Source of the DNA: the human T2T-CHM13v2.0 reference genome, Homo sapiens
Direction: 5' to 3' (one strand)
DNA length: 64,000 nt
Assembly: GCF_009914755.1 (NCBI RefSeq)
Contig: NC_060940.1
Program-made: the position numbers and the translations under genes
Shown here: positions 1-64,000 of the stretch, in pieces
Layout: every line of letters starts with the position of its first letter
Numbering within the stretch: the first letter of the stretch is position 1
Notes under the pieces: model-generated
The model's database searches: none
Told to the model about the DNA's origin: nothing
The model's input: only the letters and a program-made list of their open reading frames with translations

Positions 1-190
1 AACCCTTTTATAACAAGCACTCTTAGCAAACTAGGAGAAGAAGGAAAATCCTTGAACCTGATGAGGGAGTCTCTCAAAAGCTACCAGATGACATCCTGCT
101 CGATGGGGAGCTGCTGGGCGTTTTCCTCCTGTGACCAGGAAGGGGCGCCTGCCCTCACCACTGCCACCCAGTCTCATTCAACACAGAGTT
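1..190 (+). mobile_element. Old L1M ORF2 fragment
   Basis: cagcaaactaggagaagaaggaaaatccttgaacctgat...ctcattcaacacag resembles degenerate L1 ORF2 consensus. Confidence 0.6.
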
Positions 191-349
191 TGTCCCCTGT
201 TAGAAACCGAGACGTTGGTTACACGTGGAGGTTGGGAGTGGCTCAGGCAGGCAGAGGGGCTTCTGGGAACCTGGCCATGTTCCCTTTCAGTCTGGGCGCT
301 ACTTAGAGCAGGGGGCAGTTGCTTCAATAAAACTTTAGATTCCCACACA

Positions 350-644
350 GGCCAGGCGTGGTGCTCACACCTGTAATCCCAGCACTTTGGGAGGCCGAGG
401 TGGGCAGATCACCTGACGTCAGGAGTTGGAGACCATCCTGGCCAACATGGTGAAACCCCGTCTCTATTAAAAATACAAAAATTAGCCAGGCATGGTGGTA
501 TGCGCCTGTAGTCCCAGCTAGTTAGGAGGCTGAGGCAGGAGAATCGCTTGAACCCGGGAGGCGGAGGTTGCGGCAAGCCGAGACTGCACCACTGCAATCC
601 AGCCTGGGCGACAGGGCAAGCCTCTGTCTCAAAAGAAAAAAAAA
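350..644 (+). mobile_element. AluS element
   Basis: GGCCAGGCGTGGTG..CTGTAATCCCAGCACTTTGGGAGG dimer with A tail. Confidence 0.95.
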
Positions 645-775
645 TCTACACATCCCTCACCACACTGTACATAGGACAGCTGGGTGTAAATTACATCTCC
701 ATTTAAATGCCTGTCATAGTTTTATACAACTATAAAATATATACGTGCCAAAATAAATTTGATAGGAACATTGGA

Positions 776-926
776 ACCAGGTAAGGTGACGCATACCTGT
801 AGCACTTCGGGAGGATCCTTTGAGCCCAGGAAGTCGAGGCTTCAGTGAGCCATGACTGCACCACTGCACTCTGGCCCAGGCAACAGTGAGATCCTGTCCT
901 AGAAAGAAAAGAGAAAAAAAGAAAAA
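776..926 (+). mobile_element. Old Alu monomer (FRAM/AluJ right arm)
   Basis: GGAGGATCCTTTGAGCCCAGGAAGTCGAGGCTTCAGTGAGCCATG...A-rich tail. Confidence 0.8.
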
Positions 927-1537
927 TGCGATTTGGAAATGTGGAGGTCGAGGTTGACAGCGACACCGAGGTCGAAGCCAGTTGCCCCTGGAGAGCGAGA
1001 GACTGGGCTGGGCCGACTCCCACCTCTGTCGCGAGAGGCCTACGGGCAGGGGCAGGTGGGCAGGGGGACTGTGCTGGGTCTCTGGCCGCGTCTGGACGGC
1101 AGGCGACACTTTCTCCACAAAAAGCGTCAAGAAACCACGACACTTGGTTTCTGGACTTTTCCGCGGAACAGTAACCAGAACAATCGCCATGAAGGTTCGT
1201 TTCTGTCATGGCTCAGTGCAGCCTGGACGCCCTGGACCAGCCCCTCCTGCGCCTGGGCCACGGCCGCTGCCTTCAGGGCATCACTGGTGGGCGGCACAAC
1301 CATCCTCCCTTTGGGGGGTTAATTTCATTTCTTTCCTCCCTTCTTTAATGGTGAATGGAGGAGCACCGAGCACCACTGCAGTCTCAGTTTCAGATCCCAG
1401 CGCCTCGTCCCTGCCCACTGCCCTCGGCCCCGCCCGCCTGCATTGGCAGTGCCCTGGCCCCACCCACCCGTGTCAGCACCGCCCACCGCCCTGGCACCAC
1501 CCACCGAGTTCTCGCCCATGAGGAAGGGGGACCCTGA

Positions 1538-2230
<693 letters not shown>

Positions 2231-3926
2231 CCCGGCAGACTGGGACTGCGGGTCTGGTGGGGAGCAGCAGACGTCCCCTTCACACCGAGAACCACGGGGG
2301 CCCGTCCAAGACCTGGCCTCCCTTAAACCTGAACCCCCCAAATCAGGTCACGTAGAATCAAGAACTGTTTGGGATGAAATCACCATGTGGGGTCCCCAGC
2401 CTCGGGCCAGTTGTTGCAGCTCAAGGAGACCGTCCCTGGTGTCACCTCTGCCTGGTCACCGCCGACCTCATCTGTGCAGCGCGGTGCAGCCAGCCCCTGG
2501 CCCCACGTGCTGAGGCACCTCCCGCCCCACAGTGCCCTGCAGTTGCCAGGCTCTCCAGGGCAGGTCCCAGAGGTTTCCCACAAAAAACAAAGACTCCACT
2601 GGAGGAAACAAGCCCCTGTCCCACGCCGTCTGCACGTGCCTGTGCCTCACCCAGAGCCAGTGTCTCCCAGCCCACATAGGAGGTCTGGGCAGCCACCCAG
2701 GGGGCCCTCCTGGGAGGAGCTGAGGGTTCACAAGCCTCCCAGAACCAGCCCTGTCCCATGGGTTCCGTGCATTTCCTGGTGCTGCTCTTGGAGGAGAGCA
2801 GCTCCCACTGTGGGGACACCTGCCACCCTGCACACTACTGTGTGTCCATCAGCATGTGTCACAGAAAGTGCGTGGACGGATGGCCCCGGAGCTGCTCTGC
2901 CCTGACCCTGCCTCACCCCCCAGCGCAGGGACTTTCCAGGTCATCTCCACACCAGCCCCTCAGCCGGTGAACCCTCTCTCCCATCACCGTCTCCACCCAG
3001 ACCCCCACCTGCCCCATGGCCCCCATTTCATGTCTGTGGCTCACCAGCTTTTCCCCAGACCCAGCTCCGGAGCCCACAGGCGTGGCCGATGCAGAAACCT
3101 CAGGAAGGTGTGTTGTGAATGTTGGGTGCACCCACGTTGCATTTACTTAGCGGGGCCAATTCAGATGCACAGGGGCCACATGCAGAATCCAGAAGTTTCT
3201 GGACAATTTTCAGAAGAATAGGCTGCCTCCTCCCCACAGCCTGGGGGAAGTAACAGTCATCGCCCAGCAGTGTCTGGCCTGAACTTACCCAGAACATTCT
3301 GCCCCCGGAATGCACGTCTGAAAGAGTGGCCAGAAACGAGTGTGCCGGGCAGGAGGCCAGCCCCATCTCAGGCTCACGTGCCTCTGACAGGAGACCAGCC
3401 CCATCTCAGACTCACATGCCTCGCGGACAGTTGGACGTGGCCTGGGGCCCCTGCTCACTTGAGCATGTCGCCCACCAAGCTTGTCTGAGGCCACAGAGCA
3501 GCGTCCCAGCCCTGTTTTCCAGGACTGGTGGGTGCCCCAGTCCACGGCCCTGCCCCACCCGAACTCCTGCCTCACGGTGTGGCCTTGTGCATCCCCATGG
3601 CCTGACCCCGGGAACAGTCAGAGGAAGGGGTCCCGCCCTCCCGCCAGAGGCCTGGACCCAAGGGAACGGCAGTCAGAGACTACAGTCCAGACGTTTGTGT
3701 CTAGGCCTTGCTGGTAGCTAAGGAAATGCCTTCTGTTGGGAAAAGGTCAAATTTAACATAGCAAAATTTTTACTTAATTCCACTAATTTTACATTTGCAT
3801 CTCTCCTTTAATCCTGAAACTTTTGATTCCTAAAAAGCTTACATAATCATTTGCTTTATCCGATAGTATACATCAGTATATCATGCTTTCGAAATAATGA
3901 GTGTAACTTTCTGCTGACAATACTAC

Positions 3927-4033
3927 AAACTACAGAAAGCCTGGAGCTCATTGACCAGAAACTGCAGAGAGCCTGGAGCTCGTTGACCACAAACTACAGA
4001 AAGCCTGGAGCTCGTTGACCAGCCCGTTGACCA
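3927..4033. repeat. 32-bp tandem repeat x3 in the ACSF3 3' UTR
   Basis: aaactacagaaagcctggagctc(a/g)ttgacca(g/c) at 3927, 3959, 3991. Confidence 0.85.
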
Positions 4034-4231
4034 GAATACGGTGCTCCAAGGACATGTGGTTGAATGCCGTGTTCTAAAGTCACGAGTGACTCTCCAGCTG
4101 GTCCCTGTGCCAGGCTGGTCGGCCTTCGTGCACACAGTCCGCCAGTGCCCAGCCAGGCCCCTGGTTCCCCTCTGCTCCACCAGCCGAGAACAAGCCCGTC
4201 CTGGAGGGAACTCATCCTCTCCTCCCTCCCC

Positions 4232-4237
4232 ATTAAA
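4232..4237 (+). terminator. ACSF3: Candidate ACSF3 polyadenylation signal ATTAAA (3' UTR about 2231-4255)
   Basis: ATTAAA about 2 kb after the stop; no AATAAA seen earlier in the UTR. Assignment is inferred. Confidence 0.55.
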
Positions 4238-5465
4238 GCCCAGTTTATTCCCCATCTTGGCCTCTGGTGCTGACCTGGCCTCTGGAGACACAGGCCAGGG
4301 GGGTGCTGTTTGCGAACTCACCGTGACTGAGCTCCATGAGGATACCACAGTCCCACGTGGCTGGCAGCGCCCACCCCACACACCCTGCCCCTTGCTGGGC
4401 GGCCCCATGCCACAAAAGTTAGACCCAGGAGCAGGTGCCCTGGGAGCAGGCTGCCACCAGCTGGGTCAGAAGCCCCTCTACATGCCTGGTGCTTTTGACC
4501 TCCTAGGGAGGCTGGCTTGAATCTGGAAAGTCACCAGCTCTGACCCCAGCCAGACACGGGGGTGCTGCCAGGAGATGCTCCCAGGCGGGTGGCCCAGCTT
4601 CTCTCAGGCACCAGGGGATGGCAGGACTCCTGGTGACCAGCTGGTCCCCAAAGCCGTGGCACCGCGCCTGCTGCTGCCAGCAAAGTCCCACACACAGCCT
4701 GTGGCAGGTGCCGCCCCATTCTTTCTGCCCCTCCCTCATCAGGGGCCAGGGTGAAGCCCCTGCCGCCCTCTGCCTTCCCTCCACCTGCGGCTTCCCTGGC
4801 AGGGAGACCATGGACCCAGCTCCTGCCTCCTCCATTCGATTAACAGATAGGGCCCAGGCCAGCAGCCCAGGCATTAGGCTGGCCGGTCCACTGAGGCCTA
4901 GACAGGCCAGGCCTGAGGCAGCTCAGGAGTGCCAAGCTGGCCCCACGTTCCCACCCAACAGCGGCCCTTGGGGCTGCCTTCCTGCCAGGTGTCCAGGCCC
5001 AACACACAAGACCTGAGCCTGCTCTGCCTCAGTTTCCCTACTCTGTGAACTGCGGCTGCTGCTCTCTCGGGGCCCTTCTAGCCCTGGCCAAGGGGTGGGG
5101 GCTTTGTTCCCTCGGGCGTCCTGTCCCTGGGGACTGGCCACACACACACCACACACTGCCCTCCCACCTGGACTCTGTCCCAGCGGCACCAGGGTCAGGA
5201 GCAGGAGCCTCAGGACCCACGCAGCACCAGGCACAGCACGGAGTGAGGCAGTGGGCGGTGTGGCAAGCGCTGTGTGCACCACTAACCTGGAGGAGCCACG
5301 GCTCCCGGACCCTCGTGTCAAAGCTGCCGGCCTCCTTTGCTGGGAGCCTGAGAGGAGGTCCTGGTGCAGAACAGCAGCTTGTTGCCAGCCACAGTGAGAA
5401 GGTGGTGAGTGTGCCAGCCACTGAGTTAACCATCAGTAACAGGAGGCGTGTGCAGACAGGTGTGG

Positions 5466-6830
5466 ACCACAGGTATGTATGTCACATGCCTGCATACGTC
5501 ACATGTATGTGTATCTCACACGCCTGCATACACCACAGGTATGTATGTCACACGCCTGCATATGTCACATGTATGTGTCTCACACGCCTGCATAAGTCAC
5601 ATGCATGTGTGTCTCACGCCTGCATACACCACAGGTATGTATGTCTCACGCCTGCATATGTCACATGTATGTATCTCACACGCCTGCATATGTCACATGT
5701 ATGTGTATCTCACATGCCTGCATATGTCACATCTATGTGTATTTCACACGCCTGCATACACCACAGGTATGTATGTCTCACGCCTGCATGTCACATGTAT
5801 GTGTGTCTCACACGCCTGCATAAGTCACATGCATGTGTCTCACACGCCTGCATACACCACAGGTATGTAAGTCACACGCCTGCATGTCACATGTGTGTCT
5901 CACATGCCTACATGTGTCACATGTATGTGTATCTCACACGCCTGCATACACCACAGGGATGTATGTCTCACGCCTGCATATGTCACATGTATGTGTATCT
6001 CACATGCCTGCATGTCACATGTATGTGTCTCACACGCCTGCATACACCACAGGTATGTATGTCTCACGCCTGCATATGTCACATGTATGTGTATCTCACA
6101 CGCCTGCATGTCACACGTATATGTCACACGCCTGCATATGTCACATGTATGTGTATCACACACCTGCATACACCACAGGTATGTATGTCACGCCTGCATA
6201 TGTCACATGTATGTGTGTCTCACACGCCTGCATAAGTCACATGTATGTGTCTCACGCCTGCATACACCACAGGTATGTATGTCTCACGCCTGCATGTCAC
6301 ATGTATGTGTATCTCACACGCCTGCATATGTCACATGTATGTGTATCTCACACGCCTGCATATGTCACATGTATGTGTATCTCACACGCCTGCATACACC
6401 ACAGGTATGTATGTCTCACGCCTGCATATGTTACATGTATGTGTATCTCACACGCCTGCATACACCACAGGTATGTATGTCTCACACACGCCTGCATATA
6501 TCACATGTATATGTGTCACACATGCCTGCATACACCACATGTATGTCACACACATCTGCATATATCACTTGTATGTGTCTCACACACCTGCATACACATA
6601 TATGCCTCACACGCCTGCATCTATCATGTGTGTGTCTCACACACCTGCATATATCACATGTATGTGTCTCACAGCTGCATACACCACAGGTATGTGTCTC
6701 ACACACGCCTGCATATATCACATGTATGTGTATCTCACACGCCTGCATATGTCACATGTATGTGTATCTCACACGCCTGCATATATCACATGTATGTGTG
6801 TGTCACACACACACCTGCATACATACAGGC
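5466..6830. repeat. About 1.35-kb CA/TG-rich minisatellite (30-34-bp units of two types)
   Basis: Alternating cacgcctgcatacaccacaggtatgtatgtct and cacgcctgcatatgtcacatgtatgtgtatct units. Confidence 0.95.
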
Positions 6831-9326
6831 ACATGGACACCTGTGTGCACACCAGTCCCTCCCTTCCCCGTCACCATCAGGTTCAGCCGGGCCTGTGGTC
6901 ACTGCTTCCCCGAGGCAGCTGCAATGGGGCCCCGGCTCCCCCTACATGGTGCGTCTGATCAGGTTGGGACTCGCTCAGGTAGCTCTCATCACAAGGTCCT
7001 TGTGCACTGTTGCGGCTGCTCTTGGTGGCCCTTCTAGAGCCTTCCTGAGCCAGAGCAGACTCCTGCTCCCCCCAGACCCCCTGGGAGTCGATTCTGTCCC
7101 CTTCTTCCTGGCCGCAGGTCGGTGCAGCCGCTTTCCTGCCTGGAAGAGTAAAGTGGACCCTGTGTGAAAACATTGACGACGTGGCAAATGAGCAGCAAAT
7201 TGATCAATACGAATGATCACGCCCCATGTGCATCTCCTCAGCAGCCACAAGAGAGACGAGGTCACTGGAAGATAAACATCCGTGACTGCACCTCATGATC
7301 CATCACGCACGACGGCCGCAGCATCTCCTGCCAGCTGCCGGCACAGACAAGAGCACGGGATGGACGACCGCGGTAGCAACGTGGGGCTCATCTGCCTCTC
7401 TCTGAGCAGGAAGCCCGTAGGTCCCCACAGGCGGGTGCACGGAAGGGGTGGGTCCTGGGCCCAACAGGCACCCCCTGAGCACCAGCCCGTCTGAGGGTGG
7501 GCGGAGGGCGCTGCCGCAGGTCCCCACATACCCAGCGCACGCTCACCCCACACTGGAGGCACCTGCCGGGTTCTGACACCCCTCGAGGTGCCTTCCCAGG
7601 GTTCTCACACCCACTGAAGGCAGCGCGCTCAGCCTGCTTTGCACATGAGCCGCTGAGGCAGGCGAGTTGAGGGCGAGGGTGTGAATCACGAGCTTGGGGC
7701 CAAAGCCCAAGGTCGTCCCCTCTGGCCGGCAAGCTCAGGCTCACACGGGGAGCCACCAGGCTGGACTGGGTGCAGCTTACGGACGTGGCGCGTGCTGTGG
7801 GCGTCGGGCCGCGGCTCCTCCATGCAGTACTTACACTGCTGTCTGCAGATCGCACCCAATCAGGAGGGAATGGTCCAGGCAGGTGGGCAAGGCCACGGTT
7901 TGGCCAGGTAAGGCTGGGAGGGCCCAGGATGATTGTGCGTTGAGCCAGGCAGATCTGGAGAGGCGGAGGGATGGGGACGGAGCGCCATGCAGAGGCCGCT
8001 CGGTCCTCAGGAGCTGAGCATCACCCTGGGAGTCTCAAGGAGGGTGTCCCCTGGCCTTAGCGGGCAGCCAGGGCCAGCATGTGGTCTGTGGCAGCCGGTC
8101 TCAGAGGTGGCCTGGTTCGCAGTCTTGCCGGATGGAGATCCCCAGCTCCTAGGGCAAGGGCAGGTGGGGTGGGGCCGCCTCGGTCAGCTGATAGGAACTG
8201 AACTGAGAAGGCTGTGAGCCGCTGAGTCGCCCTAACTGCAGGGTGGTCCTGCGGGCAGTACTGAGCCCGCCCTGCTGGGCACCCCACAGCCCCTGTGGCT
8301 CTCCAGCTGCCACTGAGGCCGGACGCCTCATGAGGAGGCTCCCATCTGTGGGTGGCAGAATGACGGCCCCGAAGACCCCCCGCTTCCTCACCCGAAGACC
8401 CCCGCTTCCTCACCCTGGGACCTGTGAGTTCACACAGCAGCGGGGACCTGCGACTGTGGACGGCACATCAGCTCCCTCAACAGGGAGGCTGCCCTGGGTG
8501 ACCCGCGAGGGCACAGGGTACCTCCGTCCTGCTGAGTGGAAGAGGGAGGCCATGGCGGAGGCGGGCGTGAGGGGGACTGGCCTGCCACTACTGGCTTCGT
8601 GAGGTGCCCCCAGCCAAGGAGAGGCCTCCCGAAGCCGGAAGAGGCGGAAAATGGATTCTCCCAGGAGCCTCCAGAAGGAACCTTGGTGTTGGTGGAATGG
8701 GATGTGAGAGGACACGCGGGTGATGTGTCTTGGGTCACACCAGTTCCCGGTCCCCGCACCAGCCCGCCCTGGGCGGGAAGCCTAAGAGGAATGGAGGGGC
8801 CATCGTGGGGCTCTCCCGGAAACTGGCCCCGGGTGCCTCGGTCCCTGCGTCAGTGCGGGGTTTCGGTGGCCGCCCTGCTGGCTCCGGGCACTCCCTCCGT
8901 CTTCCTGCCACGCGGCTGGTCCTTCCTGGGCTGGGCTGAGTCACCCTCCATGCCCACCCGTCATACCCGGCAAGAGCTGGGGGCGTGAAGCCAGGCCCAG
9001 GTGGGCTGTGGCGGCATCCAGGTGGAAGGACGTGGAGGACTCGGAGGCGGAGGGGTCTCCAGGGCAGGGCAGGGCCAGTTGCCTGGGGCCATCTGCTGTG
9101 TCCAGGAGCCCGGCGCTGCCACTGGCCTTGCCCCAAGGCCCAGCTCTGCCCTTCATCCCTTCAGCACCTCCCCGTACCTTCCTTCCATGGGTCTTAAGCT
9201 GTGGCAAGTCCTTAAGCTGGGACGGCCAGCGCCAGCCCTGCCCCCAACAGGTCACTCAGCGGCTCGGAGCCCACGTCCTCCTCGGTGACACAGGAAAATG
9301 GTGCAGTTGTGCAAGGGCATGAGAGG

Positions 9327-9512
9327 GTCCCATGGAAGGCACGTTCCAGAAGGTTCTGTCCCATGGAAGGCACGTTCCGGAAGGTTCCATCCCATGGAAG
9401 CCACGTTCCAGAAGTTTCCATGCTGTGGAAGGCATGTTCCGGAAGTTTCCGTCCCGTGGAAGGCACGTTCTGGAAGGTTCTGTCCGGTGGAAGGCACGTT
9501 CCAGAAGGTTCC
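9327..9512. repeat. 31-bp minisatellite x6, each unit containing a perfect TTCnnGAAnnTTC heat-shock element
   Basis: HSE cores at 9344, 9375, 9406, 9437, 9468, 9499. Confidence 0.92.
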
Positions 9513-11214
9513 TAGCCCAGCTCCAAACACAGGCTGCAGGCTCAGCAGAGGGGTCTTCTTCTTGCCCACAGTCCCTGACCAGTGGGCTCCCCAGGGCCCT
9601 GTCGGAGCTGGAATGGGTGGAGCTTGGTGCCTGCAGGCCAGTCAGCACATCTTCAGAATCCATGGTGCTCCCAGGCTGGCCCAGGGCCTTAGGAGCACAG
9701 GGTGGGCACAGGACCCCAGGCTCTGCCAGCCAGGCCCTGACCGTCCTGGGCCAGCCGCTGCCCCCGTTCTGCATCCGCCCCTGTGCGATGCGACCTCTCT
9801 GGTGGCGCCCATCCCAGCTTCATTCCCCTGTGGGCCCTGCTTCAGTCTGCCTGGGACACGTGGGCGCGTGTGTGAGTTCGCATCAGCGAGCATGCGTGCA
9901 GCGTGTCACATATACATACACGTGGGCGCACCTGCACACCCATGTGTCACAGAGGAGGGAGACGGACTCACACGTGGTGGCCCTAGCCACACCCTCAGTC
10001 CTCTCTAAAGCACCAGCCGGTGCCCACCCAGGCAGCCCCTCATCATAGGCTCACAGGGCACGCCCCCCATTGCCAGTCTGACCAGACACTCACAACCATT
10101 CAGTTACTCTAGCCACGGAGTCATCAGTCTCCTTCATTACCACCTGCCCACCCTCCTCTGCCGCACAGCAAAGCCCATTAAGACAGCAGCAATGCGAGCA
10201 GCACGTGGTGCCTTTCATGCATCAGCCGCTTGCCCATATTCCCACCCCATGGGGAAGAGCTTCATCTTAGCTAGAAAAAGATGACACCCCACACCAGCTG
10301 AATAGGCTGCGTGCACACACACCTCCACACGCGCACATACACACACATGCTGACAGGTGTGCACATATGCGCACGTGCACACACAAATACGCACGCACAG
10401 CACACACAGACACATAAGTGTCCATAAACAACACAGATCTGGCCTCAGAGCCACCCTCCAGGTGCGGCTGCCCCGGGCCCCAGGTGCGGCTGCACCGTGC
10501 TGTGGTGACAGCCACAGCAGGATCAGAGCAGCCTCAAGGCCCTTCAGGAGCCGGCAGAGCTGGCCCCAGGCTGAGCTTGGGGAGGTGAGCCCAGGCCTGG
10601 GACCGACGCTTCCCAATTGGCGGGCAGAGTCCATGCAGCCCCTCCCAGTCTACACGGAAGCCCACGTGTCCACCTCCTGCTTCTGCTGTCCCCAGGACAG
10701 TGAAATTTACTAATGTGGATTAAGAACATTTTTTAAATAAAAAAACATTTTACACATTGAGGACGGAAGAGAGAAGATTACGGCCAACCAACCCCGTGCA
10801 CTTCCCCGCCCAGGTTCATGGAGTCTGAGCCCTCTGGCCTCCTGAGCCTCTGGGCTCTGTCACCAGGTGGGCGCCTTCCCCAGCCCGTGAGGCTCGCCGC
10901 TCACGGGGGCCCCGATGCCTGAGTGATGTCATGGATTTAGGTTTCAGTGCTGGCACATGTGGCCCGCAGAGCTCAGCTCCTCTGTGAGGGACGTTTCGGC
11001 TCCTGTGGGCTTTGCTGTCCCCCATGCTGACTCTGCCTCACTTGGTTGTCCTCAGGTCACTCTGTGCGGTGTGCACTGACCCCAGCCAGTGGATGTTCCC
11101 CGTCCAAGAGCAAAGCTACAGTCGGCTGCAGGTGCAGTGACTTTTGCACAGTGGAAGAATTTCTCCAGAAGATATTCCTGCAGGTGGAATCACTGGATCG
11201 TAGGCCCAGATGTC

Positions 11215-11605
11215 TTCCACTTACTTGATTTTGCCTGATGCCTTCCAAGGAGGCTGTGCACAGCAGGTGTGAGATGCCCCATCTCACCAACCGGCCAACA
11301 TCCCGATGGGAGATGTTGAGTTTTCACCACGCTGCTGAGTGTGACGTGGAATCTTCTTATTTTAGCTTGCATTTCCCTGATTACAAGTCAGGTGGAACAT
11401 CTCGAATATGTTTCTGGGCCATTTGATTTTCCTGCAAGTCACCTGTTCCAGTTCTTTGCCCATTTCCTGTTGGGTTGGTCAATATTTTTTGTGATTACAC
11501 GTTGGATACATGGCTGGCCTTTGGCTTGCCTTTGACTTCGTTTGTTCTATCGAAGCATGTGCAGAATTGTTAAATTTTAATGTATTCAAATGCATTAATC
11601 TCATT
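11215..11605 (-). mobile_element. Old L1M fragment (antisense)
   Basis: ttgcatttccctgattac...gaacatct...ggccatttg...tctttgcccattt resembles antisense L1 ORF2 end. Confidence 0.6.
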
Positions 11606-11611
11606 TCTTAT

Positions 11612-11910
11612 TTTTGTTGTTTTATTTTTTGTTTTTTGTTTTTTTGAGACAGAGTCTCGCTCTGTCTCCCAGGCTGGAATACAGTGACACGATCTTGGCT
11701 CACTGCAACCTCTGCCTCCCCACTTCAAGCAATCCTCCTGCCTCAGCTTCCTGAGAAGCTGGGACCACAGGCATGTGCCATCATGTCCGGCTAATTTTCT
11801 TTTTAAAATGTTGTAGCAATGGAGCCTGGGCTCAAGCCATCCTCCCACCTCAGCCTGCCAAGTAGCTGGGACCACAGACATGTGCCACTGCCACGCCCAG
11901 CTAGCCTTTA
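11612..11910 (-). mobile_element. AluJ-like element(s), rearranged
   Basis: T-tract + gagacagagtctcgctctgt...; a second partial right arm follows at about 11820-11905. Confidence 0.85.
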
Positions 11911-12164
11911 ATATTTTTAAATGCTGTAAGATCTGCAGGTTTTTTTCCAACCAAGTTTATAGCTTTTCACCCCACGGATCCCCCGAGGCCATGACAGGCA
12001 GTGACCTCCTTGGGGCACCCGCAGAGTCCTCCCCCCCATCTTGGGAGGGCTTGTCCAGTTTCAGTTTTGTTTGTTTACTAGGCTTTGTTTTACAGTCACT
12101 AGTTAAATTTACTAACATTTTTCAACTTCTTGTCTCAAGGGACTTCATTTTAATAAACAATATC

Positions 12165-12252
12165 TTTTCTCTTTTCTTTCTTCCTTTTTTTTTTTTTTTT
12201 TGAGACGTAGTTTTGTTCTTGTTGCCCAGCCTGGAGAGCAGTGGCACAATCC
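12165..12252 (-). mobile_element. Truncated Alu 3' end
   Basis: Poly-T + gagacg...gttgcccagcctggagagcagtggcacaatc. Confidence 0.75.
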
Positions 12253-13747
12253 CGGGGTGTGGCTGCTCAGCCTGGAATCCTGGCCCTGGGGAAGGCTCCG
12301 GATCTGTCCCATGGTTTTTGAACCATCCTGGGTGCAGGCCTCTTTCTGGGCCTCCCCTGGTCCAAGTCCACTCTGTCTGGAGAAGGAGAAAGAGGATAAC
12401 AGGAATGGCTGGGCCCTGGAGCCCTGATCCCCCAGGACGGCCCAGCCTTTCTTCCCAGCCCTGACGGCCGCAGAGCCCTGCCTGTGGGCCAGGCCTGGAG
12501 GGGTCATCGGACGGGTCGCTGAACAGCCTCTCTCCCACCTGCAGCTGGAGACGGAGATTAAACGCGGGGAGACTGGCGGCGTCAGCTAAATTGATTCTAT
12601 TACAGCGACTGATTTAATCTGAATGGTCGTTACTGTGATTTATACGGCTGCTTGGGATTCTTTGCTCCCAAATTTGTCTCCCGTCCACTTGATATTGATT
12701 GAAAGACGATGAAGGAGGTGGGGAGGGGCGGGGCTGCCTGAGCTGACTCAGGGACCCCTAACCCCTTCCTCTCTGCCCCGATTGCAGGGGTGCCAAGCAC
12801 AGCTGTGCTGGGAAGAGCAGGAGGCAGCGGAGAGGACCTGGTGCCCTCCGTGTCCAGCACACGCCCCCTGGCCTCTGCCCTCCCTCCCACCCAGCTCTGG
12901 CCCAGAAGCGCCTGCCACCAGGCGGCCCATCCTTCCAGAAGCTTCTAGCAGATGGGACCGTCATCTCCCAGCCGTGGCCCTGGCCGGCCCCCCCAAAGGG
13001 CAGGGTGTGGAATGACCCAGGGCAATGCTGGGCTCCTCCGATGACGAAGCCGGAAGCTCAAAGGGTCTCTCTGAGAACTGGGGGCCTTACCCCAAGTTTC
13101 TTCATGTCCAGGGATCAGAACTGAGAGCTGCCAGCTCCTGAGGCAGCCCTGCCCTCCACAGGTGCCAACCACCACCCAGGAGACGGGATGGTAGGAACAG
13201 TAAGATGGTGGTCAGGAGGCAGCCACCCTGGCCTCCTCCAGTCTGGGCACCACCCAGCTCCAAGAGCCAGGCTGGGTGGCCAGGGCACTGCCACTGTCCC
13301 ATGGCACAGGCTACCTTCAGGGACACTGGGGATGAGGCAGCCCCCTGGACTATAGATGCAGCCGGGGCCCCTTTAACTCCCATCCCTACCCCGTGCCCTT
13401 CTCCCTACCCAGAAGCTCCTGTCCTTGCAAAGGACAGCACCCCCGCCCGCCCTCCCTGGGCAGCCAGCAGTTCTCACTGCCCTCTCCGGGGTGCTCAGTG
13501 CCTGTGGCTGACGGGGAGGACAGGTTTTGGGGGCACTGCCCTGTGCTCCCCATGCCCACCCTACCATGGGCCCAGCATGCTCAGGAGGACCCCGTCACAC
13601 GACCTTCCTTCCAGGGCCCCAGAGCATGCGGAGCCCCTCCTCCCCTCTGCGGCCCCTTCCTGCTCCCTCTTCCACCCTCCTCCCTCCCTCCTGTCACAGT
13701 GTTGGGTTATGGGGATAAAGGACAGAGGCCTGGGGCACTGAGGGAGG

Positions 13748-14868
13748 GACAGAGACACCCACGCAGCGGGGGAGAGGACAGACGTCCGGAACTGGGTAGA
13801 GATGGGCCGTGGGTGGGATCTGCTGGGGACACAGACCCACGCAGCAGGGGAGAGGACAGACGTCCGGAACTGGGTAGAGATGGGCCGTGGGTGGGATTTG
13901 CTGGGGACAGAGACCTATGCAGTGGAGGAGAGGACAGACGTCCGGAACTGGGTAGAGATGGGCCGTGGGTGGGATCTGCTGGGGACACAGACCCACGCAG
14001 CAGGGGAGAGGACAGACGTCCGGAACTGGGTAGAGACGGGCCTGCCGTGGGTGGGATCTGCTGGGGACACAGACCCACGCAGCAGGGGAGAGGACAGACG
14101 TCCGGAACTGGGTAGAGACGGGCCTGCCGTGGGTGGGATCTGCTGGGGACACAGACCCACGCAGCAGGGGAGAGGACAGACGTCCGGAACTGGGTAGAGA
14201 TGGGCCGTGGGTGGGATTTGCTGGGGACAGAGACCTATGCAGTGGAGGAGAGGACAGACGTCCGGAACTGGGTAGAGATGGGCCTGCCGTGGGTGCGATC
14301 TGCTGGGGACACAGACCCACGCAGCAGGGGAGAGGACAGACGTCCGGAACTGGGTAGAGATGGGCCGTGGGTGGGATCTGCTGGGGACACAGACCCACGC
14401 AGCAGGGGAGAGGACAGACGTCCGGAACTGGGTAGAGACGGGCCTGCCGTGGGTGGGATCTGCTGGGGACACAGACCCACGCAGCAGGGAAGAGGACAGA
14501 CGTCTGGAACTGGGTAGAGATGGGCCTGCCGTGGGTGCGATCTGCTGGGGACACAGACCCACGCAGCAGGGGAGAGGACAGACGTCCGGAACTGGGTAGA
14601 GATGGGCCGTGGGTGGGATCTGCTGGGGACACAGACCCACGCAGCAGGGGAGAGGACAGACGTCCGGAACTGGGTAGAGACGGGCCTGCCGTGGGTGGGA
14701 TCTGCTGGGGACACAGACCCACGCAGCAGGGAAGAGGACAGACGTCCGGAACTGGGTAGAGATGGGCCGTGGGTGGGATTTGCTGGGGACACAGACCCAC
14801 GCAGCGGGGGAGAGGACAGATGTCTGGAACTGGGTAGAGATGGGCCTGCCATGGGTGGGATCTGCTGG
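13748..14868. repeat. VNTR, 14 copies of 78/82-bp units
   Basis: gacgtccggaac anchor at 13781, 13859, 13937, 14015, 14097, 14179, 14257, 14339, 14417, 14499, 14581, 14659, 14741, 14819. Confidence 0.97.
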
Positions 14869-15771
14869 GGAGGGGAGCGTTCGCATGGTGTGGGGGGCTG
14901 GACAGCCACTCTCTCCGGGACCACAGCTTTCTGGGCTGGGGCAGGACAAGGCCACTCATGCCCCACTTGCCCTTCTGAGGTTCAGCCAAATGAGGCTCCC
15001 ACCCCCATGACTCACAAGGCAGCTGGGAGCTCCGGCACTACCCGTGGGGATGGTCAGGACTCTAGGGGCCTTGGGGGGTGTGGGCCACTCCACCGTCAGC
15101 CCCAGCCCCATCCCCAGCCACAGCCTGTCTTTGGAGGGTGCTGACTGGGGGCCATTGCAGCTTATGGATCCCTGTGAAAGCCTGAACATCGGGAGCAGCC
15201 TGGTGACCTCTGCTCTCTGGTTCCCCCAACAGTGCTGTCCCACGTCCCCACCCCTGTGGCCAGCTCCGCCCACTCAGCCTCAGCCTTGCTGGGGCCTGGC
15301 CCGACCTCAGGAGTCCCTGCTGGCCTGGCCACCCTTGTGCCTTCGCCTCAGCCATCGGGGAGGCTCGGGTGGTCTCAGGGCCAACGCCAGGTGAGACCTC
15401 AGGTGAGCTGCCCCCCACCTTCCCAGTGCTCAGGGCCAGGGGAAGGGTGGTGGGCATGGACCACACTTGCAGCCCCCCCCTGGGGCATGCCTGGCCGCTG
15501 GCCTCCCTGATCCCTGCCCGGGTTGGGGCTCCAAGGGCAGGAAGTCAAGGCGTCCACGCTTGGTGACAGTGCTGGGCCGGCCTGGAGGGGGCAGGCATGT
15601 CCAGCATGGAGACGGAAGCAGGGAAGAGCCCATCGTCCCCTCCCAGCTCTGCCCTGAACACCCTCCAGCAATCGGAGGAGCCCGCTGCCCTTCCCCCACC
15701 CGCCTCCACTGGCATCCCTGGAGCCACACTGCCCCCTGCCGGGGCTGGCGGGTGTGATGGGCCACCAGGCC

Positions 15772-15832
15772 ACCAGCCCTGACCCCGCCAGTCCTGACCC
15801 CGCCAGCCCTGAGCCCGCCAGTCCTGAGCCCA
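15772..15832. repeat. 15-bp tandem repeat x4
   Basis: cag(c/t)cctga(c/g)cccgc repeated. Confidence 0.8.
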
Positions 15833-18800
15833 CCCGAGCTCTTACGGCTGCACCTTGAGCCAGTGCCTGGTTGGCTCCTCTGTCACTGTGGGGAGATGGG
15901 ACGCAAAACCAGTGTCAGGCTGGCTGGGCAGGACAGGACCCCACTTCCCCAGGTCAGGGACAGGCCTGAGGGAGCCCCAGACAGGCCCGCCACCCCCTGA
16001 CCCCTCTGTGCCCAACTCCCCGTAGAGCCAGGACTGACCGTCAGGCTCCAGGGACCTGCTGTCCCCAGGTCCTCAGGAGGGCCAGCACCACCCCGCCCCC
16101 ACCAGCAGCCCCTCCTGTCTAACATGTCCGTCTGTCTGTCTGTCTGTCTGTCCGTGTGTTTTGAATGCCCAAGATGTTTTAAACAGACTTCTCGAATATT
16201 CTTTTCATGTGTGTTGCAGGGGGGGTCAGGGGCTTCTGAACAAAAACGGCACCCCCATACCTGATGGGGCTCCTCTGAGCCCACCTGGACTGACCCCCTG
16301 TGGCCGCCAGGGGCAGCTGGTGGCCTGCCTGAATGTGGGGGCAGTGTCACCCCTGAGCCCAGAGAGCCGGAGCACAGCGGGGTCCAGGATGGCCCCAGCT
16401 ACAGACACTGCCTGGCTTCCTCCACACCCCGAGATCCAGCTGCGTCTCCTCTGTCCCGGGGAAACTTACGGGAAACTTATGGGCGGAAGTCCCTCTGCAG
16501 GGCCCACTACCCAGAGCCAGCCACATGCACTCAGGCCAGGGCTCAGGGGCCGTGGGGGCTGGTGGCCCCAGCCCTTCTGGATCCACTCCCCACCCCTCAC
16601 TCACTCCGTGGGGACCTTCATCTGCCTAGATGGGCTGGTCTGTGCTCTGACGGCCCCAGGACTGGGTGTCGGCCTCACCCCAGCGCCCTGGCGGCCTCCC
16701 GGCCAGAGTAGAATGTTGGAAGGGCATGGCCCATGGCCGACGCCAGGCTCCCGGCCAGGGCCCACCTGTGTTTGTCTCCTCACCCCGGCCTCCTCCAGCC
16801 TCAGGCCCTGCCTGTCAGACAGGGGCACTTGCCCAGGGGCTCCTCAGGGAGCAGTTGGTACCTGCAGAGCAAGCCCCCAGAGCCCCGGCCACAGGCACCC
16901 CAGCCTCAGGTCAGGTCTGGAATGGACACAGCCCCCAGACCAAGACCAGGGCCTCCTCACCCCGGGGTCCCCTCCCTTGGTGTCGGGTGTCACCCAAACT
17001 CCCTGGACGTCACCCTTCTGCCCTCCACGCCCCACACCCTGGGTAGGAGCCGCCTTCACAGCTGCTAACCCCTGCCCTCCAGCCCCCACTGCCTCTTCGG
17101 TAACGGGGCTGTGACTGGCCTAAGCCCTGGGCCTCCACAGGGCCCCTGTCCAGCCCACCTTGCTCAACCGCAGCGTTCCGCATCACGCCTGCCCCTTAGT
17201 GGTTGGGGTGTGCATGTATATTTATACACTGTAATTACATAAATACAATTTAATAATCAAGGGTCAAGTGCCGTTACTGCACTGTGCAATTACAGAATCA
17301 CTCCAGAGCAGACACCATGGCATCTCAGCTGAAAACCGGCACCCGCCTGCATCTATCATGAGAAAGTTGGAAATTCCTTAGCCCAGCCTCGACCACTGCC
17401 TGCGGTGTTGGGAGGAGTGGCCAAGGGCTGGGGGTGGGGGGACCTCTGGGACATCCAAGACTGCAAGGCTCCTGGGGGATCCGGGACCCTGTTTGTTGTC
17501 CCCCCGTTCCTCATACTGGGGAGAGGAAATAGGATGGGAACTGAGGCTGTGGACCAGGGAGCCCCCTCTACATCTTGGCCGGCCCACCCCCACCTCATGC
17601 CCATGAGGTGCGTCCCCCGAGGTGGAGAGTTGAGGTGTGCAAGGCAGAGGGCAGGAGTGATGGGGGTGAGTCCCAAAGGCTCAGGACTGCAGACTCTGGA
17701 AAAAGGAGGAGAAGGCCCAGAGTGGGGTCCTAGCTGGAGGCTTGGGGTGCTGAGGGAGGGTCCGGCGTCTCCAGGTCCACCAGGAAAGGGAAGGGCTCTT
17801 CTAGGGCTGATGGTCCTGCAGCCGAAAATGTACCCCTGCCCCCACTGCACAGGACCTCCAGACTCAGGGTACCCAGCCCTTCCCTGCCACCTACCTCTGA
17901 CACAAGGAGAAACTGAGGCACGGGGGAGAACCTCCAGCCCAAGGCTCCGAGCTGGGACTGGACCCAGGCTCCTGCCTCCTGACCTTCCTGCTGCCCTGGG
18001 AGCATGTGGAGCGGGGTCCCTCGCGGGGGCACCTGCCCCTGGGGGATAGCCCGCCAGCCAGGGAGCACACCCTCCCGCAGTGGTTAAGCCGGCTGCTTCC
18101 CTGGCCCCGCCCTGCATTTGGGGCTCACCCAGGACCTGGCCCAGCTTAGCCTTTCCCTTAGAGACCCCCACATCCCATGGAGGAGGGATTTGGCCTCCAT
18201 TTCTCCCCGAGGTGGGTGGGAGGCAGGTGGCTGAAGCGAGGTGGGTGCAGGGTGGAAGCGGAGAGGAGCTGGGGTTGGCAGACCGCAGCCTCCCCAGACC
18301 TCTTTCTGGGGGGAGGGCGAGCACTTCTACCTCACCCCTGCACTAGTCCCGTGAGGATGAAAACCAAAAGCACTCAGAGGGCTTCTCCACCCCTATTTTG
18401 AGGTCACTGACCACAGAGGCAGGATGGTGGTCCCCAACAGGCTACACCCAGCCCCAGAGGCCTCCCAGTCTGGAGATGGACTCCCTGCCCTCTCTCATCT
18501 TGGAGCAGTGAGCGCTAGGGACAGTCCTGGCCTGAGCCTCCCGGGCAGCCTGGCCTCCTTTCAAGCAGGCCAAGTGCACAGATGCTGCCTGCACCTGCAC
18601 AGCCACCCGCCGTCAACAGGAGAGCAGAGGTACCGGGTCTGCTCCCATCACAGAGAGGAATGGGCTCCCCGGCCCGGCCCTGGGCTGGTCGGCAACCCCC
18701 ACTCCCCACCCTGCCTGCTCAAAAGAAAGGATCCTCCTGCCTCCAGCCCCCTCCACCCCCTCTCCAGGACCTTCCTGACCGTGCGCTGGGCCTGTGCAGG

Positions 18801-19429
18801 TGTTGAGCCACACCCACACCATCCCAGGGGGCGGGGTCTCGAAGGGGAGAACAGGTGCCACAGTCAACAGGAGGGAGGGCTTCTGGCCGAGGTGGCAAGG
18901 AGGCTCCAGGAGGCGGCAGCGTTGACCTTGGGTGTTGAGGGATGATGAGAAGGAGTTCTGTAGGAAGGAAGGTGCTCCAGGCAGGGGCCCTCGGGGAACA
19001 AGGGGATGCTGGAGGAGGTGCGTGGACTGGGGGAATTGGGGGTGTCCTACGAGCCACGCTGGTATCAGAGGCGTGTGAACCAGAGCAGTTCCATACTGAA
19101 TAAGAGCTGGGCAAAATGAGGTCGCGAGGAGGTGCGTGGAAGGCGGGCCTAGCGTTCAGTGGGATGCGGGGAGGCGCAGGAGACGCAGCCAGAGAGGCGA
19201 GGGGCCCAAGGAAGTGCTCAAGAGGTGTCCCCCGGCAGGGACTACAATGCAGATTCCCTGGAGCAGGGGCGAGCCGGGCCCAAGGAGCAGGAAATGAAGA
19301 AGCCAGGAATCCCAGCTGGTCCCTGACCCGGACGCACCCACCCTGCCTTCCCCACAGCCTGGCCTCTGGCTCTGCTCCCAACGCAGCAAGCCGGGGTATC
19401 TCCGACCTAGCCCTGGCCCTGCCCGCCGG

Positions 19430-19953
19430 AACCCCGCAAAAGCTATCACTCAGCCCTCGGCCCCGCCCCGGCCCCGCCCCGGCCCCACCCCGGCCCCACC
19501 CCGCACTCTCACAAGGTGTCACTCAGCCCTCGGCCCCGCCCCGCCCGCCCCATCCTCCTCTGGCTCCGCCCCACCAGCCTCGTGCGGTCACCGCCCCGCC
19601 GGCGCACCTGCGCTGTCACTCAGCCCTCGGCCCCGGCCCCGCCCCGCCTGCCCCACTCGCACACGGGCTATCACTCAGCCTGCGGCCCCGCCCTAGCTCG
19701 CCAGAGGCTCCGCCCCACCCGCCTGCCCACACGCTGTCACTCAGCCTTAGCCCTGCCCAGGCCGGCCCTCGGCCCGTCAGAGGCCTCCTTCGTGCTGTCA
19801 CTCAGCCCTTGCCCCGCCCCCTCCCCGCCCCCCTCACACGTGCTGTCTCTGTCTCTGGCCCTGGCCCGCCCCGCGCACTTGCGCTGTCACTCAGCCTGGA
19901 CGCGCTTCTTCGGGTCGCGGGTGCACTCCGGCCCGGCTCCCGCCTCGGCCCCG
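19430..19953 (+). promoter_or_regulatory. CDH15: CDH15 CpG-island promoter/5' UTR made of degenerate repeated modules (TGTCACTCAGCC x7, GC boxes, E-boxes)
   Basis: TCACTCAGCC at 19446, 19519, 19616, 19671, 19737, 19798, 19887; many CCCCGCCC; lies directly upstream of the ATG at 19954. Confidence 0.85.
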
Positions 19954-19995
19954 ATGGACGCCGCGTTCCTCCTCGTCCTCGGGCTGTTGGCCCAG
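19954..19995 (+). CDS. CDH15: CDH15 exon 1 (signal peptide MDAAFLLVLGLLAQ)
   Basis: ccgATGG start; donor CAG|GTAAGG. Confidence 0.97.
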
Positions 19996-22900
19996 GTAAG
20001 GCATCGGCACCTGCGGGGGTCCCCGCTGCCTCCCTCGACGCTGCGGGACAGTGTCTTCAACTGCAGCCGCACAGGTCTCCCCCAGAACCACTGGCCCTGG
20101 TCGCCTTTGGGGGCCTGTGAGCGGAGTGGCTCCGGGTGGGTCCCTGGGCTGGGGGCAGCACCCCAGGGGTTGTGGGGAGTGAGTGTAACCAAACACTCCA
20201 TCTGGTGGAATCACCCCCAGGACTGCAGAGTGCTGCTGGGGTCAGGGACCCCAGGCAGGGGCCACCCAGGTAGCCGTGCCCTCTCTTTGGAGGAACCGCT
20301 GCCGGGGTCTGGGGGTTGCCAGTCTTGAGTGGAGCAGAGAGAGGGGGGAGCGGCAGGAGTGCCCCTCTCTGGGGGGCTGGGGGCCAGGTTTCTATAGGGA
20401 CTCCCTGCGGTGGGCACAGGACCCCTGGCTAGTCTTGGGTGATGTCCAAACCCCCCACCCCAAGTTCCTGGCCAGCAGGGGTGGCTGCAGGCCCTGCCCC
20501 CAGGAACTCACCCTCACGGCTACTTCTCGATTGGGAGGGCCCAGCCCGAGCCAGGTCGCAACACACGGCCTTGCAGAGTGGCGTGTGGCAGCCCTGGGGG
20601 CTCTGTTCCTGGGCTTCACCTGGGACCCTGCCGCAGCTGCCTGGGGTGATCAGGCCTGGGGGCCCAGCCCCCAGAGGCTGCTGGACTCTGCCCCTAAAAA
20701 TCTTGTCTGGACTGCTGGCACCGTGGTCTCTCCAACGTGGGAGCAAGCCAGTGTGGAAGGAAGCCCAGGCCTCAGCCCCCCACACCCGACATGGGTACTG
20801 CCTAGCTGGAGCCACGTCTCCTCACACCCTAGGGGGACCTAGACATGGAGGATGTGGCCTCAGTGGCTTCAGCCCCCAGGGACTGGGCTGGGCTGGGGCA
20901 TGGCCGGCTGTGGTTGGGACGTCACTGGGTACAAGAGGGCAGCCTCTCTCTGGCCAATTCGAGAGAGAATGCACATAAAGGGCTTAGCGGTGCTCACAGT
21001 ATTCATTGCTCTTGTGGTCCTGGGGTGGTCAGGGAGTGCTGGACACAGTGAGTAAGGGAAGCCACTCCTTTCCCAGCCCCCACTGAAGGGGCTTCCTGAG
21101 TCCCCTCATTCCCACAGGCCTCCCAGCTCCAGCTGGCTCCAATTTCAGCCCCTGGCAGCTGACCAGGCGCCTGGCCAGCCAGACCCTCCAGCAGCTGCCC
21201 CTGAGGGCACCACGGCTCCTGCCACCCCCGACTCCCCCATCTGGAGACAGTGGTGGGGGGAGACAGTGGCTCAGCATGCGTGCTCACCCCCCGGCCCTCC
21301 ACCCCTCAGCCCTCTGCCGGGGAGCGCAGGCTGGGGGGCTCCATGCCTCCAGGGCCCTTCCCCACCTGCTCTGGGGACAGGGTTTCTTCCCTGGCACCCC
21401 AACCCAGGGCATGGTGGTGGGGAGGCTGGCGCCTGTGAAAACATTCCTCCAGACCTCTTCCTTTGGATTTGGGAGTGTCTGCCTTTCAAAAGGCCCCAGG
21501 GGGCTCTGTGGCAGGTGGGGAGGCAGGCAGGACCTCTCCCTCCTCAGAAGCCTTCCCTCTCACTGTCCCTTCTTTTCTCGCCCAGGGCTGGGGGACAATA
21601 ACCCCCTCCCCCGACAGCTGGAGGCTGGGGGAGGTGGTGGAGGTGGGGGCCAGATGGCAAGGGGACTATCGCCAAGGCTCAAATTCACTCCACTGTGAGG
21701 CAAAATATGTCAGTGTCAGGACCCTGCCTGCCCCTCCCCCAGCAGCTCAGCTTTCAGGACTGTGAGCTCTCCTGGGCAGCCTTGGGGTCCTGGGCCGCCT
21801 CCTGGTGAGCCCCCAGGCAGGCAGCGTGGGCCCATCAGGGCCTTCTACAAGTGAGGGGTTGCTCCCCTGCTCGGGCCACCTCTGATTGCTGAGCTCACTC
21901 AGCCCCACCCGGAGGGTGTCTTCAGAACTGGCCCCTCTCAGCCCTGCTGCACCTACACCATCCCTAGTTGCTGGTTCTACACCTGGGACCCCACCCCAGC
22001 TGGGAGGCGGCTGAGGTCTGGGGCAGCACACTTGACTCACAGAGAACCCCAGCCTGCTGGGAAGGTCCCCACTTCTGCATCTGGGTTTTGGGAGCCCCTT
22101 GGTCTCTGGGAGACAGTCAGCAGCACCCTGGGGGCCAGGCAGGGGCTCTTAGCTCGGGTGACTGTGACCAAGGCCAAGAAGGGAAGTGGCTCCCAGGCCA
22201 CTGTTCTTCCCACAGTGGAAGGACAGCCCCAGACACCGTGCTTTGGAGGGGACAGCTGCCTCCATGCCTCTTCTTCCACATCCCTTCTCTGAAGCCCGCA
22301 GCAGCTAGAGAGGGTGGGGCCCAGGGAAGATGCTCCAGCCGCTCTGGGCCAGGCCAACAGCTGGGGCCATTCCTGGCATGCCTGGCCATCCAGGAACGGG
22401 GTGGCCCCAGATTCCAGCCTGGGGGAGGGGTTGAAGCCTGAGAAGCTTGAGGGGCCTTCGCACTCTCTTCCCAGGCAAACCCACCCACACGCCACCAAGC
22501 GTGTTCCTAGAATCTCGTAGCACCCTTCCTTGGAAAACCGGGGGAGCAGGAGTGCAAGGTCGGCCCCAGAACCGCTCCTCGTTCCCGTCTCGCAGTGGTG
22601 TTCGTAAACCCCATTCCCACCTCGCAGTGGTGTTTGTAGACTGCAGCAAGCGCCCAGTGTGTGCAGAGCTTTCTTACACAGCAGCCCCTTGGGGTTGAGT
22701 GTCAGGCTAGGAGCAGACCTCAAGAGAGGCGTTAAGTCCCAGGAGCTTGGCTGCAGGGCGGTGGCCCCAGACGTCTCAAGGGCTTCGAGGTGGTTCCCTC
22801 CAGGCTCTTGGCTAAGGGTCCAGTCGAGGATGAGCTTGAGGGTGTCATTGGGGACCCCCTGTGGGGAAGCAGGTCACTAATGTCCATGGGTCTTGCCTGG

Positions 22901-25900
22901 CTTGGGTGGGGGACAGAGAGGAGTGGACGAGTGTCCACAAAATCCACCTCCCAGGGTGCTTGCGTCCCCTACCCCAGGTGCAGGGCTGTGGGCTGGCTGC
23001 GTTGATGTGGCTTTGTCCTGGGCACCGGATGTCCCGATCTCCCCAGGACGGCTCCCAGGCCCTCCCTCCACTGGCCACGTCTTCTGGGACGGGGATGGGG
23101 TGGGAGGACAAAGAGCCAGCTTTGAGAATGCCCCCGAGAGCCGGAAGTGGGCCGTGGCCAGCCTGCTCACCCACACCCACATTGGCCGTGATCTGGGCAA
23201 GTGAGCCCTGCCAAGGCTCTGTGGCTGCTGTGACCTGGTGAACTCAGGCTGTGGACAGGCCTGGGCCCAGGACTCCCAGCCTCTGGCTTGACCACACCCG
23301 GCCCAGCGTGACTGGAGGGTCTCCGGTGGAGGCAGCTGGAGGGTGGGTGAACAGGGCTGGCCCAGGTTTGGTGGCAGCTGGGCAGGGAGGGGATGGAAAC
23401 GTCTGCCCGGGTGGGGGTGGCCCCTCCACCTCAGCCGTGTGGGGTTCCTAGAGCCTGGGGTCTCCCTGCCCCATGCCCATGCCTAGCCCAAGGCCGGTGT
23501 GGCTCTGTGGCTGGATTTCCTTCAGAGCATGCGGTTCAGAGCCTAATCTGGGTCTCAGACCCCACGTGACTCCTGGCTCTGTCTGTGTGGCTTTGAGCAA
23601 ATGCCTCAGGCTCTCTGAACCTCACTGCCCAGAGCTGGGAGGTGAAGGGACCACCACAGGCTCCCGGGGGGTTGGGAGGACCAAAGGGGAGGGGGAGAGG
23701 GAGGTGCAAAGCTGCCCAGCCACGGCCGGAAACAGACCCTGTGCCCACCGAGGCTGATGAAGGCCCCATGCTGGGCAGGCAGGTTTCCACTTGGCAGGAG
23801 CTGCCCTGCCCTGGAAGTGGCTTGTGCTCTGTGGGTGCTGGCAGGCTCCGAGGCCAGGGCCGCCATCTGTCAGCTGGCAGAGAGCTTCCCCGGCAGGGTC
23901 CCCTGCCTGGGAGCCTGAGGAACCCCCACCCCATCCTCTCCCTGCTTCCTGCCAAAGCGTTTGCTACTCTCTGGACTCCCAGGAGGCCATGGAGGAGGGG
24001 ACTCAGGTCCTGCTGGCCGAGGACCAAGAACCCCAGGGAAGGTGGCCATGGTTTGGAGGCTGCTGCCGCTGCCTGTGGGGACCTCTGTGTGCTGGGCCAG
24101 CCCTGGGCACAGGACACAGTCAGAGCGAGAGGCCCCAGTGCCCCATCTCAGGGTGGGCAGATGGGCAGCCTGGGCCTTGCTCGTCCACACAGGGTAAGCG
24201 GCCGGTGGTGGAGGACAGAGGCCAAGCCTAATGGGGGTTCGGCCTGACAGGCTTCCTGGCCATGCCAACATCTCCTTCCCGGCCCCCGCCCACTCAGACT
24301 TACCAGCCCCCAACCGCTGCCTCCTCTCAAGGCCACATGCCCCCACGTCCCGGCCCCTGCCTAGACTGAAGTCTCGGCAAAGCCAGCAGGAGCAGGCGGC
24401 ACTGGAGGGTGAGGCATTGGCACGGGGCTGAGGAGAGCGGGCAGCCTCGGAGCCAGCAGGGGCGTGGTGGTCAGAGTAGCTGTCGACACCTGTGGTTTTG
24501 CAGGGGGAGGGGCGGCCCAGCTGGCCCAGCTCTGACCCCCCGGTTCTCGGTGCTCCATTTCATGGGGCCCCACCCTGCCTGGAGCAGGTGCCCCCTTCCA
24601 GCGGGGAGCTGGGTGAGGCCTCCCACGCAGGGTCCCGCTCACCAGGGCCGACTCGGTGCTCCCTCCGCTCGCACAATGTGGGGAGCTGTTCTAGGTGTTG
24701 GTGTGGCGTGGCCGGCACACCTCTGTAGTAGGCACAGGACCTGGTGCCGGCTGGGGAGTCCCGTGAGCCTCCCTAGACCCCAGCCCACCTGCTGTCCAGA
24801 TGAAGGAGCTCAGGAGCAGGCCGCGAAGACGGTGATGTGGAGATGGGGAAGGAGCTCAGGAGCAGGCCGCGAAGATGGTGATATTAAGATGGGGGCCCTG
24901 TCTGAAAGGGGAGCTGAGGAGTTTGTGTGTGGTGGGTGATGTTTGGGGCCTGCTCTGCTCCCAGACTCCCCATCGCCTGCCTGGGACCCCCAGCACCTCC
25001 CACCCGTCCCCCTGCCCGACATGGCAGCCCAGCAGCCTGAGGGCTTGTCCTGGGTGGGGGTGCCCCAGAGAGCATGGCCCGGGGTAGGGGGTCTCTGTCC
25101 CCTCCCAGCCGGGTGGTGCAGGAGGCTGCCCCGTCTCTGCGTTAGGGTCTGTTCCTTGGGGAGCTGCTGCCACCCCCACCACAACCCTGGCCACAGGGTC
25201 CTGGAAGCCTCCCACCCTGCCCACCCCAACTCAGCATCTTCCTCTGTAGCCCCTGTCACTGGGACGATGCAGACGCCACACCCTCACTACACGTGGTACC
25301 GGTGGGGGGCGGGAAGGGCCTCGGGTCTCTCACCCCCACAGCCCTGCAGTGGGGGGCTGGGAAGGTCGGGGTACCCTCGCCAAGGCTGATTGGGGCTGTG
25401 AGCGCTGGGCATGTGGGGCTGGGTGCTGGCCACACATGGGGCCTTAACCACAATGAGGTGAAAGGGGAACACAGCTCCTCACTTTTGCCAGGCACATTTC
25501 AAGGGCTCAGCAGCCCCATGTGGCCTGTGGGTCTTGGATGGTGAATATCTAGAACATTCTGGCAGCTAGGAGAGCGCTGTTGGGTGGGAGGGGGCCTCCA
25601 GGGAGGAGGGTCACCCGAGAGAAAGGCCGGGAGCCTGGCGACCCCCAGGACTAGGGAGGCACAGACAGCTCCTAGCCAGGCCCGGGGCACAGGGGACGGG
25701 GAGAGGGCACAGGGGATGGGAGAGGGCAGCCCTGTTTCCTCCTCCCTCATCTCCCTCTCCCCTGCCTCTCCCCCAGCCCTGGCCCCTGCTGCCCTCACCG
25801 AGTTCAGGCAGACTCTGTGCCCCAACGAGCTGCACCAGGCATCAGCCTGACCGGGGAGCTCGAGGGTGACCCCCATGTCCGTGCCGAGCCGAGTGGGGTC

Positions 25901-27537
25901 AGCCCAGAGCCATGTCCTGTCAGCTGCGGCAGCTTCCACCAGGCTGTGCTTTAGGGTCAGGGGTCTTTCAGGAAGAGCCATGCAGCCCACCCAGAAACAC
26001 TGACTCCCCAGGCTCGGGGGTCCCAAGCACAGGTGTCCTGGGGATCCCAGGACAGGCAGGACCCGCCGTCTCTAAGCTTCCCTTTGACCAAGGTGGGGCC
26101 GGGCACCCCAGGAGGGAGGCCCAAGGCCCAGGCTAGGAGCTGGGTACGGTGACCGCATTTTTAAAACCAGAAAATTCAGGATGTGCTTTTGGGGTCACTA
26201 CGAGTGCCCCTCTCCACCTGGCTCTTGGACTTGGGTCCCTTCTCTAGGCCTCAGTTTCCCCATCTGAGGGGTGGGTGTGGGGCTATCTGTGGTCACAAAA
26301 GTTGCTGACCGTCAGGACCTCGGGAGAATTTGGGGGCAGCCACCTCCACTTTGGGGTCTTTACCGGCCTGAGGGTCGTCCCGGCCCTGGAGTAGGGTGGG
26401 GTGCACAGCATCTCCCTCTGCACCCCACACTCTGCCCAGGCCCCATCCCCAAGCACCAGGGCTTCCCGTGTGCATTACAAACAGTGCATCCCAGCCCCTG
26501 ATGTGGGAGAGGAGGAGATGGGCACACCAGGGTCCCAGCAGCTGAAGTATTGGGGTGAAGAGATGAAGATTTTACCGAGGTACCCTGTTCTGGGAGAAGA
26601 AGAGTGAGGCTGGGGGTGGGGCTGCCCCTCTGTCCCCAGCCATGTCCCTCTTGGCTGTGCAGCCACAACAAGCCCCACCCCACCCAGCCCCACCGAGGCA
26701 GCCCTGGCCCCTGCCCAGTCAGTCTCAGGAACCCGCACCACCAGCGTTGGCTGCCCAGCCCTGACGTGGTGGGACCTGACAGACCAGCAGCAGCTGCAGG
26801 CCGGTTCAGCCACACAGCACAGTCCAGTTGGGGGCCGCTGTATGAATTACGGATACATCTCCAGCTGCTCTTGATGGACTGGAGCTGAACTCTCGCATCC
26901 CGGGGTTCAGTTCCCACAAAGCAGCCTGGAGAGGTGGAGGGGGACGGGCACTTTCCTGCAGACACCTCCCCTGCCGCTCCCCCGGACCCTCCACAGCCAG
27001 CCCACTGTGCCCACAGGCACCGCCACTGGCTTCTTGGGGTCATTCCGTGTCAGGACCCCACGCTCTCCCCAGCCCTGGCTGGCCCAGGGGCTTTCCGTGT
27101 GCACCGCTACCCTGGCACCTGGGGCGAGGCTGTGTCCCCGCCGGGTGAATCTCAGGTGTCCCTCCCAGCCAGAGGCCTGGAACCCTAGCGCTACCTCCCA
27201 GTGGCCCATGCACTCGCCAGGGGCTGCAGACAGCCTGGCTGCTGAGTGGGCCCAGTAGGAGACTCGGGGGCAGCTGGATGGGGGCTTTGAGGGCCAGTAC
27301 TTGGGGTGTGGCCACCAAGGCCCTGGCTCAGTCCGACGGGGGCGGGGCTCACGTGCCTTTGCCCTTGTGCTACGCAGCCCCGTGTGTGGAAGCCGCCTTG
27401 CGCCAATGGGCACCGACCCGTGGGCTGAGGGAAACACTGCGCCCCGTGGCCTCCTCACCACCCACAGCTCCCAGCTGCACGCTGCCGCCCAGGGCTCCAG
27501 GAGACGGTACTGTGGGACGCATCTGTCTTTGTTGCAG

Positions 27538-27696
27538 AGCCTCTGCCTGTCTTTGGGGGTTCCTGGATGGAGGAGGCCCACCACCCTGTACCCCTGGCGC
27601 CGGTCGCCTGCCCTGAGCCGCGTGCGGAGGGCCTGGGTCATCCCCCCGATCAGCGTATCCGAGAACCACAAGCGTCTCCCCTACCCCCTGGTTCAG
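27538..27696 (+). CDS. CDH15: CDH15 exon 2 (propeptide, furin site RVRR, start of EC1)
   Basis: ttgcAG|AGC; SLCLSLG...RVRRAWVIPPISVSENHKRLPYPLVQ; donor CAG|GTGAGC. Confidence 0.97.
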
Positions 27697-28321
27697 GTGA
27701 GCAGGTGGAGGGGGCAGGAGGGGAGAAAGGGGTAGGCTGGTCCCCAGTGGGCCTCCCTCATTCTCTAAAGGTCTCCTGGGAGCCAGCGGGGCCCCATTTC
27801 AGGACAGAGCTGAGGCAGGACTCGCCCACCTTGCCAGGGCTCTGGGCTTCCAACCTGGGTCTAGAGCAGGGCTCAAACCCTCCCCATTGCCCCAGGCCAC
27901 AGGGGAGTCCAGAGCTGCTCCCACCCCACATGCGCCTCGGGTGGACATACTCCACGTTAGGCTGCACGCTCGGGCGTGATTTTTGTGTGCGTGTTCGCCG
28001 ACGCTGAGTAGATGGAGGTGAAGGTGAACTGCCTTGCGTGGGCCTCAGCTTCACATACCCAAAATCGCCCCAGAGACCAGGGCCCTGAGGACACCAGGAG
28101 CTGAGCCTGAAATGAGGCTGCAAGACGGGGCACCCTTGGGGCCACAGGCTGAGCTGTCCCCAGCCCAGCACAGCTCCTCATTGGGTACCAGGATCCGTCC
28201 TCCAGTCCTAGGAGACTTAGACCTGCCCTGCTGTCAGCTGGGGAGGGGCCTGAGGGGCTGCAGAGAGGGCAGAGGCCCCCGCCCGGAGCAGCTCTCCCCA
28301 AACCCATTTCCTGCCCCACAG

Positions 28322-28477
28322 ATCAAGTCGGACAAGCAGCAGCTGGGCAGCGTCATCTACAGCATCCAGGGACCCGGCGTGGACGAGGAGCCCCGGGGCG
28401 TCTTCTCTATCGACAAGTTCACAGGGAAGGTCTTCCTCAATGCCATGCTGGACCGCGAGAAGACTGATCGCTTCAGG
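28322..28477 (+). CDS. CDH15: CDH15 exon 3 (EC1)
   Basis: IKSDKQQ...LDREKTDRFR; AG/GT flanks. Confidence 0.97.
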
Positions 28478-28836
28478 GTGCGGAGCTGCGTGGTCGGACC
28501 TGTGCCCCTCAAGCAGGCCTGGTGGAAAGCCAGTGCCCCTCCTCCCCACCAGGCTTCTCCTCCCCGCTCGGTGGGCTTCAGGCCAGACTGCAAGATCCAG
28601 GCACCCTTAAGTGAGGGGGCAGGTACAGGGGTTTGGGACCGAGGCCCTGCAGCCGGAGGAGGCAACTGTTGAGGGTTATGTGCCCATTTAACTGGAGGGC
28701 AGACAGAGGTCCCGTGGAGGAGCGGCTTGGTTCTGCCAGGGAGGAGCATGCTGCAGCCGCTGTAGCTTCTGTGGCTCAACCACAGCCAGCAACCCACTGG
28801 TCCTGGGAGCTCAGGAGTGTCGTGAAGAATCTCTAA

Positions 28837-29358
<522 letters not shown>

Positions 29359-29471
29359 CCCAAAATAATGTTGATCCCAGTGGCCGCCACTATTCTGGGC
29401 AGTGGGGTTAGTCAGGGAAGAAACCACTGATGCCCCTTGGGGGCTGGGATTCTCAGAGAAGGGGCAGTGAG

Positions 29472-30880
<1,409 letters not shown>

Positions 30881-30995
30881 TCAAAAGTTATTAGAGAGTA
30901 TTTCTCACTTGGAAACTGTAATTGTGCCCATTCTCCGAAAGGATGGGAGGCAGTTTAAAATGTCATGTGCACAGGGGAATTAAACTTCAGGAGGA

Positions 30996-31300
<305 letters not shown>

Positions 31301-31641
31301 CATAACTTCAGGAGGAACAAAGACCACAGAGAGACAGGGAGAGAGATTAGGAACCCTCTGAGAGCCTTACTTTAGTCACACGTGAAGCTGTGAGCTTCCT
31401 GGCTGCCAAGGCAAGCAGGGAAAGTGGCACCTGCCCTGTCTGCTAAGGGAAGGTGGCTCCCGTTCAGGGACGTCCTCAGTCACTGTGACAGATGCCCCAC
31501 CCTGTGCTGTTTCTCGCCTGTTTAAGCTGGTGTTTCCAGCTGGAGACAAAGTCTGAACGTGCTGTCTCTTTCGCATGGCCCTAACGGGAGCCACAGAAAT
31601 TTGGGGGCCACAGAGCCAGCCCTTGCTCTATGTTTGAACAG

Positions 31642-31786
31642 CTAAGAGCGTTTGCCCTGGACCTGGGAGGATCCACCCTGGAGGACCCCACGGACCTGGA
31701 GATTGTAGTTGTGGATCAGAATGACAACCGGCCAGCCTTCCTGCAGGAGGCGTTCACTGGCCGCGTGCTGGAGGGTGCAGTCCCAG
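31642..31786 (+). CDS. CDH15: CDH15 exon 4
   Basis: LRAFALDLGG...DQNDNRP...EGAVP; AG/GT flanks. Confidence 0.97.
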
Positions 31787-32669
31787 GTGAGACAGGACCA
31801 CAGCCCCGGGCCGGGAGGGGCTGCAAGGAAAGGCTCTGTGAAGTCCAGGACTTCCCTTAAGCAAGAATTCCAGAGGCCCCTCAGAGTCTAAAAATAAGTA
31901 AACAAGTCTCCGAGGCAGGTCCGTTTCCACAGGTCAACTCCTGCCACTTCCCATTCCAACATAAATTTCAAACCCAAAAATCTGAGCCTGGGAGTGGAGG
32001 TTTTTCAGGGGTCTTGTTCTCCCCCAAAAGCAAATGACTTCTCCCTCCTGCTGAGGGGGCCATCTGGAGCCAGGCACACTCCATTCTCACCCTGTACTCA
32101 CATGGGGTCCAGAGCACCCACAGGCATCTCTAGGTTGTGATTCACCCTAAACCCAGGCTGACCTGTAAGCTCCAGCCACGGGGACTCGCTCCCACCTCCC
32201 TGGGGGCCGGTGGTAAAGACCTGGTGGAAAGGCACAGGCCCCCTCGTGTCTGAGGCTACCAAGGACTGTGGCCAGGCCTGGCCCAGGCTCAGGCTTGGAG
32301 GCTCATATCCCGCCTCAGTTTCCTTCCCGTGTCTGTGGCAGTGGCCTCCGCGCCTCGTTCTGCCCCAGGTGACAGACAGCACGTCCTAGCTCCAGCTGTC
32401 CCGGGGGGAAGTCACAGCCAGCCAGGAGCTGCTCCCCAGGGTGGCCCAAAGCCCGTCCTTCCCACCCCACCTCGGTGGCTAAGTCCACCTGAGCTGCCAG
32501 AGGGGTCAGGCCTAAATCTCAGGAGAGGGAAATGGGGGGAGGTGAAACCTGGTCCTGCCATATGTGGCCCCTCTAGCGGCACCTTCGTGAGTACCGCTTC
32601 CCACAGCAGGTGGGGCGGGGGCTCTGGCCTACACAGTCACAGTGCGCGTCCTCTGCTCGGCTGTCGTGT

Positions 32670-32855
32670 GTCCTGCACCCAGCCTGCCCGCGCATCCTCT
32701 GTTTTATCCTGCCCTTGCATCCTCTGTCTTATCCTGTCCGTGCGTCCTCTGTTTTATCCTTCCCCTGCGTCCTCTGCCCAGCCTGCCCGTGCGTCCTCTG
32801 TCTTATCCTGCCCGTGTGTCCTCTGTTCAGCCTGCCCATGCATCCTCTGTCACCC
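32670..32855. repeat. Degenerate pyrimidine-rich tandem repeat (gcgtcctctg/ttatcctg units)
   Basis: Repeated cctgccc..gc(a/g)tcctctgt.ttat. Confidence 0.75.
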
Positions 32856-33266
32856 TGGATGCCAGCAGCTCCTGGAGGCCCCCGCTAGCTAGCCCAATCT
32901 GACCCAGCGCCCTTAGCCCCTGCACTGGGCAGGCCCAGGAGCCAGCACCTGACCCAGGTCGCATCCAATGCTCCTGTGCTCCGACCCCATAAACAGCACA
33001 AGCCGGGCAAAAGGCTTCGACCACATAGGTGGCCTGGACACAGCACGGTGGGCTTCAGGGGCAGCGGGAAGCATCTCGACCTGGGGGTTGCCGCATGCTG
33101 GCCGCCTCGGTGACGCAAACAGCAGCATGGACTGACTGCCCCATCTGGGGTCAGCCGTGCTGGAACCGGGGAGCCTGTGCACACGAGGTGCCCCCACGCC
33201 CCTCACAATGCCCCCAGCCCATCGGCCCTGTGGACGTTGGCCCTCACGCCTCCCTGTGCTTCCCAG

Positions 33267-33427
33267 GCACCTATGTGACCAGGGCAGAGGCCACAGATGC
33301 CGACGACCCCGAGACGGACAACGCAGCGCTGCGGTTCTCCATCCTGCAGCAGGGCAGCCCCGAGCTCTTCAGCATCGACGAGCTCACAGGAGAGATCCGC
33401 ACAGTGCAAGTGGGGCTGGACCGCGAG
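33267..33427 (+). CDS. CDH15: CDH15 exon 5 (EC2)
   Basis: TYVTRAEATDADD...GLDRE. Confidence 0.97.
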
Positions 33428-33779
33428 GTGAGGTGGCGCCCCGGCAGCTCCACACCCGCACGGCCAGGGCAGCCCATCTCCTGCGGGTCCCTCTGCCCCC
33501 AGCCTGCCCACCCCAGACGCTCCTGTCCCTGCCGTCGCTGCAGAGCTTGCAGTGGCCCTGGCTCCTGAGGAGATGGCATGGGGTGAACCCACTGATGCGC
33601 AGACAGGAGCCGCGCTGGCCCGGGTGGGAGGGGTCTGGTGCAAGTAGGGCGTGAGGGGCCCGGCACAGGGCAGGGCTCCCCAAGCAGCCCCGCCCCTCTC
33701 AGCCTCATGGCAACGGCTCCCCGCTGGTAAGTAACTAACTCCTTCTGTCAGGGCCCCTGTTGCCCCTTGCTGTCGGACT

Positions 33780-33960
33780 TCGGTGCTCCCGGAAGACCCC
33801 CCTTGAGTCAGCTCCTCTAGGAAGCCCTCCTGGTTACACTGTTACGTGGTCTTTGTCCATTTCTGTTCCTGCCACTAACCACGGTTCCCCAGGGCAGGGA
33901 CCCAAGCTCACTGGTGTGCTAGGTGCCCAGCACAGAGTAGGTGCTCTGTAAATGCTTACC
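33780..33960 (+). mobile_element. L2 3'-end fragment
   Basis: ggaagccctcct...agggcaggga...ctcactgg...gtgcccagcacagagtaggtgctctgtaaatg resembles the L2 tail GTGCCTGGCACATAGTAGGTGCTCAATAAAT. Confidence 0.6.
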
Positions 33961-35295
33961 CAGCGCACAGTAGGTGCTCTGTAAACACCCAGCGCACAGT
34001 GGTGCTCTGTAAACACTTATCCAGCACACAGTAGGTGCTCTGTAAACGCTTACCCAGCGCAGAGTAGGTGCTCTGTAAAGGCTTACCCAGCGCAGAGTAG
34101 GTGCTCTGTAAATGCTTACCCAGCGCACAGTAGGTGCTCTGTAAACACCCAGCGCACAGTGGTGCTCTGTAAACGCTTACCCAGCGCACAGTAGGTGCTC
34201 TGTAAAGGCTTACCCAGCGCACAGTAGGTGCTCTGTAAACGCTTACCCAGCACACAGTAGGTGCTCTGTAAACGCTTACCCAGCGCACAGTAGGTGCTCT
34301 GTGAACACCCAGCGCACAGTAGGTGCTCTGTAAACGCTCACCCAGTGCACAGTAGGTGCTCTGTAAACGCTCACCCAGCGCACAGTAGGTGCTCTGTAAA
34401 GGCTCACCCAGCGCACAGAAGGTGCTCTGTAAAGGCTCACCCAGCGCACAGTAGGTGCTCTGTAAACGCTCACCCAGCGCACAGTAGGTGCTCTGTAAAG
34501 GCTCACCCAGCGCACAGAAGGTGCTCTGTAAAGGCCCACCCAGCGCACAGTAGGTGCTCTGTAAACGCTTACCCAGCGCACAGTAGGTGCTCTGTAAACG
34601 CTTACCCAGCGCACAGTAGGTGCTCTGTGAACACCCAGCGCACAGTAGGTGCTCTGTAAACGCTCACCCAGCGCACAGTAGGTGCTCTGTAAACGCTCAC
34701 CCAGCGCACAGTAGGTGCTCTGTAAACGCTCACCCAGCGCACAGTAGGTGCTCTGTGAACACCCAGCGCACAGTAGGTGCTCTGTAAAAGCTCACCCAGC
34801 GCACAGAAGGTGCTCTGTAAACGCTTACCCAGAGCACAGTAGGTGCTCTGTAAACGCTTACCCAGCGCACAGAAGGTGCTCTGTAAACGCTTACCCAGCG
34901 CACAGAAGGTGCTCTGTAAACGCTTACCCAGCGCACAGTAGGTGCTCTGCAAACACCCAGCACACAGTAGGTGCTCTGTAAACGCTTACCCAGCACACAG
35001 TAGGTGCTCTGTAAACGCTTACCCAGCACACAGTAGGTGCTCTGTAAACGCTTACCCAGCGCACAGTAGGTGCTCTGTAAACGCTTACCCAGTGCACAGT
35101 AGGTGCTCTGTAAACGCTTACCCCGGGCACACAAGGTGCTCTGTAAACACTTACCCAGCACAGAATAGGTGCTCTGCAAACGCTTACCCAGTGCAGAGTA
35201 GGTGCTCTGTAAACGCTTACCCAGCGCACAGTAGGTGCTCTGTAAACGCTTACCCAGTGCACGGTAGGTGTTCTGTAAATGCTTATCCAGTGCCA
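33924..35295. repeat. CDH15 intron 5 VNTR, about 42 copies of 33-bp (and 28/29-bp) units
   Basis: acccagcgcacagtaggtgctctgtaaacgctt repeated. Confidence 0.97.
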
Positions 35296-35489
35296 TAGGC
35301 TAGGGCAGCATCACAGCCTCATGCACTTAGGATCAGGGCAGGATTCTCAGGGCCACTTGGGGTCTTCAACACCCACTGGGTGCTCCCGTAGGAACTGAGC
35401 TGGCCAGGTGGCCTGGCTCCCACCCCTGACCAGTCCCCATGTGCCCCACCTGGGCCCTCATCTTCTGACCCTGTGCCCCACATCCCCAG

Positions 35490-35618
35490 GTGGTCGCGGT
35501 GTACAATCTGACCCTGCAGGTGGCGGACATGTCTGGAGACGGCCTCACAGCCACTGCCTCAGCCATCATCACCCTTGATGACATCAATGACAATGCCCCC
35601 GAGTTCACCAGGGATGAG
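35490..35618 (+). CDS. CDH15: CDH15 exon 6
   Basis: VVAVYNLTLQVADMSGDG...DDINDNAPEFTRDE. Confidence 0.97.
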
Positions 35619-36160
35619 GTGCTGCTGCTGTCCCTCCCTCGAAAGTAGCCCCTGCTTAGAGCTGCCTTCCCTTCTTGGGCTCCTGCAGAAGGCAGCGGGC
35701 TTCATGATGGGGCAGGAGGATGGTGTGCTTTGGAGAAGGAACTCCGCGTGGGCGGGTGGAAGCCCAAGCTGGAGGGGCCCCGGGGTGCTGCGTGGCAGTG
35801 TGTGAATGGAGTCAGAGTTGGGAGAGAGGCCCTTGGGGAGAAGCAGCCCATGGGACCCTCTGAGGCCCTCTCGCATTGCAGAGCAAGTCTCCCTCCGGCC
35901 TTTGCTGTATGGGAAGGGAGCACGAAGCTGAGCCCACAGAGGAGGACCATGGGGGCACGTGGGGGACAGTGACTCACAAAACAGACAAACCTGAGGACAC
36001 CCAGTGGGTGGGGAGCAGCTTCGACAGGAGCAAGGGAGGGTGTTCCTGCTGGGAGGCAGGAGGGAGGGTGGGAGGGGAGGGTGGGCTGAGGGCCCTGAGG
36101 GCCCCACCCATGCTGTCCCCCCAGCCCTGCTGGTAACTGGGGCTGGGATCCCCCACCCAG

Positions 36161-36346
36161 TTCTTCATGGAGGCCATAGAGGCCGTCAGCGGAGTGGATG
36201 TGGGACGCCTGGAAGTGGAGGACAGGGACCTGCCAGGCTCCCCAAACTGGGTGGCCAGGTTCACCATCCTGGAAGGCGACCCCGATGGGCAGTTCACCAT
36301 CCGCACGGACCCCAAGACCAACGAGGGTGTTCTGTCCATTGTGAAG
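36161..36346 (+). CDS. CDH15: CDH15 exon 7 (EC3)
   Basis: FFMEAIEAVSG...TNEGVLSIVK; donor AAG|GTGAGC. Confidence 0.97.
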
Positions 36347-36361
36347 GTGAGCGGCCCCCGG

Positions 36362-37510
36362 CTGGCACACAGATGCCGGCAGACGCAGATGCCGACACAC
36401 ACAGATGCCCACACACAGATGCCGGCACACACAGATGCCCACACACAGATGCCGGCACACACACATGCCGGCACACACAGATGCCCACACACAGATGCCG
36501 GCACACACACATGCCGGCACACACAGATGCCCACACACAGATGCCGGCACACACAGATGCCGGCACACACAGATGCCCACACACAGATGCCGGCACACAC
36601 AGATGCCCACACACAGATGCCGGCACACACACATGCCGGCACACACAGATGCCCACACACAGATGCCCACGCACAGATGCCGGCACACACAGATGCCCAT
36701 GCACAGATGCCGGCACACACAGATGCCCACACACAGATGCCGGCACACACAGATGCCCACGCACAGATGGCGGCACACACAGATGCCGGCACACACAGAT
36801 GCCGGCACACACAGATGCCCACACACAGATGCCCACACACAGATGCCCACGCACAGGTGCCCACACACATGCTGGCACACAGATGCCCACGCACAGGTGC
36901 CCACACACAGATGCCCACGCACAGGTGCCCACACACAGATGCCAGCACACACAGATGCCCACACACACATGCCCACACACAGGTGCCCACACACAGATGC
37001 CCACACTGTCCACACACCGATGCTGGCACACATAGATGCCCACACACAGACACCCACACACAGATGCCCACACACAGGTGCCCACACACAGATGTTGGCA
37101 CACACAGGTGCCCACACACAGATGCCGGCACACACAGATGCCCACACACAGATGCCCACACACAGATGCCCACGCACAGGTGCCCACACAAAGATGCCGG
37201 CACACACAGATGCCCACACACAGATGCCCACACACAGATGCCGGCACACACAGATGCCCATACACAGATGCCCACGCACAGGTGCCCACACACAGATGCT
37301 GGCACACACAGATGCCCACACACATGCCCACACACAGATGCCGGCACACACAGATGCCCACACACAGATGCCAGCACACACAGATGCCCACACACAGATG
37401 CCGGCACACACACATGCCGGCACACACAGATGCCCACACACAGATGCCGGCACACACAGATGCTGGCGCACACAGATGCCCACACACAGATGCCCACACA
37501 CAGATGCCCA
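36362..37510. repeat. CDH15 intron 7 VNTR of 14/16-bp units (cacacagatgccca / cacacagatgccggca)
   Basis: Direct reading; starts about 15 nt after the exon 7 donor. Confidence 0.97.
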
Positions 37511-37752
37511 TGCTGGGGTTTGAGCCCCTTCCTGGCAGGTTCACATCCTCTGACCAGCTGGGACCTTGTGTTCGTCCTTGGGTGAGAGAGAGTGGGGGAG
37601 GGCATGGAGCCCCCCAGCCTGAGGACTGGGTCCCAGGCCACGCTACCCATGGGGCTTGAGGGCCAGAGGCAGGGGACACCCTCCACCACTCTGCTCTGTC
37701 CAGCCTTCCTCCTTTCATATGGAATCCATGTACAAAATCACAGCTGCACACC

Positions 37753-38150
37753 TGTGTCAGTCCTGGTTCTACCAGAGAAAGAGGCCATAGGAGACACATG
37801 CACAGATATGTCCGCACGTGTAGATGTGGGTGTATTTAGATACTGACACAGTAAGAGGTTTACTGCAAGAAATTGGCTCATGCGGTGCTGGGGTCTGGCT
37901 GGGCAGGTCTAACGTGCAGACCACAGGCTGGAGCCGACGCAGCAGTTTAGAGGCAGAGAAAATGCAGTTTTGCTCTCAAAGCCTTCACCTGAGTGGATAA
38001 AGCCAACCCACATCACCCAGGACGATCTCCTTTATTTAAAATCAAGTGACTGCAGGGGCTGGCGCCATCCCCCAACGGCCCTCGCTGAAATACCCGCGGA
38101 GTATGTGCTTGAACCCTGGGCTGCTCCCCAACCACCACCACACACAACCA
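37753..38150 (-). mobile_element. MLT2-type (ERVL) LTR, antisense
   Basis: tgtgtcagtcctggttctaccagagaaa...aagaaattggctcatgc...gccttcacctgagtggat.agcc.acccacat...ctcctttatttaaaatcaa.tga. Confidence 0.65.
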
Positions 38151-38333
38151 GCATTTTAATAATATTCTTTGTGCCTTCTTGTCCTGCATAATTTGTTTTT
38201 TCAAGGTTAAAAAGGGGCAGAAGGAAAGTACAGGTGCTCTGGACAGACCCAAGGAGTGGCTCCCCCATGGCACCTGCCCTCGGGTGCCCACACTTGCGTT
38301 GGGCGGATGACGGGCTGTGCTTCCTTCCCTCAG

Positions 38334-38587
38334 GCCCTGGACTATGAGAGCTGTGAACACTACGAACTCAAAGTGTCAGTGCAGAATGAGGCCCCGCTGC
38401 AGGCGGCTGCCCTTAGGGCTGAGCGGGGCCAGGCCAAGGTCCGCGTGCATGTGCAGGACACCAACGAGCCCCCCGTGTTCCAGGAGAACCCACTTCGGAC
38501 CAGCCTAGCAGAGGGGGCACCCCCAGGCACTCTGGTGGCCACCTTCTCTGCCCGGGACCCTGACACAGAGCAGCTGCAGAGGCTCAG
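38334..38587 (+). CDS. CDH15: CDH15 exon 8
   Basis: ALDYESCEHY...DTNEPPVF...DPDTEQLQRL. Confidence 0.97.
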
Positions 38588-39074
38588 GTGGGGCTCCTGA
38601 GGCCCTGGGAGAGGTAGAGGAGGCTAACGGCCCCATTCCTGCTTCGGGTGCCCCTGATCCCTGGGCTCTGAGGGTCAGAGGGTGTAGGGGCCATTTGCTG
38701 TGTGGGTTCCTGAAGGTCTGGAGGGTCTCGAGTCCCGAGCATGCCCGTGTGTGCATGTTGGGGTGACCTCACCCCCTAGGGCAGGCCCAACTCCAGCCTG
38801 TGCACGCCAGTCTGTCCCTGCCAGCCGTGTCCATCCCAGGAGGCCCTTGCTCCCAAGGGACTGGCCGTTCGCATCTCATTTCACTCCAAGCCTGGCCCTG
38901 TGTATCCCTGTCTGTGTCCACGGGGCCCGGGAAGGGCCAGCACCAACTGAGGCTTAACTAGGTTGCCACACAATTGTCTCAGCGCCCTGGACAGCTCGCC
39001 TGCCCTCCCTGAGCCTCAGTTTCCTCACCTCACAGAAGGTGCTGGTGACTGCAGCTCCCATCATATTCACATGG

Positions 39075-39345
39075 GTTGTGTGTACATGTGTATGTGCATA
39101 TGTGTGTGCACATGTGTGGTACATGCGTGTGGTGTATAGGTGTGTGGGGGGTGGTATGTGCAAGGTGGGGGGGAGTGTCTATGTGTATATATGTGCACGT
39201 GTGTGTGCTGTGCATGCCCATGTATGTGTATGTGGTGTGTGCATGCATGTGGCATGTAAGGCTGTGTGTGCGTGTGTATATGTTGTGTGCATGTGTGCAT
39301 GCATGTGGTATGTATGTGTGTGCCTGTGTGTGTGCAGTGCATGTC
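39075..39345. repeat. (TG)/(TGTA)-rich low-complexity tract
   Basis: Direct reading. Confidence 0.9.
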
Positions 39346-39420
39346 ACGCACCCATACCTGACCACACCTGTGGGGCCCTGGGGTAAACTCAGATCCCACT
39401 CTTCCCCTCCCCTGCATCAG

Positions 39421-39563
39421 CTACTCCAAGGACTACGACCCGGAAGACTGGCTGCAAGTGGACGCAGCCACTGGCCGGATCCAGACCCAGCACGTGCTCA
39501 GCCCGGCGTCCCCCTTCCTCAAGGGCGGCTGGTACAGAGCCATCGTCCTGGCCCAGGATGACG
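39421..39563 (+). CDS. CDH15: CDH15 exon 9 (EC4)
   Basis: YSKDYDPEDWLQVD...VLAQDD. Confidence 0.97.
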
Positions 39564-39745
39564 GTGAGCGGCGCCGCCGGCTTGGGGCTCCCTGACCTGG
39601 CCTTGTCCCGGCTGAGCACCCCTGCCAGTGTCGGAGGGCTCTGCCCATGTCGCCCGGGGGCTCAGAGCTGCGCACCCGCTCTGAGCCGACTGGTGGGGCA
39701 GGCTGGGGTGTTGGGGTCACTAAGCCGCGGCCTCCTCGCCTGCAG

Positions 39746-39985
39746 CCTCCCAGCCCCGCACCGCCACCGGCACCCTGTCCATCGAGATCCTGGAGGTGAA
39801 CGACCATGCACCTGTGCTGGCCCCGCCGCCGCCGGGCAGCCTGTGCAGCGAGCCACACCAAGGCCCAGGCCTCCTCCTGGGCGCCACGGATGAGGACCTG
39901 CCCCCCCACGGGGCCCCCTTCCACTTCCAGCTGAGCCCCAGGCTCCCAGAGCTCGGCCGGAACTGGAGCCTCAGCCAGGTCAACG
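39746..39985 (+). CDS. CDH15: CDH15 exon 10
   Basis: SQPRTATGTL...EVNDHAP...NWSLSQVN. Confidence 0.97.
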
Positions 39986-40295
39986 GTGCGCTCCCCTCAC
40001 CGCCGCGCTCCCCCCATCCCCACGCTCCCCCCACCCCCACATTCCGGCCTCGGACGGGGGCAGGAGGGTGAGGGGCATGCAAACCCGTGGTCCTGCAACA
40101 GGTCCCCTCCCGCCACCCCCCCCACCACTGCATCCTCCCGTGGGGCAGGGTTACTCATTGTGCCCAGAGGACGGTGGGGGTGGGGGGGACCCAGGCCCAG
40201 GATCTCGGGATCCCCACCCTGTCTCGGCGCGAGGAGGGCAGGCGAAGTGGGGGCGGCCTCGGGAGGCCCTCGCTCACCACAGGCGCCCTCCGCAG

Positions 40296-40535
40296 TGAGC
40301 CACGCGCGCCTGCGGCCGCGACACCAGGTCCCCGAAGGCCTGCACCGCCTCAGCCTGCTGCTCCGGGACTCGGGGCAGCCGCCCCAGCAGCGCGAGCAGC
40401 CTCTGAACGTGACCGTGTGCCGCTGCGGCCAGGACGGCGTCTGCCTGCCGGGGGCCGCAGCGCTGCTGGCGGGGGGCACAGGCCTCAGCCTGGGCGCACT
40501 GGTCATCGTGCTGGCCAGCGCCCTCCTGCTGCTGG
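40296..40535 (+). CDS. CDH15: CDH15 exon 11 (EC5 end, first part of TM)
   Basis: SHARLRPR...VCRCGQDGVC...LGALVIVLASALLLL; donor G|GTGAGT. Confidence 0.97.
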
Positions 40536-40605
40536 GTGAGTGAGCGCCCCGCCTCCACCTGGACCCTCGGACCCTCGGACCCTCCTCCCCAGGCCGTCCC
40601 CTGCT

Positions 40606-41490
40606 AACCAGCCACGCCGCTTCCTCCCCAGCTCCGCCTCCTCCCTAACCCCGCCCCCTCATTACCAGCCACGCCGCTTCCTCCCCAGCTCCGCCTCCTC
40701 CCTAACCCCGCCCCGTCATTACCAGCCACGCCGCTTCCTCCCCAGCTCCGCCTCCTCCCTAACCCCGCCCCCTCATTACCAGCCACGCCGCTTCCTCCCC
40801 AGCTCCGCCTCCTCCCTAACCCCGCCCCCTCATTACCAGCCACGCCGCTTCCTCCCCAGCTCCTCCTCCTCCCTAACCCCGCCCCGTCATTACCAGCCAC
40901 GCCGCTTCCTCCCCAGCTCCGCCTCCTCCCTAACCCCGCCCCCTCATTACCAGCCACGCCTCTTCCTCCCCAGCTCCTCCTCCTCCCTAACCCCGCCCCC
41001 TCATTACCAGCCTCGCCGCTTCCTCCCCAGCTCCTCCTCCTCCCTAACCCCGCCCCCTCAGTACCAGCCACGCCCCTTCCTCCCCAGCTCCTCCTCCTCC
41101 CTAACCCCGCCCCCTCAGTACCAGCCACGCCCCTTCCTCCCCAGTTCCACCTCCTCCGCAACACCACCCACTCATTACCAGCCACGCCGCTTCCACCCAA
41201 CCCGCCCCCTGCTCGCCAACCCCGCCCCCTCATTACTAGCCACGCCCCTTCCTCCCCAGCTCCGCCTCCTCCCTAACCCCGCCCCCTCATTACCAGCCAC
41301 GCCCCTTCTCCAGCTCCGCCTCCTCCCCAACACCACCCACTCATTACCAGCCACGCCGCTTCCACCCAACCCGCCCCCTGCTCGCAAACCCCGCCCCCTC
41401 GTTGCCAGCCACGCCTCTTCCCCAAGCCGGCCTCTCCTTACCAGCCAAGCTCCCTCCTCCACAACCCGGTCCCCTCCTCCCTAACCTCGC
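40606..41490. repeat. CDH15 intron 11 C-rich VNTR, 57-bp unit (about 9 clean copies plus a degenerate tail)
   Basis: taccagccacgccgcttcctccccagctccgcctcctccctaaccccgccccctcat at 40663, 40720, and onward. Confidence 0.95.
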
Positions 41491-41675
41491 GGCTTCCTCC
41501 CCAACCCCGGCTCCTCCATGCCAGACACGCCCTTTCCCCAAGCTCCGCCCCCTCAACCCCACCCCTGCTTACCAGCCTTGCCCCGCCCCGCCCCCTCCTC
41601 CCACCTCCTTCGCAGCCCGGCCCCCTGAAGTCGCGCCCTGTGCCTGGCCCCAGCCTGCGTCCCCTCATTCCCCAG

Positions 41676-41812
41676 TGCTGGTCCTGCTCGTGGCACTCCG
41701 GGCGCGGTTCTGGAAGCAGTCTCGGGGCAAGGGGCTGCTGCACGGCCCCCAGGACGACCTTCGAGACAATGTCCTCAACTACGATGAGCAGGGAGGCGGG
41801 GAGGAGGACCAG
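41676..41812 (+). CDS. CDH15: CDH15 exon 12 (TM end, p120-binding juxtamembrane)
   Basis: LVLLVALRARFW...YDEQGGGEEDQ. Confidence 0.97.
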
Positions 41813-41960
41813 GTGAGGGGGCAGGTGTGGGTGGGGAGGGGTCCCCAAGGAACCCAGGTCGCGGGCCTTCTTACAACAAGCTGGCCAGGAGCCTGTACCT
41901 GAGACCTCCACCAGGGCCACCCGAGGGATGCCTGGCTCTGTTCCACCTCCTCGCCCACAG

Positions 41961-42119
41961 GACGCCTACGACATCAGCCAGCTGCGTCACCCGACAGCGC
42001 TGAGCCTGCCTCTGGGACCGCCGCCACTTCGCAGAGATGCCCCGCAGGGCCGCCTGCACCCCCAGCCACCCCGAGTGCTGCCCACCAGCCCCCTGGACAT
42101 CGCCGACTTCATCAATGAT
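41961..42119 (+). CDS. CDH15: CDH15 exon 13
   Basis: DAYDISQL...DIADFIND; donor GAT|GTAGGT. Confidence 0.96.
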
Positions 42120-43067
42120 GTAGGTGCTCCTGGGGACACCCCAGTACACACAGGCACGCACAGGTGCACACACACATGCACATGTACACACCTGCACATG
42201 CATGCAAGAACCGGCGCCTGCATGCACTTATGGGCCGTCCCAGAGCACCGCAGAGGAAGATGGTGTGCGGGCGGGAGTGTGGAAGCCCCGCTGCCACCGT
42301 CCAAACTGGGCCCTCAGCCTCCACCCGCGACGCGGGTCTTTGCACAGATGGAGTGGCGATAGCCACAGACCCATCCACTGCCCCGTGTCCACCATGGAGG
42401 GGGTGGGGGAGCCCCGGGAGCATCCCCTGGGCTTCGGTGGCTGTCAGCGGAATCAGGGCCTCCATAGAAGACCCTCTGGACACAGCGTTAATGATTCCCT
42501 GCCATCCACAGGATGAATGTGCACACGGGGAATCTGGGGTGTGGGGCGCACAGGGAACCCTCCTCTGTGCCTGTCTGCACCTGTAGCACCTGGCTCAGAG
42601 AAAGCCCCCAGCCAAGGTGTACACCCCCGGTTAGGAGCGTGTGTCCCCACGAGCTGAGAGGACAGACATGCAGACAGAGCCTCCGAAAGGCAGACGGGCC
42701 GTTCTGCGGATGGGGGTGTCCAGGAGGCTCGGGTTCTGCCTTGAGTGGACAAGGGCCACGGGGAGGAAGAGACCAGGGTGAGGGGGAGCAACCCCTTCCC
42801 ACCTTGCTGGGGCAGGGCAGAGCCCCGGGGGACGGGCTGGCCGCTGGCCTAATACTGAGGAAGGGGGTAGTCCGTGGCACCCTCTTCACAACCCTGCTGC
42901 TGTGCCCTCAGGACGCTTTGCCTCCCCTCAGACCTCGCCCCCGGACGTGGGCAGCTTCCCCTTCCTGAGCCCGTGCCTTGAGCTGACTTTGCCCTGGGCT
43001 GTGGCCACGGCGGTGGGGCACCCGCTGGCCCCTCCATGTGTCTTGAGCTCTCCGGGCCTCTTTATAG

Positions 43068-43361
43068 GGCTTGGAGGCTGCAGATAGTGACCCCAGTGTG
43101 CCGCCTTACGACACAGCCCTCATCTATGACTACGAGGGTGACGGCTCGGTGGCGGGGACGCTGAGCTCCATCCTGTCCAGCCAGGGCGATGAGGACCAGG
43201 ACTACGACTACCTCAGAGACTGGGGGCCCCGCTTCGCCCGGCTGGCAGACATGTATGGGCACCCGTGCGGGTTGGAGTACGGGGCCAGATGGGACCACCA
43301 GGCCAGGGAGGGTCTTTCTCCTGGGGCACTGCTACCCAGACACAGAGGCCGGACAGCCTGA
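43068..43361 (+). CDS. CDH15: CDH15 exon 14 (beta-catenin-binding tail, stop)
   Basis: [27 protein letters not shown]...[18 protein letters not shown]...RGRTA*. Confidence 0.97.
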
Positions 43362-43668
43362 CCCTGGGGCGCAACTGGACATGCCACTCCCCGGCCTCGT
43401 GGCAGTGATGGCCCCTGCAGAGGCAGCCTGAGGTCACCGGGCCCGACCCCCCTGGGCCTGGGGCAGCCTCCTTCCTGTAGGCGAGGGCCCAAGTCTGGGG
43501 GCAGAACCTGAGTGTGGATGGGGCGGCCAGGAAGAGGCCCCTTCCTGCCGGGGTGGGAAGAGTTTCTCTCCATCGGCCCCATGCGGGTCACCTCCCTAGT
43601 CCCACCTTTGCCTCCTACCAGTGAACCTCATCTTTGTATGAAAGACAGCAACCTCCTGGGTAAATCTG

Positions 43669-43674
43669 AATGAA
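43669..43674 (+). terminator. CDH15: Candidate non-canonical CDH15 poly(A) signal AATGAA
   Basis: Only PAS-like hexamer seen between the CDH15 stop and SLC22A31; TGTA lies about 35 nt upstream. Confidence 0.5.
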
Positions 43675-43979
43675 AAACGTGCTAGTCTCTTTCATGCAGG
43701 ACGGGCGCCCACTGCCACACTGACCATGAGGGGGATGGGGCCAGTGAGGCCTGGCCTGGCAGGGACCTGAGGGCCAGGCCCCCATACCACCCTGCTTGGC
43801 TGGGGCAGGAGGCGGCCGGGGGCTGCCACTACCTGGACAGGGGCTATGGAGCAGCCGCTGACACCCTGGCTCCTTGCTGGTGAGCCCAGAGGTGGGGAGC
43901 AGGCACAGGTGAGACCCTTCCAGGCCCCAGGTGTGGCCTGAGGGAAGAACCAGGGAGGACGCCAAGTTCCACAGAAGCC

Positions 43980-43985
43980 TTTATC
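43980..43985 (-). terminator. SLC22A31: Candidate non-canonical SLC22A31 poly(A) signal GATAAA
   Basis: TTTATC on the + strand, about 220 nt past the stop. Confidence 0.45.
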
Positions 43986-44204
43986 CTCCACACCTACTGG
44001 GTGTGGCTGGGGGGAGACCCAGGGCCTCCCAGTGCCTGGGGCCTGGCTGGAGACACCTTCACGCTGTCCCCACGGCTCCACCTGCACTGAGACACGGGCT
44101 TCTGAGAGGAATGTGTCTGCCCTGGACCAGACGTCTGGGGTACTCAGCCATGCCCCAGGCCTTGACTTTGGTCCCATCCTGGCTCCCAGGGCCACCAGGC
44201 AGGA

Positions 44205-45147
<943 letters not shown>

Positions 45148-45421
45148 TCATCTCTGCCCCCACCCCGCACCCCTGGCTTCAGGCCTGCGTGGCCTTCCCT
45201 CCCCTTCCCAGTTCCTGAGCCGTCTGCCCAGAGCCTTCTGTGAGCAGTGGCCCCCACCATCCAGGAGCAGGGCAGTGCTTTGCCCCGAGTCCTTACTGGA
45301 TGGAGGAATCACAGGCAGGAACCTGGGTGGGGTATGGGGACAGGGCCTCCTGTCCACCTGGCCCCTCCTCCCCATGAGAGGCCCTGGACCCTGCTGTGTG
45401 GCCGGGCAACCCTGAAGCTCA

Positions 45422-45592
<171 letters not shown>

Positions 45593-46064
45593 TCAGGGCC
45601 CTTCCCCAGAGAACCACACCACTGTCTGGGGACCCACTTTCCAAGCCTCCTTTTCCAGCCCCCCTGAGAAACCTGGAGGGGGAACCTGTCCTCTGCAGCC
45701 TGATTCCAGCCTGGCTTGGATTCTAAGGATGTTAGAATCCTGACCCCGAGCCGCAGCCACACTGACCACCTCCACTCGGGCCCACACTCAGCTACTGCTG
45801 TGCTGTCCACTGTCTTTGCAATTTCGAGAACCGTCCTAAAATCTCGAATACGTTGGAAGCAAGGCCTGCATTTCATTTTGCACCTAGCTCCACACACCAT
45901 GTGGCTGGCCCTGAGTATATGGGCCCTCCCACACCAGTCCATGGCCGGCCTCGGCCACCTGGAACTCTGGGCAGAGCTTTTACCCAGCCCGGCCTCTTGA
46001 CCTCTCATGCCTGTGCTGCACTCTGTGGCTGGGGCAGGTGTTTTAGGCTCAGACAGTTTCCTTA

Positions 46065-46562
<498 letters not shown>

Positions 46563-46565
46563 TCA

Positions 46566-47095
<530 letters not shown>

Positions 47096-47146
47096 CTACA
47101 TAGTCAGCCCCGATGAGGGCTGCTGGCCCAGCTCCCACCACACTTA

Positions 47147-47769
<623 letters not shown>

Positions 47770-47836
47770 CTAGCTGAACCCTGAGAGTGGGCGGAGGGGA
47801 GGGCTGCTGGGCAGCAGGAAAAGGGAAGGGGCCTCA

Positions 47837-47941
<105 letters not shown>

Positions 47942-49006
47942 CTATGGGGAACAGCAGCCACGTGGAGGCCAGCTCAGGACCCTCCCCTGGGGACAGGTGC
48001 AGGGAGTCCCAGAATGGCTACTGGAAGGGGCCCTCCATGTCCTGCTCAATCCCTCCGTGGAGAGAAGGGGAAACTGAGGCATGAGAGGGCAAGGGGCTTG
48101 GTCCAGGTCACACAGCAGCCTCTCTGGTCTCCGGCAGCCCCTGCACAGGGGTCGGGGGGATCTGCCCACCCTAAGTTTTCTGCTTGTCCCTAGATAGGGC
48201 CTCCCCCACCTCCGCACACCATTGCTCTTCCCCCACGGCCAGCTCTTGTCCGACCTGTTTCCACCTCCTATTCCGAGGGACCCCGGGGACACCCAGGGCC
48301 TTGGTGGCGTCATAGACACAGCCCCCACCCCAGCCGGCCAAGGGTCATAGCCATGACACAGGCCTAAGAAATGAACCCCAGCACCTGCGCTGGTACCCAC
48401 GCCCTCCCTGCCCTGCCCATTTCAAGAGGGACTCGGGCAGCGGCTGGAGAGCTGTGCTCAGCGGCATTTCCCGGTGAGGCCCTTGACCCTTGACCTCAGC
48501 TCTGCGCCTCCCCCCACCCCTTCCGGTTCCTGGGTCTTCTTGGCAAGCTTAATCTACTGCTGGGGGCCGTGCTATGCCCGAGATTTTACTTTCAAACCTG
48601 ACGTTTTGGGAAAGCTGATGGGGCATTCCTGGATCCAGGCACCAAACAGGAGGAGGGCAGGTGGGAGGTGGGAGGGAGCAGGGTGGAGAGAGAAGCCCGG
48701 CGGGTTCCAGGGCCCCAGGCAGCCCTTGTGAAGATGTGGCAACCCCGTTCCAGTTTCCACACTGGGGCCAGTCCTCCCAGGATGGGGGATGGGGGCCTCG
48801 GGGTAAAGGCTGACTCAGGGGTGTGCAGGTCTCAGCCCCAGCGCGGAAAGGCATGAAAGGGGCCTGGAGGTCCCTGCCGCCCGCCTCCCCATCTCTTCTC
48901 ACGCAGATCGTCAAGGTTTCCCTTCAGGCAATGCAGTCTCTAGCCCAGCCTCTGCGCACCTCACTGATGGGAAGCCCACCTTCCCCAGTCTGTGCTGACC
49001 ACGTCA

Positions 49007-50900
<1,894 letters not shown>

Positions 50901-51227
50901 CCCGCGTTCCTTTTCAGGAGTGAATAATATTCCGTGGATGGAGCCCACACGTTTCTCTCTTCCTCTGTTGATGGACAGTGGGTTGTTTCCACTTTTTGCC
51001 TTTTGCGTCCAGTGACACGATGAACATTTTCGTACAAGTATTTGGGTGCCTGTTTCCATTTATCTTTGGTGTATACCTAGGCATGAATAGCTGGGCCTTA
51101 GGGTGTGAACTGTTTGTGAAACCGCAGAACGGTTTTCCGCAGCGGCGGTTCGATTTCACCACCAGCAATACAGAAGGGTGCTCGTTCCCCGACATCCTTG
51201 CCAACACCCATGTTCCGGTTTGTTTCA

Positions 51228-57172
<5,945 letters not shown>

Positions 57173-57175
57173 ATA

Positions 57176-57770
57176 ACCTCTTTAATTTGTGTGTCATTAA
57201 ATATGGGTAAATACAGCTGCCAGCAGCCTCCAAGTGGCTGCTCTGGGTGCCCTGCCTGTTGATTGGACTTGCTCTGCAAGGAGCAGCCACTCTCTGTACA
57301 TGGAGCAGCCACTCTCTGTGCATGGAGCAGCCACTCTCTGTACATGGAGCAGCCACTCTCTGTGCATGGAGCAGCCACTCTCTGTACATGGAGCAGCCAC
57401 TCTCTGTACATGGAGCAGCCACTCTCTGTGCATGGAGCAGCCACTCTCTGTGCATGGAGCAGCCACTCTCTGTGCATGGAGCAGCCACTCTCTGTGCATG
57501 GAGCAGCCACTCTCTGTGCATGGAGCAGCCACTCTCTGTGCATGGAGCAGCCACTCTCTGTGCATGGAGCAGCCACTCTCTGTGCATGGAGCAGCCACTC
57601 TCTGTGCATGGAGCAGCCACTCTCTGTGCATGGAGCAGCCACTCTCTGTGCATGGCTGCTCAGTAAAGCCGCCTCTTCCACCGCTGCCTCGCCCTCGCAT
57701 ACTTTCTGGGGTGAAGTCAAGGACCCTCCTGGGCCAAGCTGCAATTTTGGGGCTCAGCTGCCCTACATCA
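57176..57770 (+). mobile_element. ERV1-class LTR (MER61-like), 5' part lost, containing a 22-bp VNTR
   Basis: Ends ggggtgaagtcaaggaccctcctgggccaagc...ttttggggctcagctgccctacatCA, followed by a PBS-like TGGCGGCCACAAAGGGAT at 57774. Subfamily name is from memory. Confidence 0.7.
57281..57654. repeat. 22-bp VNTR x17 (gagcagccactctctgt(g/a)catg)
   Basis: Direct reading. Confidence 0.97.
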
Positions 57771-58269
57771 CCTTGGCGGCCACAAAGGGATGAAGAGAAG
57801 ACAGTGAGAGGCAGAGAGGCGGTGATTGGCAGGGCAGCAAATGACGCAAGGTGGCGGGTCAGTGAGAGACAGTGACCAGTGCCATGGCCATCAAAGCTGC
57901 AAATATCACGGCTGGGACAGTGGAACGCTGTGACACTGCAGACCTGTGACACTAGCCACAGGCTCTTTCAGGGGCCATCGTCTTTCCTGACAGGTGGCGG
58001 AGCCAAGTGGACAGGCAAGTAGCCACAGCACCACCTCGTGTGAGACCCACTGCTCCGATCGGCTGGTTGCAGAACCACACGCTGCTCCCCTCCTAATGGC
58101 TGAACCCCTCCAAACCAGGGAGACCTGGGGGAGACCGGGCAGTGCCATTTTGGCTCCTGTGGACAGGTAAGTGTCCCTGCTGTGTGTTCTGCCAATATTG
58201 GGTGAGCCAGGATCACCCCCGCCCTTCCTTATTTGCTGCTCTGAGATCCCCTTCCCTGCCTCACCCTGT

Positions 58270-59116
58270 ATTCCACACCCATTAGAGCAAACAAAGTTTA
58301 GCCAGGTAGAGAGGTCCCAATTTTGTAAATAACTTGGATCCAGCTCTCTTATTTAGGTTGCTTTGCTTATGTGATGTGTGTTATGTCTAGCATGCTATCA
58401 GATTGGCTGATAAATAAAAGGGCACCCATAAACTAAACAAATGAACGAAAGAAATAAGACCACACACCCAAAGAAGATCAAGTACCATGGCCACATGCCA
58501 TGGCGATGAGCGAAAGTGACCTTACATGGTTCTGGAAACTCCAGAAACTCTAGAAAGTTCTAAAAAGTCCCTTAATTTGCATATAATTAAAAGTGGGTGT
58601 AAATACAGCTGCTGGCCAGGTGCGGTGGCTCACACCTGTAATCCTAGCACTTTGGGAGGCTGAGGCGTGTGGGTCACTTGAGGTCAGGAGCTCGAGACCA
58701 GCTCAAGCAACATGGCAAAACCCCATTTCTACTATAAATACAAAAATTAGCCAGGCGTGGTGGTGGGCACCTGTAATCCCAGCTGCTCAGGAGGCTGACA
58801 CAGGGGAATCACTTCAACCCAGGAGGCGGAGGTTACAGTGAGCCAAGATCATACCACTGCATTCCAGCCTGGGTGACAGAGCAAGACTGTCTCAAAAAAA
58901 TAAATAAATACAGCTGTCAATAGCCCATCTACAGTTACTCTGCGTGCATTGCCTGTGGGGTAGCCGTGCTTTGCAAGGAGCAGCCACTTTCCATACATGG
59001 CTGCCTCTGTAACCCTGCCTTCTCCTGCCCCAGGCTCACCCTTACATTCTTTCCTGGGTGAAGCCAAGAACTCTCCTGGGCCAAGCCCGAATTTGGGGCT
59101 CACCTGCCCTGCATCA
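58270..59116 (+). mobile_element. Second related ERV1 LTR, interrupted by an AluS (58614-58904; TSD TAAATACAGCTG at 58600 and 58905)
   Basis: Homologous to 57176-57770; ends gggtgaagccaagaactctcctgggccaagcc...ttggggctcacctgccctgcatCA. 5' boundary approximate. Confidence 0.7.
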
Positions 59117-59914
59117 TCTTGGCAGAGCTTCAAAATTTGGTATTTTCCCAGTTCTCCTTGCTGCTGTTTACTTCTCAGTCTTCAGTGACCTTTTCCATAC
59201 ATTCTGTCCAGGTTTGGTGTTGTATTCAGCGGGAGAGATGAGCGAAGTATACTCGCTTGCCCTCACCTGGAACGCATTACTGAGGCCCTTCACTGTGGTT
59301 GTGACTCACACACAAGCTGCAGTTTGGGGCCAGGCTGCCATCTGTCACTCTGTTATGCTGAGTATCAGCAGAGCCTCCAAGGACTCCCTCCACCCTGTCT
59401 TGAGAGCCCTCAGCTAAACTGGGTTCCAGTGACAGGCAGCTGGCAGCCCTGCGCTCATGGGAAACAAAGGGGCTGGACATGGCGTTTGCCATGCACCTGT
59501 GACGGGATGCAGCTTTTACACGGTGGAAGGCCCAATGCCTCATTGTCCAACCTGCGATCTGGGGTCCATCCCATGGGGAATCTGCTCATGCTGACAGATG
59601 CCCCGTGGCTCTTGTCTGACCTGTGTCCAGCTTGTGCCTGCCTGACCATGGCTCTGGCACTGGGAGTCCGCCCTTGTATCCCCCCTGCTGCCCCAGGTCT
59701 CCAGGAAAACGCAGACTGGGCACCCCCTGGCCCTTCCTGTGGAAGGCGCAAATTCAACTGCTACAATAGGAAACACGTTTAAAGATTTATTACCTACAGA
59801 CCGTGGGCAGGGTGGAGTCCAGGAGTGGAAAGGTTAGTCCTCTGTCCCTAGGTCCCATGAGGGAAGAGTGGGGCAGAGAGAGCTGCAGGGGAGGGGAGCA
59901 GGGTGAGGGAGTGT

Positions 59915-61342
<1,428 letters not shown>

Positions 61343-61759
61343 TGTAGTTTACATTTTCACTTAATAATGTATCTTGGAAATCACTCCATAGGAGCTCATA
61401 GAGACCTTCATCTCCATAGCTGCGTAGCACTCCACTGCTGGAGGCACCATGCTACACTCAGCTACCCGACTGCTTGACTGCAATTGGTCATCTAAGGCAT
61501 TTTTGAATTGTTAAGAGATTTGCCTTCAGGGAAAATGTTGAGAAGTAGGATTGCTGGATTGCACCTGTAGTTTTGTTGGATGTTGCCAAATTCTTCTCTG
61601 TTCCAGGAGGATGATGTGCCCCAGTGATTCCTGCTTCCTGAGATTTATACCTCTGTGTAGTCCTCTCATATCATAGTAGGGTTGGTCTCTGTGACCAGCA
61701 GAATATGACAGAAGTGAGGTTAAAGTACTTCCAAAATTAGCTTTAAAATACCACGCACA

Positions 61760-62592
<833 letters not shown>

Positions 62593-62649
62593 CTATGACA
62601 CAAACACACACATACACACACACACGATTATTTAGCCTTTTTTTTTTAA

Positions 62650-63890
62650 AAAAAAGAAAGGAAATCCTATGTAACCTCACATGGAATCCAAACAAGCTGA
62701 ACTCCTAGAAGCAGAGAGTACAATGTTGCGTGCCAGAGGATGGGGTTGGTGGAAGGAATGGGGAGATGTTGGTCAAATGGTACAAACTTTAAGTTAAAGG
62801 ATGAGTAAGATCTGGGATGTAATGTATAGCATGGAGATTTTAGTTAATAATACTATATTGTATGATGATTGGAATTTGCTAAGATAGTAGATCTTAACTA
62901 TTTTCACCACACACTCAAAAGAAGGCGCCTAGCTGAGGGGATGGATGTGTAGATCTGTTTGATCATGGTCATTTCACAGTGTGTGCATATATCAAATCAT
63001 CACATTGCACATCTTAAGTATATATGATTTTTTTAAATCTGTCAGTTGTACCTCAATAGAGCCTGGGGGAGAAATGGTGCTGGAGAAAACTGGATATCTA
63101 CATGCAGAACAGTGGAGCTGGACCCTTACTTTATACCACATATAAAAATTAATTCAAAATGAATCAAAAACCTAAATGTAAGCGCTAATGTATAAAACTC
63201 TTAGAAGAAAACATAGAGAAAAAACTTCATGGCACTGGAATTGGAAATGATTTCTTGGTTATGAAATCACCCACACAGGCAACTGAAGAAAACTAGATGA
63301 ATTGGACTACATCAATATTACAAATTTTGTGCATCCAAGGACAATCATGAGAGTGAAAAGGAAACCCACAGAATGGGAGGAAATATTTGCAAATCATGTG
63401 TTTGCTTAAGGATTAATATTCAGTTTATTAAGAACTCCTATAACTCAAGAATAACAACAAAACCAATTTAATTCAGAAAAGGACTTATAATAAAGAAGAT
63501 AACAGATGGCCAATAAGAACATGAAAAGATGATCAACATAACTAAACATTAGGGAAATGAAAACAAAAGCCACAGTGAGATCACATTACCCCGGTGGTGA
63601 TGGCTCTTAGCCATTAAATAGGAGGTAACTGTTGGCTGGATGTGGTAAAGTTGGAACCTTGTGCACCTGCTCATGGGAATACAAAATGGTGCAGCAGCTC
63701 TGGAAAACAGGACAGTGGTTTCTCAAAACATCAGACAGAATTATCATGTGACCCAGCCATTCCACTTTTGCATATATATCCAAAAGTGCTGAGAACAAGG
63801 GTCCAGGATATTTTTGCACACGATGCTCAAAGCAACATTATTCACAATAGCCTGCTGGTGCCAAAGTCAAATTTTAATACATTCAGTTAC
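62650..63890 (+). mobile_element. Old L1M fragments (3' UTR piece, then ORF2 3' end)
   Basis: gaagcagagagta...ggggagatgttggtcaa; tggacccttac.ttataccacatataaaaattaattcaaaatgaatcaaa; gacccagccattccactt. Confidence 0.85.
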
Positions 63891-63899
63891 TTAAAACAT

Positions 63900-64000
63900 A
63901 TCCGTGCGGTGGCTCACGCCTGTAATCTCAGCAGTCTGGGAGGCTGAGGCAGGAGGATCACGAGGTCAAGAGATAGATACCATCCTGGCTAACATGGTGA
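63900..64000 (+). mobile_element. Alu left arm, cut by the window end
   Basis: gtggctcacgcctgtaatctcagca...gaggtcaagagat. Confidence 0.85.

What the first reader, a model, noticed from the sequence alone, without database searches (positions are those of the whole stretch)
9327..9512. Minisatellite that is a phased array of six perfect heat-shock elements
Seen: every 31-bp unit holds TTCnnGAAnnTTC (9344 TTCcaGAAggTTC, 9375 TTCcgGAAggTTC, 9406 TTCcaGAAgtTTC, 9437 TTCcgGAAgtTTC, 9468 TTCtgGAAggTTC, 9499 TTCcaGAAggTTC). The units differ at spacer and flanking bases but never at the nine core positions. Established: three inverted nGAAn pentamers form the canonical site for one HSF1/HSF2 trimer. 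Inference: a 31-bp period is about 3 helical turns, so up to six trimers would sit on one DNA face. This could be a stress-inducible enhancer or promoter for the local lncRNA, ACSF3 or CDH15, tunable by copy number.
Basis: partly seen in the sequence, partly recalled or inferred. Interest (0 to 1): 0.8.

Follow-up and report, generated by a model that had tools for sequence, protein, structure and literature searches.

The report
Heat-shock-element minisatellite inside LINC00304
A small tandem repeat inside the human non-coding gene LINC00304 really does carry one textbook heat-shock-factor binding site per unit, and published gene lists show the gene is HSF1-bound and stress-induced, but nobody has shown that the repeat itself is the site or that it regulates neighbouring genes.

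Summary
Window 9327-9512 is a single-copy 31-bp x 6.0 minisatellite, and each unit holds a perfect TTCnnGAAnnTTC at the stated coordinates. The statistical arguments for function are weak. The six sites are copies of one founder. Core invariance (naive P=0.015) falls to P~0.19-0.40 once CpG-driven variation is allowed for. Periods of 30-34 bp are common among the 11 minisatellites in this window. The genome holds 76,189 perfect HSEs.

HSF1Base lists LINC00304 as a K562 HSF1 "direct interaction" from the Vihervaara 2013 ChIP-seq. LINC00304 is also in the PRO-seq up lists for K562 heat shock and MCF7 arsenite. The array holds the only perfect HSEs inside the gene.

I could not see peak coordinates. 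The array is not a called dTRE. Read-through from ACSF3, 3 kb upstream on the same strand, could explain the induction.

Verdict: an ordinary subtelomeric VNTR that is probably a real HSF1 landing site for LINC00304. Nothing supports ACSF3 or CDH15 control, and copy-number tuning was not tested. It is a new member of a known kind, of moderate interest.

The parts
9327..9512 (.). Single-copy minisatellite, 31 bp x 6.0 units. Lies 2,081 bp downstream of the LINC00304 TSS, 5,073 bp downstream of the ACSF3 3' end and 10,358 bp upstream of the CDH15 TSS.
   Evidence: TRF; register and variable columns. Unique in the genome: 1 hit; 6 of 7 hits of a 25-mer at up to 3 mismatches are here; 1,501 bp including flanks gives 1 hit.
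9344..9356 (+). HSE 1, TTCCAGAAGGTTC; upstream fourth pentamer GCA matches 2 of 3
9375..9387 (+). HSE 2, TTCCGGAAGGTTC; upstream GCA matches 2 of 3; also GGAANNTTCC at 9379
9406..9418 (+). HSE 3, TTCCAGAAGTTTC; upstream CCA matches 1 of 3
9437..9449 (+). HSE 4, TTCCGGAAGTTTC; overlaps the only CCGGAAGT (ETS-core word, recalled motif) at 9439
9468..9480 (+). HSE 5, TTCTGGAAGGTTC
9499..9511 (+). HSE 6, TTCCAGAAGGTTC; lies in intron 3, just past the annotated exon-3 end
   Evidence: hub gene table
8242..9493 (+). LINC00304 exon 3. It contains 5.4 of the 6 units. Its 3' end falls inside unit 6 at GGAAG|GCACGT, an apparent GC donor. The exon 4 acceptor is ...CCTCAG|G at 11056.
   Evidence: hub gene table
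7032..7044 (+). One-mismatch HSE (TTCTAGAGCCTTC), 202 bp upstream of the LINC00304 TSS (7246). An alternative candidate for the published HSF1 peak.
12933..12950 (+). Isolated perfect HSE with an overlapping one-mismatch match (four pentamers), 1.3 kb past the LINC00304 3' end. A second alternative candidate.

Best explanation
By origin this is an ordinary GC-rich subtelomeric minisatellite. One 31-bp unit that happened to contain a canonical heat-shock element (gGCAc gTTCc aGAAg gTTCc: three perfect pentamers plus one 2-of-3 pentamer) was duplicated to six copies. The result is a homotypic cluster of six HSF-trimer sites in exon 3 of LINC00304.

Mechanism I think most likely: on heat or proteotoxic stress, HSF1 trimers (and probably HSF2) load onto the array by direct sequence recognition. 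This would be the event reported as the K562 HSF1 ChIP-seq target 'LINC00304'. The bound array would then act as an intragenic, stress-responsive enhancer or internal promoter that raises nascent transcription of LINC00304.

Shown: the sequence anatomy, single-copy status, the gene-level HSF1 listing and the gene-level PRO-seq induction.

Inferred, with my odds:
- The ChIP peak lies on the array: about 0.65.
- Binding causes the LINC00304 induction: about 0.35-0.4.
- Any effect on ACSF3 or CDH15: 0.1 or less.

I see no evidence of selection to keep the HSE cores.
For: - Six of six units carry perfect TTCnnGAAnnTTC, and five of six have a 2-of-3 fourth pentamer in phase.
- The array holds the only perfect HSEs inside the LINC00304 span 7246-11609.
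- HSF1Base Table S3, erythroleukemia-specific sheet, has the row 'ENSG00000180422 LINC00304 Vihervaara et al.(2013) pubmed:23959860 direct interaction N/D'. LINC00304 is also in Table S2, in two separate lists that I take to be the 'putative' and 'direct' sheets.
- That list is small: 851 K562-specific genes by the paper's text.
- Ghosh Dastidar 2023 Supplementary Data 3 holds the LINC00304 promoter row three times: in sheet 2 (MCF7_As_up_promoters), in sheet 3 (K562_HS_up_promoters), and a third I could not locate. The lists hold 2,974 and 1,760 of about 23,000 promoters.
- The same paper reports that HSF1 binds many remote, poorly accessible sites with a higher prevalence of its motif. That makes occupancy of a six-motif cluster plausible even without open chromatin.
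Against: - I saw no peak coordinates. Vihervaara 2013 and Mendillo 2012 are not held, and the HSF1 peak file of Ghosh Dastidar 2023 (MOESM5) could not be read.
- Two other HSE-like sites could be the peak: 7032 (one mismatch, 202 bp upstream of the TSS) and 12933.
- None of the 4 dTRE sheets has a chr16 entry starting 89,225-89,229 kb in hg19. The only hit was on chr9. So the array is not a called site of divergent nascent transcription. The paper describes dTREs as intergenic, which may exclude it.
- None of the six RefSeq enhancer spans listed in the hub table overlaps the array; three more are unlisted.
- LINC00304 is not in MCF7_HS_up, because its first occurrence comes after sheet 2 begins.
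- ACSF3 ends 3 kb upstream on the same strand. Stress-induced read-through (recalled phenomenon) could raise gene-body PRO-seq counts; genes were called with DESeq2 and no read-through filter is described.
- The same paper stresses that most HSF1 binding is uncoupled from transcription (abstract).
- Core invariance is not significant after the CpG correction.
Confidence: 0.5

Rival explanations
1. Neutral VNTR with a fortuitous HSE word. The array is one of many subtelomeric minisatellites and is not meaningfully occupied. The published HSF1 peak lies elsewhere (the promoter-proximal 7032 site, 12933, or a non-motif site). The PRO-seq 'induction' of LINC00304 is read-through from ACSF3.
For: - The window holds 11 minisatellites with period of at least 14 and at least 3 copies. 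Five have periods of 30-34 bp.
- The six HSEs are one event by descent.
- Seven of 10 variable columns are CpG columns and no core column is one. Core invariance then has P=0.19 (column test) or 0.25-0.40 (event model at 6-10x).
- The genome has 76,189 perfect HSEs, against about 18,000 HSF1 peaks in the deepest dataset I read.
- With a per-unit chance of 8e-5 to 2.4e-4 and tens of thousands of human minisatellites (recalled), a few such arrays are expected by chance.
- There is no dTRE call at the array.
- ACSF3 is on the same strand, 3 kb upstream (hub table).
Against: - The K562 HSF1 target list is small (851 K562-specific genes). A 4.4-kb lncRNA that happens to hold six perfect HSEs landing in it by chance is unlikely.
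- The alternative sites are much weaker: one mismatch at 7032, and a single site outside the gene at 12933.
- LINC00304 appears in stress-up lists from two cell lines and two stimuli.
Confidence: 0.3
2. HSF1 binds the array but the binding has no transcriptional output. This would be opportunistic 'remote' binding, or a local sink for trimers, with no effect on LINC00304 or its neighbours.
For: Ghosh Dastidar 2023 reports that most HSF1 peaks lie outside promoters, dTREs and enhancers, and that binding is globally disconnected from activation. No dTRE is called at the array.
Against: LINC00304 itself is in three of the four stress-up sheets' worth of occurrences, which would then need the read-through explanation.
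Confidence: 0.25
3. The unit is read by another factor (ETS/GABP at CCGGAAGT, HIF/ARNT-type RCGTG, a Rel-like GGAAnnTTCC), or it acts as RNA. In LINC00304 exon 3 the array folds into a long imperfect hairpin.
For: In the array, CCGGAAGT occurs once, RCGTG five times on the minus strand, and GGAANNTTCC at two positions (motifs recalled). The RNA fold is -75.4 kcal/mol, z=-4.05, with 0 of 200 shuffles as stable. The DNA fold has z=-2.52.
Against: - None of these words is present in all six units, whereas the HSE is.
- STAT (TTCNNNGAA) and CACGTG score 0.
- The hairpin follows automatically from tandem copies of a unit made of inverted GAA/TTC blocks.
- No Rfam family reaches its gathering score in 8200-11700. 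The best match over the array is mir-734 at 24.7 bits against a threshold of 100.
Confidence: 0.07

Closest known systems
Canonical HSE clusters of HSP gene promoters (for example HSPA1A/B, HSPH1)
   Same: Alternating inverted nGAAn pentamers, three or more per site, and several sites per regulatory region. Bound by HSF1/HSF2 trimers on stress.
   Different: HSP-gene HSEs sit next to the promoter and are usually contiguous runs of 4-8 pentamers. They are not tandem duplicates (recalled). Here six minimal three-pentamer sites lie 31 bp apart inside an exon, 2.1 kb from the TSS, and arose by minisatellite duplication.
Satellite III arrays bound by HSF1 in nuclear stress bodies
   Same: A tandem repeat that recruits HSF1 on heat shock and is transcribed into non-coding RNA.
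   Different: Those are pericentromeric satellite repeats (search listing of PMC8535310). That they span megabases, occur at several loci and use GGAAT-type units rather than canonical HSEs is recalled. This array is 186 bp, single-copy, subtelomeric, and made of textbook HSEs.
Transcription-factor-binding minisatellites and VNTR enhancers (INS VNTR, HRAS1 minisatellite, MAOA uVNTR; recalled)
   Same: A minisatellite whose unit carries a factor site, so that copy number could scale regulatory strength.
   Different: Those are known to be polymorphic, with allele-dependent activity. Polymorphism and activity are untested here, and the factor would be HSF.
GGAA-microsatellite neo-enhancers used by EWS-FLI1 (recalled)
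   Same: Rich in GGAA/TTCC: 18 GGAA words on the two strands of the array.
   Different: Not a contiguous GGAA tetranucleotide run. The GGAA words are spaced and inverted, which is the HSE grammar.

Membership tests
Heat shock element (HSF binding site) | At least three contiguous nGAAn pentamers in alternating orientation | tested here: met
   6 of 6 units have TTCnnGAAnnTTC. The phase map shows 3/3, 3/3, 3/3 plus an upstream 2/3 pentamer in 5 of 6 units.
Heat shock element (HSF binding site) | Stress-inducible occupancy by HSF1/HSF2 at the site | not testable with these tools
   Gene-level only: LINC00304 is listed as a K562 HSF1 'direct interaction' from Vihervaara 2013 in HSF1Base Table S3. 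I did not see peak coordinates.
Heat shock element (HSF binding site) | HSF-dependent stress induction of the linked transcription unit | tested here: inconclusive
   LINC00304 is in the K562_HS_up and MCF7_As_up PRO-seq lists and not in MCF7_HS_up. HSF1 dependence is unknown, and read-through from ACSF3 is not excluded.
Minisatellite / VNTR | Head-to-tail tandem units of roughly 10-100 bp | tested here: met
   Period 31, 6.0 copies, 85% matches, no indels; spacing of 31 bp throughout.
Minisatellite / VNTR | Copy-number polymorphism among individuals | not testable with these tools
   Only one human assembly (G000) is held. No paper pairs VNTR with ACSF3, and none of the 15 listed LINC00304 + 'repeat' papers (17 found) is about a repeat, judged by title.
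Transcribed enhancer (dTRE) | Divergent nascent transcription called at the site | tested here: not met
   None of the 4 dTRE sheets (MCF7 and K562, NHS and HS) has a chr16 entry beginning 89225-89229. Caveats: the paper describes dTREs as intergenic, and my hg19 position is an offset estimate.
Interspersed repeat or satellite family | Multiple dispersed copies in the genome | tested here: not met
   The array alone gives 1 hit. The 25-mer at up to 3 mismatches gives 7 hits, 6 of them here. The 1,501 bp with flanks gives 1 hit.
Element under purifying selection on the HSE core | Core positions vary less than mutation alone predicts | tested here: inconclusive
   Naive P=0.0146. After setting aside the 9 CpG columns, 3 of 22 columns vary and P=0.186. 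The event model gives 0.25-0.40 at a 6-10x CpG rate.

The most novel reading that the evidence does not exclude
The array is a copy-number-variable, HSF1-bound 'rheostat'. Human alleles with different numbers of HSE units would recruit different numbers of HSF trimers. That would set heritable differences in heat or proteotoxic inducibility of LINC00304, and possibly of the ACSF3-CDH15 neighbourhood. It would be a natural allelic series for studying how HSE number and spacing tune HSF1 output in native chromatin.
Probability: 0.12. Interest if true: 0.7.

Novelty: new member of a known kind. Interest (0 to 1): 0.45.

Why it matters
If the array is the HSF1 site, it shows how a stress-responsive element can arise in one step: a sequence that already holds one HSE is amplified by minisatellite duplication. 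It would also give a compact native locus with six identical, regularly spaced trimer sites for testing HSF1 cooperativity, dosage and copy-number effects. It would give LINC00304 a defined stress input; the papers listed by my searches treat it mainly as a biomarker (titles and abstract starts only). If the array is not bound, it is a useful caution. A perfect, phased motif array can be a by-product of repeat biology, and invariance of the core positions can come from where the CpGs lie.

Tried and rejected
- **Genome-wide count of triple-HSE arrays.** I used the single-site count and an analytic per-unit probability instead. I did not run two-site patterns of 35 places or fewer, because about 600 or more chance hits are expected.
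- **Primary ChIP-seq papers.** Mendillo 2012 and Vihervaara 2013 are not held.
- **Phrase searches across table cells.** They failed because tabs are not treated as spaces. The known row 'PTPRN2 Mendillo' was not found. Searches were term-format errors. I then paged through HSF1Base Table S3: LINC00304 is absent from the breast part read and the cervix part read, and present in the K562 sheet.
- **HSF1 peak file of Ghosh Dastidar 2023.** Not readable.
- **Higher-order 93-bp period.** Rejected. Units three apart share 23, 28 and 26 of 31 positions. Adjacent units share 29, 27, 25, 24 and 27.
- **Embedding in a transposable element or satellite family.** Rejected.
- **Rfam family.** None at gathering score.
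- **STAT or E-box reading.** Rejected, 0 matches.
- **Literature searches that found nothing linking this locus to heat shock or to a repeat.** LINC00304+HSF1: 0. HSF1+ACSF3+ChIP-seq: 0. VNTR+ACSF3: 0. LINC00304+'heat shock': 1, an androgen-receptor review. 'Heat shock element'+minisatellite: 4, none on this locus by title or abstract start. HSF1+ChIP-seq+'heat shock'+'tandem repeat'+HSE: 4, none relevant by title. LINC00304+repeat: 17, of which 15 were listed, none about a repeat in the gene by title.

Full report
**1. What is there**

The window is human chr16 (T2T-CHM13), about 1 Mb from the q end, as given in the hub table. Tandem Repeats Finder reports one array at 9327-9512: period 31, 6.0 copies, 85% matches, no indels, score 246. 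The direct-repeat tool shows copies spaced exactly 31 bp apart. The pattern TTCNNGAANNTTC has 8 perfect matches in the 64-kb window. The other two are isolated sites at 12933 and 16189. Dinucleotide shuffles expect 0.14, and 0 of 100 reach 8. With the units in register, 10 of 31 columns vary and none is one of the nine core positions.

**2. Anatomy**

- Each unit reads gGCAc-gTTCc-aGAAg-gTTCc: three perfect pentamers, preceded in 5 of 6 units by a 2-of-3 pentamer in phase. Nothing in phase follows downstream. Each unit is therefore a minimal site for one trimer, not an extended HSE.
- The array is single-copy. The 186 bp give one genome hit. A 25-mer at up to 3 mismatches gives 7 hits, 6 of them here and one chance hit on chr1. 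The 1,501 bp that include both flanks give one hit. It is not part of an interspersed repeat or satellite family.
- It lies in exon 3 of LINC00304, 2,081 bp downstream of the TSS. The annotated exon end (9493) falls inside unit 6 at GGAAG|GCACGT, an apparent GC donor. The same word occurs in 5 of 6 units.
- The unit is built of inverted GAA/TTC blocks, so the single strand folds into a long imperfect hairpin. For RNA this is -75.4 kcal/mol, z=-4.05, with 0 of 200 shuffles as stable. For DNA z=-2.52.

**3. Is it more than chance or descent?**

The six HSEs are tandem copies of one founder, so they count as one independent event. Shared variants in adjacent units (columns 1 and 27 in units 3 and 4) show duplication of neighbours.

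A 31-nt unit of this composition contains an HSE on either strand in 17 of 200,000 shuffles (8.5e-5). The analytic value is 7.8e-5 for local composition and 2.4e-4 for uniform composition. The genome holds tens of thousands of minisatellites (recalled), so a handful of HSE-bearing arrays are expected by chance. Perfect HSEs are common: 31,067 + 45,122 = 76,189 in this genome, against 43,994 for the reversed control pattern. That is about 1 per 41 kb.

It has a naive P of 0.0146. But 7 of the 10 variable columns lie in the 9 columns that form a CpG in at least one unit, and no core column does. Among the 22 non-CpG columns only 3 vary, and the chance that these miss the 9 core columns is 0.186. 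An event model gives 0.25 to 0.40 if CpG columns mutate 6-10 times faster. So there is no significant sign of constraint.

The helical argument is also weak. Thirty-one bp is 2.95 turns, drifting -17 degrees per unit and -86 degrees across the array. The window contains 11 minisatellites with period of at least 14 and at least 3 copies, and five of them have periods of 30-34 bp. Only this one carries HSEs. A period near 31 bp is simply common here.

**4. Outside evidence**

No paper in the searchable library pairs LINC00304 with HSF1 (0 papers). The one paper that pairs it with heat shock is an androgen-receptor review.

Supplementary tables do connect them, in two places.

- *HSF1Base* (PMC6888953; I read the abstract, sections 7 and 20, passages, and parts of the supplement). 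LINC00304 (ENSG00000180422) appears in two separate lists of Table S2, which I take to be the 'putative' and 'direct' target sheets. In Table S3 it is absent from the breast-specific part I read and the cervix-specific part I read. It is present in the erythroleukemia-specific sheet as 'LINC00304 Vihervaara et al.(2013) pubmed:23959860 direct interaction N/D'. By the paper's text that class holds 851 genes. I could not read Vihervaara 2013 itself. From memory it is an HSF1/HSF2 ChIP-seq of K562 with and without heat shock, with roughly 1,200 HSF1 loci after heat shock.
- *Ghosh Dastidar et al. 2023* (PMC10654513; I read the abstract, sections 6, 8, 11, 21 and 24, passages, and supplement searches). 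Supplementary Data 3 (MOESM6) has four sheets: MCF7_HS_up, MCF7_As_up, K562_HS_up and K562_As_up promoters. The row 'chr16 89224627 89226627 LINC00304 +' occurs three times. One is near part 11 (sheet 2, MCF7 arsenite). One is near part 20 (sheet 3, K562 heat shock). I could not locate the third. It is not in sheet 1 (MCF7 heat shock). These lists hold 2,974 and 1,760 of about 23,000 promoters.

A small lncRNA that appears both in a short HSF1 ChIP list and in stress-induced nascent-RNA lists from two cell lines, and whose only perfect HSEs are this six-fold array, is unlikely to be a coincidence.

**5. What limits that inference**

- I never saw a peak coordinate. The HSF1 peak file of the 2023 paper (MOESM5) could not be read.
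- Two other HSE-like sites are near enough to be assigned to the gene. One is a one-mismatch site at 7032-7044, 202 bp upstream of the TSS. The other is a four-pentamer site at 12933-12950.
- None of the four dTRE sheets has a chr16 entry beginning 89,225-89,229 kb. So the array is not a called site of divergent nascent transcription. The paper treats dTREs as intergenic, which may exclude a gene body. My hg19 position is an offset from the listed TSS and assumes no indels.
- None of the six RefSeq enhancer spans listed in the hub table overlaps the array; three more are unlisted.
- ACSF3 ends 3 kb upstream on the same strand. Stress-induced read-through (recalled phenomenon) could inflate LINC00304 gene counts. 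The methods mention only DESeq2.
- The 2023 paper's own message is that most HSF1 binding is not coupled to activation. It also reports that motif-rich sites in poorly accessible chromatin are bound. That helps the case for occupancy and weakens the case for function.

**6. Neighbouring genes**

Human CDH15 (ENSG00000129910) has 0 occurrences in the held part of the HSF1Base supplement. Mouse Cdh15 is listed as a spermatocyte HSF1 target and as HSF2-occupied in mouse testis (passage of bioRxiv 10.1101/506881). Nothing ties that to this human repeat.

ACSF3 is listed as a putative and, apparently, direct target. It is not in the K562 sheet, and I did not see its source row. The gene spans 62 kb, so the listing cannot be assigned to this site. 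I found no support for the array regulating ACSF3 or CDH15.

**7. Verdict**

By origin this is an ordinary subtelomeric minisatellite. By content it is a genuine cluster of six canonical HSEs.

My best reading (confidence 0.5) is that it is the HSF1 landing site behind the published LINC00304 ChIP-seq call, and that it acts, if at all, on LINC00304 itself.

- Rival: a neutral VNTR with the peak elsewhere and read-through induction (0.3).
- Rival: bound but with no transcriptional output (0.25, overlapping the first two readings).
- Rival: another factor or an RNA-level role (0.07).

It is a new member of a known kind: a factor-binding minisatellite, or equally an HSF1 target site. Its occupancy is probably already present in public data but has not been described as a repeat in anything my searches reached. 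Supplements I could not open may already contain the answer. Interest is moderate (0.45). The boldest reading that survives is a copy-number rheostat of heat-shock inducibility (probability about 0.12).

Noticed in passing
window 5468-6808: A 41-copy minisatellite of 32-34 bp (TRF score about 1,300) ends about 440 bp upstream of the LINC00304 TSS (7246). It fills much of the gap between ACSF3 and LINC00304. No perfect HSE was found in it.
   Followed up: no
window 3927-57655 (whole window): Very dense minisatellite landscape: 11 arrays with period of at least 14 and at least 3 copies in 64 kb. Several lie inside CDH15 introns (33926-35290, 33 bp x 42; 36366-37510, 14/30 bp; 40607-41421, 57 bp x 14). 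Five arrays have periods of 30-34 bp.
   Followed up: partly
window 9489-9499 and 11041-11056: The annotated LINC00304 exon 3 ends inside repeat unit 6 at GGAAG|GCACGT, an apparent GC-AG intron; the acceptor is CCTCAG|G at 11056. The same donor-like word is present in 5 of 6 units, so changes in copy number or unit choice could alter exon length.
   Followed up: partly
window 9327-9512, + strand RNA: The exonic repeat folds as a long imperfect hairpin of about 170 nt (-75.4 kcal/mol, z=-4.05). This follows from the dyad symmetry of the HSE units. Whether it matters for the lncRNA is unknown.
   Followed up: partly
window 13757-14871: A large complex tandem array (TRF periods 160, 242 and 402; scores 1,782-2,006) spans the LINC02138 TSS (14237) and abuts the RefSeq enhancer at 14867-15715. 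Its unit contains CGTCCGGAACTGG.
   Followed up: no
window 12933-12950: An isolated four-pentamer HSE (TTCCAGAAGCTTCTAGCA) lies midway between the LINC00304 3' end and the LINC02138 TSS.
   Followed up: no
whole genome G000: Perfect TTCNNGAANNTTC is strongly strand-asymmetric genome-wide: 31,067 forward against 45,122 reverse, with controls of 22,281 and 21,713. This suggests large one-stranded repeat arrays that carry the word.
   Followed up: no
literature (mouse Cdh15): Mouse Cdh15 is listed as a spermatocyte-specific HSF1 ChIP target in HSF1Base, and as HSF2-occupied in mouse testis. Human CDH15 is not listed. Whether the mouse site is orthologous to anything in this window is unknown.
   Followed up: no

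What the first reader, a model, noticed from the sequence alone, without database searches (positions are those of the whole stretch)
19441..19900. CDH15 promoter is an amplified E-box + PBX/MEIS(PREP) + GC-box module
Seen: exact CTGTCACTCA at 19613, 19734, 19795, 19884 and one-mismatch copies at 19443, 19516, 19668, spaced about 55-100 bp apart, most followed by CCCCGCCC. Two copies carry an E-box 2 bp upstream (CACCTGcg at 19605, CACTTGcg at 19876). A decayed eighth unit has CACGTG at 19837. Established: TGAGTGACAG (reverse complement) fits the TGANTGACAG decamer bound by PBX-PREP/MEIS dimers, and PBX-MEIS is known to help recruit MyoD to some myogenic promoters. Inference: an ancient tandem amplification built a homotypic TALE/bHLH/SP composite array driving M-cadherin.
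Basis: partly seen in the sequence, partly recalled or inferred. Interest (0 to 1): 0.72.

Follow-up and report, generated by a model that had tools for sequence, protein, structure and literature searches.

The report
Sevenfold PBX-MEIS site array, CDH15 promoter
The promoter of the human muscle adhesion gene CDH15 holds seven same-facing copies of one 14-base motif among GC boxes, likely made by local duplication and predicted to dock PBX-MEIS/PREP proteins that would help MyoD switch the gene on; Pbx1 dependence of this gene is already reported, so the likely new part is the sevenfold copying.

Summary
Seven copies of a 14-bp core (19442-19896) are present; TCACTCAGCC occurs 7 times against a maximum of 2 in 2000 local shuffles. 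The core contains TGAGTGACAG, a published Pbx-Meis motif. Of 57 exact 14-mer matches in the genome only this locus has a cluster. Shared flanks point to tandem duplication. Cores are 95% alike while spacers are near background, unlike ordinary VNTRs, which suggests constraint.

Limits:
- The amplified unit is decamer + GC box; only 2 of 7 units keep an E-box.
- All three variant copies hit the TGACAG half-site.
- At least 23 other human loci have three or more decamers in a row.
- Binding and age were not testable; no other mammal was available.

Pbx1 control of M-cadherin is in print (review passage). From recall only, the mouse promoter study named one Pbx1/Meis1 element, which likely equals the copy at 19884. 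Verdict: a homotypic TALE-site cluster of a known kind. The sevenfold array was not found in 10 literature searches.

The parts
19442..19896 (+). Degenerate tandem array: seven 14-bp cores separated by GC-box-rich spacers, inside a CpG-island-like stretch over the CDH15 start
   Evidence: 19400-19953 has GC 0.76 and CpG o/e 0.82
19442..19455 (+). Unit 1 core; decamer variant with G>A in the MEIS/PREP half
19515..19528 (+). Unit 2 core; decamer variant with C>G at its first base
19605..19625 (+). Unit 3: E-box CACCTG (19605-19610), 2 bp, exact core (19612-19625)
19667..19680 (+). Unit 4 core; same G>A variant as unit 1
19733..19746 (+). Unit 5 exact core; no exact GC box downstream
19794..19807 (+). 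Unit 6 exact core
19835..19856 (+). Probable decayed unit: E-box CACGTG (19837-19842) abutting a core with 5 of 14 mismatches
   Evidence: weak on the core alone
19876..19896 (+). Terminal unit in the 5' UTR: E-box CACTTG (19876-19881), 2 bp, exact core; no GC box downstream; inferred founder copy
   Evidence: downstream flank identity to the other six units 0.50-0.64
19461..19830 (+). Eight exact CCCCGCCC GC boxes (19461, 19472, 19534, 19539, 19637, 19686, 19812, 19823), all on one strand
19870..19995 (+). CDH15 exon 1 (annotated start 19870, ATG 19954)
   Evidence: hub annotation; ATG seen

Best explanation
The CDH15 promoter holds seven same-strand copies of a 14-bp core containing the TGAGTGACAG decamer among GC boxes, likely made by repeated local duplication of the copy beside the transcription start and predicted to be bound by PBX-MEIS/PREP dimers and SP/KLF factors that would prime the promoter for MyoD acting at the few retained E-boxes. 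Shown: the copies, their spacing, the shared flanks, the core-versus-spacer contrast and the uniqueness of this arrangement in the genome searches. From literature: the motif's identity, PBX-MEIS help for MyoD at MYOG and MYF6, and loss of M-cadherin on Pbx1 knockdown. Inferred: binding at these sites, selection on the cores, the founder copy, and the idea that lineage specificity comes from E-boxes (three in the array, many more in intron 1) while the array raises occupancy and adds redundancy.
For: 7 copies of TCACTCAGCC vs max 2 in 2000 local dinucleotide shuffles. 4 of 57 exact 14-mer genome matches lie here and the other 53 are singletons. Decamer-GC box-decamer gave 2 matches genome-wide, both here. 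A 21-nt E-box+decamer pattern gave 2 matches at up to 2 mismatches, units 3 and 8. In-register downstream flanks score 16.6 vs out-of-register null 10.0 +/- 1.7, 0 of 300 nulls as high. Core identity 0.95 vs 0.39-0.54 in ungapped flanks, background 0.36; three young decamer VNTRs examined are 0.71-1.0 throughout. TGAGTGACAG is named a Pbx-Meis motif enriched in ChIP-seq peaks in RD cells (PMC8983046 passages). DECA peaks co-occur with an Sp/Klf-type motif (PMC6023610 passages). Pbx1 knockdown lowers M-cadherin (review PMC11310070 passage citing Lin 2021). MyoD ChIP-seq sites lie in the 5' low-methylation region of human CDH15 (PMC10885033 passages).
Against: No binding or reporter data for these human sites was found. 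E-box present in only 2 of 7 units; the 2-bp spacing was 5 of the first 100 of 1342 genome matches, the rarest of eight spacings. All three variant copies alter TGACAG while the unexplained GCC tail is invariant. The constraint test is biased: units were picked by their cores and the simulation has no indels; at the decay level closest to the gapped flank identity, 16 of 1500 runs reached the observed core. Gapped flank identity (0.72-0.75) is close to the out-of-register null (0.71). At least 23 other loci carry three decamers in a row. No CCAAT box, the usual DECA partner, in 19300-19960. The annotation lists a silencer at 19294-19945.
Confidence: 0.62

Rival explanations
1. Only the start-proximal copy (19884) and its E-boxes matter; the six upstream copies are a by-product of duplication bias at a GC-rich promoter and add little.
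For: This window is full of unrelated VNTRs. Short insertions duplicate bound TF sites in the germline and build homotypic clusters (PMC8559717 passages). Many decamer-bearing VNTRs exist elsewhere. All three damaged decamers are among the upstream units.
Against: Cores stay 95% alike while spacers changed in length and sequence; uniform decay at matching ungapped identity gave 0 of 1500 such blocks (biased test). The insertions in that paper are 5-20 bp, shorter than these 55-97 bp units.
Confidence: 0.22
2. The array is real and bound, but it works mainly as a repressive or poising element in non-expressing cells, through PBX-PREP with corepressors or another TGACAG binder, with BHLHE40 at CACGTG; MyoD overrides it in muscle.
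For: RefSeq functional element 'silencer 19294-19945' covers the array (hub annotation). Bhlhe40 represses an M-cadherin promoter reporter (PMC6218633 passages). The promoter CpG island is described as constitutively unmethylated although expression is tissue-restricted. PBX alone is not sufficient at Myogenin.
Against: Pbx1 knockdown lowers M-cadherin, which fits activation. The basis and cell type of the silencer call were not seen. This rival is compatible with the main reading in other cell types.
Confidence: 0.1
3. The constrained word is TCACTCAGCC (or the whole 14-mer), read by a different factor such as a zinc-finger or bZIP protein, or acting as repeated initiator-like start sites; the TALE match is incidental.
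For: TCACTCAGCC is invariant in 7 of 7 while all variants fall in the TGACAG half. GTCACT fits an initiator consensus (recalled motif) in 5 of 7 cores.
Against: The variants are probably only two events (units 1 and 4 share one), so their position is weak evidence (about 0.18 by simple count, inference). The same initiator scan gives 16 hits in 660 bp, so it is not specific. Four copies match a published Pbx-Meis decamer exactly.
Confidence: 0.06

Closest known systems
Mouse M-cadherin (Cdh15) proximal promoter (Hsiao and Chen 2010, PMID 20334626; Lin et al. 2021, PMID 33527978)
   Same: Same gene; MRF-responsive proximal promoter (title in reference lists); Pbx1 knockdown lowers expression (review passage). 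Recalled, not seen: E-boxes at the start site, two GC boxes and one conserved downstream element predicted to bind Meis1/Pbx1, which would match 19876-19893.
   Different: Human has seven decamer copies and eight exact GC boxes. Neither paper was held, so whether they show the human array or extra mouse copies is unknown.
MYOG and MYF6 promoter PBX-MEIS / E-box elements
   Same: A Pbx-Meis motif next to an E-box raises MyoD/MyoG binding (PMC8983046 passages; PMC6411007 passages).
   Different: One or two such elements with noncanonical E-boxes; here seven motifs, canonical CANNTG at only two, GC-box spacers, no MEF2 or TATA match.
PBX-PREP DECA-motif sites (TGATTGACAG; PMC6023610)
   Same: [quoted passage not shown]
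   Different: G rather than T at position 4; no CCAAT/NF-Y box nearby; repeated in tandem.
Homotypic TF-site clusters built by tandem duplication (Gotea 2010 as cited in PMC8559717)
   Same: Common feature of human promoters; duplication of sites is a documented route.
   Different: Units here are 55-97 bp and old enough that Tandem Repeats Finder misses them; PBX and PKNOX are not mentioned in that paper's main text.

Membership tests
PBX-PREP/MEIS decamer site | Adjacent PBX and TGACAG half-sites forming the 10-bp motif | tested here: met
   4 of 7 copies read TGAGTGACAG on the minus strand, named a Pbx-Meis motif; 3 of 7 have one change in TGACAG
PBX-PREP/MEIS decamer site | Occupancy by PBX with PREP or MEIS in cells | not testable with these tools
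   No ChIP data; no paper found for these sites
PBX-PREP/MEIS decamer site | Nearby CCAAT (NF-Y) box, common but not obligatory | tested here: not met
   None in 19300-19960; association described
PBX-MEIS / MyoD composite element | E-box close to the PBX-MEIS motif | tested here: inconclusive
   2 of 7 units have CANNTG 2 bp away; this spacing was 5 of 100 listed genome matches; the paper giving selected spacings was not held
PBX-MEIS / MyoD composite element | MyoD recruitment depends on the PBX-MEIS site | not testable with these tools
   Indirect only: Pbx1 knockdown lowers M-cadherin; MyoD sites in the 5' region of human CDH15
Homotypic cluster by tandem duplication | More same-factor sites than chance in a short span | tested here: met
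   7 copies vs max 2 in 2000 shuffles
Homotypic cluster by tandem duplication | Shared sequence beyond the motif, in register | tested here: met
   Downstream flank p=0.003, upstream p=0.047; 21-nt unit 3/8 match unique in the genome; 19-nt 95% pair 19562/19706. Flanks contain GC boxes, so this is not fully independent of selection.
Ordinary VNTR / minisatellite | Regular period and uniform high identity along the unit | tested here: not met
   Not called by TRF; spacing 55-97; core 0.95 vs flanks 0.39-0.54, against 0.71-1.0 throughout in L008-L010
Ancient (pan-mammalian) conserved array | Multiple copies in orthologous promoters of other mammals | not testable with these tools
   G000 has no relatives in the collection (header)

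The most novel reading that the evidence does not exclude
A single conserved PBX-MEIS/E-box element at the CDH15 start was multiplied sevenfold after the split from rodents and kept by selection, giving a high-occupancy TALE platform that lets different bHLH factors (MyoD in myoblasts, a neural bHLH in cerebellar neurons) switch on the same promoter. This would explain the gene's very high myoblast-plus-cerebellum expression and its easy reprogramming by MyoD.
Probability: 0.15. Interest if true: 0.62.

Novelty: new member of a known kind. Interest (0 to 1): 0.36.

Why it matters
If the copies are functional, CDH15 is a natural copy-number series for one question: how many pre-bound PBX-MEIS/PREP sites does a promoter need for MyoD to open it, and do extra copies add strength or only redundancy? 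CDH15 is among the 'early' genes well reprogrammed by MyoD in human fibroblasts and is strongly specific to both myoblasts and cerebellum. It would also mean mouse reporter work may understate TALE input to the human gene. The factors and the mechanism are familiar, so the gain is a specific, testable case and not a new principle.

Tried and rejected
Transposon or paralogue origin: a DNA search of 19400-19950 against the genome gave 4 matches, the locus itself and three 47-53 nt GC-box runs without decamers; the tool warns that no match does not prove rarity.
Structured RNA: 0 Rfam matches in 19000-20300.
Ordinary VNTR: rejected.
Helical phasing: spacings modulo 10.5 were scattered (0.95, 0.24, 0.24, 0.29, 0.81, 0.48).
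Preferred 2-bp E-box spacing in bulk genome: not seen (counts for 0-7 bp: 19, 18, 5, 20, 8, 7, 12, 11 in the first 100 of 1342, all on contig 1, duplicated copies included). Bulk sequence is a weak test of bound sites.
General decamer + GC-box grammar: 15 matches vs 11 for the reversed control, no enrichment.
CCAAT, MEF2, TATA: none.
Primary papers on the mouse promoter and on PBX-MyoD spacing were not held.
A link between Meis1, cerebellar granule cells and Cdh15: 0 papers.
No supplements were opened; ChIP tables in supplements of the CDH15 epigenetics papers could bear on binding.

Full report
Observation. The sequence at 19400-19953 is 76% GC with CpG o/e 0.82. CTGTCACTCA occurs exactly four times in the 64-kb window, all here (shuffle mean 0.30, max 2). 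One-mismatch copies lie at 19443, 19516 and 19668. The shared core is 14 bp, and TCACTCAGCC is invariant in 7 of 7. In 2000 dinucleotide shuffles of the region no comparable 10-mer occurred more than twice. Elsewhere in the window, five or more copies of a 10-mer in 550 bp occurred only in arrays that TRF calls. TRF does not call this array. Spacings are 73, 97, 55, 66, 61, 89. Exact GC boxes follow 5 of 7 cores; E-boxes sit 2 bp before units 3 and 8. The CACGTG at 19837 abuts a core with 5 of 14 mismatches, which is background level; it is accepted as a probable decayed unit on flank alignment only.

Origin. Units share sequence beyond the motif. GCCCTCGGCCC follows three cores in register and a 19-nt pair at 19562/19706 is 95% identical. 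In-register downstream 25-mers score 16.6 against 10.0 +/- 1.7 for out-of-register pairs from the same region (0 of 300 nulls as high); upstream 13.0 against 9.9 +/- 1.6 (p 0.047). A 21-nt E-box-plus-decamer pattern matches twice in the genome at up to two mismatches, at units 3 and 8. Nine of 28 spacer pairs beat shuffles at p of about 0.02 or less, though these are GC-box-rich. This favours repeated, overlapping local duplications over seven independent origins (inference). Unit 8 lies in the annotated 5' UTR and its downstream flank is unlike the others (0.50-0.64), as expected of the founder or terminal copy (inference). No paralogue or source element was found and no Rfam family.

Constraint. 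Ungapped pair identity is 0.95 over the core and 0.39-0.54 in flanking blocks, background 0.36. Uniform-decay simulations reached the observed core in 0 of 1500 runs at each of three higher decay levels and 16 of 1500 at the lowest, which is closest to the gapped flank identity. The test is biased toward this result because units were chosen by their cores and indels were not modelled. As an empirical contrast I profiled 3 of the 23 other multi-decamer loci listed, plus L007: L008-L010 have regular periods and 0.71-1.0 identity in all blocks; L007 has three 65-bp units with downstream flanks 0.93-1.0 and upstream 0.47-0.70. CDH15 differs in having well-kept cores in decayed spacers. This is suggestive of selection, not proof.

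How unusual in the genome. Of 57 exact 14-mer matches, four are here and 53 are singletons. Decamer-GC box-decamer gave two matches, both here. But three decamers in a row is not rare: 164 matches, the first 100 falling in 24 loci including this one, against 66 for the reversed control. Decamer followed by GC box is not enriched (15 vs 11). The 2-bp E-box gap was 5 of the first 100 of 1342 matches. The tool notes that counts may be lower bounds.

What the motif is. Passages of PMC8983046 name TGAGTGACAG as a Pbx-Meis motif enriched in ChIP-seq peaks and show that Pbx1-Meis1 raises MyoD-E47 binding at MYOG and MYF6 elements. [quoted passage not shown] Passages of PMC6411007 and PMC8431614 describe PBX pre-bound at Myogenin, needed but not sufficient. 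Against a strict reading, all three variant copies alter the TGACAG half and the GCC tail is invariant without a TALE explanation; the variants are probably two events, so this is weak.

What is known for this gene. [quoted passage not shown] Bhlhe40 represses an M-cadherin reporter (PMC6218633 passages). The two primary papers were not held; I saw only their titles in reference lists. From recall, unverified, Lin 2021 describes several E-boxes, two GC boxes and one conserved downstream element predicted to bind Meis1/Pbx1 and needed for MyoD recruitment. The layout at 19876-19893 fits that. Human CDH15 is highly expressed in myoblasts and cerebellum, has MyoD ChIP sites in its 5' low-methylation region (PMC10885033 passages; PMC5330441 passages) and is an 'early', well-reprogrammed MyoD target (PMC5714206 passages). 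None of the passages read mentions the array. Ten searches found no description of it; subscription papers and supplements were not covered.

Mechanism. Best reading (0.62): duplication turned one PBX-MEIS/PREP site into seven; these, with SP/KLF sites, would keep the promoter TALE-marked and accessible, and MyoD or myogenin at the E-boxes near the start and in intron 1 (20 further CAGCTG/CAGGTG/CACCTG sites in 20600-24800) would supply muscle specificity. Binding, selection and function are inferred. Rivals: upstream copies are a by-product of duplication bias (0.22; PMC8559717 passages); the array mainly represses or poises the gene outside muscle (0.10; silencer annotation); another factor or initiator function explains the core (0.06).

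Novelty and score. Homotypic clusters made by duplication are a known feature of human promoters, and the TALE-MyoD link for this gene is reported. This is a new member of a known kind, notable for its copy number and core-versus-spacer contrast. 'Ancient' is unproven: spacers are near background identity, which suggests age, but GC-rich repeats can decay fast, and no orthologue could be examined. Interest 0.36; the bolder case (lineage-specific amplification serving both muscle and cerebellar expression) has probability about 0.15 and would merit 0.62.

Noticed in passing
L007:1150-1370 (G000:C10:124888149-124888370): Three to four 65-bp tandem units, each with a decamer followed by a GC box; a younger, independent parallel of the CDH15 unit outside a CpG island.
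   Followed up: partly
L008, L009, L010 (G000:C16:94538643, C12:131168794, C7:159779087) and C7:159.12 Mb, C3:198.86 and 199.19 Mb, C9:81.60 Mb: VNTRs whose units carry the PBX-PREP/MEIS decamer, up to 18 or more copies; possible strong TALE-binding arrays. L010 has CpG o/e 1.11.
   Followed up: partly
window 19411-19833, minus strand: Seven G-quadruplex-like G-run motifs on the template strand, from the GC boxes.
   Followed up: no
window 19396-19430: A possible further decayed unit upstream of unit 1, resembling unit 5's flank (family D5); not significant in the core scan.
   Followed up: partly
window 40607-41421: 57-bp GC-rich VNTR, 14 copies, in CDH15 intron 11 next to the exon 10-11 region described as a methylation-sensitive cryptic promoter.
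   Followed up: partly
window 13757-14871, 33926-35290, 36366-37510, 5468-6808, 57275-57655: Several other long VNTRs; the 160-bp-period array overlaps the annotated start of LINC02138 (hub annotation).
   Followed up: no
window 20600-24800: Twenty CAGCTG/CAGGTG/CACCTG E-boxes in CDH15 intron 1, three CAGCTG within 21130-21197; not tested against chance.
   Followed up: no
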